Origin: a virus | Lineage: Duplodnaviria > Heunggongvirae > Uroviricota > Caudoviricetes | Virus record (IMG/VR): IMGVR_UViG_2537562220_000008 | Direction: 5' to 3' (one strand) | DNA length: 26,838 bases | Shown: piece after piece, positions 1 through 26,838 of the stretch | How the letters are laid out: each line of letters starts with the position of its first letter | How positions within the stretch are numbered: position 1 is the first letter of the stretch | Program-made: the position numbers and the translations under genes | Notes under the pieces: generated by a model | What the model was told of the DNA's origin: nothing | Seen by the model: only the letters and a program-made list of their open reading frames with translations | The model's database searches: none

Positions 1-128
1 GTAAAACAGCCAGCGCTGGCGCGATTTAGCCCCGACATAGCCCCACTGTTCGTCCATTTCCGCGCAGACGATGACGTCACTGCCCGGCTGTATGCGCGAG
101 GTTACCGACTGCGGCCTGAGTTTTTTAA
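1..128 (-). CDS. insB: IS1 InsB' transposase region, 5' part only (truncated by window edge)
   Basis: Position follows from IS1 organisation (insB' entered by -1 frameshift at the A6C motif at 120-128); not listed in the ORF track because it has no stop inside the window. Confidence 0.5.
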
Positions 129-377
129 GTGACGTAAAATCGTGTTGAGGCCAACGCCCATAATGCGGGCTGTTGCCCGGCATCCAACGCCATTCATGGC
201 CATATCAATGATTTTCTGGTGCGTACCGGGTTGAGAAGCAGTGTAAGTGAACTGCAGTTGCCATGTTTTACGGCAGTGAGAGCAGAGATAGTGCTGATGT
301 CCGGCAGTGCTTTTGCCGTTACGCACCACCCCGTCAGTAGCTGAACAGGAGGGACAGCTGATAGAAACAGAAGCCAC
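102..377 (-). CDS. insA: IS1 InsA transposition regulator
   Basis: 91-aa [46 protein letters not shown]... matches IS1 InsA as I recall it; it starts 55 nt inside the IS1 end. Confidence 0.85.
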
Positions 378-432
378 TGGAGCACCTCAAAAACACCATC
401 ATACACTAAATCAGTAAGTTGGCAGCATCACC

Positions 433-1196
433 CAAAGCCCTGACGATCAACATCGACCATTACGGTGGCATTCGGTTTATTGCCTGTCAGATAATAATAA
501 TCAACAACCGTCATACCCTGGGTATATTTCCCCTGTGTTTCCACGCCAACCCAGCGCTCAACAGAGGTAAATAACTCCGGTTTCAACAGCCAGGCGATGG
601 TGCATGGGTCATGCAGTGGTGCGCCGACAAAGCCCCATTTTTCGTCTTTATGATATTCGAGGAAGAAATCCAGCAGTTCGGCAACAATGGTTGAAACAGG
701 GTTGCCAATCGCGCGGAAACGCTCAGTGTCTTCAACGTGGATTTGTGCTTTGTGAGTAACATCCAGACCGGCCATCACCACCGGGATCCCTGACTGGAAG
801 ACAATTTCTGCCGCTTCCGGGTCAACGTAAATATTAAATTCAGCCGCAGGCGTCCAATTACCCAGCCCCATTGCGCCGCCCATAATCACGATACGGGCAA
901 TTTTGCTATGCAGTTCCGGATGGCTATTGAGCAGCAAGGCAACGTTAGTTTGCGGTCCGGTAGACACAATCGTGACAGGTTCCGCACTTTCGCGCAGCGT
1001 TTTCGCCATCAGCTCTACCGCCGTACAGTTTTGCGGTGCGAACGTCGGTTCCGGTAATGCCGGGCCATCCAGACCGCTTTCGCCGTGCACATTGTCCGCG
1101 ATAATCAACTCACGCATTAACGGTTTTACCGCACCGCCTGCTACCGGAATATCGGTGCGATTAAGCAAGGTCAGCATACGCAGAACATTGCGTAAG
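433..1196 (-). pseudogene. rihA: ribonucleoside hydrolase RihA, internal fragment missing both ends
   Basis: ORF 428-1177 ([35 protein letters not shown]...) matches the nucleoside hydrolase RihA from about residue 50 onward as I recall it. The C-terminus is replaced by IS1 (stop lies inside the IS1 repeat); the N-terminal 50 or so codons are absent, with reading-frame identity lost near 1196 and an in-frame stop upstream. Confidence 0.65.
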
Positions 1197-1274
1197 TGAT
1201 GCGCCGCGCGATAAATGCACTCTATCTTGTGCGATAAATGGCATCCACGCGGCGTTTCATTATTTGAAAAAGAA
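1197..1274. other. Prophage terminus (Mu attR-like) with repeated candidate transposase-binding motifs
   Basis: Starts 5'-TG at the point where rihA identity stops; contains direct repeats GCGATAAATG at about 1209-1218 and 1241-1250; lies between the rihA fragment and the invertase stop codon. Confidence 0.5.
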
Positions 1275-1847
1275 TTACATTTCAGGTTGCGTTATGACAG
1301 TCCCAACAGGGTGATAGCGGTAGATCGTTGACAGTCCAATATCATAGATAATTGCCAGCCGCTTTCTGTCATACCCTTTCTGGAGCAATCTTGCGATCTG
1401 CTCATGCTGCTCCTTCGTCAGTTTCGGGCGACGTCCTCCAACTCTTCCTTGTGCTCGCGCAGCAGCCAGTCCTGCCAGCGTGCGCTCAACTATCAGTTCA
1501 CGCTCCATTTCTGCCAGTGCACCCATCATATGAAAAAAGAACCTTCCCATCGGAGTGCTGGTATCGATTGAATCCGTCAGACTGCGAAAATTGACACCTT
1601 TTGCGCGTAGCTCTTCTGTGAGAGCAATGAGGTGTTTCATTCTTCTACCCAACCGATCCAGCTTCCAGACCACCAATGTATCCCCTCTTTTAAGGCACTT
1701 TAAAGCGCGTTTCAGGCCTGGTCGTTCCGACTTGGTTCCGCTCATTTTGTCCTCAAAAATCTGTTCACATCCTGCGCACATTAATGCATTGCGTTGCAAA
1801 TCTATGTTTTGGTCATTTGTTGACACACGTATGTAGCCAATCAGCAT
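1275..1847 (-). CDS. Serine DNA invertase, Gin/Pin/Hin/Cin family
   Basis: 190-aa protein starting [34 protein letters not shown]... with the resolvase/invertase N-terminal catalytic motif (YIRVSTNDQ) and a C-terminal helix-turn-helix region; ATG at 1847 preceded by AAGGGAG. The ORF-track start at 1976 is an upstream in-frame artefact. Confidence 0.9.
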
Positions 1848-1902
1848 TAAAAATACTCCCTTTTGAGTGGTTAAAGTACTGAGATAATGTGGGGAGGATT
1901 TG

Positions 1903-1928
1903 AGAGATAAACGTTGGTTTGGGGGAAG
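1903..1928. promoter_or_regulatory. Candidate gix/hix-like inversion crossover site (left)
   Basis: Read inward to outward: TTCCCCCAAACC-AA-CGTTTATCTCTC, with the AAACC..GTTT core seen in Gin/Hin sites; sits exactly where homology between the two inverted arms ends. Confidence 0.5.
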
Positions 1929-2113
1929 GCTCTGCATTGCCTGTTGGTGTACCGGTTCCATGGCCCACCGCCACACCGCCAGCAGGCTGGTTAAAGTGCG
2001 ACGGGCGCGCCTTTACAAAAGAACAATATCCTGTTCTGGCCAGAGTCTACCCGACCCTCCGTCTTCCCGATTTACGCGGTGAGTTTATCCGTGGATGGGA
2101 CGACGGGCGCAAA
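1914..2113. repeat. Inverted repeat arm A (about 200 bp), partner of 3331-3530
   Basis: Sequence at 1914-2113 is the reverse complement of 3331-3530 (encodes ...GEGSALPVGVPVPWPTATPPAGWLKCDGRAFTKEQYPVLARVYPTLRLPDLRGEFIRGWDDGRK in both genes); similarity decays beyond about 2113. Confidence 0.85.
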
Positions 2114-2431
2114 GTTGATACAGGACGTAAGTTGCTGTCCGCACAAGGGGCAACGCTGTTAAGAACAGCAATGCTGGATTATTATAACCAGGACACTACG
2201 GGAACCTCGGGGATAGTCGGCATGGGATTCAACAATGAAGATTCCATTACAGACCTTCGTGAGGGCAGCTTTAAAATGCCGGACGGGACAACATTCAGCG
2301 ATCCTGTCGTGGCAATGTCAGACAATGGTATGCAGGCTACTATTCTGACCTCTATCAGAAGCGGGTATGCGAAGGGTATCACTGTCAGACCCCGTAGCAT
2401 TGCACTTAATTACATTGTGAGGGCAGTTTAA
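1919..2431 (+). CDS. Alternative tail-fibre C-terminal cassette (Sv'-like), promoterless in the present orientation
   Basis: Its N-terminal 65 aa are near-identical to an internal segment of the tail fibre (3052-4317); its C-terminus differs but ends with the same NYIVRA motif; directly followed by a tail-fibre assembly gene. Confidence 0.7.
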   Translation: MGEGSALPVGVPVPWPTATPPAGWLKCDGRAFTKEQYPVLARVYPTLRLPDLRGEFIRGWDDGRKVDTGRKLLSAQGATLLRTAMLDYYNQDTTGTSGIVGMGFNNEDSITDLREGSFKMPDGTTFSDPVVAMSDNGMQATILTSIRSGYAKGITVRPRSIALNYIVRAV

Positions 2432-3045
2432 TGAGTAACACTGCAGTTCTGGATGAAAACGGTATCGCCACTGTAGCGGGCGATATCACTGTATATCACT
2501 ATGACGAGGAAACCCGGGAATACACCTCATCCTCTGTGGAGTATCTCGCCCTTGGGGTGGGTACTCCGGCACATTCGTGCGCCGATGCACCGCCGGAGGC
2601 AATTTCGGGTTACGTGGTTTGCCGGACTGCCACGCTGAACGGGTGGGAGCATGTGCCTGATCACCGCGGCGAGACGGTATACAGCACGGAGAACGGTAAC
2701 CCTGTTCTGATTACCCAACCGGGTGATTACCCGGCGGACACCACCACAAAACAGCCAGCCACGCCATGGGATACCTGGAACGGTGAGGCGTGGGTAACCG
2801 ATACTGAACGGCAGCGAGCCGCAGAACTGGAGGTTGCCAGACAGCAACGCCAGCAACGGGTGAAACAGGCGATGGCGTCAGTCGATCTTATCAACCTCAA
2901 ACTGCGTGCTGGTCGCAGTCTGACACCAGAAGAAACGGCAAAACTGAACGCCGTGCTGGATTATATCGACGAGCTGAACGCACTGGATATCAGCACGGCA
3001 CCTGAAATCAGCTGGCCGGAAGCGCCACTGGCACTTGCCAGTTGA
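2431..3045 (+). CDS. Tail fibre assembly protein (Tfa/U-like chaperone)
   Basis: 204-aa protein whose C-terminus (...NLKLRAGRSLTPEETAKLNAVLDYIDELNALDISTAPEISWPE) has the conserved Tfa motif; start overlaps the Sv' stop (TAATG). Confidence 0.85.
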   Translation: MSNTAVLDENGIATVAGDITVYHYDEETREYTSSSVEYLALGVGTPAHSCADAPPEAISGYVVCRTATLNGWEHVPDHRGETVYSTENGNPVLITQPGDYPADTTTKQPATPWDTWNGEAWVTDTERQRAAELEVARQQRQQRVKQAMASVDLINLKLRAGRSLTPEETAKLNAVLDYIDELNALDISTAPEISWPEAPLALAS

Positions 3046-3051
3046 ACGGTA

Positions 3052-4317
3052 TCACGCCGCCCTCACGATATAGTTAAACGCGATATTGCGGGGGCGGGTT
3101 ATGTTAAAGAATGCTCCGTTTAATTCGGCTTTTGCGCGACTGTTTGTTCCACCCAGAATTACGTACCACAAATAATCGCTACGGTAATTCCCCGCAAACA
3201 CCTTATCGCCGCCATAGTCAATATTATTTCCGTTACTCATGTACGAGATATCAAGCGAAGAATCGTTATCGTCATGACCGCCGACCAGTGTACCTTTCTG
3301 CCATGAAAGCAACTTACGCCCCTCGTCAATCTTGCGCCCGTCGTCCCATCCACGGATAAACTCACCGCGTAAATCGGGAAGACGGAGGGTCGGGTAGACT
3401 CTGGCCAGAACAGGATATTGTTCTTTTGTAAAGGCGCGCCCGTCGCACTTTAACCAGCCTGCTGGCGGTGTGGCGGTGGGCCATGGAACCGGTACACCAA
3501 CAGGCAATGCAGAGCCTTCCCCCAAACCAAGGTAATTGAGGACATCTTTTATACTGCCCTTAGCGATAATAGCGCGACCAATAGCTGTAAGGGTTGCCAG
3601 CGCTGCGCGGTCTGCTCCGGTAAAATAAGGCAACCGATCTGCTGCAGTGGCAAGTCCTGCCAGAGCAGTGAGCGTGGCATCTGCCGGTTGTTTTCCGTTT
3701 GCCAGATCGTATGCAGCCTTGACCGCTTTCGGTGTGGCGGCCAGTATTTCAGACGTGCTGTTGATGGCACTGCTCAGTTGTACGGTGCCTTTTGCCGTCA
3801 GCGAGGCAGCAGGCACTCCCGTTATCTGACTCCACGGGTGAGTGTGGCTGACGGGCGCCTTGCCGGCTGCAAGGTCGTATGCAGCCTTGACCGCCTTCGG
3901 CGTGGCAGCCTCAGTTTCTGATTGACTGTCCGTGGCGCTGCTCAGTTGTACGGTGCCTTTTGCCGTCAGTGAAGCCGCAGGCACTCCCGTTATCTGACTC
4001 CACGGGTGAGTGTGGCTGGCAGGCGCCTTGCCGGCTGCCAGGTCGTATGCAGCCTTGACCGCTTTTGGTGTGGCGGCCAGCGTTTCAGAGGTGCTGTTGG
4101 TGGCACTGCTCAGTTGGGTGAACCCCTTAGCTGTCAGTGTCGCGTCCGGGTGGTTACGGGAACGTACGTGTTCAGCCAGTGACTGTGCGGCTTCCTCCGT
4201 TTTCTTCTTCAGCCATTTCGTCCTGTTTGCCAGTTGCCGGGGGCTCGATTTGATATCCCGTCTGCACCACCCAGAACCGGATCTGATGTCTCCAGTTGAT
4301 AGATATTTTCTTCCCAC
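3052..4317 (-). CDS. Tail fibre protein (P2 gpH / lambda Stf-like), currently expressed variant
   Basis: Contains tandem ...LTAKGTVQLSSATDSQSETEAATPKAVKAAYDLAAGK... repeats, a ...DATLTALAGLATAADRLPYFTG... segment and a collar-like C-terminal region ending NIAFNYIVRAA. Start is uncertain: GTG at 4317 has no Shine-Dalgarno sequence; an ATG at 4330 in another frame is a possible alternative. Confidence 0.85.
   Translation of the reverse strand: MGRKYLSTGDIRSGSGWCRRDIKSSPRQLANRTKWLKKKTEEAAQSLAEHVRSRNHPDATLTAKGFTQLSSATNSTSETLAATPKAVKAAYDLAAGKAPASHTHPWSQITGVPAASLTAKGTVQLSSATDSQSETEAATPKAVKAAYDLAAGKAPVSHTHPWSQITGVPAASLTAKGTVQLSSAINSTSEILAATPKAVKAAYDLANGKQPADATLTALAGLATAADRLPYFTGADRAALATLTAIGRAIIAKGSIKDVLNYLGLGEGSALPVGVPVPWPTATPPAGWLKCDGRAFTKEQYPVLARVYPTLRLPDLRGEFIRGWDDGRKIDEGRKLLSWQKGTLVGGHDDNDSSLDISYMSNGNNIDYGGDKVFAGNYRSDYLWYVILGGTNSRAKAELNGAFFNITRPRNIAFNYIVRAA
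3331..3530. repeat. Inverted repeat arm B (about 200 bp), partner of 1914-2113
   Basis: Reverse-complement identity with 1914-2113, as read directly from the sequence. Confidence 0.85.
3517..3542. promoter_or_regulatory. Candidate gix/hix-like inversion crossover site (right)
   Basis: TTCCCCCAAACC-AA-GGTAATTGAGGA; inner half-site identical to the left site, outer half-site different, as expected for the two ends of an invertible segment. Confidence 0.5.
3640..4150. repeat. 168-bp tandem repeats inside the tail fibre gene (about 3 copies, 56-aa units)
   Basis: The motif tacggtgccttttgccgtcag recurs at 3781 and 3949 (168 bp apart); the protein shows three successive ...TAKG(F/T)(T/V)QLSSA...AATPKAVKAAYDLA... 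units. Confidence 0.8.
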
Positions 4318-4345
4318 TTTTCTGTTTCATTCAGGTTTCCCATAA

Positions 4346-4924
4346 TCAACTGCTCCCGTGGTTATAACTGCCATCATGGATGGCGGTATTGTTATAGCGA
4401 ATGGCCACAGACTGATACTCCAGGCTGGCCAGATGGCAGCGGGCCGGTGCAAATGCAGCCAGCGTCTGACGCAGCATCGCGGCCTGATCGTTAGTAATGG
4501 GCTGTTTCAGAATAACGCGATAAACTGCCCAGGCGGCTGCATCTCCATGAACAAACAGTCCGTTATAGCTGCGATTGCCGTCGTAACTGAGACGACCTGT
4601 GCCTTCAATCAGATCCACTTCACCAAAGCCAAAACGGCGGATAACTTCCCGGATTGACCACGGCGTCCCTTTATACCGGTGCAGTTCGATGGCTGCTTTT
4701 ATAAGCATGCGGCGAACATCGTCCGATTCCGCCAGCTCCCAGCCATCGCCAGACAGTGAGAACTGCTCGCCCAGCCATGGCAGCGCGGAACTGTCGACGA
4801 TATCGACGAGAAAGACCATCAGTACGCTCAGGTCGATGTTATCCAGCCGTCCTGCCAGTCTTCCCAGCGTCCTGAGACTGATATCACCCTCAAGCGGTGG
4901 CGGGAGTTGTAATGGCTCAGTCAT
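4346..4924 (-). CDS. Baseplate/tail protein, P2 gpI-like (Mu gp48-like)
   Basis: 192-aa ORF immediately upstream of the tail fibre; start overlaps the stop of the J-like gene; size and position match gpI. Confidence 0.6.
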   Translation of the reverse strand: MTEPLQLPPPLEGDISLRTLGRLAGRLDNIDLSVLMVFLVDIVDSSALPWLGEQFSLSGDGWELAESDDVRRMLIKAAIELHRYKGTPWSIREVIRRFGFGEVDLIEGTGRLSYDGNRSYNGLFVHGDAAAWAVYRVILKQPITNDQAAMLRQTLAAFAPARCHLASLEYQSVAIRYNNTAIHDGSYNHGSS

Positions 4925-6020
4925 CAGACACTCCAGTCATGTTAAGAGTGATTGCCGTACAGTTTGCCCATTCGTTTTCTGCCACCACCCGCAGTGCCGG
5001 TGTCACCAGTTCAACCTGGTACACCCCGGAAACGGACAATGCACTGATAATCTGGCTGGGGACAATATCGCGCCCCAGCGTGGCGGCACGTGATGCCACC
5101 CAGTTCTGTATGGCGCTGTTAGCGGCATCTTTTACAGACCTGGCATCCTGATCACGATAGATCGTAATCCTGGCTTCAATGGTGTAATCCACCTTCACTG
5201 GTGTTTTAGCCCGCACTGTATCAGTGAGTGGCCTGACTTTCTCATCAGAGCAGAAACTCTCTACCAGCGTGAGAACACCGCCGTCCGGCAGACCGGTACT
5301 GAGCAGCGGATACAGATCTACGGTCCCGGGAACCGGGGAAAGCACAGCAACATCGACAATGTTGGGATGGGCCTGCATGGCATGAAAGCGGTATGCGCCA
5401 CGGCTTCCGGCATTGGTGAATGACTCCGGGGCCAGCCTGATACGCTCCCGGAGCCTGTCATCGTCTTCCTGTTCTGAACCGCCGGAACTGGCCGTCAGAT
5501 TGCTCACCAGCAGGTCGACGTTATCAATCTCATCGAGTAACTGACTGACCTGCGCAGGTTGCCAGCCGTTACCAGCGGTACCGGGTTCGGTACAGGTGGA
5601 CGTGACATTGACCAGCAGCAATCCGGCCTTCAGTACCACATCTGTATCGGTGGCAAAAATAACGCTGTCGGAAGCGCTGACGCGGGTGCCTGCCGGGATC
5701 AGCACATCAATGGCCAGTGCCTCATCTACGGAGAACTGGAGCGTGGTGGTGGCAGGCTGCGCGGCAAGACGGTATACACCAACCAGTTCACCGAGGTAAT
5801 CAATCATCGGCTCACGGGCAAAGGCGACCAGATTCTGCTTTGCTGCCTCCTGTACCGCAACCCTGACCAGCATTTCGCGATAGGCCCACAGATCAATCAG
5901 CAGACGTTCTGCCTGTGCCGGGTACAGCGTTTTGCCGGTATCCGCTTCATACTTCGCAATCATTTCTGCCGTAATTTTGTCGGCATCGCGTTCAATAAAA
6001 TCGGGTTCTGTCAGCGCCAT
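4917..6020 (-). CDS. Baseplate wedge protein, P2 gpJ-like (Mu gp47-like)
   Basis: 367-aa ORF between the W-like and I-like genes with overlapping stops and starts; call is by synteny and size. Confidence 0.6.
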   Translation of the reverse strand: MALTEPDFIERDADKITAEMIAKYEADTGKTLYPAQAERLLIDLWAYREMLVRVAVQEAAKQNLVAFAREPMIDYLGELVGVYRLAAQPATTTLQFSVDEALAIDVLIPAGTRVSASDSVIFATDTDVVLKAGLLLVNVTSTCTEPGTAGNGWQPAQVSQLLDEIDNVDLLVSNLTASSGGSEQEDDDRLRERIRLAPESFTNAGSRGAYRFHAMQAHPNIVDVAVLSPVPGTVDLYPLLSTGLPDGGVLTLVESFCSDEKVRPLTDTVRAKTPVKVDYTIEARITIYRDQDARSVKDAANSAIQNWVASRAATLGRDIVPSQIISALSVSGVYQVELVTPALRVVAENEWANCTAITLNMTGVSDD

Positions 6021-6358
6021 AGCAGCTCCTGAGTCCGGGTCTGTCCGTCTGAGCCTTTCCAGCTCACCCGGAGCGTAAGATGTTCGCCGTCGACGGCGGG
6101 GTTAACTGACATAAGCTGGCAGCGGGGCTCCCAGCGCCGGATGGCATCGACGGATTCGCGCACCACATGCGGAATGGCCCGGTCTACAGGCCAGTCGATA
6201 TAAAGATGCAGATTGCTGCCGAACTCCGGGCGATGCGGGTCGCTGCCGCGGGGAGTCCGCAGGATAATTTGAATCGCCTGCCGGATATCATCCAGCCCCC
6301 GGACAATTTCGCCGGGAGCCTGCAGGGCTGGTTGCCAGAATACTGAGGTTGTTTTCAT
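6011..6358 (-). CDS. Baseplate protein, P2 gpW / T4 gp25-like
   Basis: 115-aa ORF (same length as P2 gpW) in the expected position. Confidence 0.6.
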   Translation of the reverse strand: MKTTSVFWQPALQAPGEIVRGLDDIRQAIQIILRTPRGSDPHRPEFGSNLHLYIDWPVDRAIPHVVRESVDAIRRWEPRCQLMSVNPAVDGEHLTLRVSWKGSDGQTRTQELLWR

Positions 6359-6412
6359 GGGGGCAGTATTGCCCCCGTGCGGGAACGCTGATATTAAAGG
6401 CGTTTAAAAAGC

Positions 6413-7009
6413 TCAGTGGGAGTGGTGGCTGGAGTTTTCGCCATCAGACAACATACTGCCCGTGGCATGGGCATTCCCTTTAATCTCGATATTGCCATGG
6501 ATGGTCGCGGTAACACCTTCACCACCAGAACCCGCCATGCCTCCTTCGTAAATCAGCTTACCCCTGACACGCAGATCTCCGGTAAGTTCGGTTTCCGGTG
6601 CGTCAATCGTGGCTTTCTGTGTTTTCAATACCACATCAGCACCACACTCAATGACAATATGCTCAATGCCGCCCCGGATGGTCAGAGTGTGCGTCTTCCG
6701 GTTGTAGCTGTACTCTGCACCATCAGCAAACCGGGTTCCCCGGATATTTTTGTCACTGAACGGTGGTTTATCGACGTCTGAATACACCGCGCCCAGAATA
6801 ACACCATCCTCGCCGTTGGCATCGAGCAGCACCTCAACCTGCTCCCCCACGTCAGGGAGCCAGTAATCTTTGTTATCCTGGGTATTGCGCTGCAGCACGT
6901 TAAGCCAGTTTGTGCGCAGGTTATCGCATTCAGGCAGACGAACGCGGGCCTGAACCCTGTCGGCATCAACGGCACTGACCGTACCGACCTGACGAGTGAC
7001 ACCAGTCAT
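6413..7009 (-). CDS. Baseplate spike protein, P2 gpV-like (Mu gp45-like)
   Basis: 198-aa ORF with a glycine-rich C-terminal region ending in a His-rich tip (SSHHSH); start overlaps the upstream stop (ATGA). Confidence 0.6.
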   Translation of the reverse strand: MTGVTRQVGTVSAVDADRVQARVRLPECDNLRTNWLNVLQRNTQDNKDYWLPDVGEQVEVLLDANGEDGVILGAVYSDVDKPPFSDKNIRGTRFADGAEYSYNRKTHTLTIRGGIEHIVIECGADVVLKTQKATIDAPETELTGDLRVRGKLIYEGGMAGSGGEGVTATIHGNIEIKGNAHATGSMLSDGENSSHHSH

Positions 7010-8160
7010 TTTTTCTTCTCCTTAATCACCGTCGATGTACTGCCATCCGGGTGATAAACCGTGAGTTTCTGAGTTTTTTGTTTTTTCCCTCTTGTGACTG
7101 GCCCCCGTGCCACTTCCAGCTCTGTGGTGTAGCCGCTGTTACGGTCAAACGCATGGCGGGCAGTGGTTATGAGCCATGGCCCGGATAACTGCCCAAAACC
7201 CACCAGTTCAATTTTGTTGCCTGCTGTCAGTTGAGGTGTTCCCGTCAGCGTCAGGGAGCCGTTCTGCTGGTATTCGTTATGTCTGGCCAGTGCTGAATCC
7301 GCTTTAATCCGGGCACTGTCCGGGTCGCTGACGCGGCTGTTAACTTTAAGTGAGTCAGCGCTGGTAACCTTACCACCTTTGAGCTTTTTGTCGCTTTCAC
7401 GGGTACCACCATCAGCTTCGTAGACGATCAGTTTTTTACTGCTGCTTTTCTGGTGTTTTACCTTTGCAGATTTATAGACCCGGTTGATGGTGTCACGCAG
7501 GGAAAAGCGGGCCACATCCTGCGGTTTTAACTGCCTGACCGGCTCCTGACTGCGCAGTGTGGCCAGATGAGAAAAAATCAGCTGGTCACTGACCACTTTC
7601 ACTGCATAACCATACTCGCTGGCCAGCCGGCGCAGAAAACCCACGTCGGTTTCAGCATACTGGGTCACCCGGTCGATTCTGATGGACTCAATGCTGCCCA
7701 CCAGTTTCAGTCGGTGCTTTCTGGCAATCCGCCCCGCAACAGCTGCCAGCGTGGTGTTCTCAAAACCACGACTGGTTTTAGTCCGCAGGGCACTGTTAAC
7801 CGAGGTGGCCACCCCACGGATAGAAACAACGGAAGCGGGCGAACTCACTTCGATCTCGTCTATAGAGAACGTACCGCAGGACAGCAGCTTCTCGCCCTGA
7901 TAGCCCATTTTCAGCGTCAGCGTGTCACCCTTGCCCGGATACCACTTATCCAGCCAGCGGCCATCGGTGTCGTCCAGCTCCACCTCAATGGTATCGGACT
8001 CATTTTTGATGTTATCGCTCCAGGTCACACGGGTGACATAAGGCGCGATATCAGAGGTGATGTTTTTCTGCAGATACCACAGAGTGAACACCGGTGTCAG
8101 CACATCGCTGACGCCGGTTAACGCTGATGTGACTTGCGCAGTGCTGTTTATCTCAGCCAT
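7006..8160 (-). CDS. Tail/baseplate hub protein, P2 gpD-like (Mu gp44-like)
   Basis: 384-aa ORF in the gpD position, downstream of the X-like and U-like genes. Confidence 0.6.
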   Translation of the reverse strand: MAEINSTAQVTSALTGVSDVLTPVFTLWYLQKNITSDIAPYVTRVTWSDNIKNESDTIEVELDDTDGRWLDKWYPGKGDTLTLKMGYQGEKLLSCGTFSIDEIEVSSPASVVSIRGVATSVNSALRTKTSRGFENTTLAAVAGRIARKHRLKLVGSIESIRIDRVTQYAETDVGFLRRLASEYGYAVKVVSDQLIFSHLATLRSQEPVRQLKPQDVARFSLRDTINRVYKSAKVKHQKSSSKKLIVYEADGGTRESDKKLKGGKVTSADSLKVNSRVSDPDSARIKADSALARHNEYQQNGSLTLTGTPQLTAGNKIELVGFGQLSGPWLITTARHAFDRNSGYTTELEVARGPVTRGKKQKTQKLTVYHPDGSTSTVIKEKKK

Positions 8161-8360
8161 GGGGCAATATCCTCTTCTGTACGGGCTTCTTCAGCCTCAA
8201 TCACCGGGATCAGTAACAACAGCCCGGAGGGCAGCACCGGCGTGATGGCCACGTGCGGATTGGCGGCAATAATCCGGGGATAGCCCAGCGGGTCACCGTA
8301 GTACTGCCATGCCAGCGAATCCCAGCGCTCTCCGTCACGGGTAACATGTTCAAGAAACAT
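8148..8360 (-). CDS. Tail protein X-like (P2 gpX family)
   Basis: 70-aa protein MFLEHVTRDGERWDSLAWQYYGDP...; ATG at 8360 overlaps the upstream stop (the ORF-track start at 8363 is a GTG one codon earlier). Confidence 0.6.
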   Translation of the reverse strand: MFLEHVTRDGERWDSLAWQYYGDPLGYPRIIAANPHVAITPVLPSGLLLLIPVIEAEEARTEEDIAPWLR

Positions 8361-9244
8361 CACACACTCCTCGTCAGTATTCTGGCGGCCATTGCACTTA
8401 ATCCCGGAGACATGCGGTTGAATGCTGTTCCGACGGCGTTAAGCTGCCCGGAAACGGTATCCAGAGCACCTGCAATATTTCTTTTGTCCACACCACTCAG
8501 CGCAGACTGTGCCTGCTGTACATACGTGGCTGCTTCGCTGGCTGTTCTGGCCAGACTGATGGCATCGGGCATGGATTCAGAGAGTGCGTTAAACGCCGGA
8601 ACACTTTTCCCCAGAGCCCCGGAGATATTACCCAGTCCGCTCATCAGCCCCGGCACACGGGTCAGTGCGACAACGGGGTTATCCTTCATTTTCTGTGTCA
8701 CCCGAACGGCGCTGATAGTGGTCTGGAGTACAGACTGCGCCTGTTTCGCATAGTTGACGCCGTTGCGGATGAACTGCGCCACCCCGGAAGGTGAAGGAAT
8801 GGCACCGGAGACCGCCCCGACACCCGGGAGCTTCGTGCGTATTGCCGGTGGTTGCAGAGGATTTTTCGGGTCACCGGTGTATTCCCGGAGAGACACGGTG
8901 GCACTGACAGCCAGCACGTTGCCGATACTGTCAGTCTGCTCGCTGGTTGCAGTCACATCGGTAATCACGAACCAGCCGCGATAGTCACCGTTGCCGAAGA
9001 CCAGCGCCAGTGCCTGATGGGCTTTCATGGCTGTTCGCAGTCTCGCCAGCTCCACATCGGGTACACAATAATGCTGATGGAAAACCAGAGTTATCTGGAT
9101 TTCGTCCAGCCTGTCGCCGACGAACTGCAGGCCAGGCTTACCCCCGATGCGGGCATGCTCCGCATAATCGACGCCGAACGTGGCCTCGAAGCCGTCCCAG
9201 TAGGTAATCAGCTCAAACTCAATATCACCCAGTACGGCAAACAT
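8360..9244 (-). CDS. Tail protein, P2 gpU-like / Mu N (DNA circularisation)-like
   Basis: 294-aa ORF immediately downstream of the tape measure (ATGA overlap); N-terminal region (...GKPGLQFVGDRLDEIQITLVF...) resembles gpU-type tail proteins as I recall them. Confidence 0.5.
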   Translation of the reverse strand: MFAVLGDIEFELITYWDGFEATFGVDYAEHARIGGKPGLQFVGDRLDEIQITLVFHQHYCVPDVELARLRTAMKAHQALALVFGNGDYRGWFVITDVTATSEQTDSIGNVLAVSATVSLREYTGDPKNPLQPPAIRTKLPGVGAVSGAIPSPSGVAQFIRNGVNYAKQAQSVLQTTISAVRVTQKMKDNPVVALTRVPGLMSGLGNISGALGKSVPAFNALSESMPDAISLARTASEAATYVQQAQSALSGVDKRNIAGALDTVSGQLNAVGTAFNRMSPGLSAMAARILTRSV

Positions 9245-12200
9245 CAGCGGTACTCCTTACGTTGTTTCTGAGCAAGCAGACGCTCCAGCATTTTTTCCAG
9301 CTCATGCAGACTCATATTCAGGGCACCAGTCAGTCCTGCAGGCGCTGTGGTTTCCCTGCCATTGAGGAAAAACTGAGGATTAAAGCTGACCTGGATACCA
9401 CCAGACGTTCCACCGCCGGTTGCAGCTGCACCACGGCCTGAATATCCGGCAGCCAGGATTTCAGGCGAGGGGATACGGGGAACATCCGGTGTCATCTCAT
9501 TTGCCAGACGTTGCCCTGGTAAAATCGATGCCCGGGTGGAGAGCGGAATAGCGGGCATGGAAGACAAACTATTGATTACGGCTCCGATCGCATTTTTAGC
9601 AGACGACATAAACCCATTGATATCGGGCAACGGCATACTGAAGCGAACACCTGAAGTGTTATCCCGTATTTCTGGCCCCTGAATGCTCACGGGCATTTTG
9701 GGGAGCAGTTCACTGGCCATTCGCTGCCCGGCCAGAGCTGCAAGCGGAGTGGTCCGCTGCAGGCCAATGGCGGCCCCCTGCGCGATATTGTCACCAAAGC
9801 CCATAAACACGCGGCTCGGCGAATGAATGCCCAGCTTTTCGCTGAACCAGCCACTGATGCTGTCGCCCATTCCGGTTACACTGGATTTGAGCGACTCCCA
9901 TTTGTTTTTGATACCGTTAATCAGACCATCGACAAGATGGCCACCGAAGTCGGTAAACTTTGCCGGCAGATCAACACCAAGATATTTCAGCGCAGCTGCA
10001 AAGGCTTTATAGAGCAGACCTGCCGGCGACCAGTTAATCAGCAGCTTACCAGTTCCCGCGATACCGCCGTTAAAGGCTTCCTGAATGTCAGCCCAGCACT
10101 GTTTAAACCAGCTACTGATGCTGTCACCCATTCCGGTTACACTGGATTTGAGCGACCCCCATTTGTTTTTGATACCGTTAATCAGACCGTCGATAAGATG
10201 GCCACCGAAGTCGGTGAACTTTGCCGGCAGAGTAACGCCGAAATATTTCAGCGCAGCCGCAAAGGCTTTATAGAGCAGGCCTGCCGGCGACCAGTTAATC
10301 AGCAACTTACCAGTTCCCACAATGCCGCCGTTAAAGGCTTCCTGAATGTCAGCCCAGCGCTGTTTAAACCAGCTACTGATGCTGTCACCCATTCCGGTTA
10401 CACTGGATTTGAGCGACCCCCATTTGCTTTTGATACCGTTAATCAGACCGTCGATAAGATGGCCACCGAAGTCGGTGAACTTTGCCGGCAGAGCAACGCC
10501 GAAATATTTCAGCGCAGCCGCAAAGGCTTTATAGAGCAGGCCTGCCGGCGACCAGTTAATCAGCAACTTACCAGTTCCCACAATGCCGCCGTTAAAGGCT
10601 TCCTGAATGTCAGCCCAGCGCTGTTTAAACCAACCACTGACAGCCCCCCAGTTGCGGTAGATAAGGTAAGCTGCTGCCGCGACAGCGGTGATAACGAGAC
10701 CGATGGGATTCATCATCAGCGCTCGCCCAATCCAGAGAACGGCACGTGCAGCGCTCATAAAACCGCGAACGAGGCTGCCCGCCAGAACTTTGCTGAGTTT
10801 CAGTCCTCCGCTGGTCAGTCGGCTGAATCCAGTGACAAGCCAGCGTAATTTGCCACCTTCTCCGAGTGCGGTAGTCAGTCGATGCCAGTTGGTCCGGAGT
10901 AAAACAGCATTTTTCCAGACACTTACAAAGGGGGAAATAAGGAGATTCAGCCCCAGTTTGAGACCAACAGTCGCTATCTTAATCGCAAGGAGCGCACTGA
11001 TGAGCTTAAAAGCCCCACTGACAAATTGCGGGTGAGTCGCTACCCAGTGTTTTGCCCCCTGAATGAGTGGAAGCAGTTCCTGAGTCAAAGAAATAAAAGA
11101 TGGAGCTAATTGATCGCCCAGCGTAATTGCCAGATCGCGACTGCTGACCATAAGTGTTTTAGTGGCTTCAAGGGGAGATTTCAGTCGCTGATCGTAAGCA
11201 CTGGCAAGCAAATCGTTATCCGCAGCCCTGAGAGCACCGGCACGGATCTCTCGATATCTGTCCATGTTGGCCAGCATCGGGCGGATAAATGCCATGACCT
11301 GCATATCCGCGAACATATCACCCAGACCAAAGTTTTTCGCCAGAGCCTGAAGTGCCTCATCTCTTGCCGTATCATTCTTTATTTTCATGGCGGATTTGAA
11401 GCCGGCCAGCGCTTCGGGGCTTTTGGCATTGAGGTAACGTTCTATAACACTCAACATCCCTTCAATCGGAGAGATCCCCGCAGCCTTATAACTCGCAATA
11501 GATCCCTGCAAATCAATACCCAGATCAGCAAACTGTTTCTGAGTATCGCGGGCAAAAATTTTGGTAAGAAAGTTTTTAAAATTATTGGCTGCTTCGTCGG
11601 TGGAACCTGCACCGATTTTTGCTATCTGGAGACTGGCCCCGATTTCAGCAACAGCCTCTTTTCCACTGGCAATACCCGCCATCATTGGGGCCAGGGACTG
11701 CATCCACTTGACCTGATCCGGGATTTCAAATGACCCCTGGTCACCGGCATAAGCCATAATATTCTGAACGGCACCAAAATCTCTGGCCGCACCTTTCAGG
11801 GAGTTTTGCCAGACTGCGGCCACTTTTGCCCAGTCCTGAGCAGACGTGCGTGTTGCCGTTGCCGCGCGGGCAATATCCGGCATCAGAAAACCGATATCTG
11901 ACACATTATCAATATTGTCGCTGATGAGTGAACCCACCGCCTCCTGCAGCTCATCCTGATACTGATTGTATTTAAGCGCCCAGCCTTTTATCTGTCCGGC
12001 AAGTGCATCCCGCGTTTTATTGTCATATTTTGCGGTGATCGACATATCAATCATTTTGTCCTGAAAAGACATGGACTGCTGAACGGCAGGGGAAACCGTA
12101 TGATAAACAGTCTGTGCCATGCCATACGCTTCAATCCCCTGACCATACAGCGCCATGCGGTTAGCTTTCAGCGCATCACTGGTAGCGGATGCCGCTGACA

Positions 12201-12456
12201 GACGGCGCTGCTGGCGCTCAATTTGCTCCATGGTGCGGCTTACCCGCAGCAGCTCGCTGTTGAGATGCTGCATCCGGGAAGAACCCAGTTGACCATAACG
12301 TTCTGTTGCACGGGTTAAAGCGTTCTGACGTTCCTGCAGGCGGCGTGAGGTATCGCTCAGGGAATCAAGCGCACGGCGGGGACCGCTCATTGCAGAACGG
12401 AATGTGCTGCCAATCATCCCGCCGATAACAACGCCGACTGAAAACTGTCCCGACAT
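9244..12456 (-). CDS. Tail tape measure protein
   Basis: 1070-aa ORF, the largest in the cluster, helix-rich, downstream of the tail chaperone gene and containing internal tandem repeats; ATG at 12456 preceded by GGAGG. Confidence 0.85.
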   Translation of the reverse strand: MSGQFSVGVVIGGMIGSTFRSAMSGPRRALDSLSDTSRRLQERQNALTRATERYGQLGSSRMQHLNSELLRVSRTMEQIERQQRRLSAASATSDALKANRMALYGQGIEAYGMAQTVYHTVSPAVQQSMSFQDKMIDMSITAKYDNKTRDALAGQIKGWALKYNQYQDELQEAVGSLISDNIDNVSDIGFLMPDIARAATATRTSAQDWAKVAAVWQNSLKGAARDFGAVQNIMAYAGDQGSFEIPDQVKWMQSLAPMMAGIASGKEAVAEIGASLQIAKIGAGSTDEAANNFKNFLTKIFARDTQKQFADLGIDLQGSIASYKAAGISPIEGMLSVIERYLNAKSPEALAGFKSAMKIKNDTARDEALQALAKNFGLGDMFADMQVMAFIRPMLANMDRYREIRAGALRAADNDLLASAYDQRLKSPLEATKTLMVSSRDLAITLGDQLAPSFISLTQELLPLIQGAKHWVATHPQFVSGAFKLISALLAIKIATVGLKLGLNLLISPFVSVWKNAVLLRTNWHRLTTALGEGGKLRWLVTGFSRLTSGGLKLSKVLAGSLVRGFMSAARAVLWIGRALMMNPIGLVITAVAAAAYLIYRNWGAVSGWFKQRWADIQEAFNGGIVGTGKLLINWSPAGLLYKAFAAALKYFGVALPAKFTDFGGHLIDGLINGIKSKWGSLKSSVTGMGDSISSWFKQRWADIQEAFNGGIVGTGKLLINWSPAGLLYKAFAAALKYFGVTLPAKFTDFGGHLIDGLINGIKNKWGSLKSSVTGMGDSISSWFKQCWADIQEAFNGGIAGTGKLLINWSPAGLLYKAFAAALKYLGVDLPAKFTDFGGHLVDGLINGIKNKWESLKSSVTGMGDSISGWFSEKLGIHSPSRVFMGFGDNIAQGAAIGLQRTTPLAALAGQRMASELLPKMPVSIQGPEIRDNTSGVRFSMPLPDINGFMSSAKNAIGAVINSLSSMPAIPLSTRASILPGQRLANEMTPDVPRIPSPEILAAGYSGRGAAATGGGTSGGIQVSFNPQFFLNGRETTAPAGLTGALNMSLHELEKMLERLLAQKQRKEYR
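9853..10635. repeat. Three tandem 261-bp (87-aa) repeats inside the tape measure gene
   Basis: Protein shows three near-identical units SWFKQRWADIQEAFNGGIVGTGKLLINWSPAGLLYKAFAAALKYFGV.LPAKFTDFGGHLIDGLINGIK.KWGSLKSSVTGMGDSIS; the three near-identical antisense ORFs at 9827, 10085 and 10346 are a by-product. Confidence 0.85.
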
Positions 12457-12505
12457 AGTGGTTAACCTCCGGGGAAGGTGAAAAGACGTGAGGGGATAAC
12501 GCAGA

Positions 12506-12526
12506 ACAGCCGCTACTGGCGGCTGT
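12506..12526 (-). terminator. Stem-loop between chaperone and tape measure genes (possible attenuator or mRNA structure)
   Basis: ACAGCCGC-TACTG-GCGGCTGT: 8-bp perfect stem with 5-nt loop, between the chaperone stop (12532) and the tape measure start (12456); only a weak U-tract follows. Confidence 0.3.
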
Positions 12527-12531
12527 CTGTA

Positions 12532-12640
12532 CTATGATTTGTCGCCGTACTCGCTTTTGATTTGCTCTTCAGCCTGCTCCAGCCACATCTCCAGATCGTC
12601 AGTATCGAGGGCATCAATCTCCCCCGGCTGAAACCGGAAC
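12532..12640 (-). CDS. Tail chaperone C-terminal extension (E'-like) reached by an apparent +1 frameshift
   Basis: The +1 frame continues past the chaperone stop into a well-formed acidic segment ...QPGEIDALDTDDLEMWLEQAEEQIKSEYGDKS; upstream of the overlap that frame is implausible, so an independent gene is unlikely. Confidence 0.5.
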
Positions 12641-12949
12641 CATCTCGCCAGCAGCCCCTGCGCCTGCGTCAGCGCCCTGGTTGCTCTCACCCATCCCCGT
12701 GATGAGCTGAAATCGTTTCTGTAACTGCAGGTAATCAGCCAGATCCATATTGTCGAGATCCTCCGGGAGAAGACCAGTACTGCGGGCAATCAGCGGTTCG
12801 TCCCAGTCTGCCGGGTTTTTGCTGATTTTGCGCACCTGCTTCAGGTCTTTTACCGTCAGGCGTTTCAGTTCAACCAGCTCAATTCTGGTGCCTGCAGCAG
12901 TGGTGAAGGGATAAGACAATTTAAAAGTATCGGATGGGGTCTGTGACAT
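12614..12949 (-). CDS. Tail assembly chaperone (P2 gpE-like)
   Basis: 111-aa ORF directly upstream of the tape measure with an overlapping downstream frame; ATG at 12949 preceded by AGGAG. Confidence 0.7.
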   Translation of the reverse strand: MSQTPSDTFKLSYPFTTAAGTRIELVELKRLTVKDLKQVRKISKNPADWDEPLIARSTGLLPEDLDNMDLADYLQLQKRFQLITGMGESNQGADAGAGAAGEMVPVSAGGD

Positions 12950-13024
12950 GATTGTGCTCCTGTGTAAGTTCAGGGCAGTATGTCGGGAGAAGCGCGTGAC
13001 GGATATTAAAGGAGATTAAGAAGA

Positions 13025-13040
13025 AGGGGCCGGAGCCCCT
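13025..13040 (-). terminator. Candidate intrinsic terminator after the small ORF
   Basis: AGGGGC-CGGA-GCCCCT hairpin (GC-rich stem) immediately after the stop at 13047, followed on the minus strand by UCUUCUUAAUCUCC. Confidence 0.45.
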
Positions 13041-13046
13041 GTGATG

Positions 13047-13328
13047 TCAGCAAGTGCGAAACCCCTTGCAGTTACGCAGGAAAGCGATGAGAAGCGTCTT
13101 TCCCTCAGATTTGCCGATGCCGGAGAACCAGTGGTCGGGAGGCTCCCATGCTTCAATCAAATCCGCCAGTTTGCGGGCCTTTGAACGTGTGCAGTCAATC
13201 GGGTCATTGGTTTTACGGGTATTAAAAAGGGTTTCCACCCCCGGAATATCAAGGAGGGTAAACCACGTACCATTTGACATGCCCAGTGCCGCACATCGTC
13301 CTCCTTTATCCGTCAGTTCAACACTCAC
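13047..13328 (-). CDS. Hypothetical protein (no family recognised), between tail tube and chaperone genes
   Basis: 93-codon ORF with a GTG start 2 nt after the tube stop and followed by a hairpin; an antisense ORF (13054-13347) also exists, so coding status is uncertain. Confidence 0.35.
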   Translation of the reverse strand: MSVELTDKGGRCAALGMSNGTWFTLLDIPGVETLFNTRKTNDPIDCTRSKARKLADLIEAWEPPDHWFSGIGKSEGKTLLIAFLRNCKGFRTC

Positions 13329-13330
13329 CG

Positions 13331-13852
13331 TCAGCCCCCGATATTGATACGGTAGTCAGTCAGTTGATCAACACCGCCGACCCGGAAGATGTTGGCCAGA
13401 TAGTCCAGTTGCAGCAGCTCTTCCCCATCCAGTACCTGTCTGATATACGTGCAGGTGAAGCTACTGGAGAACTCGGCGTTCTCGTGCTGTTTGAACGTCC
13501 CCAGCGGGTTCTTCTTGAACATAATCGTCAGGAAGGTGACCAGCGGGATTTCGTCAATCAGCCCCTGCGAGCTGTAGCGCTGGACGCTGGAACGACACTG
13601 CAGTGCCAGCGACCTGTACGGGTTCGCGGCAGACAGCATCGCATCGCGGTAAAAGCTGTTCCATTTGATTTCGCCTTCCAGTTTGTCAAAACCAGCCGGG
13701 AGTTCCACCTTACCCACCATCCCCAGCGCCTTGTGTTCCTGCATAATCATGGAGACATCGGGGAGTTTAACTTCCTCAGCCCGTCCCAGCAGGTTAGTAC
13801 CATCCAGATAGATGTTGGCATTCGTGATGCGGTTTATCTCAATCTTTGACAT
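13331..13852 (-). CDS. Tail tube protein (P2 FII / Mu M-like)
   Basis: 173-aa ORF immediately downstream of the sheath gene (ATGA overlap), the canonical sheath-tube order. Confidence 0.75.
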   Translation of the reverse strand: MSKIEINRITNANIYLDGTNLLGRAEEVKLPDVSMIMQEHKALGMVGKVELPAGFDKLEGEIKWNSFYRDAMLSAANPYRSLALQCRSSVQRYSSQGLIDEIPLVTFLTIMFKKNPLGTFKQHENAEFSSSFTCTYIRQVLDGEELLQLDYLANIFRVGGVDQLTDYRINIGG

Positions 13853-15279
13853 CAGTTGCCCCCTTTCAGGGTTAACAGGTATTCCGAGGTGATCTCAGTC
13901 TCAAACGTCAGTCGCTCCAGCGGCGGTGGTGGCGTATATTTGTAGCTCAGCAACAGGTGCCCGGCGGCCAGCTCCGTCTCCGGATTGCGGGCCGGATCAA
14001 ACCAGCAACGGAAGCCCAGTACCGCACCATCACCAGTCATTTTGCGACCGTAGGCGTTGACCGACTCCGTCAGTGCATCAATCAGCGCCTGAGTAATCGG
14101 CATGTCGATGTACTGCTGGCTGAAATAACGAATGGACTCGTTGATCACATCACCGGTGCGGCGAACGTTCTCAAAGTTACGCATATGGGTGACCGTTGGC
14201 CATGCTGCCGTCCGGTTACCCCACAGACGAAGGCCGCTGCCGTAACTGCTGAATACCGTGGTGATCCCCTGTTCGTTAAGCAGGTTCACCTCACTCTGCG
14301 GGTCATCAATCATCGCGGACAGCTGGCGCTCCACGCCGGTGATCCCCAGAATCTCCTGATTGGAGGATGACCACCAGTAGCCCTTGTCCAGATCGACTCT
14401 GGCACGCAGACCTGCTGCACGCTGGCTGAGCGGCTCCAGACGCTCTGTGTTTGTCACCGGGTCATATACCTTCACATGCGGATAGCACAGACGGACGCGG
14501 TCGGAGCTGGTATTGAAGTTGATGGTGCCTTCCGGGCCACGACCTGCCAGAGCCTGTGCAAAGGTGGTACCGACAGGCGCATCAATGTAGGTTACCGCGC
14601 CCAGCTTCTCTGCCATGGCGATAAGCTCAACTGCGACACTCTTCTGGGTGCAGAACACCGGCGCAATCAGAATTTTGGCGAAATAGCCGTACAGGTTGAA
14701 GCTGTCGTTAAGCAGCTTCATGCCGGTTCGGTTTCCGGCGCTGTTCACCCCGCCGATGATGTCCGCCGCAGTCACCTTCGACGGGTCCGCGTACTCATAG
14801 CTCACCTTCACGCTGCCACCGGCCTCAATAGCCTTGCCCAGGTTCGTGAGCACACCCGCCTGCGCATCAACACGGTAGTCCGTGTTCGCCGTGTGGGTGG
14901 TGCTGCCTTCACTGTTTTTCACCACCACATTAGCGACAACCGGATGCGCCAGTCTGGCCTGCCCTGTCGATTTGTCAAAGGTAACCACCTCATCCTCGAT
15001 CGCCGTTTTATGTTTCGCCGGGTCGAGGACGTTAATGACCAGAACGGTGCCTGCACCATGGTCATAAATCGCATCCAGCGCCTGCGGAATGGTAAAGCCG
15101 GTGAACTGGCTGCCAAATGCCGCTGCGTCTTTCTCAGACAGGCACTGTACCAGCGTATTGACATCCCCCATCGGGGCGGTACCAATCAGGCCAATAACGG
15201 CAGATTTCACCGTTTTAACCGGGCGGGCACCGTTTTCCACCTCAATGGTTTCGGGACCATGCAGATAGTTAGCTGCCAT
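13852..15279 (-). CDS. Contractile tail sheath protein (P2 FI / Mu L-like)
   Basis: 475-aa ORF; ATG at 15279 preceded by GGAGG; size and position typical of sheath proteins. Confidence 0.8.
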   Translation of the reverse strand: MAANYLHGPETIEVENGARPVKTVKSAVIGLIGTAPMGDVNTLVQCLSEKDAAAFGSQFTGFTIPQALDAIYDHGAGTVLVINVLDPAKHKTAIEDEVVTFDKSTGQARLAHPVVANVVVKNSEGSTTHTANTDYRVDAQAGVLTNLGKAIEAGGSVKVSYEYADPSKVTAADIIGGVNSAGNRTGMKLLNDSFNLYGYFAKILIAPVFCTQKSVAVELIAMAEKLGAVTYIDAPVGTTFAQALAGRGPEGTINFNTSSDRVRLCYPHVKVYDPVTNTERLEPLSQRAAGLRARVDLDKGYWWSSSNQEILGITGVERQLSAMIDDPQSEVNLLNEQGITTVFSSYGSGLRLWGNRTAAWPTVTHMRNFENVRRTGDVINESIRYFSQQYIDMPITQALIDALTESVNAYGRKMTGDGAVLGFRCWFDPARNPETELAAGHLLLSYKYTPPPPLERLTFETEITSEYLLTLKGGN

Positions 15280-15520
15280 GGGTGTCCTCCGTTTTCACTT
15301 CGCTGTCACTGCTGCTTCTGCGCTTTGGTGACTGCACAGCCGGTGTGCCGGCGGGTTTAGTCTCTTCAGGTACCGGCGTCAGATGTTTCAGCGCCACCAG
15401 TACCTTCACGTAGTCATGCTCCTCCGGCAGGGAAACCGTCTTCCCCGGCCAGAGCAGGATTTCGGTTCCGTCCGACAGCGTGACGCCGCTGGCCGGGCCG
15501 GAATAGCGGTATTCTTTCAT
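15269..15520 (-). CDS. Small phage protein, Mu gp38-like by position
   Basis: 83-aa ORF; ATG at 15520 overlaps the upstream stop (ATGA); lies between the gp37-like gene and the sheath gene. Confidence 0.5.
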   Translation of the reverse strand: MKEYRYSGPASGVTLSDGTEILLWPGKTVSLPEEHDYVKVLVALKHLTPVPEETKPAGTPAVQSPKRRSSSDSEVKTEDTHGS

Positions 15521-15984
15521 CACTCGCTTTCCTCATAGTTCACTTCGGTTAACAGCGGGCCGGACGGTAAATCGCTGTCTTCGATAAAGACGCTTTCAGT
15601 CGCGAAGTCGAGGGCGTACTGCCACAGCCCCCTGACTTCACCGATAAACACCTCGCGGGTCAGCCAGATACGGCGGCGGCAGCCGGGCGGGGTGTGGCCA
15701 CCGAGAATGCGGCGGACAGCATCCAGGACATTAATCGCCCCTTTTTTACCGTTGAGCTGGCGGAAGACCACCGTGACGCAGAGCTGGATAGTCTGAGACT
15801 GGATCACCGCACCGGTATCATCCGGCCTGTCAAAGCGCGAACCGGCATAGCTCAACAGCAACGCGCCAACCGGATGGTTCAGGCGATATTCAGCCGGTTT
15901 CTCCGGGAAGTACTCCACCTGCAGTTGCGGCAGCTTCTCGCGTAACCGGGCCAGTACCGCATCAAGGACGGGCAGAACGTTCAT
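15520..15984 (-). CDS. Head-tail joining / neck protein, Mu gp37-like
   Basis: 154-aa ORF in the head-completion block between the capsid and sheath genes; call is by synteny. Confidence 0.55.
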   Translation of the reverse strand: MNVLPVLDAVLARLREKLPQLQVEYFPEKPAEYRLNHPVGALLLSYAGSRFDRPDDTGAVIQSQTIQLCVTVVFRQLNGKKGAINVLDAVRRILGGHTPPGCRRRIWLTREVFIGEVRGLWQYALDFATESVFIEDSDLPSGPLLTEVNYEESE

Positions 15985-16430
15985 CAGTATTTCTCCAGTA
16001 AACCGTCACGACCGCCGAAAGTAGCCGGGCGACTGCGTACACGAAACTCGCCAGGCTCAGGCACATCTTTCTGAGTGGACGGCAGCCCCAGCGTGAGCCT
16101 GTTATCACGTAACTCCCTGAGTTGCCGCAGCGCTTCTTTGTGGTCATCCTTCACCGTATCCGGGAGGTCACCTTCCGGGCGGCGGGCGTAGAGCCGGTAA
16201 CGGACCAGCGTGATGGCAATGTCCCGCAGAACAGTCGGTATCTCTGCCAGTGGCAGGATATAGCGTCCGCGCAGATGGGCATCAATCAGCTCGTCGGCAT
16301 AGCGGATACAGCTGTCCACCACACGGGTATTCACTGTTGCAGGTGAGTCGAAGTCCATCTCTTCACTGGTGAGCTCGATAAGCGTCCGCTCCGGCACCTG
16401 CGCAAGCAAATCCTCCAGGGTGCAGTACAT
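15984..16430 (-). CDS. Head completion protein, Mu gp36-like
   Basis: 148-aa protein starting MYCTLEDLLAQVPERTLIELT...; ATG at 16430 sits 1 nt after the upstream stop (the ORF-track start at 16592 is an in-frame artefact). Confidence 0.6.
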   Translation of the reverse strand: MYCTLEDLLAQVPERTLIELTSEEMDFDSPATVNTRVVDSCIRYADELIDAHLRGRYILPLAEIPTVLRDIAITLVRYRLYARRPEGDLPDTVKDDHKEALRQLRELRDNRLTLGLPSTQKDVPEPGEFRVRSRPATFGGRDGLLEKY

Positions 16431-16431
16431 G

Positions 16432-16770
16432 TCACACCCCGCGCAGGATACGAATGACGTCGCCTTCACCCCCGGCTTCATCAAGTGCAATACCACAGGA
16501 TTTACCGTCGCCGGACTGCGGCACGGCTCTGGCCTGAGCATCTGACTGAACAGCCACACCACGGCTGACAGCGGCCCCGGCCTCGACAGCAATAATGCCC
16601 AGAACGCTCACCGGCGTGCTGTCGCCGGTAACAGCATCCACTTCGGCAACCCCGAGCGCTGCGGCACCGGCTTTACAGGGGGTATTATCTGCCCCGACAA
16701 AACGCTGCTGTGCCAGTGCTGCCCCTGCCGTTACGGTTGTGATCAGAATGACCTGCTGAGTGGTTCCCAT
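16432..16770 (-). CDS. Small Ala/Gly/Val-rich head protein, Mu gp35-like by position
   Basis: 112-aa ORF immediately downstream of the capsid gene; ATG at 16770 preceded by AAGGAGG. Confidence 0.55.
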   Translation of the reverse strand: MGTTQQVILITTVTAGAALAQQRFVGADNTPCKAGAAALGVAEVDAVTGDSTPVSVLGIIAVEAGAAVSRGVAVQSDAQARAVPQSGDGKSCGIALDEAGGEGDVIRILRGV

Positions 16771-16779
16771 AACGCCTCC

Positions 16780-17733
16780 TTATTTACTGATACCGGTAAT
16801 GAGATACCCGGCATCGCCACCAACCACGGCGACTTTGTAGATATCGGTATAACGGCAGTACTTCACCTTGCCACCGGCTCCGTCGTATTTGTCGGCAACA
16901 GGCATCCCCTTACGACGCAGGGTGTAGCCGAAGGACGGCTCGTTCTCGTCCGCGCTGTCCGCCCCCGGCTGCGGTTTGCCGACATAGTGCAGCATCAGAT
17001 TGTCTCCCCAGATATCCGCCGGCACGCTGTTCTTATCCATTGCCGCTTTCATGGACGGCAGGGAGACTGGGGCACCGATGACGATCTCTTCGATCTGAAA
17101 GAGGTCCTGCAGGATTTCTGTGGTGATGCGCTTGCGTTCGTTGGCTCCGATGGCGGCCTGAATCGCCGGGTGGAACTTCAGCAGCGCCATCACGCCGGCC
17201 CCCATGGTCATCAGGTTAGGACGCAGCCCCGTGGCCGTACGGACCGCTTCCATACCGGCTTCAATCACCCCGATGGGGTCCCCCTTACCACCGGCCCAGC
17301 GATCACTGGCTGTCAGTTTTTTGACGTGCCCGGTACGGTAGACCTTTTCATCCTGAGCCAGACGGGCAGCGATAAGTTAACGGCGCAGGTTCACGCCATT
17401 CGTGGCGCGACGGATGGCCTTGCTCTCTTCGTTAAACATGGACTCCGCCTGCTCGCGATAGTCCACCGGCGCAGCCAGATCGTGTTCACCCAGCACCAGG
17501 TCCAGCGTGCCTGTTTTTTCACGGACCAGAACATTGCTGTCCGCCCCGACGGCACGCTCGGTGTCATATTCCACAAAGGCGGTTTTCCCGAAGGTCGGTA
17601 CACGCACGCCTTCCTTGTCCGTCAGCACGACGGGGAAAATACGTTCGCCGATGAATGCGGCATTTTTATAGCCACGGGCGATACTGGTCAGTACCGGATC
17701 AACGACACGTTTACCTTTTAAGTAATCAGACAT
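16780..17733 (-). pseudogene. Major capsid protein (Mu T-like) interrupted by an in-frame TAA
   Basis: ORFs 17377-17733 and 16780-17268 are in the same frame; the 108 nt between them translate without further stops (LIAARLAQDEKVYRTGHVKKLTASDRWAGGKGDPIGVIEAG), leaving a single TAA at 17377-17379. ATG at 17733 is preceded by AAGGAGAG and follows the I gene. Confidence 0.7.
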
Positions 17734-17747
17734 GCTCTCTCCTTAAA

Positions 17748-18863
17748 TTACAGGCAGCGTGCGACAGCAGCCTCATAGCTGATGCCTTCTTTTTTGGACA
17801 GGGCCACTGCTTTCTGATGCAGGGCCAGACGCTCAGGATCGGCTTCCGCAAACTCTGCCACATCCACCTTCACCGTGTCGCCGACACGCTCTTTTGTGGC
17901 CTGTTCGGCGAAATTCATCACCGGCTCCCCGTCGGAGAGCAATGAACGAAAGGCGGTGGCCAGCGGTGTGCGGCTTTCCCCCTCAGCAAACTCCACCGGC
18001 TTGTCGCCACCGGCGACGGCATCCAGCAGGGCAACCACCACGGAGGAGGCGCGGGGAGCCAGACGGCCCTCTGCGACCAGTTTTTCTGCAAAGGCCACAT
18101 TGTCCTTATGCAGTTGCTCCTGTCTGACCTGTGCATCACGCGCATCGCGATCAGCAGCCTGCTGCTTCAGGCGGCGGTTCTCCTCCTGAAGGGCTTCAAT
18201 CTCTTCTTTTGTCATCGATGATTCCTCGTTACTTGCGGAAGACGGCCCCGGGCCTGTCTCACTGAATTGTGCACCTGCTGCATCCTGCGACAGTGTGTCG
18301 CGGTACGCCTCTTCGCGCAGACTGTTGAGCTGCCATTCCGGCAGGACTTTTTCTGCCTCGTCCAGACTGAAGCGGGCGATCAGAAAATCGCGCAGCTTTC
18401 CCCACAGGGAGGCATTCGTGATGGCCTGCCAGTCGGCGAACTCCACCACACCTTCTTCCTGCTCACTGAAGGACACCTGTTTCAGCCCCTTGACGGAAGG
18501 TGGCTGTGCCCCGAGAAAGCCCACATGGCGAAGGTAGAGCACGCCGGGCTTCGGATTGGACGGTGAATCCGGGAGGTAGAAAGAGGCGGACACTTTTTTG
18601 AATCGTCCGTCGGTGACCATCTCAGCAAACTGCGGGTCCAGCTGGGCAGGCTCTGCCATCAGATCGACGCCGCTGAGCGACAGGGCTTTCACCCAGCCCC
18701 ACGCCGGGTCTTCCGTTCTGGGATGACCAATCACGAGTGGTGCTTCATGGACGGACGGGTCATAGGCTTTCACGCAGGCGGCAAGATCGTCTGGCGTGAA
18801 CGGCAGTTTTTTGCCGTGCATATCGGTATGAGTACCGGCTTTAAAAATGTGAATGGCTGACAT
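17748..18863 (-). CDS. Head protease / scaffold protein (Mu I-like)
   Basis: 371-aa protein with an N-terminal protease-like region and a charged coiled-coil-like region (...EEIEALQEENRRLKQQAADRDARDAQVRQEQL...), directly upstream of the capsid gene. Confidence 0.75.
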   Translation of the reverse strand: MSAIHIFKAGTHTDMHGKKLPFTPDDLAACVKAYDPSVHEAPLVIGHPRTEDPAWGWVKALSLSGVDLMAEPAQLDPQFAEMVTDGRFKKVSASFYLPDSPSNPKPGVLYLRHVGFLGAQPPSVKGLKQVSFSEQEEGVVEFADWQAITNASLWGKLRDFLIARFSLDEAEKVLPEWQLNSLREEAYRDTLSQDAAGAQFSETGPGPSSASNEESSMTKEEIEALQEENRRLKQQAADRDARDAQVRQEQLHKDNVAFAEKLVAEGRLAPRASSVVVALLDAVAGGDKPVEFAEGESRTPLATAFRSLLSDGEPVMNFAEQATKERVGDTVKVDVAEFAEADPERLALHQKAVALSKKEGISYEAAVARCL

Positions 18864-18887
18864 TTTGCTGTCCCGCGTTATGTTGTC

Positions 18888-18926
18888 GGAGACAGTTTGT
18901 GAGAAATGCAGGCCCGGCGATTTTAA
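18888..18926 (-). promoter_or_regulatory. Bipartite motif TTAAAATC-N23-CTGTCTCC upstream of gene I (candidate late promoter, copy 1)
   Basis: Minus strand reads TTAAAATCgccgggCCTGcATTTctcacaaaCTGTCTCC, ending 24 nt before the I start codon; the same two boxes at the same 23-nt spacing occur upstream of the holin-like gene. Confidence 0.5.
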
Positions 18927-18999
18927 TCTGCTTTAGAAAACATCAGGGGAGAAGGACAGGGAAAGCAATGCGGTGAACCGGAGGCGGTTATAAAACAGA

Positions 19000-19031
19000 G
19001 GCTGTAAAGCCTTTATAAAGGTAATACAGCC
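19000..19031. promoter_or_regulatory. 32-bp dyad-symmetric element in the G-I intergenic region
   Basis: GGCTGTAAAGCCTTTATAAAGGTAATACAGCC: outer 7-bp arms are perfect inverted repeats and the core CCTTTATAAAGG is a perfect 12-bp palindrome. Confidence 0.4.
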
Positions 19032-19077
19032 CCTCATTCGCTGGCAATGATAAATCACCCGCCTGAAGAGAGAAAAC

Positions 19078-19536
19078 TCAGCGACGGGCCGCTGATTCAA
19101 GATGGCGGACAATGGTATCGAGGATGGGGATTACCACTTCAAGCTGTAGTTCTCCATCCCCCGTCACCGGCAGGAACGGGCGGGCCGGAAGTTCAACAGA
19201 CTCATTACGCCCCGTTTTACCCCCGAACTGGTGAATGGCACCGTAAACAACGTTGGTCCCCACAACAGCCTGCCGGTCGTCATGGTCGGTTGATACTGAC
19301 CCCATCAGACGCCCGGTATCCTGCAGTGTCTGCCCGTCACGTTCTTCCGCTGCCAGCGAGGGCATCCACCCCGGACGCCCCTCATCAAGAAAGTTAAACT
19401 GTGTTTCCGCCAGCAGGGTTCCGGCGATTTTGCGCATCGCGGGCTCCAGGTCTGTGGCAGCAAGATCCAGCGCACGGAGGCTCCGGCGCAGGGACTTATC
19501 GTTAATGGTGATACTGACCAGGTTATCGGAAGCCAT
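19078..19536 (-). CDS. Virion morphogenesis protein (Mu G-like)
   Basis: 152-aa protein (...FNFLDEGRPGWMPSLAAEERDGQTLQDTGRLMGSV...) directly downstream of the F-like gene; ATG at 19536 preceded by GAGAGGA. Confidence 0.7.
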   Translation of the reverse strand: MASDNLVSITINDKSLRRSLRALDLAATDLEPAMRKIAGTLLAETQFNFLDEGRPGWMPSLAAEERDGQTLQDTGRLMGSVSTDHDDRQAVVGTNVVYGAIHQFGGKTGRNESVELPARPFLPVTGDGELQLEVVIPILDTIVRHLESAARR

Positions 19537-19538
19537 TG

Positions 19539-20360
19539 TTATCCTCTCAGTTCCTGTTGTGCCAGTGGCTGAAGCGTACCCTGATAGCGGGCCAGGTCGG
19601 GACGGTATGCTGCCCCCGGAGCATAAGACCAGCCGACGTCGGTGGTCACCTTCGTGGTGCCGGTATTAAAGGTGGCCACGTTCCGCATTTCGCCGGTTTT
19701 CTCTGAGACCAGTTTCAGTTCCTGGCCCATGGCAGAGCCGGAGCTGATAACCTTCAGGCCACGGGCACGTACATCCGCCGCACTCAGGGCAATCACACTA
19801 CAGCGGCAGCGCCAGCCGTTCGGCGGGTAAAATGCCTGCCAGAACGGGTCATCCCAGCGCAGCACCAGACCATGCAGCGCCAGATGGCTCCTGCGGGTAT
19901 GGCTGTCGTTGATGCCGGTATACATCCAGTACGGCCTGTCGTCGACGTTTTCCATCTGTTCCGCCCAACGACCGGCGCTGTAGAGTACGGACATATTGGT
20001 GCGAAAGATGGTATCGAGCCGCCACGGACTGCCCTGCTGAATGGTGACCGGCTCACCCGTTACCGGGTCAGTCGTGTCACGTGGTCCCCACCATCCCTTA
20101 CGCTTCAGCACCGGCTCCAGCTCCTGCCGGAACCAGCGATCGGTTTTTCCTTCATCGACAGCCTGCTGCAGTGCCCCGCGAATATCTTCCAGGATATCCA
20201 GGCGGGTCACTTTAGCAACGGTAAAGGCGTGGGCATGGGCCTCCTGCCACATTTCTTCCCAGTCCCAGGTAATCTGATATCCTTTGGACTTCAGGTAGTT
20301 GATTGCCCGCTTCGGGGGAAGCGTCATGCAGTACGCCAGTTCAGCCGTTGTCACGCTCAT
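19539..20360 (-). CDS. Head morphogenesis protein (Mu F / SPP1 gp7 family)
   Basis: Contains the F-family signature (...YTGINDSHTRRSHLALHGLVLRWDDPFWQAFYPPNGWRCRCSV...); start taken as the ATG at 20360 (GGGGG upstream); the ORF-track start at 20387 is a TTG. Confidence 0.75.
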   Translation of the reverse strand: MSVTTAELAYCMTLPPKRAINYLKSKGYQITWDWEEMWQEAHAHAFTVAKVTRLDILEDIRGALQQAVDEGKTDRWFRQELEPVLKRKGWWGPRDTTDPVTGEPVTIQQGSPWRLDTIFRTNMSVLYSAGRWAEQMENVDDRPYWMYTGINDSHTRRSHLALHGLVLRWDDPFWQAFYPPNGWRCRCSVIALSAADVRARGLKVISSGSAMGQELKLVSEKTGEMRNVATFNTGTTKVTTDVGWSYAPGAAYRPDLARYQGTLQPLAQQELRG

Positions 20361-21837
20361 GCAGACGCCCCCAGATATTTGCCACAAAGAGAATGCGGGC
20401 CAGCCGCTCCTGCAGATCGTCCGTGTTCATCTGAGGGTAGAGCTCCGCCAGTTCGCCCAGCAGCTCAGACGGGTTAACCCCGTTTTCGACCCGCCTGAAC
20501 AGAGGTGCCAGGACGGGTTCCAGCGTGCCATTTAACGCGCCTCCGTTCATCAGAATGTCCAGCGCGTCGTCAAGCTGCTGCTGAGCCTGAATATCAGCAT
20601 CAATCGCCTCGGCAAATGACAGCGGCAGCATGTTATTCTGGCGTTCCGACGGTGGTGTCTCGTCAATATCGCCGTCCTGCAGTTGGTACTCACGCTTGAA
20701 GTACTGCGGGGTCAGACGCAGACCCGCCCGGGTGAGTTTTTCGTCGCGGGTGGCACGGGTGTCATCAATGGCCTCCTGTTCCCACATGGCCCAGACCGGA
20801 CACGGCACATCGCCGAAGTTCAGGGTGACCACCGTTCTGATGACCTGATTCACTGCCGCCTGAATGATGTCCGCATCCGCATCGCGGATATCAGCCGTTA
20901 CCTCCAGCCCGGCCTGTGCAGAGGCCTTGTTACTGTTCGCTTCCGTGGTCTGATTCTGACCGAGTAATGCAATGGAGATCTTACTGCGTGACAGTGTGAT
21001 CAGCTCGCGAAATACCTCGCTGCTGTCTGCCTTGCCATCCGCTGCCCTGAGCTCAATACTGCTGTCATCGGGGATGGCGGCCACCGCTTCCTCCACCATC
21101 TGCTCCATGGAGTCCAGCAGTTTTTCAATCTCTGCATCATTTGCGCCCCTCGGGTGCTTACCGATCACCCACGGGGAGCCAAACTTTTCGGCAAAGCGGA
21201 GCCAGAATTTCATCCCGCCTTTCTTGAAGGCGACCGGCCAGAAGCACATGGACAGGTCCGGGAAACCGTAAGGATTGTCATACGAGGCATCCTGTGCCGG
21301 CACCACGAATTTTGACGGTGACAGCAGCTCACCCTCCACACCCGCATCACGCGCCCGAAAGCGCAGGCAGTTGTCCGTATCAAACTGAAACCACTCAGGC
21401 GGTTTGCCGACAATATCCGTCACCGCCCACGACCTGACCGAACGGCCCCACATGATTTCACAGGGCTGATACCCGTAGAGCACGGCATCGCTCATTTCAC
21501 CGATGATGCGGGACAGATCCAGATCGTCGAGCATGTCGCGGATGAAACGGAAGACCCGGGCAGAGGCGTGACCACGCTCCAGTCCACGCTCCAGCGATTT
21601 GAGCGCTGCTTTACGTCTGCGGATACAGCCCCCGACCAGCGGGTCGGTGCGCAGTTCGCGGTAGATACGGATATCCCGTCCCTGAGCCTTGAGAATGGGA
21701 TCAGGATTGGGCAGATACATGCCCAGTCCGTAAAAGTCGATCGCGCGGCTGCGGGAGGCAATCTGCGCGGTCAGTGATTTCTGAGGCTCAGAAAAAGCAA
21801 CAAATTCATCGGGTGAAACCCAGATACCCCTCGCCAT
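20341..21837 (-). CDS. Portal protein (Mu gp29-like)
   Basis: 498-aa ORF directly downstream of the large terminase (ATGA overlap at 21837) and upstream of F; size and position typical of a Mu-type portal. Confidence 0.75.
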   Translation of the reverse strand: MARGIWVSPDEFVAFSEPQKSLTAQIASRSRAIDFYGLGMYLPNPDPILKAQGRDIRIYRELRTDPLVGGCIRRRKAALKSLERGLERGHASARVFRFIRDMLDDLDLSRIIGEMSDAVLYGYQPCEIMWGRSVRSWAVTDIVGKPPEWFQFDTDNCLRFRARDAGVEGELLSPSKFVVPAQDASYDNPYGFPDLSMCFWPVAFKKGGMKFWLRFAEKFGSPWVIGKHPRGANDAEIEKLLDSMEQMVEEAVAAIPDDSSIELRAADGKADSSEVFRELITLSRSKISIALLGQNQTTEANSNKASAQAGLEVTADIRDADADIIQAAVNQVIRTVVTLNFGDVPCPVWAMWEQEAIDDTRATRDEKLTRAGLRLTPQYFKREYQLQDGDIDETPPSERQNNMLPLSFAEAIDADIQAQQQLDDALDILMNGGALNGTLEPVLAPLFRRVENGVNPSELLGELAELYPQMNTDDLQERLARILFVANIWGRLHERDNG

Positions 21838-23432
21838 CAGAATCCCCCCAGCATACGGGCCGCCTGACGACGACGGCGTGAGCTTGCCTTCACCGGCCCT
21901 TTGTTAATTTCACGGCTGGCGAAATACGCCAGCGCCAGTGCGATGGCTGAATCCCCGTGGCGTTTACCACCGTCAGCCTTTGCTTTTGAGCGTTGCTCCG
22001 GTACGCGGGGGACACCGTTCACCACCTGAACGGCCCGCAGGTCATCCAGTGTGTCTTCATCCTTTGGTAAGTCCACCAGGTTGCCGTCTTCCAGTGCAGC
22101 TTTGACCGGAGGCATATGCTCCCGGTACCAGCCTTCGGTTGGCATCACCTGCTGAACCCGGCCGGAGCCGTAGCGCTGCATGGCGTATTCAGCCAGATAG
22201 GCACCATTACCACGGGCATCAAACGCTGCACCCAGCAGACCGGGCAGGCCATCCATCAGATACCAGGTGATTTGCTCCTGCTGTCTGAACGGCACGTTAC
22301 GCAGCTCCAGTACGAATGGCACGCGTCGTACCAGGTTCTTCTCCTGCAGCAGGGGATAGTCCACCGACAAATCACCGCTACGGCCAAAGTCGCGCCCCAG
22401 GAAAGAGCGGGCATCAGTGGGGAGTGCCTCCAGCAATGGTTTCAGATACTCATCAAGCCAGTCCTGCGTCTCGCGGAAGCGAACCTCATCAGACAGCAGT
22501 TCATAACCTTCCTTGCAGGTCAGACGCAATACCGGCGTATCAGCGGACATGCGGGACTCTATCAGGGCACGGGACAGCCAGGCACCGCCACCGTTGGCCG
22601 GAATACAGTCAAGCTCTTCGGATGCGCCGGCACCGTAGAATTTGTACACCGATGCCATCCAGGCCTGCTCGGATGCCTCCGACCATTCCTTCCCGGTGCG
22701 CAGACAGACGCGCCGGAACAGCCCCTCAGATACGGCTTCCCGGAAAGTGATGCGATGTATGCTGCCTCCCTGACGTCCGGCACGGATATCCCCGATAAGC
22801 GTATTGAACGGATTGTCGTCACCGTCATGGGTGGAGATAACGCGTACCTTTCCCCCCCAGATAAGCATCGCCAGCGCCGCTTTCAGCAGTTCGTCCAGTT
22901 GCTCATGGAACGCCGCTTCGTCGATAACAATAATACCCTGACGGCCACGCAGGTTAGACGGGCGGCTGGAGAGCGCAACAATACGAAAGCCGGAGTCAGG
23001 AAATTTGATGGTGTAAGTCTTGATGTGTTTGTCGTCGTCGTCCTCTTCCCAGAATCCTTCTTCAATTTCACTGGCCGCATAGTTGAATGCCCGTGCCCAC
23101 ATCGCACACGCCTGAATGTATTCGACGGTCATGTCCTGGTTATAAGCGATGTAATACACATTCATCCCGCCTGCTGGCGCAGAAGAGGCGGCGGTCAGTA
23201 CGTTATCGGATGCCTCAGCCCATGTAATACCGGTACGACGGCTCTTTTCTATCACCTTAAGCGGAGAGGTGTCTGCCACCCAGCGCTGCTGGTAAGGCAA
23301 CAGAACGGGAGGGGCATCCAGCGCCGAGGTATCAGGCAAAACGGGAGCAAGGTTATTCCTCCCGTCCATGGGACTCATCCCTTCGGGGCCGCCGCCAGCG
23401 GCGTTTAAAATCACTCCGGATGATTTTGTCAT
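21837..23432 (-). CDS. Terminase large subunit (Mu gp28-like)
   Basis: 531-aa ORF following the small-terminase-like gene (ATGA overlap at 23432); acidic-rich nuclease-like C-terminal half. Confidence 0.75.
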   Translation of the reverse strand: MTKSSGVILNAAGGGPEGMSPMDGRNNLAPVLPDTSALDAPPVLLPYQQRWVADTSPLKVIEKSRRTGITWAEASDNVLTAASSAPAGGMNVYYIAYNQDMTVEYIQACAMWARAFNYAASEIEEGFWEEDDDDKHIKTYTIKFPDSGFRIVALSSRPSNLRGRQGIIVIDEAAFHEQLDELLKAALAMLIWGGKVRVISTHDGDDNPFNTLIGDIRAGRQGGSIHRITFREAVSEGLFRRVCLRTGKEWSEASEQAWMASVYKFYGAGASEELDCIPANGGGAWLSRALIESRMSADTPVLRLTCKEGYELLSDEVRFRETQDWLDEYLKPLLEALPTDARSFLGRDFGRSGDLSVDYPLLQEKNLVRRVPFVLELRNVPFRQQEQITWYLMDGLPGLLGAAFDARGNGAYLAEYAMQRYGSGRVQQVMPTEGWYREHMPPVKAALEDGNLVDLPKDEDTLDDLRAVQVVNGVPRVPEQRSKAKADGGKRHGDSAIALALAYFASREINKGPVKASSRRRRQAARMLGGF

Positions 23433-23974
23433 GTGGCAATCCCCAGAATCTCGCGACGAAGCGCCTGTACTGCGTCGCTTGACAGTCCCCCCTTACGGGC
23501 AATTTTCTCGGCGTTGCTGGCTGCCTGCTGCGCTCTGGCCCGTACTTCAGACTGGAACTTTTTGAGGTTGACGGACGCGCGGGACAGCGTAGCCACATTC
23601 TTCGCCACCTTCGACAGCAGGGCCACGCGTTCTTTAGGATCGACTTCGCCTTCTTCCGCCTCCTGCAACTGGACAATACTCTCGAACAGCTCGGTCTGAA
23701 TAAGGGCTATCACAGCCTCCGAACGCGCATCCTGATCGTCTGCTGCGCCTTCGGTCAGCATGCGGGCCGCTTCTGTTGCCGCACGGATAGCACCATAGCG
23801 GCGCTCAATCTTCTGTCCATAGCGATGGATAGCGGATTTGCTGATGACGTACCCCCGCTCACGCAACAGGGACTCCAGCTCGTTATACCCGCTGAAGCCG
23901 GATTCAGTCAGCGCCCGTTCAAGCCAGCGGCGCACGTCTTCCGGCAGCTTTTCTATTGTGCTGCGTCTGGCCAT
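23429..23974 (-). CDS. Terminase small subunit-like DNA-binding protein (Mu gp27-like)
   Basis: 181-aa protein MARRSTIEKLPEDVRRWLERALTESGFSGYNELESLLRERGYVISKSAIHRYGQ... with an N-terminal helix-turn-helix-like region, immediately upstream of the large terminase. Confidence 0.65.
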   Translation of the reverse strand: MARRSTIEKLPEDVRRWLERALTESGFSGYNELESLLRERGYVISKSAIHRYGQKIERRYGAIRAATEAARMLTEGAADDQDARSEAVIALIQTELFESIVQLQEAEEGEVDPKERVALLSKVAKNVATLSRASVNLKKFQSEVRARAQQAASNAEKIARKGGLSSDAVQALRREILGIAT

Positions 23975-24285
23975 TATTCACTCCAGTACTTTTCCGGGCG
24001 GGCAATACCCGGACCACATTCCACGGTGTATTCCACCAGGTCTACGCCGAGGCGGGTCAGGTCAGCAAACCAGTCGCCAGAAGGTTTTTTCTCCAGCTCA
24101 ACCATTTTACGGTCAGCCAGATAATCCAGTTCGCGGCGCAGTTCCAGCGGTGTGGTGTCCGGGTAGATGGCACGGGACACATCCAGCAGCAGCGTCTCGC
24201 TGGCGGTGTAAGGGCGGGTCTTGTTCAGGGCAACCAGCAGACTCCAGCGCAGGGATTCGCGGCGTACCCGGGTAATATCGACCAT
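23974..24285 (-). CDS. Small phage protein, Mu gp26-like by position
   Basis: 103-aa ORF with start and stop overlapping its neighbours (TAATG junctions). Confidence 0.5.
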   Translation of the reverse strand: MVDITRVRRESLRWSLLVALNKTRPYTASETLLLDVSRAIYPDTTPLELRRELDYLADRKMVELEKKPSGDWFADLTRLGVDLVEYTVECGPGIARPEKYWSE

Positions 24286-24611
24286 TATTGACCTCCGGTA
24301 TTGCGGTACTGCTGTACCACTTCCAGTTTGTTATAAAGCGCGTCCAGTTTGGCCTCAATGACTGTCTGGCCACGGATATAATCCTCTCGACGGACATAAT
24401 TCAGCGGTAAATCCGCTTTAAATCGCATAAATTCTTTTTCCAGCTCGCCCCAGTTGGAGGCGGATTGTTGCAGGGCCTGTTCAAGGGAGGCGAATCGTGC
24501 CGCCTGGCGTTCTTCTGTTTTACTGAACAACCATTTGGCGAGCCCTCCCACAAACCCCATGAAGGTGAGCAGAAAACTCACCACCGTCCAGAATTCAACC
24601 TGCAGTGTCAT
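24285..24611 (-). CDS. Small membrane-anchored protein, Mu gp25-like by position
   Basis: 108-aa ORF with one N-terminal hydrophobic helix (FWTVVSFLLTFMGFVGGLAKWLF) followed by a helical region. Confidence 0.5.
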   Translation of the reverse strand: MTLQVEFWTVVSFLLTFMGFVGGLAKWLFSKTEERQAARFASLEQALQQSASNWGELEKEFMRFKADLPLNYVRREDYIRGQTVIEAKLDALYNKLEVVQQYRNTGGQ

Positions 24612-25258
24612 TTCTGTAATCCTTCCCGTTCATCCAGCAGCGCGTTTATCTGGTTCCGCCAGCGACGACATTGCCATGCGTTGTCGATGATGTTGGCGAG
24701 AACGTCACGCTGGGAGACACCCGAATCGCGTAACCGGGTGTCAGTGGTTTCAGGTTGCCCGGTCGCTGTGCCAGAGCGGGTGCCAGTGGCGGCAACTGAG
24801 TCTGAATGACCGGGGTCGACGGATGCGTTGTCATATCCGAGTGCGGCGTTGTACTGGCGCACGAAACCGCGAGTAAACACGCACTCAATGGGATGACTCT
24901 TACCTTTTTCATCAATCCAGCGCTGTGTGACATCGTTAATTTGCCCCTGTAGTTGTTTGTTCCGGCTCTCCAGTTGAGCAATCTGCTCAAGATAACCGGC
25001 TTCAGCCCGCTGCCCGGCGGCCACCTGCTCCTGATACCGTCTGGCCCAGGCCCGCAGCGCAGCATTCTCAAGCGTTGCCTGCTCCGTTTTGTACGCGTCA
25101 AATGCTGACTGCAACTGACTTAGCGCGGTATCACCGTCACGCTTTGCAGAGTCATGACCACTTCTGTATCCCATGGCATACAGGCCGACCAGAAAGGCAT
25201 TGATAAGAATGGCCAGCAGAATGCCGCGCCACGGCAGCTTTTTAACCAGATGCCACAC
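24608..25258 (-). CDS. Inner-membrane spanin (Rz-like)
   Basis: N-terminal transmembrane segment (GILLAILINAFLVGLYAMG), coiled-coil-like periplasmic region, and an embedded +1 lipoprotein ORF; start taken as the GTG at 25258 with GGGGAGG 8 nt upstream (the ORF track extends to 25360). Confidence 0.6.
   Translation of the reverse strand: MWHLVKKLPWRGILLAILINAFLVGLYAMGYRSGHDSAKRDGDTALSQLQSAFDAYKTEQATLENAALRAWARRYQEQVAAGQRAEAGYLEQIAQLESRNKQLQGQINDVTQRWIDEKGKSHPIECVFTRGFVRQYNAALGYDNASVDPGHSDSVAATGTRSGTATGQPETTDTRLRDSGVSQRDVLANIIDNAWQCRRWRNQINALLDEREGLQK
24646..24912 (-). CDS. Outer-membrane lipoprotein spanin (Rz1-like), fully embedded in the Rz-like gene
   Basis: Internal start gives MKKVRVIPLSACLLAVSC followed by a proline-rich segment (TTPHSDMTTHPSTPVIQTQLPPLAPALAQRPGNLKPLTP); signal peptide plus lipobox-like Cys. 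Confidence 0.6.
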   Translation of the reverse strand: MKKVRVIPLSACLLAVSCASTTPHSDMTTHPSTPVIQTQLPPLAPALAQRPGNLKPLTPGYAIRVSPSVTFSPTSSTTHGNVVAGGTR

Positions 25259-25982
25259 AACTGCTGCCTCCCCATGTGAGATATCGCGGTGCCAGTTCGT
25301 GCAGGATGCGCTGCGGATAATGGCGGTTCTCCCGCCAGCTGGCCGCATTGCGTCCGGCATTCACCGTGGCGACATGTCCGAACCAGCGGGTGCTGTCCAG
25401 ACCTTTCTGTGATGCAAGCCGCCTGTCCCGTTGTACCCAGCCCAGACCACCGTTATAGCCCGACAGTGTCATGGCCATACGCTCGCAGTCACTGGCGGCG
25501 CTGACACGCTGCCACAGCCAGCGGTCATAGCTGACCAGCGCCCGGATAGCCCATGCCGGATTAAACGGCTCACGACTGCTCAGCATCGGTATCAACTGGC
25601 TTATCCAGTCGGCAGTGGCAGGCATGAACTGCGCCAGTCCCTGAGCGCCAGCCGGCGAGATCGCATCAGGTCGCCAGCCGCTTTCCTGATGCAGTTGCGC
25701 GGCGAAATCGGCCACCGGCGCAGACAGTCCCCATTCAAGCCGGGCATTACGGATCACATCATCGCGATACTGCAGCGCAGCCTGCGGAGGTTGTGCTGCG
25801 CATGCCTGGCTGAAAAAGCCGCCACACCAGAGCAACATTGCGACAAAGAATACCCATGCCATATGAACCAGAAAGGTCCCGGCGCGGACTGACAGGCGTT
25901 CGGTTCTGATGAAGACCCGAAAGGCTTCGAAAGCCAGTTTCAGGGACATGCATACAATCCAGGTGATCTGCGGCCAGTTCAT
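25242..25982 (-). CDS. Endolysin, lytic transglycosylase (SLT domain), with N-terminal hydrophobic signal or SAR-like segment
   Basis: Contains ...AAQLHQESGWRPDAISPAGAQGLAQFMPATADWI... (catalytic E-S motif of SLT-type transglycosylases) and an N-terminal hydrophobic stretch (MAWVFFVAMLLWCGGFF); start may be at an internal Met. Confidence 0.7.
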   Translation of the reverse strand: MNWPQITWIVCMSLKLAFEAFRVFIRTERLSVRAGTFLVHMAWVFFVAMLLWCGGFFSQACAAQPPQAALQYRDDVIRNARLEWGLSAPVADFAAQLHQESGWRPDAISPAGAQGLAQFMPATADWISQLIPMLSSREPFNPAWAIRALVSYDRWLWQRVSAASDCERMAMTLSGYNGGLGWVQRDRRLASQKGLDSTRWFGHVATVNAGRNAASWRENRHYPQRILHELAPRYLTWGGSSCVASG

Positions 25983-25984
25983 GA

Positions 25985-26335
25985 TTAAAGCCCCATCGCA
26001 ACAGCCAGGCAGACCGCTGCAACAATCAGTGCACGGCGGATTAACGCAGCAGAAAACACCAGGTGAAGGCCGGTCTGTACCGGGAAACGCCCTTCAGCCA
26101 TCAGCCTGTCGTCATGTTTCAGGTACTGACCGGGACGGGCTTTGGGGAAGAGCGAACGGTAAAGCCAGTAACCCAGCACTGCTGCCAGCGTGATGAGTGC
26201 CAGCTTGTAGATCACAACAGGCAGCTGCTGTGGTGAGACCAGAGCGATGGTGCCCAGCAACAGCACTGAGGTCAGCAGCCAGCCGCTGAGGCGAGGTTTT
26301 TTAACAGGGGGAATGAATTTTTTCAGGTTTTTCAT
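25985..26335 (-). CDS. Holin-like small membrane protein (3 predicted transmembrane helices)
   Basis: 116-aa protein from the ATG at 26335 (AAGGAG 6 nt upstream); hydrophobic segments GWLLTSVLLLGTIALV, VVIYKLALITLAAVLGYWLY and LIVAAVCLAVAMGL; stop is 2 nt before the endolysin start. Confidence 0.55.
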   Translation of the reverse strand: MKNLKKFIPPVKKPRLSGWLLTSVLLLGTIALVSPQQLPVVIYKLALITLAAVLGYWLYRSLFPKARPGQYLKHDDRLMAEGRFPVQTGLHLVFSAALIRRALIVAAVCLAVAMGL

Positions 26336-26338
26336 GTG

Positions 26339-26361
26339 TGTCTCCTTATCTGGTGGAGACA
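26339..26361 (-). other. Hairpin overlapping the Shine-Dalgarno sequence of the holin-like gene
   Basis: mRNA would read UGUCUCC-ACCAGAUAA-GGAGACA (7-bp perfect stem, 9-nt loop); the 3' arm contains the GGAG of the ribosome-binding site. Confidence 0.4.
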
Positions 26362-26393
26362 GCATCACAAATACAGGGCGCGAAGGATTTTAA
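26355..26393 (-). promoter_or_regulatory. Bipartite motif TTAAAATC-N23-CTGTCTCC upstream of the holin-like gene (candidate late promoter, copy 2)
   Basis: Minus strand reads TTAAAATCcttcgcgcCCTGtATTTgtgatgCTGTCTCC, ending 19 nt before the ATG; same boxes and spacing as the copy upstream of gene I. Confidence 0.5.
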
Positions 26394-26434
26394 AGCGCGT
26401 TAAGAGAGCCGGGGATACGGGATGTGCAGGATAA

Positions 26435-26838
<404 letters not shown>

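Follow-up and report, generated by a model that had tools for sequence, protein, structure and literature searches.

The window, by which we mean the whole stretch of 26,838 nucleotides analyzed here, carries close to its beginning 78 bp of non-coding DNA between a DNA invertase gene and a fragment of the Escherichia coli gene rihA. The earlier note on this DNA had read these 78 bp as the terminus of a Mu-type prophage, which raises the questions of whether a transposing element really ends here, to which type of phage the end belongs, and whether the copy in the window could still move. The features at the boundary are the following.

433-1196, minus strand: rihA fragment (host target gene), 98.4% identical to K-12 rihA, with a product carrying the IU_nuc_hydro domain
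1191-1196, no strand: one copy of the target-site duplication CGTAAG, recognized from both junctions and the K-12 empty site
1197-1274, plus strand: non-coding right terminus on the tail-fibre/invertase side, starting 5'-TG; homology starts here in 599 E. coli records
1208-1217, plus strand: subterminal box 1 (GCGATAAATG), putative transposase-binding site; exact repeat, conserved box 12-20
1231-1240, plus strand: subterminal box 2 (GCGATAAATG), putative second transposase-binding site; positions 35-43 in all family ends
1248-1259, plus strand: inverted copy of the terminal 12-mer, CGCGGCGTTTCA versus TGATGCGCCGCG, 10 of 12 positions complementary

The comparison with K-12 argues against ordinary chromosomal sequence for this stretch. 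The match between rihA of K-12 (L008 3516-4279) and the window breaks off exactly between 1196 and 1197, where the sequence of the element begins. With a slash marking the junction, the window reads ...CATTG CGTAAG/TGATGCG, and the K-12 empty site, CATTGCGTAAGGTTTTTT, continues ...CGTAAG/GTTTTTTCTGG. The same starting point was observed in other genomes. Among 60 records, chosen as a spread sample of the 599 E. coli records holding this end, the alignment started exactly at 1197 in 49 and later in none, and the remaining 11 alignments ran 1-19 nt farther outward through chance matches. The break in rihA at this position and the shared start in differing neighborhoods identify a mobile element with the TG at 1197 as its outer end, and 1197 is confirmed as the position at which a Mu-like, transposing prophage inserted in E. 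coli rihA has its outer end. The rihA fragment itself is cut twice, on its 5' side by the prophage (1196/1197) and on its 3' side by an IS1 element (432/433).

The end sequence (1197-1274, TGATGCGCCGCGCGATAAATGCACTCTATCTTGTGCGATAAATGGCATCCACGCGGCGTTTCATTATTTGAAAAAGAA; its first 22 positions, 1197-1218, are TGATGCGCCGCGCGATAAATGC) is identical in the copies L001, L009 and L010 and differs by 1 nt in L011. The stop codon of the invertase gene occupies 1275-1277 on the minus strand, which gives the distance of 78 bp named in the earlier note; its statement that no com/mom-like module is present also holds, as neither an ORF nor such a module lies between the invertase stop and 1197. Promoter and terminator scans of window positions 1100-2000 found nothing. 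The inverted copy of the terminal 12-mer (partner 1197-1208) begins 39 nt inward from the end, lies shortly before the stop codon of the invertase gene and could be a third, inverted transposase site or else a chance match.

A search of 5426 complete E. coli genomes with window positions 1177-1500 detected the end at at least 99% identity in 597 of them (~11%, or about 1 in 9). These genomes contain it in 655 places, with no more than three per genome and 14 on plasmids, and the neighboring genes vary (idi, cbtA, srlE, zraS, lptF, yfaL, ssuB, an aconitase gene and a phosphopentomutase gene among them). Since hundreds of near-identical copies occupy different sites, including plasmids and genomes with multiple copies, this distribution suggests recent activity in E. 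coli. Among the plasmid-sized records, one plasmid occurrence is just a 111-bp terminal fragment.

The other end of the prophage lies outside the window because the contig is bounded by IS copies. To locate it, RihA N-terminal stub peptides were predicted for duplications of 3-8 bp with the far-end sequence of a complete relative. The stub specific for 6 bp (...EKTLRD, 48 aa) is present in a collection of 15 billion proteins, where it is labelled nucleoside hydrolase and assigned to E. coli 2845350 and its sister isolates; the bare ...TLR stub of the 7-bp reading is present as well, in only two 'partial' E. coli records. Contigs encoding the 48-aa stub and contigs of the window type belong to the same assemblies, for example GCA_000358815.1 (APXT01000093 and APXT01000094) and GCA_000357445.2 (APZO01000019 and APZO01000020). 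In these draft assemblies the opposite junction reads ...TCTAATCA/CGTAAG/GTTTTTT, and the stub contigs in window orientation read ...CATTTATCTCAAGTCTAATCA/CGTAAG/GTTTTTTCTGG. Both junctions together with the K-12 empty site therefore define termini of the form TG...CA, and on either side of the element the same 6 bp of the rihA target, CGTAAG, stand as a direct repeat. The earlier note had proposed looking for TG...CA ends and a 5-bp duplication; the termini were found as proposed and the duplication is one base pair longer. An exact search for the rihA/prophage junction in the GTDB species-representative genomes and IMG/VR gave no match, and none of the complete E. coli genomes carries the same rihA insertion (no place covering at least 80% of window positions 1000-1400).

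Three further insertions carry flanking repeats of the same length.

L001: target an intergenic terminator, 6-bp repeat GAGAAG
L010: target ssuB, 6-bp repeat TCTCGA
L011: target yhfW, 6-bp repeat GGATAT

With CGTAAG in rihA, the duplication is thus 6 bp in four of four independent insertions, and the reading frames of ssuB and yhfW are restored by deleting the element plus 6 bp but not by deleting the element plus 5 bp. The ends in L009 (NZ_LR130545.1) flank unrelated genes, a truncated yfaL on the invertase side and ycaL on the Mor side, with no matching 6-bp repeat, and this genome has more than one copy of the prophage. The genes yfaL and ycaL are far apart on the standard E. coli map, and we suspect an inversion or other rearrangement through recombination between prophage copies. 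In Burkholderia cenocepacia NCTC13227 the ends of BcepMu (on one contig; L026 6179 and L029 2926) have the flanks AGCATG and AATTGG and thus no duplication, provided that they belong to a single undisturbed prophage, and for this reason the 6-bp rule is claimed here for the E. coli lineage and not for BcepMu itself. A duplication length for BcepMu or B3 is not stated in PMC2628397, PMC5977238 or PMC4406740, and the phiE255 record is circularly permuted, with record termini that differ from the prophage ends.

Two forms of the Mor-side end were observed when L001 40040-40202 was compared with L010 39097-40090 and L011 37941-38934. The short form, which is that of the genome of the window, extends for 163 bp after Mor and ends in TCTAATCA, and the long form contains two extra small ORFs and ends in TCTGATCA; the terminal boxes are kept in both.

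The gene directly inside the end is a serine recombinase, and together with the segment next to it this gene bears on the question of how the element was inserted.

1275-1847, minus strand: Gin-family serine DNA invertase of 190 aa (Pfam Resolvase and HTH_7; 76% identical to Mu Gin)
1911-3533, no strand: invertible tail-fibre segment between 229-nt inverted repeats (1911-2139 and 3305-3533)

The segment holds alternative fibre C-termini and a tail-fibre assembly gene. Because it is found in opposite orientations in two otherwise identical sister draft assemblies (L004 and L005), the Gin-type invertase appears to be active or to have been so recently. A serine recombinase beside an inverted-repeat segment that occurs in both orientations is the arrangement of the Gin/Hin/Cin/Pin-type switches. 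The same gene, 78 bp from the boundary, and the P2-like tail module would also suit the att boundary of a P2-like prophage that depends on an integrase, or a site made by the adjacent serine recombinase acting as the integrase. We give this reading next to no chance: the four complete copies contain no integrase gene, the many insertion sites are unrelated and each has a different 6-bp flank, the TG...CA termini share no att core, and the recombinase is an invertase of the Gin type that flips the segment between the 229-nt repeats. The conclusion of the earlier note that the phage is transposable and not integrase-dependent is therefore upheld by the target duplication, the dozens of different neighbor genes, the DDE transposase and ATPase genes described below, and the lack of an integrase gene.

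The gene content of the window was compared with that of complete copies of the prophage.

1197-26488, minus strand: prophage part of the window, collinear with the complete relative L001 over 2004-27788

All prophage genes in the window are encoded on the minus strand and comprise the invertase gene and those for the tail fibres, the P2-type contractile tail, the Mu-type head and lysis. The main block (3700-26488) shares 99.3% identity with the complete 38.2-kb copy of E. coli EC5654 (L001; NZ_CP095086.1), and the invertible segment between the aligned blocks has only a partial match there. A Mu-type head module (Portal_Mu, Phage_Mu_F and virion morphogenesis protein), which agrees with what the earlier note had recognized, is coupled to a contractile tail module of the P2 type (sheath, GpU, tail X, GPD, base V, GPW, Baseplate_J and Tail_P2_I). 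Counted from the invertase end, the complete copies have on one strand the invertase, tail fibre, P2-type tail, Mu-type head and lysis genes, in the center a Dam-type methylase together with a CI-type repressor, and on the opposite strand an inverted early operon encoding a small HTH protein, a DUF3102 protein, the transposase, the ATPase, Gam, GemA and Mor, the last of which adjoins the far terminus. In the assemblies to which the window belongs, Mor is located 157 bp from the rihA stub.

Two structural genes contain tandem repeats. The tape-measure gene (window 9845-10640) has three tandem 261-bp units (95% matches), and its products in sister assemblies and relatives have 983 aa, 1070 aa or a frameshift, variation that reflects either length polymorphism or assembly collapse of the repeat. 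The tail-fibre gene (window 3700-4116) contains 2.5 tandem copies of a 168-bp unit (Phage_fiber_2 repeats) and is split in some sister assemblies into ORFs of 44 aa and 310 aa.

The early region lies outside the window, and its proteins were examined in the complete copies. The transposase (589 aa) is of the rve-type DDE class with the rve domain only and is 68% identical to BcepMu gp09, 69% to its counterpart in phiE255, 57% to that of B3 and 98.8% to that of Escherichia phage PhiKM. The ATPase (388 aa; AAA+ and ExeA-like, with AAA_22) shares 59% identity with BcepMu gp08. Profile searches with the transposase gave sub-threshold matches to IS481 and IS21 family models, and its sequence search against solved structures gave marginal matches to retroviral integrase cores. 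A tblastn search with the transposase against 50,697 phage records matched 69, which were phages of Pseudomonas and Burkholderia, two Escherichia phages and a few others, and the matches listed were of the BcepMu, B3 and PhiKM types.

Whether the end could instead be the attR of a true relative of Mu (Muvirus), with MuA/MuB homologues and 5-bp duplications, was decided on these early genes and on the flanks. Several features do resemble Mu, namely a match at 17 of 22 positions to Mu attR, the decamer CGATAAATGC, which is identical to part of the second right-end site of Mu, the invertase related to Mu Gin and the Mu-type head genes. Against this stand the transposase, which has no similarity to MuA (BLASTP E=0.47) and in the complete copies lacks DDE_2, HTH_Tnp_Mu_1, HTH_Tnp_Mu_2 and Mu-transpos_C, all of them present in MuA, and the ATPase, which has no similarity to MuB (E=2.6). 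Moreover, neither Mu nor D108 nor SfMu was among the tblastn matches listed, the early operon has the reverse orientation, with Mor next to the far terminus, and the tail genes are P2-type. Mu duplicates 5 bp of its target, in contrast to the 6 bp in all four insertions. We therefore regard the attR of a true Mu relative as a very improbable reading. Membership in Muvirus was rejected on the 6-bp duplication, the lack of MuA/MuB likeness in the complete relatives, the gene order and the missing com/mom genes. The MuA/MuB-like pair sought on the suggestion of the earlier note thus exists in the complete copies in the form of a DDE transposase and an ATPase, but these are of the BcepMu/B3 type and have no sequence kinship to MuA and MuB.

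The placement in the BcepMu branch follows from these transposition proteins, which resemble gp09 and gp08. The following characters of BcepMu/B3-type phages were found: homologues of both transposition proteins (seen in complete copies rather than in the source genome), an inverted early operon with Mor and GemA at the left terminus (as in L001 and BcepMu), TG...CA ends with paired subterminal repeats, the combination of a Mu-type head with a P2-type tail, and many unrelated insertion sites. With high confidence we consider 1197-1274 to be the right terminus, equivalent to attR, of a BcepMu/B3-type transposable prophage of ~38 kb in E. coli rihA.

To compare the architecture of this end with that of its relatives, the termini of the E. 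coli elements and of BcepMu were aligned inward from the tip.

E. coli right end, inward from terminus: TGATGCGCCGCGCGATAAATGCACTCTATCTTGTGCGATAAATGGC
E. coli left end type 1, inward from terminus: TGATTAGACTTGAGATAAATGACAGGGAATAAGTGAGATATTTATG
E. coli left end type 2, inward from terminus: TGATCAGACATGAGATAAATGAAGGGGGATCCGTGAGATAAATAAC
BcepMu right end, inward from terminus: TGAAGCGCGGCGCGATATTTCAGCACGTCGACGCGCGATAAATTCG
BcepMu left end, inward from terminus: TGAAGAGAGGTGAGATATTTCCAAGGGAGAACGCGCGATATTTCCG

Invariant columns in the five E. coli and BcepMu ends are TGA at 1-3 and G.GATA..T at both 12-20 and 35-43; the box can be written G.GATAWWT at these two distances from the terminus, and B3 has a degenerate version of the same plan. 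The right ends of BcepMu and the E. coli element agree at 28 of 45 positions, and the terminus at 1197-1274 has the end architecture common to BcepMu and B3. The repeat that the earlier note had described as lying about 30 bp apart corresponds to the two boxes: the whole 26.8-kb window has exactly two copies of GCGATAAATG (1208-1217 and 1231-1240), and the spacing is 23 bp from start to start. These two copies represent the family-wide pair of subterminal boxes with a 23-bp period, and their position and conservation make them obvious candidate binding sites of the transposase. For KS10, analogous L1/L2 and R1/R2 sites have been proposed, and TG...CA termini are characteristic of the relatives of BcepMu (PMC2628397).

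Beyond the termini and the duplication, which were observed directly, the following course of transposition can be proposed. The transposase would recognize the subterminal box G(C/A)GATAWWT at both of its positions near each terminus (12-20 and 35-43), pair both ends and nick 3' of the terminal CA, which on the other strand is the TG at 1197. The resulting 3'-OH ends would be joined to target phosphates at a stagger of 6 bp, and the AAA+ ATPase would presumably deliver the target DNA in a role like that of MuB for Mu. Filling of the 6-nt gaps, by repair in lysogeny or by replication in lytic growth, would then produce the 6-bp duplication.

The likeness to Mu in the terminal sequence exists despite a transposase without detectable sequence similarity to MuA. 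The Mu sequence given in the earlier note proved to be the exact first 22 nt of the right end in NC_000929.1, and its claim of closeness to that end stands: in fixed register, 17 of the 22 terminal positions in the window match (binomial P ~4e-7 at p=0.25, a value that is less extreme given the shared G+C richness). In relation to the 22-bp consensus of the MuA sites, the boxes match only in part, and this comparison carries no weight in the argument. The terminal matches, the shared decamer, the ~22-23 bp between boxes and the equal distances from the tip might together reflect a conserved ancestral way of reading the ends of transposable phages, an idea we regard as unlikely. If it were true, Mu-type and BcepMu-type phages in one E. 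coli cell might bind, interfere with or cross-mobilize each other's ends.

The state of the copy in the window is a separate matter from the identity of its end.

26489-26838, minus strand: IS21-family element (IstB_IS21, E=6e-42); homology to L001 stops at 26488

The window has the size of a contig in a draft assembly and is bounded by IS copies (IS1 at 1-432 and the IS21-family element from 26489). The latter splits a hypothetical gene between the lysis genes/holin and the regulatory region and reaches the window end, and the contig probably ends inside it, as the window does. A third insertion, IS66 (TnpA, TnpB and TnpC), is located inside gemA/gp16 (L012 10665-13350), ~0.9 kb from the Mor-side terminus; GemA has 98 aa in the genomes of the window as opposed to 149 aa in L001. 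With a genuine transposable-phage terminus, the copy in the window may nevertheless be a defective, immobile remnant, a reading that concerns function and not identity and toward which we lean slightly. It is favored by the IS21-family interruption of the prophage at 26489, the truncation of gemA by IS66 near the other end, the removal of the adjacent rihA 3' end by IS1 and the breaks of the assemblies at IS copies. On the other hand, neither the two termini nor the duplication are damaged, the 78-bp end has the same sequence as in complete copies, the late genes are 99.3% identical to the complete relative with no truncated ORFs noticed, and gemA as well as the interrupted intergenic region are possibly non-essential.

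On the host side, the IS1 copy, with InsA at 102-377, extends to 432 and has taken the place of the final ~38 bp of rihA. One assembly reads through this IS1 (L002 9785-11800) and continues with a 195-aa ORF, ybeL (DUF1451) and leuS. This order suggests that the hscC-djlC-ybeU stretch, which is found beside rihA in K-12, was deleted, probably by IS1.

For annotation, these results provide an exact boundary, TG...CA termini, likely transposase-binding boxes and a 6-bp duplication for a BcepMu-type prophage that is present in ~11% of complete E. coli genomes and that current pipelines label only with "recombinase family protein" and "integrase catalytic domain-containing protein". Known ends allow precise insertion calls, including the genes disrupted (rihA here; ssuB, yhfW and yfaL elsewhere), and help to spot rearrangements between copies. 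No concept is changed by them, as BcepMu/B3-type transposable phages and Gin switches are both well known, and GenBank already contains phage and prophage sequences that are nearly identical. For PhiKM-type E. coli phages, no description of the exact termini, the boxes or the 6-bp duplication was found in the searchable literature.

Among known systems, the small transposons and insertion sequences with Tn552/IS481-type rve transposases have a likeness confined to the catalytic core and none of the dimensions of a 38-kb phage; the Tn552 duplications of 6-7 bp would fit the 6 bp observed here, and the BcepMu transposase is annotated as Tn552/IS1604-type rve. Mu (Muvirus) shares transposition into random sites, TG...CA ends, the Mu-type head genes and the proteins Mor, GemA and Gam; close to its right end it likewise has a Gin invertase and an invertible tail-fibre segment, and its attR agrees at 17 of 22 terminal positions. 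It differs in MuA and MuB, which are unrelated in sequence, in a tail of its own rather than of P2 type, in the order c-ner-A-B at the left end and in the com/mom genes between gin and attR. Pseudomonas phage B3 (Beetrevirus), whose early operon is likewise inverted relative to that of Mu (PMC5977238), shares the transposase at 57% identity as well as TG ends and related boxes at equal distances from the terminus, but has a siphovirus tail module, another host and more degenerate boxes such as GAGAAATAC and GCGAAATTT.

Essentially the same phage as the E. coli element is PhiKM (PQ738613.1; Bcepmuvirus in the GenBank taxonomy), with the same gene content, the nearly identical transposase and 99% identity to window positions 3398-4400. 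Its record is partial, without the invertase and the right terminus, and the termini and target duplication are unannotated. Prophages of E. coli ST131 have also been called Bcepmuvirus by prediction tools (bioRxiv 10.1101/2022.05.07.487787). BcepMu itself (Bcepmuvirus; NC_005882.1) has the related transposase (68%) and ATPase (59%), the TG...CA termini with two G.GATAWWT boxes at 12-20 and 35-43, and the same gene order, from Mor at the left terminus through the inverted early operon, the central repressor, lysis and Mu-type head genes to the P2-type tail at the right terminus. In contrast to the E. coli element, BcepMu resides in Burkholderia, ends with an acyltransferase gene (gp53) and is without an invertible region (PMC2628397). 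The E. coli element for its part contains a central Dam-type methylase, and a Gin-type invertase with its invertible tail-fibre segment forms the last genes before the right end, in the place taken by the acyltransferase in BcepMu and by com/mom in Mu.

What the first reader, a model, noticed from the sequence alone, without database searches (positions are those of the whole stretch)
1275..3545. Asymmetric tail-fibre inversion switch: two C-terminal variants but only one assembly chaperone
A Gin/Pin-family invertase sits next to a roughly 1.6-kb segment (about 1916-3529) bounded by gix/hix-like sites, with 200-bp inverted repeats just inside each site. In the present orientation the tail fibre ends at 3052 with no downstream assembly gene, and the only Tfa gene (2431-3045) is convergent and promoterless. 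After inversion the alternative C-terminus (1919-2431) plus the Tfa would fuse to the constant fibre part. The canonical Mu, P1 and e14 switches carry a chaperone for each orientation, so this one is either a natural chaperone-independent/dependent pair or a degenerated switch.
Basis: partly seen in the sequence, partly recalled or inferred. Interest (0 to 1): 0.6.

Follow-up and report, generated by a model that had tools for sequence, protein, structure and literature searches.

The report
Tail-fibre tip switch with one chaperone
This is a working DNA-flipping switch in a Mu-like prophage that swaps the receptor-binding tip of the tail fibre; having several alternative tips but one assembly-chaperone gene is the normal design of a widespread E. 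coli lineage, not local damage.

Summary
A 190-aa Gin-type invertase (1275-1847, -) lies beside a 1.6-kb segment bounded by two inverted 26-bp gix-like sites (1902-1927, 3517-3542). Each site opens a 229-nt inverted repeat, of which 199 nt are perfect. The segment holds tip B (1916-2431) plus the only tfa (2431-3045). Tip A (3052-3528, -) is now fused to the fibre shaft.

The switch is active. The present orientation occurs in 178 complete E. coli genomes and the flipped one in 120. Two strains with the same insertion differ only in orientation, and repeat SNPs place the exchange within about 20 bp at the site core.

The element is a BcepMu-like transposable prophage inserted in rihA. Relatives carry 2 to 6 tip cassettes and always one tfa, and a near-identical module sits in ~92-kb phage-plasmids. 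Two-tfa relatives exist (Erwinia, Enterobacter, pro483, Mu).

Tfa-less tips are under purifying selection. Tfa sequence does not track tip sequence, so one generic chaperone, or relaxed dependence on it, is most likely. How tfa is expressed when antisense to the late operon is unresolved.

This copy's fibre gene has a -1 frameshift (C5, 4239-4243). Overall it is a known kind of system with an under-noticed feature, of moderate interest.

The parts
1197..1274 (.). End of the transposable (BcepMu-like) prophage, next to interrupted host rihA
   Evidence: Host rihA homology stops at 1196. Homology to the same prophage inserted at other sites (lom, paaJ, beside aroA, rfaH) starts at about 1200.
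1275..1847 (-). Gin/Din-family serine DNA invertase, 190 aa
   Evidence: Resolvase and HTH_7 domains. Matches Mu Gin PDB 3UJ3/4M6F over residues 1-181, E = 1e-92.
1880..1888 (+). Speculative extended -10-like element (TGaGATAAT) reading into the invertible segment; overlaps the likely invertase -10 on the other strand
   Evidence: Read from the sequence. Not detected by the consensus scan. Identical in the four copies of this module compared (window, L002, L004, phage-plasmid L097) and absent from the other lineages compared. Function untested.
1902..1927 (+). Invertase-proximal gix-like crossover site GAGAGATAAACG|TT|GGTTTGGGGGAA (core TT at 1914-1915)
   Evidence: The exchange point is mapped to between -3 and +17 of the GGTTT start by SNP linkage in AR_0013 versus CE10.
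1911..2139 (+). Left arm of the inverted repeat; encodes the conserved collar part of the tip
   Evidence: 229 nt, 96%. Perfect over 1914-2112.
1916..2431 (+). Silent tip cassette B (collar, variable region, conserved C-terminal strand RPRSIALNYIVRAV)
   Evidence: Collar domain. Fused in frame to the shaft in natural flipped genomes L004, L005 and L007.
2431..3045 (+). The only tail-fibre assembly gene (tfa, 204 aa); its start overlaps the stop of cassette B (TAATG)
   Evidence: Caudo_TAP, E = 3.5e-28. Only tfa hit in the whole window.
3052..3528 (-). Tip A, currently fused to the constant shaft; no tfa downstream
   Evidence: Collar domain. Related to the T4 gp37 tip 2XGF, including the C-terminal NIAFNYIVR strand. 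Under purifying selection.
3305..3533 (-). Right arm of the inverted repeat
3517..3542 (-). Shaft-proximal gix-like crossover site TCCTCAATTACC|TT|GGTTTGGGGGAA (core at 3529-3530)
3529..4343 (-). Constant part of the tail-fibre gene (true start ATG 4343); three 168-nt Phage_fiber_2 repeats at 3692-4195
4239..4243 (-). C5 run where eight related loci have C6: a -1 frameshift at codon 35 of the fibre gene

Best explanation
**What it is.** This is the host-range switch of a BcepMu-like transposable prophage inserted in rihA. A Gin-type serine invertase recombines two inverted 26-bp gix-like sites at their central TT. That flips a 1.6-kb segment and exchanges the last ~160 codons of the tail-fibre gene. 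The exchanged part is a compact T4-gp37-like tip: a collar, a variable loop region and a conserved C-terminal strand. The two tips here are A (now expressed) and B.

**The single tfa.** It is not a local loss. It is the standard architecture of this lineage, a Min-like 'tip shufflon' with 2 to 6 cassettes and one tfa, always directly 3' of the B-type cassette. The module also occurs in P1-like phage-plasmids.

**Most likely mechanism for the tfa-less tips (inferred).** The ~200-aa Tfa that accompanies collar-type tips acts on the conserved collar and C-terminal frame rather than on the variable loops. One generic copy could then serve every cassette. Cassettes can be exchanged between their conserved 5' (200 bp) and 3' (45 bp) ends without carrying a chaperone along.

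When tfa lies antisense to the late operon, as here, there are three possibilities. It may be made from a separate weak promoter; the candidate is TGaGATAAT at 1880-1888, facing into the segment. It may come from a co-resident prophage. Or it may be partly dispensable.

**Shown versus inferred.**
- Shown: anatomy, site-specific exchange, both orientations in nature, lineage-wide 1-tfa layout, selection on tfa-less tips, lack of tip-Tfa covariation.
- Inferred: chaperone generality and the route of tfa expression.

**This copy.** It is probably non-functional as a fibre gene because of the C5 frameshift.
For: **Anatomy.**

**Both orientations in nature.** 178 and 120 of 5,426 complete E. coli genomes.

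**Site-specific exchange.** AR_0013 and CE10 have the same insertion and opposite orientation. Repeat SNPs from +17 onward stay with their cassette, and the -3 SNP stays with the flank. Published PCR and XmnI digestion show switching in the aroA-adjacent copy (record PV468777 = L010).

**Mu-like identity.** Gene order is D-V-W-J-I-fibre-invertase-end. Insertion sites vary. PhiKM is classified as Bcepmuvirus.

**One tfa with 2, 3 or 6 tips, in different permutations.**. The same module is found in phage-plasmids with identical invertase and Tfa protein accessions.

**Generic Tfa.**
- Across 59 distinct tip/Tfa pairs from Enterobacterales, tip variable regions share a median 19% identity.
- The Tfa N-part keeps a median 46% identity, with no covariation (Spearman rho 0.007, p 0.77).
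- Tfas linked to A-like, B and other tips are 59-63% identical in the first 100 residues. P2-G-like and Sodalis Tfas are only 16-23%.

**Tfa-less tips are functional proteins.** pN is 0.14-0.36 against a saturated pS of 0.6-0.8; dN/dS is 0.08-0.17 where computable. All five cassette types give intact in-frame fusions.
Against: - No expression data exist. The consensus scan found no promoter in 1200-4500.
- The proposed extended -10 is a single weak match that overlaps the invertase's own likely -10. It is not conserved in the six-tip lineage.
- North et al. 2019 (Nat Microbiol; abstract recalled from memory, the paper appeared here only as a reference entry) describe the Tfa N-domain as the non-conserved, fibre-binding part. 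That would predict tip-specific chaperones.
- Close relatives keep two tfa genes, one directly after an A-type tip. A second copy is therefore not always redundant.
- The covariation test uses non-independent pairs.
- This window's fibre gene is frameshifted, so nothing can be said about function of this particular copy.
Confidence: 0.55

Rival explanations
1. Tips of the A, A2 and C types fold and trimerise without any Tfa. On this reading the locus is a natural chaperone-independent / chaperone-dependent pair.
For: - 30 of 90 evaluable collar-type tips in other Enterobacterales have no tfa directly downstream.
- The A2-type cluster is tfa-less in all 5 evaluable tips. These include a full-length fibre in a Rahnella P2-like cluster where the fibre gene is followed directly by sheath and tube genes.
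- Sodalis has the same asymmetry, with the tfa attached to the other, non-collar cassette.
- A Photorhabdus/Xenorhabdus tip cluster is tfa-less in 6 of 6 cases.
- The tips are small, 143-158 aa, and simpler than T4 gp37.
Against: - The A-type tip is followed by its own 199-aa tfa in Erwinia aphidicola and Enterobacter hormaechei.
- The closest solved relative, the T4 gp37 tip, needs gp38 and gp57A. This is established knowledge, not tested here.
- Absence of an adjacent tfa does not prove absence of a chaperone elsewhere in those genomes.
- There is no intramolecular-chaperone domain.
Confidence: 0.25
2. The switch is degenerate. An ancestral second tfa was lost, and isomers in which tfa is antisense to the late operon give fibre-defective, non-infectious particles. 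They are tolerated because inversion keeps regenerating productive isomers, or because other prophages supply Tfa.
For: - Two-tfa relatives of the same phage type exist.
- Only 6 bp separate the tfa stop from the tip A stop, with no room for a remnant.
- This copy and some relatives carry inactivating mutations: the fibre frameshift and a gpW internal stop in AR_0013.
- Genomes with the element usually hold several homologous fibre/tfa modules, a median of 4 matching places per genome.
Against: - The layout is conserved in hundreds of genomes and in phage-plasmids.
- Arrays have expanded to six tips while keeping one tfa.
- Tfa-less cassettes show strong purifying selection and intact frames.
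- Roughly 60% of the genomes scored are in the tfa-antisense state (178 versus 120). That would be a heavy cost if this state were dead.
Confidence: 0.15
3. The inversion is not invertase-mediated. It results from RecA-dependent homologous recombination between the 200-bp inverted repeats, or the repeats are an assembly artefact.
For: 199 bp of perfect identity is enough for RecA-dependent recombination.
Against: - In AR_0013 versus CE10, every informative repeat SNP from +17 to +130 stays linked to its cassette. The exchange therefore lies in the ~20 bp at the gix-like core.
- An intact Gin homologue is adjacent.
- The same structure appears in hundreds of independent complete assemblies, which excludes an artefact.
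Confidence: 0.03

Closest known systems
Phage Mu G segment with Gin (also P1 C segment with Cin)
   Same: - The invertase is closely related to Gin (E = 1e-92 against 3UJ3/4M6F).
- Sites are 26-bp gix-like, in inverted orientation.
- The invertase gene lies just outside the segment and is transcribed in the same direction as the late genes.
- A constant shaft is fused in frame to alternative C-termini.
- The switch sits at the end of a transposable-phage genome.
   Different: - Mu has S-U / U'-S', one chaperone per tip. This element has one tfa for two tips, and up to six in relatives.
- The tips are short T4-gp37-like collar modules (~160 aa) rather than Mu S-type ends.
- The repeats are 229 bp rather than 34 bp. 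P1 also has long repeats (from memory).
- The core dinucleotide is TT rather than TC.
Min multiple-inversion system of plasmid p15B, and the three-repeat tail-fibre shufflon in an EPEC P2-like prophage (Goldberg et al. 2014, PMC4272514)
   Same: - Several crossover sites allow many alternative fibre C-termini on one constant gene.
- Relatives of this window have 3 to 6 cassettes in different permutations.
- A near-identical module sits in ~92-kb non-mobilizable plasmids that carry tail-fibre, holin and head genes; I take these to be P1-like phage-plasmids, like p15B, but did not test their relationship to P1.
- Goldberg et al. report three alternative C-termini and four coexisting isomers.
   Different: - The window itself keeps only two sites and two tips.
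- I could not obtain the p15B sequence, so identity to Min and the number of tfa genes in p15B are untested. From memory, 3.5 kb for six variants leaves room for only one tfa.
- None of the papers read comments on the tip-to-chaperone ratio.
Two-tfa relatives: Erwinia aphidicola BcepMu-like prophage (L090), Enterobacter hormaechei locus (L091), P2-like phage pro483 (L009)
   Same: - Same invertase type, same collar-type cassettes and the same ~200-aa Tfa class.
- L090 has the same W-J-I-fibre gene order.
- L090 and L091 even carry an A-type tip, about 70-74% identical.
   Different: They keep the canonical convergent tfa pair, one after each tip.
T4 gp37 distal tip with its chaperone gp38 (PDB 2XGF)
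   Same: Collar domain plus the C-terminal ...NIAFNYIVR strand returning to the collar. From established knowledge, lambda-type Tfa can replace gp38.
   Different: The needle and head domains of gp37 are replaced by a 65-95-residue variable insert, and His-X-His repeats are absent from tips A and B. The AF2 model is confident only for the collar.

Membership tests
Gin/Hin/Cin/Pin/Min (Din) serine DNA-invertase systems | A ~190-aa serine recombinase with an N-terminal catalytic domain and a C-terminal HTH, closely related to Gin/Hin | tested here: met
   Resolvase and HTH_7 domains. E = 1e-92 to Gin structures over residues 1-181, with Ser9 conserved in [13 protein letters not shown].
Gin/Hin/Cin/Pin/Min (Din) serine DNA-invertase systems | Two 26-bp imperfectly palindromic crossover sites in inverted orientation with the same central dinucleotide | tested here: met
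   Sites at 1902-1927 and 3517-3542. The inner half-site GGTTTGGGGGAA matches gix GGTTTACAGGAA at 9 of 12 positions. The core is TT in both sites.
Gin/Hin/Cin/Pin/Min (Din) serine DNA-invertase systems | Exchange takes place at the site core, and both orientations exist | tested here: met
   SNP linkage in AR_0013 versus CE10. 178 versus 120 genomes. PCR evidence in the literature.
Gin/Hin/Cin/Pin/Min (Din) serine DNA-invertase systems | Fis-bound recombinational enhancer inside the 5' part of the invertase gene | tested here: inconclusive
   By eye, the 5' ~180 nt of the gene align well with Mu gin, where the enhancer lies; no identity was computed. Fis sites were not identified or scored.
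Mu G / P1 C-type two-state host-range segment | A constant fibre 5' part fused in frame to alternative 3' parts by inversion | tested here: met
   In-silico flip. Natural fusions shaft-A, -A2, -B and -C, all intact.
Mu G / P1 C-type two-state host-range segment | Each alternative tip is followed by its own assembly gene (U and U') | tested here: not met
   One tfa in the segment and in the whole window. Mu has two.
Min-type multiple inversion system (p15B) | More than two crossover sites giving more than two alternative tips | tested here: not met
   The window has two sites. Close relatives have 3 (L002, L004, L006) or 6 (L092-L094).
Min-type multiple inversion system (p15B) | Invertase orthologous to Min of p15B | not testable with these tools
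   X62121 and MN510445 are not in the collections.
Caudo_TAP tail-fibre assembly proteins (lambda Tfa / Mu U / P2 G) | Conserved C-terminal Caudo_TAP domain, with the gene directly 3' of a fibre tip | tested here: met
   PF02413, E = 3.5e-28, residues 79-199. The start overlaps the stop of cassette B.
C-terminal intramolecular chaperone domain (Peptidase_S74 type) | An extra, autocleaved C-terminal domain after the receptor-binding part | tested here: not met
   Only Collar and Phage_fiber_2 were found. Tip A is shorter than tip B and ends in the family-wide RPRNIAFNYIVRAA strand.
BcepMu-like (Bcepmuvirus) transposable phages | Mu-type tail gene order, variable insertion sites, and the fibre/invertase module at the genome end | tested here: met
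   Gene order. Insertions in lom, paaJ, beside aroA, in rfaH and in rihA. The 99%-identical PhiKM is classified as Bcepmuvirus. The transposase end lies outside the window and was not examined.

The most novel reading that the evidence does not exclude
The lineage has uncoupled receptor-binding tips from their chaperone. A single generic Tfa is kept available in every isomer, for example through an inward-facing promoter beside the invertase-proximal crossover site that transcribes whichever cassettes, and tfa, lie next to it. Alternatively, the A, A2 and C tips form a class of self-folding T4-gp37-like receptor-binding domains. Either reading would give a minimal, portable tip-plus-universal-chaperone toolkit. 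It would also contradict the view that each fibre tip needs a cognate Tfa.
Probability: 0.3. Interest if true: 0.6.

Novelty: new member of a known kind. Interest (0 to 1): 0.4.

Why it matters
Invertible tail-fibre segments are textbook biology, so the switch itself is ordinary. What is under-noticed is that a common E. coli lineage, and the phage-plasmids sharing its module, run 2 to 6 alternative tips on one chaperone gene. In many isomers that gene points the wrong way for the late operon.

If one Tfa serves unrelated tips, or these tips need none, two things follow. The rules for chaperone specificity would be refined. Engineering of phage or tailocin host range would become simpler, because cognate chaperones are currently carried along with each swapped tip.

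Nature also provides a ready comparison: the same A-type tip with its own tfa (Erwinia, Enterobacter) and without one (E. coli).

Tried and rejected
- **Consensus promoter/terminator scan of 1200-4500.** No promoter hits, and terminator hits at the chance level. Uninformative for activator-dependent late promoters.
- **AlphaFold2 of tip A with a 38-sequence alignment.** Mean pLDDT 55; only the collar and the last strand are confident. No fold search was run, and the intramolecular-chaperone question was settled by sequence instead.
- **First iterative Tfa HMM.** It drifted into tip sequences. It was rebuilt excluding tips and converged at 109 hits.
- **First tip clustering.** Too lenient, because the conserved DDGRxVDxGR stretch was included. 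It was redone on the trimmed variable region.
- **NCBIfam and cluster names for the invertase and Tfa.** Only generic names were returned.
- **p15B Min (X62121) and pJIE250-3 (MN510445).** Not available for direct comparison.
- **Tblastn of the tip A variable region against phage records.** Almost nothing beyond this lineage.
- **The idea that A-type tips are always tfa-less.** Rejected once the Erwinia and Enterobacter loci were seen.
- **Literature searches.** I found no paper commenting on the tip-to-chaperone ratio.

Full report
**1. Anatomy**

The repeat finder gives one long inverted repeat, 1911-2139 against 3305-3533, 229 nt at 96%. Base-by-base comparison shows 199 identical positions (1914-2112), with a single G/C difference at 1913 just outside.

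The outer end of each arm is a 26-bp gix-like site:
- GAGAGATAAACG|TT|GGTTTGGGGGAA at 1902-1927.
- TCCTCAATTACC|TT|GGTTTGGGGGAA on the other strand at 3517-3542.

The shared 16-mer occurs exactly twice in the window, inverted, with none expected by chance. Mu gix is TTATCCAAAACC|TC|GGTTTACAGGAA.

The genes are as follows:
- **Invertase:** 1275-1847 (-), 190 aa, with Resolvase and HTH_7 domains. It matches the Mu Gin structures at E = 1e-92 over residues 1-181.
- **Cassette B:** 1916-2431 (+), Collar domain.
- **tfa:** 2431-3045 (+), Caudo_TAP, inside the segment with cassette B.
- **Tip A:** the fibre gene on the - strand ends at 3052 with tip A, 6 bp from the tfa stop.

A six-frame scan of the whole 26.8-kb window with a Tfa HMM and three Tfa seeds, at E up to 10, finds only that one tfa. 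Small overlapping ORFs have no Pfam hit.

**2.

- The fibre gene starts at ATG 4343, directly after the P2-I-like gene.
- In this window a C5 run (4239-4243) replaces the C6 found in eight related loci. This gives a stop after 44 codons. Seven of those relatives have intact fibres of 415-531 aa; the eighth, PhiKM, ends early at 319 aa.
- The GTG 4317 start is an artefact of that frameshift.
- This copy is therefore probably defective, unless C5 is a homopolymer sequencing error.

**3. What the element is**

Upstream on the - strand lie homologues of P2 I, J, W, V and D, which is the Mu gene order. Host rihA homology stops at 1196, and an IS1 fragment lies further left.

The same element, at 98-99% identity, is inserted at other places in other E. 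coli: in a lom gene, in paaJ, beside aroA and in rfaH. The 99%-identical phage PhiKM is classified as Bcepmuvirus. It is thus a BcepMu-like transposable prophage, with the fibre switch at the genome end as in Mu.

**4. The switch is active and site-specific**

- The present configuration is found at 80% coverage or more in 178 of 5,426 complete E. coli genomes. My in-silico flipped configuration is found in 120. Both lists include strains from the same studies.
- AR_0013 and CE10 carry the prophage at the same insertion site with opposite orientations.
- In that pair, eight repeat SNPs between +17 and +130 of the GGTTT start remain linked to their cassette. The difference at -3 remains with the flank. 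The exchange therefore lies in about 20 bp at the site core, not somewhere along the 200-bp repeat.
- A preprint on ST131 isolates shows by PCR and XmnI digestion that the aroA-adjacent copy switches within one isolate, and states that the impact is unclear (the deposited record is L010).
- Goldberg et al. 2014 had already shown coexisting isomers for a Mu prophage and for a three-repeat P2-like tail-fibre shufflon in EPEC.

**5. The asymmetry is the lineage's normal design**

Dissection of related loci shows five cassette types (A, A2, B, C, D). All are intact, and all end in RPRN(I/V)AFNYIVRA-like strands.

- Most genomes have three cassettes.
- The states seen are shaft-A, shaft-A2, shaft-B-tfa and shaft-C-[B]-tfa.
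- There is always one tfa, directly after the B-type cassette.
- A second E. coli lineage has six tips and one tfa, found in three different permutations.
- One strain has lost a cassette relative to same-study strains with the same insertion (L005 versus L002). The window's two-tip version may have arisen the same way.
- A near-identical B-tfa-A module (98-99% over 96% of the query; invertase and Tfa protein accessions identical in the two copies examined) is present in ~92-97-kb non-mobilizable plasmids that carry tail-fibre, holin and head genes. I read these as P1-like phage-plasmids. They carry two or four tips and one tfa.

**6. Relatives with the canonical layout**

- Mu has S-U / U'-S'.
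- P2-like pro483 has a collar cassette with tfa facing a second tfa with H.
- A P1-like phage has a second, unannotated tfa.
- A BcepMu-like prophage of Erwinia aphidicola and a locus in Enterobacter hormaechei have two convergent tfa genes. One of them directly follows an A-type tip 70-74% identical to the window's.

The A-type tip is therefore not tfa-less everywhere.

**7. Do tfa-less tips work?**

I surveyed 79 loci from other Enterobacterales, using a tip HMM, a Tfa HMM and the invertase as a query.

- Of 90 evaluable collar-type tips, 60 are followed directly by a tfa and 30 are not.
- A2-type tips are tfa-less in all five evaluable cases. One is a Rahnella P2-like cluster where the fibre gene is followed directly by sheath and tube genes. 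Another is a Sodalis switch with the same asymmetry, where the tfa belongs to a gp37_trimer-type cassette.
- Comparisons of A and A2 tips across lineages give pN of 0.14-0.30 against a saturated pS of 0.6-0.8, and dN/dS of 0.08-0.17 where computable, including in the variable region. The C-type pair gives pN of 0.33-0.36 against pS of about 0.8.

These cassettes therefore encode selected proteins.

**8. Is the chaperone tip-specific?**

Across 59 distinct linked tip/Tfa pairs, tip variable regions are essentially unrelated (median 19% identity). The first 110 residues of the Tfa keep a median 46% identity. The two measures do not covary (rho 0.007, p 0.77).

Tfas linked to A-like, B and other collar tips are 59-63% identical to the window's over the first 100 residues. 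P2-G-like or Sodalis Tfas are 16-23%. The pairs are not phylogenetically independent, so this is suggestive only.

The closest solved relative of the tips is the T4 gp37 tip (2XGF, E = 1e-15). It shares the collar and the C-terminal NIAFNYIVR strand. No intramolecular-chaperone domain is present. An AF2 model was confident only for the collar.

**9. Interpretation**

Firmly supported: this is an active Gin/Min-type tip switch of a Mu-like prophage, and its one-tfa layout is conserved rather than accidental.

Most likely, but inferred: the class-specific Tfa works on the conserved collar and C-terminal frame, so one copy suffices. Cassettes can then be exchanged between their conserved ends without a chaperone.

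The open step is tfa expression when it lies antisense to the late operon, as here and in about 60% of genomes scored.
- The consensus scan finds no promoter.
- An extended -10-like TGaGATAAT at 1880-1888 faces into the segment. It would transcribe cassette B and tfa in exactly this orientation.
- However, it overlaps the invertase's own likely -10 and is absent from the six-tip lineage. It remains a hypothesis.

The rivals are true chaperone independence of the A, A2 and C tips, and a tolerated defect. Neither is excluded.

**10. Novelty and score**

The switch belongs to a long-known kind (Mu G, P1 C, p15B Min, EPEC shufflon). In the papers I could read, nobody comments on the tip-to-chaperone imbalance. 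I could not check p15B itself.

I rate it a new member of a known kind with an under-noticed and experimentally tractable feature: interest 0.4. The particular copy in this window is probably inactive.

Noticed in passing
window 4239-4243 (- strand): The tail-fibre gene has a C5 run where eight related loci have C6. This is a -1 frameshift at codon 35, giving a stop after 44 aa. It is either a real pseudogene or a homopolymer sequencing error.
   Followed up: yes
window 1-1196: The host flank is rihA, cut by the prophage end at about 1197. An IS1 fragment (insA, 102-377) lies to the left. No complete E. coli genome in the collection has this rihA::prophage junction, and the IS1-rich context could indicate Shigella.
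   Followed up: partly
window 3692-4195: Three 168-nt tandem repeats (Phage_fiber_2) lie in the fibre shaft. Fibre length in relatives varies from 415 to 531 aa, and most of that range seems to come from extra copies of this repeat in L003 and L004 (inferred from length, not counted), so shaft length appears variable.
   Followed up: partly
L096 (NZ_CP028585.2) and L097 (NZ_AP019805.1): A near-identical tip/tfa/invertase module (98% identity over 96% of the query; identical invertase and Tfa protein accessions) sits in ~92-kb non-mobilizable plasmids with phage structural genes (probably P1-like phage-plasmids). A complete host-range switch has moved between Mu-like and phage-plasmid elements.
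   Followed up: partly
L092, L093, L094 (E. coli assemblies GCA_016103345.1, GCA_036295545.1, GCA_036293265.1): A second E. coli lineage has six collar-type tip cassettes and one tfa. It is found in three different permutations, so it is a genuine tail-fibre shufflon.
   Followed up: partly
L005 (strain R11) versus L002 (strain S2), same aroA-adjacent insertion: R11 lacks cassette C, which fits a deletion between directly repeated crossover sites or collar repeats. The array can shrink as well as invert.
   Followed up: partly
L001, L002, L003, L007 (RefSeq annotation): The fibre gene is annotated as several 'incomplete' pseudogene fragments although the ORF is intact (426-474 aa). This is probably an annotation artefact caused by the repeats and by cassette homology.
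   Followed up: partly
L095 (phage vB_EcoM-813R1, ON470617.2) about 6475-7329, - strand: There is an unannotated second tfa convergent with the annotated one. The invertase is annotated as two pieces (Hin1, Hin2), suggesting a frameshift.
   Followed up: no
L057 (Sodalis sp. MAG) 1514-4369: An independent instance of the same asymmetry: the shaft carries an A2-like collar tip without tfa, facing a tfa plus a gp37_trimer-type cassette, next to an invertase.
   Followed up: partly
L001 (AR_0013) 7813-8160: The gpW/gp25 baseplate gene of this otherwise near-identical prophage is annotated with an internal stop. Several copies of the element appear to be decaying.
   Followed up: no

Follow-up and report, generated by a model that had tools for sequence, protein, structure and literature searches.

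An in-frame variable-number tandem repeat in the predicted tail tape measure gene of a Mu-like Escherichia coli prophage

Phage lambda gpH reportedly acts as the ruler that sets tail length, as Katsura and Hendrix are said to have found in 1984. Variable-number tandem repeats (VNTRs) occur in bacterial coding genes, where copy number shifts by unequal homologous recombination or slippage. In phage TP901-1, a tape measure protein that lacked 347 aa gave a tail of 65 nm instead of 118 nm, a change of 0.15 nm per residue (Mahony et al. 2016, PMC5099701), and this value has also served in predicting an E. coli prophage tail (PMC9928086). Some regions of the TP901-1 protein scale without simple proportion, and deletions can lower infectivity (PMC5099701). 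For contractile tails, T4 gp29 (Abuladze et al. 1994) is cited as an example of a ruler in a passage of PMC13585406. Tape measure proteins are also known to carry Trp/Phe repeats with a period of 11 aa (or 11-11-18), and related phages differ in how many they have as a result of duplication and loss (Belcaid, Bergeron & Poisson 2011, PMC3271669). Tandem repeats have thus already been described as a source of tape measure length variation (PMC3271669, PMC13585406, and PMC5099701). Our literature search for in-frame tandem duplications in prophage tape measure genes found no paper; PMC5913663 mentions tape measure diversity in passing only.

The locus described here lies in the window, by which we mean the whole stretch of 26 838 nt that was analyzed (IMG/VR record IMGVR_UViG_2537562220_000008), and its features are collected in Table 1. 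With the lambda gpH, TP901-1, and T4 gp29 rulers it shares the PF10145 family and the gene position, and in those systems in-frame deletions or duplications scale tail length in proportion, by about 0.15 nm per residue; their changes were engineered in the laboratory, whereas here there is a natural series of one, two, and three units, in wild E. coli prophages with a predicted contractile tail. With the 11-aa Trp/Phe repeats it shares tandem repetition within a tape measure, a number that varies by duplication and loss, and boundaries that are not fixed; it differs in being an 87-aa block, at 93–99% DNA identity, without significant 11-residue aromatic periodicity. With the VNTRs of bacterial coding genes it shares long, near-identical in-frame units, chimeras at crossovers, and copy number that differs among close relatives, but it sits in a virion structural gene of a prophage rather than in the gene of a bacterial surface protein.

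Table 1. Features of the tail module and of the tandem array in the window
Feature	Positions	Strand	Description
Tail sheath	13852..15279	(-)	Pfam Phage_sheath_1, E 2.2e-29
Tail tube	13331..13852	(-)	Pfam Phage_tube, E 2.9e-53
Tail assembly chaperone	12614..12949	(-)	Pfam PF10109 Phage_TAC_7, E 5.5e-21; immediately upstream of tape measure gene
Tail tape measure protein gene (predicted)	9244..12456	(-)	1070 aa, intact ORF; longest ORF of region
13-nt short homology TCAGTGGTTGGTT	10628..10640	(-)	Upstream copy, array 5' edge; partner at 9845-9857
Unit 1, type alpha	10372..10632	(-)	aa 609-695
Unit 2, type alpha	10111..10371	(-)	aa 696-782
Unit 3, type beta	9850..10110	(-)	aa 783-869
13-nt short homology TCAGTGGCTGGTT	9845..9857	(-)	Downstream copy, array 3' edge
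Whole tandem array	9845..10640	(-)	3.05 head-to-tail copies of 261 bp (87 codons), in frame
gpU-like tail protein	8360..9244	(-)	Pfam PF06995 Phage_P2_GpU, E 3.2e-38; immediately downstream of tape measure gene

Tandem Repeats Finder describes the array (9845–10640) with a period of 261, 3.0 copies, 95% matches, 0% indels, and a score of 1445, and a repeat search on the window returned three 274-nt copies at spacings of 261 and 261 nt; a chance origin is out of the question. An earlier note on this DNA had placed three near-perfect 261-bp repeats at 9853–10635, which is the same array cut to exactly 3 × 261 nt. The array itself stands, and "near-perfect" is apt for units 1 and 2, which are 2 nt apart (99.2% identity, 2 aa), both differences being nonsynonymous (A47T and S69N), but not for unit 3, which lies 18 nt from each of the others (93.1% identity, 7–8 aa). 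Because the period of 261 equals 3 × 87 nt, each gain or loss of a unit keeps the reading frame. This happens automatically, so intact ORFs are no evidence of selection for function. The downstream copy of the 13-nt edge homology agrees with the upstream copy at 12 of 13 nt, and a similar edge pair, TCAGTAGCTGGTT / TCAGTGACTGGTT, brackets the single unit of a divergent allele, L006. The 13-nt pair at the edges of the window array would be a plausible substrate of the first duplication.

Identification of the array-bearing gene draws on profiles and on gene position. Its product scores 73.9 bits with Pfam PF10145 PhageMin_Tail (E 2e-20), where the cut-off is 33.2, and it also matches about 15 tape measure PHROGs besides phrog_28 (E 2e-134). 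The gene is placed between the chaperone and the gpU-like gene, downstream of the sheath and tube genes, an order also found in the annotated record of E. coli ZH063, and the presence of sheath and tube genes upstream indicates a contractile tail. On these grounds the product is a predicted tape measure protein, and the earlier claim of three consecutive 87-aa units inside it is further borne out by the in-frame coordinates of the units. A plus-strand ORF at 9823–10848 (341 aa) is also open across all three units, and it has a marginal Pfam match to IpaB_EvcA, in which short stretches that recur add up to 30.6 bits where the cut-off is 29.9. We consider it extremely improbable that the repeat belongs to this ORF rather than to the tape measure gene: triplication inflates the Pfam score, half of the differences between the unit types defined below fall where the minus frame has its third and the plus-strand ORF its first codon position, and the minus-strand protein has strong homology. 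The antisense ORF is a side effect of the repeat: a unit that lacks stops in that frame is all that keeps it open. No RNA family match was obtained in 9000–13 000.

The window matches a prophage of E. coli ZH063 at 99.5% identity over 19.4 kb, and the annotation of this collinear prophage lists P2-type baseplate genes, a DUF935 portal gene, and genes of Mu type for the head and for virion morphogenesis. Among deposited phages the closest is Escherichia phage PhiKM (genus Bcepmuvirus, PQ738613), whose record describes a phage isolate; it has 97.7% DNA identity over the tape measure gene, labeled there "tape measure protein Mup42", and Mu-like head and P2-like tail genes as neighbors. It differs in that a sequencing gap falls exactly at the repeat, so its record gives no copy number. 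A literature search on PhiKM, the repeat, and morphology in the phage group retrieved only unrelated phiKMV-type matches. Mu-like phages insert almost at random. Insertion at many chromosomal sites, as for transposition, is borne out here by four distinct junctions: in rihA (the window), in ssuB beside pepN, next to aroA, and in irp2. The PhiKM match, the Mu-type head genes, and the varied sites together assign the element to a BcepMu/Mu-like, contractile-tailed type of prophage, an assignment made from sequence and with the early region lying outside the window. The tail fiber gene of the window prophage is frameshifted, and this particular copy may therefore not make infectious virions.

The gene was found in 636 of 5426 complete E. 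coli genomes (about 12%), and copy number was surveyed in an evenly spaced 60 of these 636. This sample is phylogenetically clustered, with many ST131 genomes, and the frequencies that follow rest on it: three copies in 12 genomes, two in 41, and one in 5. By gene span, the 12 three-unit records measure 3213 bp and 40 of the two-unit records 2952 bp, the remaining one being truncated; the one-unit records comprise two of 2691 bp and three of a divergent lineage, and two further records give only weak partial matches, with no unit count. Flanks are at least 96% identical across the 3213-, 2952-, and 2691-bp spans. A collection of 5.8 billion proteins holds full-length forms of 1070 aa (17 clusters), 983 aa (43), and 896 aa (10), which by their lengths are the predicted three-, two-, and one-unit products; units in database proteins were taken from protein length because a regex count came out too low for some alleles, owing to substitutions in the WFKQ.W motif. 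The earlier note had envisaged relatives with one, two, or four copies. Those with one and two exist beside the three-copy form, and no allele with four or more was found in the 60-genome sample or in the 120 best of 814 protein matches; a rare four-copy allele may exist outside these sets. The only protein longer than 1070 aa among those 120 (P0001, 1084 aa) is a two-unit allele with a different duplication, of 101 aa (EGGKLRW...GTGKLL). Other in-frame length changes in the same protein are a 12-aa duplication (P0093) and a 68-aa deletion (P0098).

Assemblies from short reads do break at the array: the PhiKM gene is annotated as "coding region disrupted by sequencing gap", and many of the proteins in the database are partial. 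This lends some color to the possibility of an assembly artefact, raised in the earlier note, whereby collapse or expansion of a repeat would have produced the third copy. We regard this as highly improbable, given that the 3213-bp form aligns as one piece in 38 of the 40 best complete-genome matches, that differences of 2 and 18 nt distinguish the units, and that a second three-copy allele exists with another middle unit. Dozens of independent, separately finished complete genomes carry the three-unit allele of the window. In ZH063 and AVS0969 the three-unit gene has an open frame from end to end, yet the NCBI annotation pipeline calls it a pseudogene. Taken with the short-read breaks, such calls on intact three-copy alleles mean that prophage-completeness calls for this widespread element can be wrong.

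We aligned the ten units of five alleles together with the one unit carried by L006, a divergent tape measure with 64% protein identity. Eighteen diagnostic sites define two unit types, alpha (window units 1 and 2) and beta (window unit 3), and the final unit is of the beta type in all six alleles compared. Several units are chimeric in blocks. The unit of the one-copy allele L003 is alpha at one diagnostic site and then beta at 17, with a crossover between nt 13 and 48, whereas in the one-copy allele L004 six alpha sites precede the beta run, with a crossover between nt 93 and 114. The first unit of the two-copy allele L002 is alpha, then beta at four sites, then alpha again, a conversion tract spanning nt 48–67. 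Among the three-copy alleles, the middle unit of L005 has four beta sites and then alpha (crossover between nt 53 and 67), and that of the window allele is alpha throughout. Since these junctions differ, the two one-unit alleles arose independently of each other, as did the two three-unit alleles. Block-wise chimeras with differing crossover points indicate, at the sequence level, repeated unequal homologous recombination or gene conversion. Alpha and beta differ by 10 synonymous and 8 nonsynonymous changes (dN/dS 0.22, Nei–Gojobori), which points to constraint on both copies at the protein level.

Copy number also differs between prophages at a shared insertion site. The pepN/ssuB junction is common to ZH063, with three units, and USVAST219, with two, and the neighboring proteins are identical; the two units of USVAST219 are identical to window units 2 and 3, respectively. 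The aroA junction is common to O25b:H4 (two units) and AVS0947 (one unit). Because insertion of Mu-like phages is near random, and four junctions were seen, a shared junction marks a single ancestral integration. Pairs at the same junction that are one unit apart therefore mean at least two events, each the gain or loss of a unit, after the prophage had integrated. Copy number that varies between conserved flanks, chimeric units, and change at one insertion site are all features of a VNTR. The earlier suggestion of recent duplication or ongoing homogenization agrees with the 2-nt distance between units 1 and 2, with the chimeric units elsewhere, and with the same-site prophages one unit apart.

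We propose that one ancestral block flanked by the 13-nt short homology was duplicated to give two copies, which then would have diverged by ∼7% into types alpha and beta. Later unequal homologous crossing-over and gene conversion between copies have added and removed units repeatedly, yielding the alleles of 896, 983, and 1070 aa, and such events take place in the integrated prophage as well, during replication or recombination of the host chromosome. The repeat, its variation in copy number, the chimeric units, and the changes in situ are shown by the sequences, whereas the mechanism of the first duplication and the effect on tail length are inferred. By the rule of 0.15 nm per residue, which comes from published work on other tape measure proteins, one 87-aa unit would correspond to a tail step of ∼13 nm, so that each unit would add roughly three tube rings to the tail, in line with the stepwise change predicted in the earlier note. 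The whole explanation, a genuine in-frame variable-number repeat in the tape measure that is changed by recurrent recombination and affects tail length, is in our judgment very probably correct. The sheath (WP_000729834.1) and the tube (WP_162832341.1) are identical in the compared relatives with one, two, or three units; no compensating change goes with the altered tape measure length.

The repeat might instead be real yet have little or no effect on the virion, either because it forms a segment that does not act as a ruler (membrane-active or folded) or because copy number drifts neutrally in mostly defective prophages. A hydrophobic, transmembrane-like segment (aa 583–600) lies directly before the first unit, and in TP901-1 deletion of the hydrophobic region beside the repeats also shortened the tail (PMC5099701), which speaks against this reading. 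Tail fiber genes are annotated as fragmented in O25b:H4 and AVS0947, as well as being frameshifted in the window, and a 261-nt period alone preserves the frame; set against these points, the dN/dS of the unit types speaks for constraint on the protein, the related PhiKM was deposited as an isolate, and distant tape measure proteins also hold the module in multiple copies. In an AlphaFold2 model of aa 560–900 nearly every residue is helical, but the confidence is very low (mean pLDDT 41.5, pTM 0.23) and the model too poor for a fold search, so an extended helical conformation of the unit would be tentative at most. A search of solved structures gave one match, a marginal one (E 0.013), to tape measure Gp14 from a Brochothrix siphophage (9m8o_M). 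On balance we consider a repeat of little consequence to the virion unlikely.

A further reading accepts the effect on tail length and makes the array an adaptive contingency locus, in which frequent gain and loss of units is itself selected because different tail lengths suit hosts of differing capsule or O-antigen thickness. Gains and losses are indeed recurrent and independent, and the authors of the TP901-1 study proposed that repeats ease adaptive length change (PMC5099701). Homologous recombination alone, though, predicts recurrence, and in the 60-genome sample there are three states only, with the two-copy form dominant; such a locus is quite doubtful to us. A specific form of it, a recombination-driven switch by which a population of lysogens would make virions of two or three discrete tail lengths, the polymorphism being kept by selection from host envelope thickness (capsule or O-antigen), we offer as a speculation with a slim chance of being right. 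If it were true, the same-site pairs one unit apart would catch the switch in operation within clonal lineages, ST131 for example.

Under the preferred reading of a recombining tape measure VNTR, the length variation is real but of an ordinary kind, and the array leaves the current understanding of tape measure proteins unchanged. It is valuable above all as a natural series of units in which the other tail genes are identical, and as direct evidence that change occurs within lysogens. The one-, two-, and three-unit forms, whose sheath, tube, and flanking tail genes are identical, make the ruler model testable in a Mu-like contractile tail without engineering. That structural genes of a prophage change length in situ also bears on the speed at which phage morphology evolves.

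The segment recurs in a wider protein family. With one 87-aa unit as the query, a set of 1.84 billion representative proteins yielded 624 matches at E ≤ 0.001; among the 150 best of these, 92 have a length of 700 aa or more, and two to four near-full copies are present in 25 of the 92. We also looked for smaller periodicities within the repeat. A Fourier test on a one-unit version of aa 471–720 gave no peak above the shuffled null for W/F, W/F/Y, or hydrophobic positions, and at period 11 the power for W/F or W/F/Y fell below that null, so the classical 11-aa repeat was rejected; the aromatics of the unit fall at positions 1, 2, 6, 13, 27, 34, 37, 43, 52, 55, and 71. Nor is the unit an obvious double of a 43-aa sub-unit: its two halves align with a score of 21, against a shuffle mean of 20.9. 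Across the family, this tape measure segment has been duplicated recurrently and without fixed boundaries, the E. coli array being a very recent case. In the multi-copy relatives among the 150 best matches the period is most commonly 76 aa, and otherwise 87, 105, or 113–114 aa, and in other proteins of the family half-units alone are repeated, at 42–50 aa. Adjacent copies within a protein resemble each other more (median 51%) than copies in different proteins do (median 39%).

The tape measure repeat is a source of systematic errors in annotation and assembly. RefSeq labels the intact three-unit genes of two relatives (L001, 18448-21213, and L005, 301-3513) as pseudogenes, described as 'incomplete; partial in the middle of a contig', and in the record for phage PhiKM (L007) a sequencing gap falls at the repeat. 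We rejected the antisense ORF that overlies the repeat (see table) as a real gene and judged it a by-product of the repeated sequence; its Pfam match, to IpaB_EvcA, is only marginal (30.6 bits versus a cut-off of 29.9), with the score added up over recurring short stretches.

Further length variants of this tape measure occur, all in frame. The database protein P0001, a two-unit allele of 1084 aa, carries an in-frame 101-aa duplication across the hydrophobic segment, P0093 has an in-frame duplication of 12 aa, and P0098 has lost 68 aa in frame between LGD motifs. The divergent one-unit allele L006 (301-2766) lacks a 71-aa segment corresponding to aa 915-985 of the window protein, and is itself mosaic, being strongly diverged over aa 100-480 and almost identical to the window protein from aa 480 to the C-terminal end.

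The tail fibre region is likewise variable. Window 1911-3533 is an invertible segment, bounded by long inverted repeats and adjoined by a recombinase gene; its orientation is reversed relative to ZH063, an E. coli strain with a collinear three-unit prophage, and matches that of USVAST219, which has a two-unit prophage at the same site. These prophages, although nearly identical elsewhere, differ in fibre length (ZH063, 644 aa; USVAST219, 531 aa), and the window falls short of ZH063 by ∼600 bp. The window fibre gene is also frameshifted: the C run at 4239-4243 has five residues as compared to six in both ZH063 and USVAST219, so that the frame opening MGNLNETEKW... meets a stop after 45 codons, and the remainder of the fibre lies in a different frame (3052-4317). 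The shortened run reflects a sequencing error in the homopolymer or else a genuine change, inactivating or phase-variable.

Features of the tail fibre region, the prophage end and the repeat (window coordinates)
Feature	Position	Strand	Remarks
ORF the size of IS1 InsA	102-377		In 1-1196, on the rihA side of the prophage end
Gin/Hin-type serine recombinase gene	1275-1847		Adjoins invertible segment; Resolvase domain, E 6e-51
Inverted repeats, 229 nt, 96% complementary	1911-2139 and 3305-3533		Bound alternative fibre C-termini and fibre assembly gene
Fibre assembly gene	2431-3045		Between the inverted repeats
Second tandem array, 2.5 copies of a 168-nt period with 85% matches	3700-4116		Within tail fibre gene, Phage_fiber_2 repeat region
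Tail fibre gene, frameshifted	start at 4343	minus	C-run length compared with ZH063 and USVAST219
Antisense ORF, 341 aa	9823-10848	plus	Spans all three units

The prophage boundary at ∼1197 disrupts rihA, a nucleoside hydrolase gene within window 1-1196 whose product lacks its N-terminus, and this junction was found in none of the 5426 complete E. coli genomes searched. Relatives are inserted in ssuB, adjoining aroA, or within the yersiniabactin gene irp2 (L011); such differing sites are consistent with transposition-type integration. Alignment to the ZH063 prophage proceeds at 99.5% identity, is lost over 23316-23903, and resumes at only 91.5% over 23904-26488, a drop in similarity that indicates a mosaic boundary close to the small terminase and lysis genes.

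Follow-up and report, generated by a model that had tools for sequence, protein, structure and literature searches.

A tail assembly chaperone pair in BcepMu-like prophages, probably expressed through a programmed +1 frameshift at a conserved UUU_C

Frameshifting in tail chaperone genes is a textbook case of recoding, in which the characterised examples are nearly all -1 shifts on a heptamer and the -2 shift of phage Mu is a noted oddity. The locus described here raises the question of how a chaperone gene with an open reading frame in the +1 (equivalently, -2) frame could give rise to an extended product, and where a ribosome would change frame. The locus occupies positions 12532-12949, on the minus strand, of a stretch of viral DNA of 26,838 nucleotides (the window) that belongs to a prophage of BcepMu-like myovirus type and shows 100% identity to Escherichia phage PhiKM (genus Bcepmuvirus). 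Comparison with relatives suggests that the two frames form a chaperone pair, probably expressed via a programmed +1 shift at UUU_C, a site about 95 bases upstream of the run of G residues near which a first-pass annotation had placed its candidate slip.

The chaperone ORF had been described as ending at 12614 and as accompanied by an open +1 (or -2) frame, and both elements are present on the minus strand, with the ORF running from 12949 to 12614. Its identity as a tail chaperone is borne out by a strong Pfam match and by its position between the tube and tape-measure genes, an interval that also holds one additional 93-aa ORF upstream of the chaperone. The features of this region are:

13331..13852, minus strand: tail tube gene (PF04985, E=2.9e-53), expected, as for lambda gpGT, to supply the partner of the extension.
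12614..12949, minus strand: frame-0 chaperone ORF, encoding the short product of 111 aa, from ATG at 12949 to TGA at 12616-12614.
nt 12707-12928, minus strand: PF10109 Phage_TAC_7 domain, residues 8-81 (E=5.5e-21; 74.8 bits, the cut-off being 25 bits).
12507..12525, minus strand: GC-rich stem-loop CAGCCGC-CAGTA-GCGGCTG, in the 75-nt gap from the stop of the extension to the start of the tape-measure gene.
9244..12456, minus strand: tape measure protein gene (PF10145), the expected client of the chaperone.

The Pfam name of the matched family PF10109 is 'tail assembly chaperone E/41/14'. Beyond this domain, residues 82-111 of the frame-0 product form a Gly/Ala-rich tail that is freely shortened in relatives, whose frame-0 stops fall at codon 91, 104-106 or 111. 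An NCBIfam scan of the frame-0 ORF, the +1 peptide and the fusion gave no match, and neither did a PDB sequence search with the fusion as query. The stem of the stem-loop at 12507..12525 is kept in relatives and its loop is variable; it carries no T-run, and a terminator scan gave no call there.

The +1 frame, whose codons start 1 nt downstream of those of the chaperone, is open from 12789 to a stop at 12534-12532 and ends ...EIDALDTDDLEMWLEQAEEQIKSEYGDKS. The first-pass annotation had seen in it an acidic continuation of the chaperone. That continuation exists, but it makes up only the C-terminal half of the extension, and the two frames overlap by about 96 nt within the chaperone gene. A +1 shift anywhere in the overlap would yield a fusion of 138 aa, the length already estimated in the first pass and close to the 142 aa of P2 E+E', with which it had been compared; its first half is homologous to P2 E, and its second half likely to E'. 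With the shift position argued for below, the fusion is predicted to comprise 80 aa read in frame 0 and 58 aa read in frame +1. Its parts are:

12532..12708, minus strand: +1-frame extension after the proposed shift, 58 codons (SSSRGWVRATRALTQAQGLLARWFRFQPGEIDALDTDDLEMWLEQAEEQIKSEYGDKS), with stop TAG at 12534-12532.
12553..12651, minus strand: P2 E'-like domain within the extension (probable PF06528 Phage_P2_GpE), LLARWFRFQPGEIDALDTDDLEMWLEQAEEQIK.
12621..12625, minus strand: G5 run within CCGGGGGAG, which in the +1 frame provides Pro-Gly-Glu codons of the E' domain.

Some 170 related loci, belonging to Enterobacterales, Burkholderiales and Pseudomonas, share the +1 geometry, and because it is so conserved the arrangement, judged from these alignments, is not an indel artefact. 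Geometry and +1 peptide are both kept in 65 of 69 tested loci, a set made up of species genomes and six added close relatives, all six of which keep the +1 geometry. The four exceptions are two Pasteurellaceae with a -1 site (G_GGA_AAG) and two loci with single-base deletions. The geometry is likewise found in all 31 distinct BcepMu-clade sequences and in IMG/VR relatives. The first-pass annotation had recognised that the geometry is not the usual -1, and had held that a mutational origin would be betrayed by -1 relatives differing by an indel or by a downstream frame that is not conserved. Alignment with related chaperone pairs revealed no such -1 relatives, and the downstream frame is conserved and runs on past the frame-0 stop in every relative. 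At the chaperone locus itself there is no -1 heptamer, and the -1 frame soon meets a stop.

It is therefore scarcely credible that the prophage is dead, or that the layout arose when a single ORF or a -1 pair was altered by a 1-nt indel or an error of sequencing. Single-ORF versions of 138 aa are present in databases, and one locus (L093, from Apirhabdus) is fused through a 1-nt deletion 14 nt upstream of the conserved TTT described below. However, 637 of 5426 complete E. coli genomes carry the +1 layout with two ORFs, which spans three bacterial orders at 30-100% identity, and contigs with unfused forms are more numerous by hundreds than those with fused forms. Fused database proteins were also considered as proof of a junction and set aside as uninformative, their junctions being scattered at homopolymers.

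The extension is likely homologous to P2 E' (PF06528), as profile and alignment comparisons indicate. The window's +1 peptide scores 15.6-18.4 bits against PF06528 (E=0.0015-0.011), which is below the gathering score of 23, and 9 of 18 diverse +1 peptides match the family at E<=0.01, the best at 6.4e-6; P2 E' itself gives 2.4e-22. The predicted fusions of +1 and -1 phages align end to end, and the P-G-E encoded by the CCGGGGGAG run is aligned with 'PPSEL' of P2 and 'QPSEI' of BcepMu. Where RefSeq calls the +1 ORF alone, its label is 'GpE family phage tail protein'.

Such stand-alone calls raise the alternative that there is no frameshift and that the +1 ORF is a separate gene, of 52 aa from GTG at 12690, with its own start or translated by reinitiation. 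RefSeq calls the same ORF as a stand-alone gene in one genome with the upstream gene deleted, and BcepMu gp42 and phiE255 gp16 are annotated as individual genes. The relatives nevertheless share no conserved start codon in the +1 ORF: the start varies, being GTG in the window, ATG elsewhere in the commonest relatives, and ACA, ATT or AAG in others, and conservation of the +1 frame (an invariant F and W) begins upstream of any candidate start. Nor is there a fixed termination-reinitiation site, because frame 0 stops at four different positions across relatives. In P2, moreover, the E' homologue is expressed only as the E+E' fusion (GenBank AF063097; PMC3091744). Expression as a separate gene thus appears quite unlikely.

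The pattern of substitutions in the overlap indicates where coding passes from one frame to the other. The coding signature was taken as the synonymous fraction of pairwise codon differences, compared between frame 0 and frame +1. This signature switches from frame 0 to +1 roughly 90 nt before the frame-0 stop. Upstream of the TTT at codon 80, the synonymous fraction is 0.654 in frame 0 versus 0.107 in +1; just 3' of the TTT the values are 0.265 and 0.399, respectively; over reference nt 271-312 they are 0.145 and 0.587; and around the G-run (reference nt 313-333) they are 0.0 and 0.872. As an example, TTC CGG, TTT AGA, TTT AGG and TTC AGG all read F-R in the +1 frame, where frame 0 gives P, a stop or Q. 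The +1 frame thus bears the synonymous-substitution signature of a coding frame. Frame 0 is still under some selection over about 6 codons after the TTT (T84 and G85). This residual selection fits dual coding; for this clade alone, it would also agree with a shift lying a few codons further downstream.

The slip had earlier been sought near the CCGGGGGAG run (12621-12628). A shift at its G5 run, before the frame-0 stop, would be +1 on GGG_G or -2 on GGG_GGA, and its product would read ...VSAG(G)EIDALD..., that is, ...MVPVSAG(G)EIDALDTDDLEMWLEQAEEQIK. Re-pairing of tRNA-Gly is possible either way on GCC_GGG_GGA_G, the run closely resembles the -2 site of Mu (CGG_GGG_CGA), and rare database ORFs are fused exactly here (L078, L094, P0003-P0005 and P0007). 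The relatives, however, argue against this site. Of 55 distinct close relatives, 30 (42 of 83 loci) have a frame-0 stop before the run is reached, either at GTT TAG, 7 codons before the window's stop, or at codon 91. The upstream stop is also found in the commonest E. coli form, whose 90-aa frame-0 product is the most widespread in the protein collection (914 contigs). The run itself varies (CCTGGGG, CCAGGGG or CCGAGTG) and is missing from the BcepMu clade, and the approximately 20 +1 codons that precede it (TLxQAQGLLARWFRFQP) are under strong purifying selection and lie within the probable PF06528 domain. Finally, the fused ORFs show heterogeneous homopolymer junctions, as sequencing errors or mutations would give. 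A shift at the G-run is accordingly highly improbable. A Mu-like -2 mechanism was considered as well and rejected, since UUU_C offers no equivalent re-pairing and the families differ.

The preferred site, UUU_C, lies at the C-terminal edge of the PF10109 domain:

12709..12715, minus strand: candidate +1 shift cassette CGA_UUU_C, consisting of Arg79 CGA (12715-12713), Phe80 UUU (12712-12710) and C (12709).

A search for a conserved slippery heptamer, as the first-pass annotation had envisaged, disclosed no heptamer but did disclose this conserved tetranucleotide at codon 80. TTT followed by C (12712-12709) is the sole feature common to all +1 relatives, and 137 loci have it at the aligned codon, as do 31 distinct BcepMu-clade sequences. 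The window reads CGA_UUU_CAG at 12715-12707, with UUU in frame 0 and a pyrimidine after it; among relatives the next frame-0 codon is CAG, CAA, CAT, CGN or CTG (Q, H, R or L), the first base always being C. The TTT is retained despite TTC-dominated Phe usage, with 13 TTT versus 83 TTC in BcepMu, and 0 versus 12 and 0 versus 16 in two further TTC-biased loci that keep it (L091 and L145, respectively). UUU_Ynn is documented as +1-prone in bacteria (PMC5009743).

The position of the shift can be bounded from both sides. Relatives from Ralstonia, Pseudomonas, Undibacterium, Pandoraea and Verminephrobacter have a stop in the +1 frame 8 nt before the TTT, and in L160-L169 frame 0 ends 21 nt after it. 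Both limits hold in L162-164 and L167-169, where the shift is confined to 29 nt (-8 to +21 nt around the TTT). The position is thereby fixed to within a few codons. Within this interval, re-pairing in +1 is possible only at TTT_C; -2 re-pairing at UUU_C would land on GAU and, unlike the +1 slip, would be without pairing support. We infer that the shift is ribosomal and that UUU_C is probably its exact site.

Two neighbouring positions have also been weighed. The first is a +1 shift at ACN_GGG_N (codon 85, 12697-12694), in which tRNA-Gly would move from GGG to GGN and the product would read ...RFQLITG/WVR... (the slash marks the junction). In the enterobacterial clade T84 and G85 vary only synonymously in frame 0, the first invariant +1 residue is a Trp (TGG) directly after the site, and the base after GGG may be A, C, T or G, like a fourfold-degenerate GGN. 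Against this, GGC, GGT or AGC stands in place of GGG in L081, L108, L109, L126-L129 and L142, the site is missing from the betaproteobacterial and BcepMu clades, and in L160-L169 there is no Gly codon between the TTT and the frame-0 stop. A shift here, which would also leave the invariance of TTT_C and CGA unexplained, is improbable.

The second is a shift one codon earlier, with a slow CGA in the A site and either an out-of-frame tRNA-Asp on GAU or a P-site slip, giving ...LQK/DFSSSR.... CGA is a minority Arg codon, with a share of only 8.5% in neighbouring genes, yet it stands directly before the TTT in 59 of 65 loci. The absence of CGT and CGC in its place could be put down to dual coding, provided that the +1 codon GAT is translated. 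However, the preceding codon is variable (AAA, CGT, GAC, GAG, ACC, GGC, GTA or GCC) and mostly unable to re-pair in +1, and lineages with CAC, GTG, TCC, GCC, ACC or TGC instead of CGA retain both the +1 frame and TTT_C. This makes a shift at the CGA codon very unlikely. The near-invariance of CGA before the TTT in the enterobacterial and betaproteobacterial clade is nonetheless a fact for which a simple slip model gives no explanation.

Several kinds of stimulator were looked for around UUU_C. No Shine-Dalgarno-like sequence occurs at a fixed upstream distance among relatives; AGGAG stands 3 nt upstream in only a few of them (L072, L094 and L144) and is absent from the window. An Rfam search gave no match. 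A downstream RNA stimulator was rejected, as single-sequence folds of 20 diverse relatives were mutually discordant, and RNAalifold on 9 sequences gave -7.3 kcal/mol with 0 covarying pairs, the nearest pairs being about 49 nt away. Because no known stimulator was found and the codon after UUU in the window, CAG, is not rare in E. coli, the efficiency of the shift could be low, at the level of non-programmed error.

For a shift at UUU_C, the following course can be proposed. Most ribosomes would stay in frame 0 and make the short chaperone, consisting of the PF10109 domain and a dispensable tail. In a minority, peptidyl-tRNA-Phe on UUU (codon 80, 12712-12710) would slip by one base to UUC, where the G34:C pair would be stronger than the G:U wobble of frame 0. 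The upstream CGA might contribute, possibly through weak I:A pairing in the E site. The slipped ribosomes would then produce the 138-aa fusion, with the 80-aa chaperone domain, a short linker and the P2 E'-like domain. If the two products act like lambda G/GT and P2 E/E+E', the N-terminal part common to both would coat the tape measure protein and the rare C-terminal domain would recruit the tube protein. The efficiency of the shift would set a fixed ratio of short to long product and, if the C-terminal domain does recruit the tube protein, it is therefore this ratio that would matter.

On balance, the comparisons favour the broader view that a clade of BcepMu-like prophages makes a P2-type E+E' protein via programmed +1 frameshifting on a bare UUU_C, with CGA or CGN as a possible modulator. 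Its members occur in roughly 12% of the complete E. coli genomes, as well as in Salmonella, Pectobacterium, Burkholderia, Ralstonia and Pseudomonas. If this view is correct, a phage structural gene would make natural use of a UUU_Y site for +1 recoding, and one chaperone family would employ both -1 shifts (on two different heptamers) and a +1 shift at the same domain boundary, with a -2 solution found in the related Mu gp41 family. A broadly conserved +1 shift on UUU_C would also be a use, preserved in evolution, of a site that is familiar chiefly from E. coli constructs, YopN-TyeA and PA-X. Predictors that need a rare codon or a stop codon after the +1 site would miss the UUU_C here. The upstream CGA (or a downstream CGN) may be a previously unrecognised modulator, and the conserved CGA provides a concrete lead on the effect of the flanking (E-site) codon in +1 shifting. 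The system is experimentally easy, being an inducible E. coli prophage. Among the papers searched, none describes a +1 shift for BcepMu-like or E/E' chaperones; mention of one in Xu 2004, Christie 2002, Schwartz & Curran 1997 or Summer 2004 is possible.

Annotated orthologues are genes gp41, gp42 and gp43 of BcepMu, the type phage of the genus (GenBank AY539836). In that record gp42 is put forward as the counterpart of G, with gp43 arising from it by slippage, whereas the present comparison pairs gp41 with gp42, the latter being a +1-frame E' homologue that overlaps gp41. The published gp42/gp43 assignment is thus probably wrong, and none of the inspected GenBank and RefSeq annotations, that of BcepMu included, lists the long product. 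The stretch assigned to gp43 is overlapped, on the other strand, by an ORF resembling a membrane-protein gene.

The -2 frameshift of phage Mu, between gp41 and Mu_56, was reportedly verified by Xu, Hendrix and Duda in 2004. Mu and the locus described here have several features in common: both belong to Mu-like transposable myoviruses, the gene position is the same, a G5 run is present in both, and relative to frame 0 the two extensions occupy the same frame (+1 being equivalent to -2). Mu, however, shifts on CGG_GGG_CGA with an extra Gly, and the G-run here is not the site. The proteins also differ in family, Mu gp41 belonging to PF23746 (9.1e-35, with only 24.7 bits for PF10109) and the chaperone here matching only PF10109; the Mu gp41 extension gave no match to PF06528.

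Shifts of -1, -2 and +1 are all known among tail chaperones (PMC5009743). In phage lambda, gpG and gpGT follow the same logic as the pair proposed here, with a shared N-terminus, a fixed ratio and a position between the major tail and tape-measure genes, and neither product of this type is expected in virions (PMC5009743). Lambda has no sequence similarity to the present locus and uses -1 on G_GGA_AAG, a site that is also used by the Pasteurellaceae relatives of the chaperone family here.

Outside tail genes, +1 shifting at UUU_Ynn has been described in E. coli test systems, in Yersinia YopN-TyeA and in influenza A PA-X, at UCC_UUU_CGU (PMC5009743). These cases share the shift tetranucleotide with the present locus, and none needs an adjacent stop codon. 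The genes are unrelated, and the flanking codons in the window are CGA and CAG. The cassette of BcepMu, UCC_UUU_CGC, matches that of PA-X in 8 of 9 bases.

A parallel in domain composition is P2 gpE/gpE+E', which has PF10109 followed by PF06528, likely the same two domains as here, and the same place between the tube (FII) and tape-measure (T) genes. The products are of 91 and 142 aa in P2 and of 111 and 138 aa here, and the overlap is 20 nt in P2 versus about 96 nt here. In both systems the shift falls, or is proposed to fall, on a Phe codon at the C-terminal edge of the PF10109 domain; F84 of P2 is at about profile position 77 and F80 here at about 74, some 3 positions apart and not demonstrably in the same column. 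The direction differs, P2 shifting -1 at T_TTT_TTG, a tandem-slippage heptamer, and the locus here probably shifting +1 at the tetranucleotide UUU_C.

Every gene in the region around the chaperone lies on the minus strand, in the following order:

15279-13852, minus strand: tail sheath
13852-13331, minus strand: tail tube (PF04985)
13328-13047, minus strand: 93-aa ORF between tube and chaperone
12949-12614, minus strand: 111-aa chaperone ORF (PF10109)
12456-9244, minus strand: tape measure protein, 1070 aa (PF10145)

Residues 8-81 of the 111-aa ORF match the Pfam family PF10109, 'tail assembly chaperone E/41/14' (E=5.5e-21). In its own frame (frame 0) the ORF ends at a TGA (12616-12614). The +1 frame, with codons offset by 1 nt in the downstream direction, has no stop between 12789 and a TAG at 12534-12532, and its C-terminal end is ...EIDALDTDDLEMWLEQAEEQIKSEYGDKS. 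The fusion of the two is 138 aa long wherever a +1 shift is placed. The first-pass annotation, which read this pair as a P2 E+E'-like chaperone extended in the +1 (or -2) frame, gave coordinates that all hold, and the right fusion length.

The 93-aa ORF (13047-13328, minus strand) has only a sub-threshold match, to DUF7739 (E=3.5e-5, 24.7 bits vs 27). It is found in E. coli and Klebsiella relatives, and because neither a Salmonella Infantis prophage nor BcepMu has space for it between tube and chaperone, its sequence context makes it look like an inserted accessory gene. Directly 3' of it, ~75 nt ahead of the chaperone start codon and within the presumed single late operon, is a terminator-like hairpin (13025-13040, minus strand; AGGGGCTCCGGCCCCT then TCTTCTTAAT). 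A GC stem-loop (12507-12525, minus strand; CAGCCGC / GCGGCTG) lies between the extension stop and the tape measure start; its stem is kept across relatives while the loop varies, and in some of them (e.g. the locus L070) a T-rich run follows the equivalent structure. The tape measure gene (9244-12456, minus strand) contains a 261-nt tandem repeat (9845-10640; 3.0 copies, 95% identity) encoding three 87-aa repeats (…SWFKQRWADIQEAFNGGIVGTGKLLINWSPAGLLYKAFAAALKYFGV…); a longer tail is the expected effect. Records of relatives break at this repeat, with a 'sequencing gap' in phage PhiKM and a RefSeq pseudogene in SK1144.

The P2 E' segment is modelled by PF06528 (Phage_P2_GpE), against which P2 E' itself scores 2.4e-22, and this profile aligns to LLARWFRFQPGEIDALDTDDLEMWLEQAEEQIK of the extension. 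The window's +1 peptide reaches 15.6-18.4 bits, below the threshold of 23, and 9 of 18 diverse +1 orthologues match at E<=0.01 (best 6.4e-6). In a genome where the extension ORF is called alone, RefSeq names it 'GpE family phage tail protein'.

Relatives were collected from IMG/VR (79), from one-genome-per-species contigs (59) and from IMG/VR with the BcepMu/Pseudomonas branch as query (35), and the phage records of BcepMu, P2, Mu and others were added. Relative to the N-terminal domain, the C-terminal domain is encoded in +1 in 65 of the 69 loci tested and in all 31 distinct BcepMu-branch sequences, across hosts in the Enterobacterales, Burkholderiales and Pseudomonas and at protein identities of 30-100%. 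The exceptions with a -1 extension are the Pasteurellaceae loci L150 and L151 and Pasteurella phage AFS-2018a, which carry a canonical G_GGA_AAG heptamer; in L078, L093 and L094 the two frames are fused through single-base deletions. If the relatives were -1 and this locus differed from them by an indel, the unusual geometry would be a mutation. This is not the case: the +1 layout is shared by the relatives and is thus the conserved state. The observation is confirmed and its interpretation partly supported: a P2 E+E'-type chaperone shift other than -1 appears to be real and conserved, with +1 favoured over -2; the slip site proposed for it was wrong.

That site was the CCGGGGGAG run (G5, 12621-12625) just before the frame-0 stop, and three independent lines rule it out. 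First, frame 0 stops before the run in 30 of 55 distinct close relatives (42 of 83 loci), either at GTT TAG 7 codons before the window's stop or at codon 91, and the 90-aa frame-0 form is found on more contigs (914) than any other form in the protein collection. Because frame 0 ends earlier in these phages, a frame-0 ribosome cannot reach the run, and their extension is still intact. Second, the run is variable (CCTGGGG, CCAGGGG, CCGAGTG) and is missing in the BcepMu branch. Third, the +1 codons before it (…TLxQAQGLLARWFRFQP) are strongly conserved, and changes there are silent in +1 and missense or nonsense in frame 0; TTC CGG, TTT AGA, TTT AGG and TTC AGG, for example, each read F-R in +1. 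Since the PF06528 alignment spans the run, whose position matches P2 'PPSEL' and BcepMu 'QPSEI', it is plain P-G-E coding sequence in mid-domain.

The frame-0 stop is polymorphic among relatives (L022/L023, L025, the protein form P0014 and others), falling at codon 91, ~104-106 or 111. The 90-aa form arises by CAG to TAG, a change that is silent in +1 (ACC to ACT).

Synonymous and non-synonymous pairwise differences were counted per codon in both frames for 46 gap-free relatives.

Synonymous fraction of pairwise differences in the two frames (positions from the chaperone ATG)
Codons 1-79: frame 0, 0.654; +1 frame, 0.107
Nt 241-270: frame 0, 0.265; +1 frame, 0.399
Nt 271-312: frame 0, 0.145; +1 frame, 0.587
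Nt 313-333: frame 0, 0.0; +1 frame, 0.872

Because the fractions reverse, coding selection moves from frame 0 to +1 at about codon 80-90, with a short dual-coding zone at the switch. The frame-0 tail beyond residue ~86 (GESNQGADAGAGAAGEMVPVSAGGD) is freely shortened in relatives and appears to be a side product of +1 coding. Stop codons set closer limits: in relatives from Ralstonia, Pseudomonas, Undibacterium, Pandoraea and Verminephrobacter a +1-frame stop lies 8 nt before codon 80, and frame 0 stops 21 nt after codon 80 in L160-L169 of the BcepMu branch. Both limits apply in L162-164 and L167-169, leaving a 29-nt interval (ACC GAC ACC TTT CGC AGC ATG GTG GAC AAC TGA) in which TTT_C is the sole site where a P-site tRNA can re-pair one base forward. 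The codon aligned with Phe80 is TTT, and the next base C, in all +1 relatives (137 loci plus 31 further distinct sequences); the frame-0 codon that follows is CAG, CAA, CAT, CGN or CTG (Q, H, R, L), its first base constant. TTT is kept in high-GC phages that favour TTC (TTT vs TTC: BcepMu 13 vs 83, L091 0 vs 12, L145 0 vs 16). A shift at the CGA codon preceding UUU, or at ACN_GGG_N five codons downstream, would fit the enterobacterial clade, but neither fits the other clades. A programmed shift into +1 very probably makes the fusion, and UUU_C at 12712-12709, within the cassette CGA_UUU_CAG (12715-12707), is the probable site; the fusion is then predicted to read M1...R79-F80 and to continue with SSSRGWVR...GDKS.

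Variants occur among the relatives. In L093 (Apirhabdus apintestini CP138906, ~1215-1235), the loss of 1 nt, 14 nt before the TTT, creates a single ORF that departs from the predicted +1 product only in the few residues immediately preceding the junction (…YLGCRPDF…), read in +1; the locus is either a naturally occurring 'long form only' variant or the result of a sequencing error. The distant +1-geometry relative L148 (Gallionellaceae MAG, ~1230-1260) has TGT_CTT_CGG_GGG_CTT_ACC_TGA at the aligned position, a prfB-like CUU_C immediately followed by CGG_GGG_C, which is identical to the Mu -2 site string. The Pasteurellaceae loci L092, L150 and L151, with the extension in -1 and the lambda-type G_GGA_AAG slippery heptamer, belong to the same PF10109/E' family, which therefore contains at least three recoding solutions.

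As Schwartz and Curran (1997, NAR 25:2005) are reported to have described, tRNA-Phe, whose anticodon is GAA, decodes UUU through a G:U wobble, and moving to UUC gives it a G:C pair instead. Because of this gain a forward slip would be favoured, with tRNA-Phe moving from UUU to UUC, one base forward. Documented +1-prone sites in bacteria include UUU before a pyrimidine, which needs no adjacent stop codon (Atkins et al. 2016, PMC5009743); the Yersinia YopN-TyeA fusion is proposed to arise at such a site, and the influenza A PA-X cassette is UCC_UUU_CGU (PMC5009743). The BcepMu cassette is UCC_UUU_CGC. Rfam gave no match for a stimulatory element, no downstream stimulatory structure is conserved across the relatives, and no upstream Shine-Dalgarno-like element is consistently placed in them. 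In E. coli the CAG after UUU is not decoded slowly. CGA precedes UUU in 59 of 65 loci, although it accounts for just 8.5% of the Arg codons of neighbouring genes; lineages without it carry CGN after UUU. For RF2, a proposal is that +1 frameshifting increases when pairing in the E site is weaker (PMC5009743); a weak I:A pair at CGA in the E site could, by analogy, promote the shift here.

By homology with P2 E/E+E' and analogy with lambda G/GT, the short product is expected to coat the tape measure protein, and the rare fusion to link that protein to the tube protein via the E'-like domain. Among 5426 complete E. coli genomes, 637 carry the chaperone stretch. Over this stretch the window is 100% identical to Escherichia phage PhiKM (genus Bcepmuvirus), whose record annotates 'tail protein E' only. 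Three E. coli RefSeq records inspected give the intact gene only as a short 'phage tail assembly protein', and none of the phage and RefSeq records examined joins the two ORFs. Reviews list -1, -2 and +1 chaperone shifts in tailed phages (PMC5009743), so the principle of a non-(-1) shift is already known. The apparently new element is this specific +1 UUU_C solution for the BcepMu-like E/E' pair, for which neither the papers nor the records examined gave a description or an annotation; an earlier mention in key older papers is possible.

In the GenBank record of BcepMu (AY539836, L088) the stretches concerned are 4859-5364 and 5065-5667, and the frameshift is assigned to gp42/gp43. The E' homologue gp42 sits in the +1 frame of gp41. 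A 200-aa ORF whose hydrophobic segments resemble those of membrane proteins runs across the gp43 stretch on the other strand, so gp43 itself is possibly not a gene. Mu resembles the window in frame geometry, with an experimentally verified -2 shift on CGG_GGG_CGA, but Mu gp41 belongs to a different family (PF23746) and the Mu extension is unrelated. P2 E/E' is a homologue of the window pair, alike in its domains; unlike the window it shifts -1, on T_TTT_TTG. Both shifts fall on Phe codons, which lie ~3 profile positions apart where PF10109 ends on its C-terminal side.

Follow-up and report, generated by a model that had tools for sequence, protein, structure and literature searches.

A divergent DUF7739/PHROG 1239 gene in a variable cargo slot between the tail tube and tail assembly chaperone genes of a Mu-like prophage

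Results

Gene content of the tail tube-chaperone region

The DNA studied here, to which we refer as the window, is a stretch of 26,838 nucleotides of a tailed phage (IMG/VR record IMGVR_UViG_2537562220_000008). It carries the late genes of a Mu-like prophage whose contractile tail is of the P2 type. Its identity to Escherichia phage PhiKM amounts to ~99.9% and that to Klebsiella phage KP12 to 88%. Every late gene in this part of the window resides on the minus strand. An initial annotation, made from the sequence alone, had pointed to a 93-codon ORF with a GTG start between the tail tube and chaperone genes, and to a GC-rich hairpin with an adjacent T-rich tract. Both were recovered, the ORF on the minus strand and the hairpin together with its tract by a terminator scan. 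The region is composed of the following elements:

13852-15279, minus strand: sheath gene (Phage_sheath_1)
13331-13852, minus strand: tail tube gene of the P2 FII family (Phage_tube, E 3e-53); its stop codon delimits the slot on the upstream side
13047-13328, minus strand: 93-codon accessory gene with GTG start and TGA stop (phrog_1239, divergent DUF7739 member)
13025-13040, minus strand: GC-rich hairpin AGGGGC-TCCG-GCCCCT (terminator scan, fold energy, conserved in relatives)
13014-13024, minus strand: interrupted T-rich tract TCTTCTTAAT, 3' of the hairpin (sequence, terminator scan, folding of variants)
13002-13019, minus strand: dyad motif TTAATCTCCTTTAATATC (TTAA-N6-TTAA), present three times in exact form in the window, conserved in relatives
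12977-12982, minus strand: -10-like hexamer CATACT of a putative promoter, proposed from its geometry; ATACTGC is conserved in relatives
12614-12949, minus strand: tail assembly chaperone gene of the P2 gpE family (Phage_TAC_7), downstream boundary of the slot and probably first gene of the next unit
9244-12456, minus strand: tape measure gene, followed by homologues of gpU, gpD and gpW

The GTG codon of the ORF is preceded by a GGGGG run and lies 2 nt beyond the TGA stop codon of the tube gene (13331-13333). At the other end, 6 nt separate the TGA stop codon of the ORF (13047-13049) from the hairpin, and the chaperone gene E begins with its start codon at 12949. The segment consisting of the tube gene, the ORF and the chaperone gene was found in 641 out of 5426 complete E. 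coli genomes (~12%), many of which belong to O25b:H4/ST131. PhiKM and KP12, which are isolated phages, also harbor the intact ORF, and its product is labelled as a hypothetical protein in both records.

Coding capacity and family assignment of the ORF

The initial annotation had seen no family resemblance of the ORF product and had proposed profile and structure searches, a comparison of codon usage and GC3 with neighbouring genes, and a comparison of the tube-chaperone spacing in related prophages. The profile search with the 93-aa sequence gave a full-length match to phrog_1239 (E 4.7e-48), in which residues 1-93 covered positions 1-96 of the 96 profile positions. The Pfam model DUF7739 (PF24881) recognized the ORF product with 24.7 bits (E 3.5e-5), a value below the gathering threshold of 27 bits; a precomputed PF24881.2 match is recorded for the database protein P0001, which is 98% identical to the ORF product. 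The model reached E <= 10 in only 12 out of 52 diverse family members. Its core is formed by the Sf6 subgroup, whose member Sf6 gp22 shares 42% identity with the ORF product over 91 residues. By tblastn on phage genomes, full-length homologues with 40-54% identity were detected in 18 further phages, and an exhaustive profile search covering 1.84 billion representatives yielded 76 cluster representatives, nearly all of them single-domain, stand-alone proteins of 86-100 aa. The motifs N-x-T-W-F, T-N-D-P, W-x-P-P and F-x-x-C-x-G-F are conserved in the family. DUF7739/PHROG 1239 is an already catalogued family of uncharacterised function.

Other searches gave no additional assignment. The ORF product did not match tail families in Pfam or PHROGs, nor did NCBIfam and PADLOC scans of the protein reveal any match. 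Sequence searches of the PDB with profiles built from 12 and 52 sequences disclosed nothing credible, permissive Pfam scans of 52 family members did not detect a recurring second family, and a literature search on DUF7739/phrog_1239 including Sf6 gp22 found nothing on the family. Some longer proteins bearing the domain, among them P0056, P0077 and P0100, appear to result from chimeric or read-through gene calls and were uninformative as to function; the matches of the repeat proteins P0094 and P0101 to the family were spurious.

Compared to relatives occupying the same slot, the ORF revealed dN/dS values of 0.03-0.17 at dS values from 0.25 to more than 1. In these relatives the start codon is either GTG or ATG, without any change in its position. 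This alternation favors the 93-aa start over the 77-aa version that is called instead in some records. Out of the six reading frames, only that of the ORF showed a positive codon-usage score, whose value of 0.17 is lower than the 0.32-0.44 of most phage genes. The GC3 of the ORF (0.54) equals that of the tape measure gene (0.54) and is close to that of the chaperone gene (0.57), while the tube and sheath genes exhibited values of 0.71 and 0.68, respectively. Because of this similarity to the chaperone and tape measure genes, the composition is no proof of a foreign origin. An antisense ORF of 97 aa (13054-13347, plus strand) had a negative coding score and matched no family. At the sequence level, these data establish the ORF as a genuine protein-coding gene under purifying selection.

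A variable cargo slot in related prophages

The tube-chaperone interval was compared in 80 IMG/VR loci encoding tube proteins 91-100% identical to that of the window. Five arrangements were encountered:

54 loci: ORF intact and alone; tube-chaperone gap of ~385 nt
9 loci: ORF intact, with an extra 97-aa gene upstream; gap of ~668 nt
8 loci: defective copy of the ORF (frameshift, nonsense mutation or deletion); gap varies
8 loci: slot empty; spacer of 90-131 nt
1 locus: a different gene of 66 aa (phrog_9518); gap of 354 nt

Hence, the ORF is intact in 63 loci and absent or defective in the other 17. It is missing in relatives whose tube proteins are 91-97% identical to that of the window; the relatives with an empty slot are prophage-derived contigs. 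One of the defective copies, in locus L070, carries an internal deletion that is in frame. The extra 97-aa gene belongs to the Phage_gp49_66 family (N4 Gp49/Sf6 gene 66) and occurs in ten loci, nine times beside an intact ORF and once beside a defective copy. The tube-chaperone junction is therefore a cargo slot in which at least three cargo genes occur as alternatives. The layout of an accessory cargo gene between conserved tail genes, which the initial annotation had recognized, was affirmed in that the ORF is present, absent, defective or replaced among close relatives and has homologues in unrelated contexts. On this comparative evidence, we regard the ORF as dispensable, mobile cargo.

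The hairpin belongs to the phage backbone

The hairpin has a fold energy of -12.8 kcal/mol (z = -2.3 compared to shuffled sequences). Its pattern alone is at chance level, since the scan disclosed four terminator-like sites in 3.6 kb, as against 3.0 +/- 1.7 in shuffles. What led us to take it as real was not the strength of the pattern but its conserved position with differing stems: the relatives have a hairpin and a T-tract at this site, too, in which at least six different sequences of stem and loop are found. The stems comprise GGGGC/GCCCC with UCCG, UUCG or UGCG loops, GGGGGCC/GGCUCCC, GGGAGC/GCUCCC and GGGGCC/GGCCCC; the locus with the alternative cargo gene contains GGAGGG/CCCUCC. As these variants are of unequal length, a MAFFT alignment was out of register and each of them was folded individually instead, which gave energies from -11.8 to -24 kcal/mol except for the two empty-slot loci L080 and L087, which have no hairpin.

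In the other empty-slot loci, the hairpin and T-tract follow directly after the tube gene, 10-45 nt past its stop codon, and precede the conserved block that is also present in the window. The hairpin is thus a feature of the backbone and does not belong to the ORF, to which the initial annotation had assigned it as its own terminator. Since the T-tract is interrupted (TTCTTCTT), partial termination at most is expected. We read the hairpin as a probable intrinsic terminator or attenuator closing a late unit composed of sheath, tube and, where present, cargo. A search of Rfam with a permissive E-value (12400-13900) did not reveal an RNA family. The alternative that had been offered, i.e. a terminator after the highly expressed tube gene together with a spurious ORF, holds in its first half, as the hairpin looks like the terminator of a highly expressed sheath-tube unit, but not in its second, because the ORF is conserved.

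A dyad motif upstream of the chaperone gene

Behind the hairpin, a block consisting of CTTAATCYCCTTTAATATCCG, ~17 nt, ACATACTGCYCTGAA, AGGAG and the ATG of the chaperone gene is kept in essentially all relatives, including the two hairpin-less loci. Its core TTAA-N4-CTTTAAWATC contains two TTAA half-sites that are one helical turn apart. Exactly three copies of this core exist in the window compared to 0.01 expected by chance, an estimate that is optimistic, the pattern having been refined on the same three sites it matched. All copies lie on the coding strand within intergenic spacers; the other two are located before the holin gene (26386-26403) and before the gpW gene (6390-6407). At the chaperone site, the -10-like CATACT follows 23 nt beyond the second half-site, which would place the centre of the dyad near -43, presumably the position at which the Mu activators Mor and C bind. 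The gpW site has a -10-like hexamer only 8 nt from the ATG and is a poor fit to a promoter. From its sequence and arrangement, the dyad motif looks like a late promoter, in which an activator of late genes may bind to the dyad. The slot would then probably lie at the boundary between two transcription units.

Homologues in other phages

In the podoviruses Sf6 and CUS-3 as well as in HK75, the homologues are part of the early-left (PL) operon. They reside between genes annotated as Erf, SSB and Abc2 (recombination/anti-RecBCD) and xis/int, and adjoin genes annotated as Lar-like and Ea22-like. An Enterobacter phage harbors its homologue in the ea region between genes annotated as EaA and excisionase, Edwardsiella phage EPP-1 between rdgC and the integrase gene, and a Mu-like element in the early region between a DUF3164 gene and GemA/Mor. 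On the contig of an uncultured phage the homologue adjoins a thymidylate synthase gene, and SSU5-like phages (92-99 kb) carry homologues, too. Further distant members were encountered on contigs whose shortness made their gene context uninformative. The homologue of Yersinia phage fHe-Yen8-01 is annotated as 'particle associated protein', a label for which the literature search found no underlying paper. The accessory regions containing homologues are rich in host-takeover and anti-nuclease genes. The Tai/Ati tail-assembly interference (PMC11364771) was considered as a parallel for counter-defence expressed late, but no homology was found, phi80 being missing from the tblastn matches.

No neighbour gene was common to all contexts compared, suggesting that the ORF product acts alone. 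The fact that lambdoid/P22-like, Mu-like and SSU5-like phages harbor its homologues in their early accessory regions demonstrates, as far as gene context can, that the product is not a part of the tail. Moreover, presence and synteny are not conserved across the phages sharing this tail module, 17 of the 80 loci being without an intact ORF. The initial annotation had named two outcomes that would have spoken against its proposal: an ORF conserved as a known structural component in related phages, and a lack of conservation on either strand. The minus-strand ORF turned out to be conserved, but not as a known structural component.

Predicted structure of the ORF product

AlphaFold2 produced a confident model of the ORF product (pLDDT 89.5, pTM 0.80) exhibiting a compact beta-beta-alpha-beta-alpha-alpha-beta domain. 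A hydrophobic or membrane segment and a signal peptide were not detected in the protein, which is predicted to be a soluble alpha/beta protein of one domain. Structural resemblances were obtained to the following entries:

3w1o, DNA mimic protein DMP12: score 7.2 (79 residues, 2.5 A)
3r5a, DapD N-terminal domain: score 5.6
5j4a_D, CdiI immunity protein: score 5.3
1ryl, YfbM: score 4.9

Foldseek against the PDB revealed no match at E <= 0.001 (DMP12 gave E 1.2); Foldseek against BFVD only returned uncharacterised viral proteins. Most residues conserved in the family are aromatic or belong to the core; N19, D42 and C87 are conserved as well. A nameable metal-binding or catalytic signature was not disclosed. 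The ORF product has a pI of 8.4 and a net charge of +2, as compared to a median pI of 4.86 and a median net charge of -5 in the family; its subgroup is thus not among the acidic ones.

Transcriptional context and the moron definition

A moron is an independent transcription unit that has been added to a phage genome (PMC3594210). The ORF shares with morons that it is present in some phages and absent from close relatives (63 intact, 8 defective, 8 empty and 1 replaced among the 80 loci). As its GTG codon follows 2 nt past the tube stop, there is no room for a promoter between the two genes. Within the tube gene (13331-13852), a consensus scan, which can miss weak or cryptic promoters, found no sigma-70-like site on the minus strand. 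Hence, the ORF appears to have no promoter of its own. A terminator of its own is lacking as well, because the element also exists in loci without the ORF. Without a promoter found for it and with a terminator that belongs to the backbone, the ORF does not correspond to a moron as defined (PMC3594210); the moron-like layout that had been suggested thus stands as far as an accessory cargo gene is concerned, but not for an independent unit.

Discussion

The data are best explained by a real accessory gene that occupies a variable slot at the 3'-end of the sheath-tube late unit, in front of a terminator belonging to the backbone. We assign this reading a probability of roughly 80%. The order would be sheath, tube and cargo, followed by the terminator, a late promoter and the genes for chaperone, tape measure, U, X and D. 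In this arrangement the ORF would be transcribed together with sheath and tube late in infection, its translation would be coupled to that of the tube gene, and its product would be made in large amounts. Owing to the hairpin, less transcription would continue into the downstream genes. If the boundary has been read correctly, the site may collect cargo because additions at the 3'-end of a unit are harmless: DNA inserted before the terminator would disturb nothing. In other phages, the family would be expressed from early accessory regions.

A canonical moron would be transcribed from a cryptic promoter in the 3'-end of the tube gene, expressed in the repressed prophage and beneficial to the lysogen, e.g., by superinfection exclusion or by conferring a fitness or virulence trait. 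We consider this unlikely. It is true that the gene, whose presence varies, lies between conserved tail genes and is followed by a terminator, that sheath and tube exceed it in codon score and GC3, that ST131-type E. coli commonly carry the prophage, and that HK97 gp15 sets a precedent inside a tail operon (PMC3594210). However, the 2-nt gap and the tube coding strand, on which no sigma-70-like promoter was found, argue against a cryptic promoter, the terminator belongs to the backbone, the homologues elsewhere reside inside early operons of the lytic cycle, and the product has neither a membrane segment nor a signal peptide, unlike typical exclusion proteins. Still less probable is a tail assembly or structural protein specific to this lineage, for instance a factor associated with the tube or chaperoning it. 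Relatives with tubes 91-97% identical lack the gene and eight more loci contain a defective copy; phages that lack a contractile tail (Sf6, CUS-3, HK75) have homologues with 40-54% identity in their early operons, as does a Mu-like element in its early region, and no tail family in Pfam or PHROGs was matched. These findings outweigh for us the position between the tube and chaperone genes, the probable translational coupling to the tube, the fact that PhiKM and KP12, both of them isolated phages, as well as 63 of the 80 related loci contain an intact copy, and the 'particle associated protein' of fHe-Yen8-01.

That the ORF encodes an immunity protein or antitoxin paired with a toxin is very improbable. 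The idea derives from the structural resemblance to the CdiI immunity protein and from a large gene of fHe-Yen8-01, annotated as 'ADP-ribosyltransferase toxin', ~1.5 kb downstream of the homologue; yet no toxin gene adjoins the family member in the window, in Sf6, HK75, CUS-3 or EPP-1, or in the Mu-like early region, and the neighbours are inconsistent across contexts, being the tube and chaperone genes in the window. As for a spurious ORF, i.e. 380 bp of non-coding spacer in which only the terminator is functional, the full-length phrog_1239 match, the low dN/dS at dS up to ~1 or more, the homologues in unrelated phages, the confident fold prediction and the fact that 90-131 nt suffice as spacer in the empty-slot relatives leave it with hardly any probability. 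The GTG start, the short length, the annotation as merely a hypothetical protein and the 77-aa calls would have been in line with it, and the hairpin is indeed a backbone feature, but the conservation data refute this reading.

As to the function of the accessory gene, the ORF product could be a small cytoplasmic binder that blocks a host or anti-phage factor. This guess is a tentative one, made on the basis of the small soluble domain, the residence of the family in accessory regions and the likeness to proteins of the inhibitor or immunity type. In the same speculative vein, DUF7739 might be an undescribed counter-defence or host-takeover family with a fold resembling DMP12 and YfbM, whose members, stand-alone binders of ~93 aa, neutralize a host nucleoid-associated or anti-phage protein. 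If so, the usefulness of the genes would account for their shuffling among early operons in lambdoid, Mu-like and SSU5-like phages, and the copy in the prophage lineage common in ST131-type E. coli would have moved to the most highly expressed late transcript. Its product could there protect infection in its late steps or enter the virions, and the 'particle associated' label in fHe-Yen8-01 hints at the latter.

Phage operons are well known to carry small, shuffled accessory genes in permissive slots, and nothing known on the organisation of phage genomes is overturned by this ORF alone. The gain for annotation is that the ORF is real, that the 93-aa version with its GTG start is correct as opposed to the 77-aa calls, and that it is not a tail gene. 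Its interest lies in its prevalence in E. coli combined with the uncharacterised function. As an accessory protein expected to be abundant late in infection, encoded by a segment present in ~12% of the complete E. coli genomes, the product is a reasonable candidate for screens on anti-defence and host interaction.

Among the known systems, Neisseria DMP12 (3w1o), which binds the nucleoid protein HU, resembles the ORF product only at the level of the fold, with 6% sequence identity. The strongly negative surface charge by which DNA mimics of the DMP12 type imitate the DNA backbone is not shared by the ORF product, whose net charge of +2 makes DNA mimicry unlikely for the window copy. Gene 15 of HK97 is likewise a small non-structural gene among conserved tail genes which is absent from close relatives (PMC3594210). 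This moron is, however, an independent unit with its own promoter and terminator that is expressed in the prophage, and it encodes an inner-membrane protein causing superinfection exclusion. The ORF differs from it by the backbone terminator, the predicted soluble product and a tube-ORF junction in which no promoter was found, and the two proteins have no sequence relationship.

The closest counterpart is the uncharacterised protein of Sf6 gene 22. It is homologous to the ORF product, as it matches the same PHROG over its full length, is of similar size (~93-99 aa) and exhibits the same conserved motifs. Most DUF7739 members are acidic, whereas the window copy is near-neutral to basic and scores below the Pfam threshold. 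Sf6 gene 22 belongs to an early-left accessory region, while the window copy resides at the end of what is probably a late tail transcription unit. Other family members are found among the lambdoid ea genes and in the semi-essential early region of Mu-like phages, next to genes annotated as anti-RecBCD Abc2, Lar-like, Ea22-like and GemA/Mor. Like the genes of these regions, the ORF is small, dispensable and horizontally shuffled. Unlike the family members residing there, the window copy lies in a late operon, and its product would be expected late in infection and in high abundance.

The DUF7739 gene and other cargo of the tube-chaperone slot

For the minus-strand gene at 13047-13328 several NCBI records (P0104, P0106, P0107 and P0109) give a protein of 77 amino acids beginning at Met17 instead of the 93 amino acids obtained from the GTG codon. 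Since the first 16 residues of the product (M-[ST]-V-E...) are kept across the family, the GTG start is, as judged from this conservation, the better call.

Among relatives whose tube protein is at least 91% identical, the slot between the tail tube gene and the chaperone gene also carries other cargo, represented by the following genes:

L036, ca. 3520-3810: 97-aa gene, Phage_gp49_66 family (N4 Gp49/Sf6 gene 66)
L085, ca. 3535-3735: unrelated 66-aa gene of phrog_9518

The Phage_gp49_66 cargo is present in locus L036 and in nine others (L041, L044, L048, L053, L057, L058, L063, L065 and L073), where it is located upstream of the DUF7739 gene, overlapping the start of the latter. The phrog_9518 gene of L085 has a hairpin and T-run of its own downstream.

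A DUF7739 homologue was also identified in the SSU5-like Yersinia phage fHe-Yen8-01 (gp123, L004 4001-4309), where it is annotated as 'particle associated protein'. Neighbouring genes with the same label include a DNA methyltransferase gene and a large gene annotated as 'ADP-ribosyltransferase toxin'. By literature search, no publication backing this annotation of gp123 was found.

Candidate late promoters

The dyad TTAA-N4-CTTTAAWATC occurs in three exact copies in the window, while 0.01 would be expected by chance, an optimistic estimate as the pattern was refined on these same sites:

6390-6407, minus strand: intergenic spacer before gpW
13002-13019, minus strand: intergenic spacer before chaperone E
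26386-26403, minus strand: intergenic spacer before the holin gene

In two of the three copies the dyad is followed after approximately 17-18 nt by ATACTGCCC. All three sites probably serve this Mu-like phage as late promoters that depend on an activator.

Chaperone and tape measure genes

The chaperone gene (12614-12949) is overlapped by an ORF in a second frame:

12532-12789, minus strand: second-frame ORF

Its C-terminus is typical of gpE', and in one RefSeq genome the ORF is annotated as 'GpE family phage tail protein'. Presumably, it contributes to a putative E+E' product of a programmed -1 frameshift, as in P2-type tails.

The tape measure gene (9244-12456) contains a tandem repeat of three 261-bp units (95% matches, 9845-10640), which encode three 87-aa repeats in the protein. 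In the record of the Escherichia phage PhiKM the tape measure gene is split at this site, where the sequencing also left a gap.

Possible prophage end and tail fibre region

The following assignments were made in this part of the window:

428-1177, minus strand: nucleoside hydrolase gene (IU_nuc_hydro, profile match)
1919-2431, plus strand: tail-fibre fragment with Collar domain
2431-3045, plus strand: tail-fibre assembly gene
3052-4317, minus strand: tail fibre gene

The match of the nucleoside hydrolase gene to its profile begins only at position 49, and the gene appears to be devoid of its N-terminus, on the side facing the phage genes. Possibly this is a host gene truncated by the end of the prophage; that end would in this case lie at approximately 1180-1275.

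The Collar-domain fragment and the assembly gene (1919-3045) lie on the opposite strand from the tail fibre gene. The gene layout of the region 1919-4317 is reminiscent of invertible host-range segments, for instance Mu G or P1 C.

Follow-up and report, generated by a model that had tools for sequence, protein, structure and literature searches.

Cryptic prophages carry multiple lesions, and these lesions are common to related strains. The locus described here lies in a BcepMu-like transposable prophage of Escherichia coli; among deposited phages, Escherichia phage PhiKM, which is assigned to Bcepmuvirus, comes closest to it. In this prophage a single in-frame stop codon interrupts the gene for the major head (capsid) protein. 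We examined whether the stop marks a prophage that has lost the ability to build heads, as a first-pass annotation had proposed, or arose during sequencing and assembly, which the same annotation had named as the alternative.

The errors of the sequencing technology are themselves well described. GGT>GGG is the strongest systematic-error motif in Illumina data, and the same sites are hit again between runs (Meacham et al. 2011, PMC3295828). In HiSeq data, GGG and CGG rank highest among the motifs that precede errors, T is the most affected base and G is the favoured miscall (Schirmer et al. 2016, PMC4787001). A study whose isolate naming matches that of our strain sampled many colonies per patient in Dhaka and used HiSeq2000 sequencing and the Celera Assembler, with a stated average coverage of >200x (PMC4462620). 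We infer from the naming scheme that P0298942 belongs to that study, the main text of which does not contain this name.

The prophage and its contig

The window, meaning the whole stretch of 26,838 nucleotides that we analysed, is contig APXR01000088.1 in its entirety, from draft assembly GCA_000357725.1 of E. coli P0298942.11. Its main parts are as follows.

1–1196: host flank, with a nucleoside-hydrolase-like ORF and an IS1 end
428–1177, minus strand: inosine-uridine nucleoside hydrolase-like (rih-like) ORF, 249 aa
1197–26488: BcepMu-like transposable prophage, with the late operon in the window and the early region outside it
26489–26838: end of an IS21-family element, with the junction at 26488/26489

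Portal_Mu, Phage_Mu_F, Mu Gp27 and Mu Gp36 were found in the window, and transposase and ExeA-like genes are present in two collinear relatives, L003 and PhiKM. Homology to other genomes begins at 1196/1197, which is the end of the prophage, and on the host-flank side an IS1 InsA end lies at the contig edge. The insertion site varies among relatives, the flank holding the rih-like gene here, aroA in AH21C062 and other genes in L038. On a sibling contig, L035, the flank runs on into leuS, lptE and holA.

The late genes other than the capsid gene have lengths equal to those in PhiKM and in intact prophages, in agreement with the earlier remark that they look intact. Apart from the IS21-family insertion, which lies outside the late operon, no other sign of decay was seen in the prophage. 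This insertion is a real lesion of the prophage lineage. The window has it in common with at least four sibling assemblies; it is absent from three relatives of the lineage and is also carried by siblings whose capsid gene is intact. The full element, seen in sibling L027, is 1,954 bp long, encodes IstA (340 aa) and IstB (259 aa) and has a 5-bp target duplication; it is inserted 22 nt into a 242-aa phrog_3787 gene that is divergent from the holin gene.

Two further features were seen among the tail genes. The first is a Mu G-segment-like invertible tail-fibre cassette at 1275–4317, in which inverted repeats at 1911–2139 and 3305–3533 (229 nt, 96% complementary) flank a 1,165-nt segment in which lie a gene for tail-fibre assembly and alternative C-termini of the fibre; a gene for a DNA invertase adjoins it (1275–1847, minus strand; phrog_125, E 2e-94). 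The second is the tape measure gene at 9244–12456, which has an in-frame 261-nt tandem repeat of 3.0 copies at 9845–10640. Close relatives have either two copies (983 aa) or three (1070 aa), and siblings with the same IS insertion have a tape measure protein of 983 aa, against 1070 aa in the window. This difference is either real copy-number variation or a collapse of the repeat in assembly.

The capsid gene and its internal stop

The capsid gene lies on the minus strand, together with the two neighbours listed here.

17748–18863, minus strand: head maturation protease/scaffold gene, the upstream neighbour, 371 aa, intact (phrog_976, E 2e-163)
16780–17733, minus strand: major head (capsid) protein gene, 954 nt, giving 317 aa with Glu at codon 119
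17377–17733, minus strand: ORF of the N-terminal fragment, 118 aa, ATG start (GenBank ENB51002.1)
17377–17379, minus strand: in-frame TAA at codon 119, the reverse complement of the plus-strand letters
16780–17268, minus strand: ORF of the C-terminal fragment, 162 aa, putative (GenBank ENB51001.1)
16432–16770, minus strand: capsid cement/decoration protein gene, the downstream neighbour, 112 aa, intact (PF09956, E 2e-13)

Translation of 16780–17733 on the minus strand gives 318 codons in which, besides the terminal stop, only codon 119 is a stop. The first-pass annotation had described a capsid gene split by exactly one in-frame TAA at 17377–17379, with a 118-aa fragment and a second ORF in the same frame, and about 317 aa on read-through; the translation confirms this description, coordinates and lengths included, and adds the minus strand, which the annotation had left unstated. 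The 162-aa ORF begins at the first GTG past the TAA, in the same frame as the 118-aa ORF. The deposited GenBank record lists the two capsid halves as separate proteins, ENB51002.1 and ENB51001.1, and the stop was therefore present in the deposited assembly.

Read through, the protein aligns over residues 1–316 to PHROG 1005, 'major head protein' (E 9e-130), covering positions 2–314 of the 315 in that profile. PF03864 (Phage_cap_E) matches residues 90–203, which span codon 119, at 23.6 bits against a cut-off of 22.9. The sequence of PDB 3bjq (chain 3bjq_A, 'phage-related protein') aligns to residues 8–313 (E 6e-36), and in that alignment Glu119 pairs with Glu. All three matches cross the stop uninterrupted, and the capsid locus is annotated as a single 954-nt CDS in PhiKM, in E. 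coli SK1144 and in RefSeq (WP_001286908.1). Judged from these matches and from the annotation of intact relatives, the 118-aa and 162-aa ORFs are one gene. Homology to two naturally separate genes, which the first-pass annotation had noted as an outcome that would overturn its interpretation, is thus not what was found.

The gene order is that of a Mu-type head module: terminase, Mu portal, Mu F, G, protease (phrog_976), capsid, cement (PF09956), gp36, gp37, sheath and tube. The capsid gene thus follows the protease/scaffold gene and precedes those for decoration and head completion, as expected for a major capsid gene, and the exact 371-aa protease/scaffold protein was found on more than 1000 contigs. 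Both this order and the PHROG and Pfam matches agree with the original assignment as the major capsid gene of a Mu-like prophage, and its alignments place this gene among the BcepMu-type major head proteins as an unexceptional member. An in-frame stop in an otherwise conserved essential gene is one mark of a pseudogene, and such a stop is present here, at codon 119 of 317.

The ancestral codon and the spread of the TAA allele

Alignment with relatives gave GAA (Glu119) as the ancestral codon. The capsid genes of PhiKM and SK1144 have one mismatch to the window, GAA (Glu) against TAA, and the sole base that differs from relatives is 17379, where the window has A on the plus strand and the others have C (GAA>TAA on the coding strand). 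Glu119 is kept in homologues down to 85% identity.

The capsid gene was present in 620 of 5,426 complete E. coli genomes, in up to three copies per genome, and the best matches were all one base off (99.9%, megablast). The 81-nt stretch around the stop was present in 604 of the complete genomes, and none of these matched it exactly (megablast). When contigs were searched with a pattern accepting both alleles, C was found at 17379 in all 31 (14 metagenome and 17 viral), and the TAA allele was not found elsewhere in the phage collection or in viral, metagenome or species-representative genome contigs. Among recorded sequences, only the window contig encodes the 118-aa product with a stop after it. 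The 118-aa sequence returned eight more loci, all of them contigs ending at gene positions 354–356; four of the eight reach base 355, and all four show G.

Two possible readings of the matches to the two fragments were considered and set aside. Contig ends at position 354 might have marked an assembly-graph branch at the variant, but the ends split 4, 2 and 2 across the only three positions that are detectable, which is not significant. Recurrent splitting of the capsid gene was suggested by the 162-aa ORF being a called gene on more than 100 contigs; at those loci most of the neighbouring genes are fragmented too, and the N-terminal pieces are of 113 or 139 aa instead of 118. The separate 162-aa calls (L014–L023) include chromosome-scale contigs. 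The fragmented loci point to indel-ridden long-read assemblies and not to recurrent inactivation of the capsid.

The distribution of the allele also bears on whether the stop could be functional. A programmed read-through, or decoding by a suppressor tRNA, would allow the full-length capsid protein to be made, and the locus does present a clean single in-frame stop and nothing more. However, the stop is conserved in no relative, all of which have GAA, and within the window we found no tRNA gene that could serve as a suppressor. Moreover, UAA is the stop codon that is most efficiently terminated in E. coli. We consider a functional stop of this kind extremely improbable.

Private changes among contigs of the same lineage

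The lineage-specific G, F, portal and terminase proteins of the window were each found on 18–20 contigs, and two names among those contigs are those of isolates P0298942.6 and P0298942.12. Seven relatives were fetched via the G protein. The 317-aa capsid gene is intact in all seven, and four of them have the IS21-family insertion of the window. A Logan contig, ERR1937379_142, is the same as the window over 6,459 nt and differs at 17379 only.

We aligned the window with the seven relatives (eight sequences) over 15.8 kb, leaving out the tape-measure repeats. Every variable column across the 15.8 kb was a singleton and there were zero phylogenetically informative sites, a star-like pattern. The private changes were distributed as follows.

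The window: five private changes, at 12381, 13424, 17379, 24814 and 26161
L034: five private changes
L029, of a different sub-lineage and without the IS: three private changes
L033: two private changes
L027 and L031: no private changes in either
L028 and Logan L030, assemblies from other sources: no private changes in either

The left part of the window contained one further site, 6101, common to the window and L036 only, and no other window-specific changes. Over the roughly 25 kb of prophage the window therefore stands apart at six single bases, five of them private and one found also in a lone sibling, and all six are A<->C or G<->T changes. Besides the stop, they are the following.

6101, plus strand, GGG[T>G]: shared with L036 only; K86N in a gpW-like baseplate protein
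12381, plus strand, GGG[T>G]: private to the window; T26P in the tape measure protein
13424, minus strand, TGG[T>G]: private to the window; synonymous, in the tail tube gene
24814, plus strand, CGG[T>G]: private to the window; T149P in an Rz-like spanin
26161, gene on the minus strand, C>A on the plus strand in the context T[C>A]A: private to the window; D59Y in the holin

The holin D59Y variant was on no other contig in the collection, and the exact 1070-aa tape measure protein was likewise unique to the window contig. A search with the tape measure and holin D59Y variants for a read-based (Logan) assembly of the same isolate returned only the GenBank contig.

Spectrum and sequence context of the changes

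The private changes had an unusual spectrum. A<->C or G<->T transversions made up 14 of the 15 singletons, whereas the window and the more distant L003 and L004 are separated by 30 natural differences, of which 23 are transitions and 6 are A<->C/G<->T. The two distributions differed significantly when all singletons were compared with the natural differences (Fisher p = 3e-6), and also when the five of five in the window were taken alone (p = 0.0014).

The context of the changes was equally skewed. Ten T>G singletons out of 11 came directly after GG, a context with a background frequency of 8.2% (p = 1.4e-10), and GG[T>G] was seen at four sites in the window (6101, 12381, 13424 and 24814). Because the private changes bear the Illumina GG[T>G] motif and have a spectrum unlike that of natural variation, the window contig and several other drafts with 2013-era accessions probably contain consensus errors, at a rate of about 1 per 5 kb in the window.

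The stop itself falls into a second class. A GG-preceded T>G was not found at 17379, where the coding strand reads CGT[G>T]AA and the plus strand GTT[C>A]AC. Four C>A singletons make up this class: 17379 and 26161 in the window, 18377 in L034 and 11311 in L036. All four follow trimers made of G and T only (GTT, GGT, GGG and GTT), against a background of 13.5% (p = 3e-4, post hoc), and they occur only in assemblies that also have GG[T>G] changes. T[C>A]A is the context of both C>A sites in the window. By association and not by direct demonstration, we infer that the C>A class is technical in origin as well, given the common context, the lack of transitions and the lack of such changes in assemblies from other sources.

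A mutT/mutY mutator lineage was considered as a biological source of this spectrum and rejected. Nearly all of the changes are singletons without nested sharing, they occur also in L029, which belongs to another sub-lineage, and the assemblies from other sources have none; the GG context fits a sequencing artefact.

Possible heterogeneity among prophage copies

Complete genomes have up to three copies of the gene, and an assembler that collapsed several prophage copies or subpopulations could have chosen a mutant base for the consensus. The tail region of the prophage is present on two contigs in a sibling assembly, GCA_000356165.2, one of which ends exactly at the prophage end, and this would fit multiple copies or transposition products. 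The assembly of P0298942.11, however, shows no direct sign of a second copy and its contig enters the host flank cleanly; nor would collapse account for the GG[T>G] signature seen at the other private sites. We regard such a collapse as very improbable.

The two tail contigs of GCA_000356165.2, L035 and L037, differ in how they end, since one enters host flank and the other stops at the prophage end. On the latter contig, two single-base indels split gpD into three ORFs. The duplication could represent a second copy, transposition products or redundant, error-prone contigs.

Origin of the stop

We conclude that the TAA is probably a base-call or consensus error in the draft of P0298942.11 and that the capsid gene of the strain itself is probably intact. 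The stop is most likely an error because it is private to one assembly and lies among Illumina-type errors in the same contig. On this explanation the true codon 119 would be GAA (Glu), and a systematic Illumina miscall would have entered the consensus as TAA; the G>T change at 17379 would have the same technical origin as the neighbouring private changes. Two counterpoints should be weighed. The substitution at 17379 falls outside the diagnostic GGT>GGG type, so its attribution to error is made by association and by substitution class, and the stated average coverage of >200x should let only systematic errors, not random ones, into a consensus.

The competing explanation is a real and very recent E119* (GAA>TAA) mutation in one colony of a within-patient clonal ETEC population. 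Such a mutation would account for the stop standing in the deposited consensus, where it is annotated as two proteins, and for its position outside the GGT motif type, and the high average coverage disfavours random errors. G:C>T:A is a genuine class of oxidative mutation in vivo, and a very recent event would be expected to leave a single lesion amid an intact late region. Against these points, the allele is absent from the 604 genomes, the 31 metagenome and viral contigs and all seven lineage contigs described above, and within about 25 kb it stands with five other transversions that are private or nearly so, four of them carrying the Illumina GG[T>G] signature. The remaining change, at 26161, shares its T[C>A]A context with the stop. 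Private changes at about 2e-4 per base, with no transitions among them, would be far above what is expected for clones from the same patient, and the two assemblies from other sources have zero private changes. A real mutation thus appears unlikely.

The view that the prophage is defective or decaying, and likely cannot build heads, is accordingly not sustained by a stop that is private to one draft assembly. The sequencing error that the first-pass annotation offered as its alternative is the better explanation, given the Illumina-type private changes in the same contig.

Implications

If the stop were real, translation would end at residue 118, leaving the prophage with no complete major head protein and no means of assembling heads. 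The 118-residue fragment ends before most of the capsid-profile region and so could not form a capsid subunit. The result would be a head-less but otherwise intact prophage, produced by a very recent event and not by decay; it would be an ordinary private nonsense mutation and, if true, a view of prophage inactivation at its very first step, caught in the course of a human infection. Should the stop instead be an artefact, as is likely, it says nothing about prophage decay, the capsid gene being intact. Either way, the stop is of a known kind, a sequencing artefact or an ordinary private nonsense mutation, and its biological weight is small.

Consensus errors of this sort have a wider cost, since they would yield spurious deposited variants: here the E119* capsid, the D59Y holin, the T26P tape measure protein, the T149P spanin and the K86N gpW. 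Single-base 'pseudogenes' in 2013-era drafts such as this one need read support before they are interpreted biologically.

Comparison with known systems

The major head protein of this prophage is otherwise closely matched among known proteins. PhiKM XRL29392.1 and WP_001286908.1 have all residues the same as the window capsid except at codon 119, and 3BJQ, a Bordetella prophage protein, matches the BcepMu-like major head protein over residues 8–313.

Like the nonsense-inactivated structural genes of defective or cryptic prophages, the capsid gene here, which is essential to the virion, is cut short by one in-frame stop. Unlike in cryptic prophages, the stop is private to one draft contig, independent sequence support for it from sibling isolates or related strains was found in none of the genomes and contigs compared, and the other late genes are identical to those of deposited phages and intact prophages.

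The surrounding changes resemble the known Illumina GGT>GGG errors in being GG-preceded T>G changes, one of which recurs at the same site in two assemblies. Those errors are known at the level of reads, whereas here they are seen in an assembly consensus. The change that creates the TAA differs from the GGT>GGG type, being C>A on the plus strand after GTT.

Follow-up and report, generated by a model that had tools for sequence, protein, structure and literature searches.

The window (the whole stretch of DNA that was analysed, 26,838 nucleotides) belongs to a BcepMu-type transposable prophage; its treatment as Mu in the original prediction was not borne out. The prophage is 99.9% identical to phage PhiKM and was found in 638 of 5426 complete E. 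coli genomes (~12%), and its family also occurs in Klebsiella, Salmonella, Pseudocitrobacter and Burkholderia. The intact prophage is a 36.9-kb element contained in a 44-kb locus; in the genome that carries the window it is interrupted by an IS21-family element, 90 bp upstream of the box of P_hol, the predicted holin promoter. No description of the promoters of this prophage family was found in the literature searched. The late genes around the gap between G and I lie on the minus strand, with the following features, P_I being the predicted promoter of gene I.

19536..19078, minus strand: gene G, virion morphogenesis protein of 152 aa from the list of open reading frames (Pfam Phage_tail_S, E = 4e-23).
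19095..19078, minus strand: hairpin at the G stop, TCAGCGGCCCGTCGCTGA overlapping the G stop codon, then GTTTTCTCTC; 7 pairs, 4 of them G-C, a 4-nt loop and a T-rich tail (terminator scan).
19034..18997, minus strand: dyad hairpin, with a 10-bp outer stem GAGGGGCUGU/ACAGCCUCU(+1), the inner palindrome CCTTTATAAAGG and a 4-bp inner stem.
19019..19004, minus strand: 16-mer core TTTATAAAGGCTTTAC within the dyad, a candidate sequence-specific cis site.
18937..18922, minus strand: predicted Mor box of P_I (TCTAA-AGCAGA-TTAAA), with 5-bp inverted repeats on either side of a 6-bp spacer.
18899..18894, minus strand: -10-like hexamer CAAACT of P_I, with no -35 hexamer.
18895..18888, minus strand: CTGTCTCC, complementary to the I ribosome-binding region GGGACAG (18874..18868) and paired with it in the fold.
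~18887..18886, minus strand: predicted transcription start of the I operon, placed by a box centre at -43.5 as in Mu Pm.
18863..17748, minus strand: gene I, head protease/scaffold homologue of 371 aa from the list of open reading frames.

Gene G, annotated as the Mup31/G equivalent in PhiKM, is the final gene of the holin-to-G late operon, and gene I, whose product is 49% identical to BcepMu gp32, the 'Mu I equivalent', opens the following late operon. The 214-bp gap predicted between them (18864-19077) was found, with the G end at 19078 and the I start at 18863. The accompanying claim that the other late junctions are tight was essentially right: W is preceded by a gap of 54 bp and the tail-assembly gene by one of 97 bp, the only other real ones, and each of the two carries a predicted promoter of the same kind as P_I. 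Public records hold no annotation in the G-I gap, except for a 41-aa ORF called in the KP12 record alone. A G-I gap of 200-280 bp is retained in BcepMu, phiE255 and the Chromohalobacter and Stenotrophomonas phages, and alignments with ~80% identical relatives showed conserved blocks (the box; the -10 through the ribosome-binding site; the dyad) between diverged spacers. A small protein or a structured non-coding RNA from the gap appears most improbable. Besides the ORF of the KP12 record, a 59-aa TTG ORF (19112..18933) covers part of the gap, but it begins within G in a different frame and has no ribosome-binding site, and the gap length in relatives varies by 9, 10 and 13 nt, with the central part diverged. 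The small ORF was rejected on its start inside G, its lack of a ribosome-binding site and these non-triplet length differences. A known RNA family was likewise rejected, as an Rfam search of the gap gave no match at E <= 1, and the fold of the whole gap is only modestly stable (z = -2.2), which also speaks against a structured RNA.

The original prediction had read a bipartite motif, TTAAAATC-N23-CTGTCTCC, as the mark of late promoters. The motif is exact at 18926..18888 on the minus strand, ending 24 nt before the I ATG, and a second exact copy with identical spacing lies at 26393..26355, ending 19 nt before the holin ATG (26335). It was matched 0 times in 100 dinucleotide-preserving shuffles (0 expected by chance), and no further copy was found in the window, even with 2 mismatches allowed. 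The core of the promoter reading was supported, but the bipartite motif itself is not the functional unit. Judged from the sequence, TTAAAA is only the downstream, promoter-proximal half of a predicted 16-bp dyad box reaching 11 bp further upstream, the half overlapped by TTAAAATC (18926..18919) at P_I, and CTGTCTCC corresponds to the final 2 nt (CT) of the putative -10 hexamer together with the C-rich stretch up to the predicted start. Relatives do not keep the T of TTAAAATC and have TTAAAAGC, TTAACAGC or TTAAAAGT instead. The predicted promoters before the tail-assembly gene and W (P_tail and P_W) have no CTGTCTCC, so the bipartite motif could not have found them.

A start about 25 nt earlier was also considered, with TTAAAATC itself as the -10 (TAAAAT, 5/6 match) and a 5'-UTR hairpin between CTGTCTCC and the Shine-Dalgarno sequence needing a translational activator, like Mu Com on mom. 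TAAAAT is a near-consensus -10 in both window copies and folding predicts a hairpin between CTGTCTCC and the ribosome-binding site, but this arrangement is highly improbable: the critical last T is not kept before I in relatives, which carry the three forms given above or TTAAGAGA, the block runs on upstream as a dyad of the same form as the Mu Mor box, and a hexamer with better-conserved A2 and T6 lies at fixed spacing downstream of TAAAAT. The annotation of the prophage listed no Com-like gene. TAAAAT was rejected as a -10 on its final T being G, or the hexamer differing, in most relatives.

The elements of P_I were then compared with those of the Mu middle promoter Pm, whose Mor box occupies -51 to -36, with its centre at -43.5, and which has no -35 (PMC4390567, PMC4287176). 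The Mor box consists of two 5-bp inverted repeats with a G/C-rich hexamer spacer (PMC4390567). The 16-bp box of Mu, AGTAA-AGCCGG-TTAAT, and the TCTAA-AGCAGA-TTAAA of P_I share the TAA...TTA half-sites and the 6-bp spacer, which is half G/C at P_I and more G/C-rich at P_hol, P_tail and P_W. The box-to-(-10) distance is the same as in Pm (TAAAG-ccgg-TTAAT-N22-TATCCT), both promoters are without a -35, and a T-rich stretch stands immediately upstream of the box, at the place where alpha-CTD binds at Pm. A sigma-70 scan of the coding strand showed no -35/-10 pair, and the -10 hexamers are weak, CAAACT matching TATAAT at 3 of 6 positions; their ending in CT with a C-rich stretch behind it sets them apart from that of Pm. 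The predicted P_I box is conserved in all relatives down to 43% I-protein identity, as well as in BcepMu and phiE255, so that its presence in related phages, on which the original prediction depended, extends as far as a Burkholderia phage (BcepMu).

Four activator-dependent late promoters were predicted from these elements, before the holin gene, I, the tail-assembly gene and W, and they are probably the late promoters of the phage. Those other than P_I are the following.

26404..26353, minus strand: P_hol, with the Mor box at 26404..26389 (TAACG-cgct-TTAAAA), the predicted start at 26354/26353 and the holin ATG at 26335.
13039..12969, minus strand: P_tail, with the Mor box TAATC-tcct-TTAATA, the -10 CATACT (12982..12977), the predicted start at ~12970 and the tail-assembly ATG at 12949.
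6408..6356, minus strand: P_W, with the Mor box TAAAC-gcct-TTAATA, the -10 AATACT (6370..6365), then GCCCCC; the W ATG at 6358 is the predicted +1.

P_hol has an extended -10, TGTGATGCT, with its hexamer at 26366..26361 (GATGCT with TGn), and P_tail, conserved in KP12 and the related loci L007 and L008, has a clear terminator, GGGGCTCCGGCCCC + TTCTTCTT (13039..13018), before its box. The box pattern is TAAnS-N4(GC-rich)-TTAA, followed at a distance of exactly 23 nt from TTAA by a hexamer that reads nAnnCT or TATTGT (motif positions 28-33 in every promoter instance), and this consensus is valid in 15 promoter instances from 6 lineages, A2 and T6 of the hexamer being always kept. The composite pattern, which was partly refined on the same data later used for its count, had 4 matches in the window versus 0.01 expected, all on the coding strand and in the four late-region gaps, and the 44-kb locus with the intact prophage gave no match beyond these four. 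A fifth box-like site (window 1702, in the invertase gene) was not counted, as it has no -10-like hexamer (GGAAGC). The strict box pattern was not found in the Chromohalobacter and Stenotrophomonas phages, despite their long G-I gap. TAAAGccgaTTAAAAgacc occurs exactly twice in BcepMu, before the holin and before the I gene, and before I in phiE255; the V-W gap of BcepMu reads TTTAATATCC...CAACAT-GGCCGC-ATG. This geometry places the predicted +1 exactly on the W ATG here and on the ATGs of both W and I in BcepMu and phiE255, and the W mRNA is predicted to be leaderless.

Comparative and literature evidence supported the idea that these are activator-dependent late promoters analogous to those of Mu, as a prediction. 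The likeness holds for position and logic: the sites correspond to the places of Mu P_I, Plys, PP and Pmom (the G-I gap; upstream of lysis genes), and the C-dependent late promoters of Mu, also four in number, have a dyad box centred at -43.5 and a -10 with no -35. Mu P_I has the same CAAACT hexamer and a hairpin adjoining the I ribosome-binding site (PMC2582627). The likeness does not extend to the box, which matches the Mor-dependent middle promoter Pm and not the C-dependent late promoters, whose boxes differ in sequence (e.g. TTAT-GCCCCA-ATAA at Pmom); Mor and C do not cross-activate (PMC4287176). The set also differs from that of Mu in having tail promoters before W and the tail-assembly gene and not before P, and no mom-type promoter was found in the phage.

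One Mor/C-family activator gene is present in the intact prophage (L005 40794-41183; Pfam Mor 1.3e-43), outside the window; as in Mu, it stands next to gemA, where the early operon ends. Over the aligned parts the encoded protein shares 30% identity with Mu Mor and 37% with Mu C. BcepMu gp01 is likewise annotated as a Mor/C-family activator. The middle operon of Mu is transcribed from Pm and yields C, which in turn activates the late promoters of Mu, whereas here the Pm-type boxes stand directly on the four predicted late promoters. Since no second Mor/C paralogue was found in the intact prophage and the late promoters carry Pm-type boxes, the cascade would have two tiers instead of three.

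The dyad announced by the original prediction was present as an inverted repeat with arms at 18997-19018 and 19013-19034, spanning 38 nt, and the U-rich tract placed after it on the minus strand is GUUUUAUAA (18996..18988). Its fold has a centroid of -19.6 kcal/mol, and the 71-nt stretch 19050..18980 that contains it gave z = -2.6 versus shuffles of the same stretch. A role as terminator or regulator site remains viable. The hairpin is directly followed by the U-run, and from its sequence the dyad is probably an intrinsic terminator or attenuator of the holin-to-G operon. The terminator scan observed 2 terminator-like sites in the region versus 0.6 expected; the hairpin at the G stop is kept in relatives, but its sequence is also coding-constrained. 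In the KP12 subgroup the stem of the dyad is kept, two G-U pairs having become G-C, with a poor U-tract, CGCUUUGC, after it. Subgroup B is without the 5' arm (the outer stem partner); directly upstream it forms another GC-rich hairpin, with at least 1 compensatory change, and BcepMu and phiE255 form CCCGUAAAG/CUUUACGGG + UUUGGUU, with changes that preserve G-U. A GC-rich stem and a T-rich run are retained at the dyad position in every lineage; the outer stem partner and the U-tract of the dyad itself vary between subgroups. Mu, like BcepMu, has a long hairpin and a T-run at the equivalent place, between G and P_I (ACGGGATT...AATCCCG+TTTTAT in Mu, GGGGCTGTA...TACAGCC+TCTGTTTTAT here), and Zha, Zhao and Howe (1994) reportedly described the Mu hairpin as the terminator of the lys transcript.

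The core of the dyad is conserved beyond this. The 16-mer is identical in Burkholderia phage BcepMu, with G and I proteins only 44-49% identical, and the longest k-mer shared by chance in 500 shuffles was 11. It is single-copy in each genome, invariably within the G-I gap, and a scan of viral contigs for the 16-mer + GG found it in context in BcepMu-type contigs only; the remaining matches were rejected as chance occurrences in AT-rich coding DNA. This identity exceeds what a terminator or a hairpin alone needs. The core may be a protein-binding site, instead of or besides a terminator, either an auxiliary low-affinity site for the Mor-family activator or a site for some other conserved DNA-binding protein, of the phage or of the host. 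We regard this as unlikely on balance, although several observations are in its favour. The 16-mer is the same in E. coli and Burkholderia phages while the surrounding stems turn over, and it has the Mor-box half-site TAAAG both ways (CTTTA.TAAAG.G.CTTTA). In L008, from Salmonella diarizonae, the palindrome is absent and a full Mor-type box (TCTAAACcgttTTAAAC) stands at the same place, and the gap of Mu itself contains TTAAA-CCGGTA-TTTAA, with Mor/C-box geometry; Mor/C proteins bind as tetramers, according to a preprint. On the other hand, the right half (TACAG) matches the box poorly, a 1-nt deletion makes the spacing of the half-sites unequal in subgroups A and B, and the stem and T-rich run retained in every lineage are what a terminator predicts.

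The position of the gap brings in a further possibility, that its size is mainly due to a genome-centre cis site for replicative transposition, a counterpart of the strong gyrase site (SGS) of Mu including the dyad core, which would be compatible with the promoter. This we find distinctly unlikely. A Mu-type SGS is characterised by strong binding and cleavage by gyrase, by helically phased bending signals in its right arm and by a need for it in efficient replicative transposition. The Mu record annotates a gyrase cut site 20 bp past the G stop, within a 196-bp G-I gap, and in both phages this gap lies less than ~500 bp from the genome midpoint: the distance to the midpoint is ~480 bp for the dyad in the intact prophage of 36.9 kb and 478 bp for the SGS in Mu. 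The BcepMu gap lies ~375 bp from the BcepMu midpoint, and the maintained gap length in the phages named above and the single-copy, BcepMu-identical 16-mer point the same way. For 10-11-bp A/T periodicity the KP12-type gap outranks every other 110-bp segment of its 20-kb locus, by a metric that ranks the Mu SGS in the top 0.3-1.4% of Mu, but the window's gap is only in the top 1-5% and that of BcepMu is unremarkable. An A/T phase-correlation proxy, which recovers the Mu SGS only imperfectly, as the fourth-best peak in Mu, gave z = 3.0 here (Mu SGS 3.5), with 43 positions scoring higher; its half-template versions perform worse on Mu, and a naive PWM from the 133-bp gyrase consensus was dropped after it failed validation on Mu. 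There is no sequence similarity to the Mu SGS, and the central position may merely follow from the conserved module order.

Gyrase sites are degenerate, and gyrase binding does not predict a 16-mer conserved across hosts, which here reaches as far as Burkholderia phages. Such a 16-mer is, to our knowledge, not a known property of SGSs. The 16-mer or palindrome at the midpoint of BcepMu-type genomes could act in cis from the centre, through its specific sequence, in replicative transposition or in the domain organisation of the prophage, with a function like that of the Mu SGS, a proposal to which we give quite a low probability; a defined conserved sequence would then be recognised, possibly by a Mor tetramer or another phage protein, and not the degenerate, shape-based preference of gyrase. 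Central sites tried as replacements of the Mu SGS failed, only that of the close relative Sp18 having worked, according to a review (PMC10052514).

The remaining element of the gap is the complementarity between CTGTCTCC and the I ribosome-binding site. The pairing is real and exceeds background only weakly. If functional, it would act on transcripts that read through from G or, toward the holin, from beyond the prophage; these would fold back and hide the ribosome-binding site, leaving promoter-initiated mRNAs translatable, as in IS10. The 5' arm lies upstream of the predicted start, so only read-through transcripts could hide the site. This resembles IS10/Tn10, for which Davis, Simons and Kleckner (1985) are said to have described a fold-back inhibition of read-through transcripts, in that the complement of the ribosome-binding site stands upstream of the element's own start and only externally initiated transcripts could sequester the site; it differs in that the complementarity here is short (6-9 bp) and weakly above background, with starts placed by prediction.

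We consider such a function possible rather than probable. Arm/ribosome-binding-site pairs of different sequence are present at the holin (TGTCTCC/GGAGACA), I (CTGTCTC/GGGACAG) and tail (TGCCCTG/CAGG(A)GCA) promoters, at the tail and I promoters of L008 (CTCG(G)TCTG/CAGACGAG and ACTCCCCGTT/AACGGGAGT) and at the BcepMu holin (CTACCCGTA/TACGGGAG), and every natural variant in relatives preserves the pairing through G-U. Mu P_I has CTGCTCA...TGAGCAG adjoining its ribosome-binding site. The complementarity is present at every SD-led promoter, with per-promoter p of 0.02-0.8 for cognate versus non-cognate pairs; every cognate pair ranks towards the better end of the non-cognate controls (combined p by the Fisher method = 0.026, and 0.012 in a narrower post-hoc test). 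Taken singly, the window's own promoters reach weak significance (p = 0.34 and 0.12 for P_I, 0.20 and 0.10 for P_hol and 0.62 and 0.22 for P_tail in two tests), and a duplex test with the full 41-nt promoter arm was not significant for them. C-rich promoter DNA generically pairs with a purine-rich ribosome-binding site, 37 of 49 background regions containing GGAG, GAGG or AGGA. At the leaderless P_W the C-rich stretch recurs (GCCCCC) where there is no ribosome-binding site to hide, so that C-richness may be a property of the promoter. The argument also depends on predicted start sites.

Taken as a whole, the G-I gap is likely a boundary between two late transcription units, made of terminator-like hairpin(s) and an activator-dependent late promoter of the Mor type. 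One or two hairpins, at the G stop and at the 38-nt dyad with GUUUUAUAA, would end the holin-to-G operon. After a diverged spacer, P_I would act as a sigma-70 promoter without a -35, dependent on the single Mor/C-family activator. We infer that this protein binds the 16-bp box, centred ~43.5 bp upstream of the start as Mor at Pm, and recruits RNA polymerase to the weak -10, with transcription starting at ~18886. The same type of promoter would drive the holin, the tail-assembly/tape-measure genes and W, one Mor-type activator from the end of the early operon firing four late promoters directly.

The gap is most likely a largely ordinary one with a known promoter type, the exception being its strongly conserved 16-base core. 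If the prediction holds, the complete late regulon of the phage consists of four promoters and one Mor-type activator, the BcepMu-type cascade is shorter than that of Mu, with Pm-type boxes directly on the late operons, and some gene starts would be corrected, e.g. that of BcepMu gp32 and of the leaderless W. The predicted promoters are precise targets for reporters and for prophage-induction studies. The centrally placed 16-mer, conserved across hosts, and the complement of the ribosome-binding sites that is embedded in the promoters could bear on the genome organisation of transposable phages and on the insulation of lethal late genes from outside transcription.

Genes G and I, late genes named after their Mu equivalents, were separated by 214 bp, as originally noted; this gap is unannotated, and the bipartite motif TTAAAATC-N23-CTGTCTCC did recur with identical spacing before the holin gene:

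19536..19078, minus strand, gene G
18863..17748, minus strand, gene I
18926..18888, minus strand, bipartite motif copy 1, exact, 24 nt before the I ATG
26393..26355, minus strand, bipartite motif copy 2, exact, 19 nt before the holin ATG at 26335

No further copy was found in the window with up to two mismatches allowed; corresponding box sites, at the promoter positions, are present in Klebsiella phage KP12, in the prophage loci L007, L008 and L009, and in BcepMu and phiE255. Shuffled sequence gave 0 matches to the motif, and no Rfam family matched. The phage itself is not Mu. By sequence it belongs to the BcepMu-type transposable prophages: identity over the region is 99.9% with Escherichia phage PhiKM (genus Bcepmuvirus) and about 80% with KP12 and with phage Phi06_2974 B. 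Of 5426 complete E. coli genomes, 638 carry it, and the copy in E. coli 4/1-1 is intact (ends at 4295 and 41242 of locus L005). In this copy, one strand carries the invertase and tail fibre, tail, head and lysis genes, and the other the regulators and the early operon, whose last genes are gemA and one gene of the Mor family (Pfam Mor, 1.3e-43), the single such gene. Its product shares 30% identity with Mu Mor and 37% with Mu C over the aligned parts, and no paralogue was found in the prophage.

We used the I protein to collect relatives among bacterial genomes and viral contigs, to which we added BcepMu, phiE255 and two phages at a greater distance. Among the relatives of about 80% identity, conserved blocks alternate with diverged spacers over the G-I gap. 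TTAAAATC, which contains TAAAAT, was rejected as a -10 element because relatives read TTAAAAGC, TTAACAGC, TTAAAAGT or TTAAGAGA before I. The conserved block reaches further upstream as TAAnS-N4-TTAAAA, with TAA...TTA half-sites six bases apart, and Pm, the Mor-dependent middle promoter of Mu, has the same box and spacing (TAAAG-ccgg-TTAAT-N22-TATCCT). The Mor site consists of a pair of 5-bp inverted repeats around a G/C-rich hexamer spacer, lies from -51 to -36 (centre -43.5) and replaces the -35 element; the box that C binds at Plys, PI, PP and Pmom is related to it but distinct, and the two activators do not cross-activate (PMC4390567, PMC2582627, PMC4287176). With the Pm geometry transferred, P_I, the predicted promoter before I, would have its box at 18937..18922, its -10 at 18899..18894 and its start at about 18886, from which CTGTCTCC would correspond to the final two -10 bases and a C-rich stretch ahead of the predicted start. 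The hexamer at motif positions 28-33 (CAAACT, CAGACT, GACACT, TATTGT, GATGCT, CATGCT, CAAGAT or GATGAT) always keeps the key -10 bases A2 and T6. With these anatomical corrections, the Mor box, the -10 at Pm spacing and the relatives support the proposed activator-dependent late promoters, and support placing the G-I gap promoter among the known Mor/C-dependent ones; for all promoters here, we infer activator binding, start sites and termination.

A relaxed box occurred five times on the coding strand of the window. One lies in each of the four real gaps of the late region, always with an nAnnCT hexamer at positions 28-33:

box starting at 26402, minus strand, P_hol (predicted), -10 GATGCT, before the holin gene
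box starting at 18935, minus strand, P_I (predicted), -10 CAAACT, before I
box starting at 13018, minus strand, P_tail (predicted), -10 CATACT, before the tail-assembly gene
box starting at 6406, minus strand, P_W (predicted), -10 AATACT, before W

The fifth, a Mor-box-like palindrome TAAAGtgccTTAAAA (1689-1702, minus strand), lies inside the invertase gene without a -10-like hexamer at promoter spacing. The composite pattern matched exactly these four sites in the window (0.01 expected) and no other in the 44-kb locus with the intact prophage; it was partly refined on the same data, although P_tail and P_W were found by the box alone and their hexamers seen afterwards. TAAAGccgaTTAAAAgacc occurs exactly twice in BcepMu, before the holin and I genes, and before I in phiE255. 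Together with the sites in KP12, L007, L008 and L009 and the position of the W ATG, these copies give independent support to the four predicted promoters. P_tail is directly preceded by a clear terminator (GGGGCTCCGGCCCC and TTCTTCTT), so the terminator-then-Mor-box arrangement, likewise found at Mu Pm, recurs. The P_hol box is nearly palindromic and has CAGGAT (26427-26432; region 26389-26466) at exactly positions 28-33 on the plus strand, for which reason it might drive both the holin gene and a divergent 242-aa gene; the upstream gene next to P_hol differs in many relatives.

The W ATG falls exactly on the predicted +1 of P_W (6356-6408), as do the ATGs of W and I in BcepMu (30770-30825 and 18813-18865) and of I, as annotated, in phiE255. 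This coincidence supports the inferred start position and would imply leaderless mRNAs for W here and for W and I in BcepMu. For BcepMu gp32, the I equivalent, the annotated start (18850) coincides in part with the predicted -10 (GATGAT) and was probably set 12 nt too far upstream, unlike that of the phiE255 annotation, which takes the downstream ATG for I.

CTGTCTCC is also complementary to the ribosome-binding site (RBS) region at both motif copies, and the other promoters have different arm/RBS pairs, with pairing kept through G-U in all natural variants. The predicted start comes after the arm, so only transcripts reading through would fold back, resembling IS10 fold-back inhibition. We consider such a role rather unlikely: the combined significance over six distinct promoters (Fisher's p = 0.026; 0.012 in a narrower post-hoc test) speaks for it, whereas p values against non-cognate RBS regions range from 0.02 to 0.8 per promoter (0.34 for P_I of the window) and P_W, whose leaderless mRNA would offer no RBS to be hidden, shares the C-rich stretch.

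The dyad noted in the G-I gap was confirmed (19034..18997). On the coding strand it folds as a hairpin with a 10-bp outer and a 4-bp inner stem, followed by GUUUUAUAA; the centroid is at -19.6 kcal/mol, and the 71-nt stretch around the dyad has z = -2.6. A further terminator-like hairpin overlaps the stop codon of G. The hairpin and U-run would fit a terminator, and analogous hairpins with T-runs are present in Mu (ACGGGATT...AATCCCG-TTTTAT) and in BcepMu and phiE255 (CCCGTAAAG...CTTTACGGG-TTTGGTT); three observations complicate this reading. The KP12 subgroup has a poor U-run. In subgroup B (L007, L042-L048), the 5' arm is absent, another GC-rich hairpin lies just upstream and at least one compensatory change was seen. 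The core 16-mer TTTATAAAGGCTTTAC, single-copy in every genome, is identical in BcepMu, though the G and I proteins are just 44-49% identical, and the longest shared k-mer in 500 shuffles was 11. As the stems turn over around this invariant core, it is probably read in a sequence-specific manner. The core includes the TAAAG half-site of the Mor box, and L008 (Salmonella diarizonae) has a full Mor-type box in its place. The Mu gap carries TTAAA-CCGGTA-TTTAA in Mor/C-box geometry (L070 17910-17935) within the right arm of the strong gyrase site (SGS) and the terminator hairpin; in the gaps of a Chromohalobacter phage (L079 8690-8740) and L008, this place is taken by two or three repeats of the TTTTAAAC type, spaced about 11 bp. 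Such A/T-rich repeats thus recur in the G-proximal half of the G-I gap across Mu-like phages.

The gap may hold a counterpart of the Mu SGS, though this is unlikely. In the Mu record, gyrase cuts 20 bp past G within a 196-bp G-I gap, and the SGS lies 478 bp from the Mu midpoint; the dyad lies about 480 bp from that of the intact prophage. A naive gyrase proxy failed validation on Mu, and a phase-correlation proxy, giving z = 3.0 at the gap here, ranked the SGS only as fourth-best peak in Mu. By a periodicity metric, the SGS was in the top 0.3-1.4% of Mu, the gap here in the top 1-5% and the BcepMu gap unremarkable, whereas no position in its locus scored above the KP12-type gap. The KS10 paper reports that similarity revealed no such site (PMC2628397).

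The prophage of the window is interrupted by an IS21-family element, whose IstB-like gene (Pfam IstB_IS21, 6e-42) reaches the window edge with its last 93 codons (26489-26838). Colinearity with the intact prophage ends at 26488, after 23 nt of the divergent 242-aa gene (ATG 26466, plus strand); this point lies about 90 bp upstream of the P_hol box. The tail-fibre segment 1914-3096 is on the opposite strand to that of strain 4/1-1 (98.4% identity) and, adjoining the recombinase (invertase) gene, resembles an invertible host-range switch of the Mu G-segment kind, seen here in its alternative orientation. The tape-measure gene (9244-12456) codes for 1070 aa, against 983 aa in 4/1-1, the 261-bp difference sitting in a stretch of internal repeats (secondary BLAST matches, 92% identity, offset 261 bp). 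A Mu-like prophage end (TGAAGAATGATGCGCC...GCGATAAATG repeats) was placed at about 1190, and the flank 1-1189 has no match to the aroA-ycaL site occupied in 4/1-1, which points to insertion elsewhere in the chromosome, in keeping with a transposable phage. No 5-bp target duplication was seen at the assigned ends in 4/1-1. The 35-kb sequence L003 (OM835952.1, 'Klebsiella phage KP12 clone KP12_2'), filed under Vequintavirinae, is colinear with the window and represents a transposable prophage of the BcepMu type, probably co-assembled and not part of a Vequintavirinae genome.

We found no description of promoters of BcepMu-type phages in the literature searched. The novelty is modest and would lie in Pm-type boxes placed directly on late operons, in a single activator and in a leaderless W.
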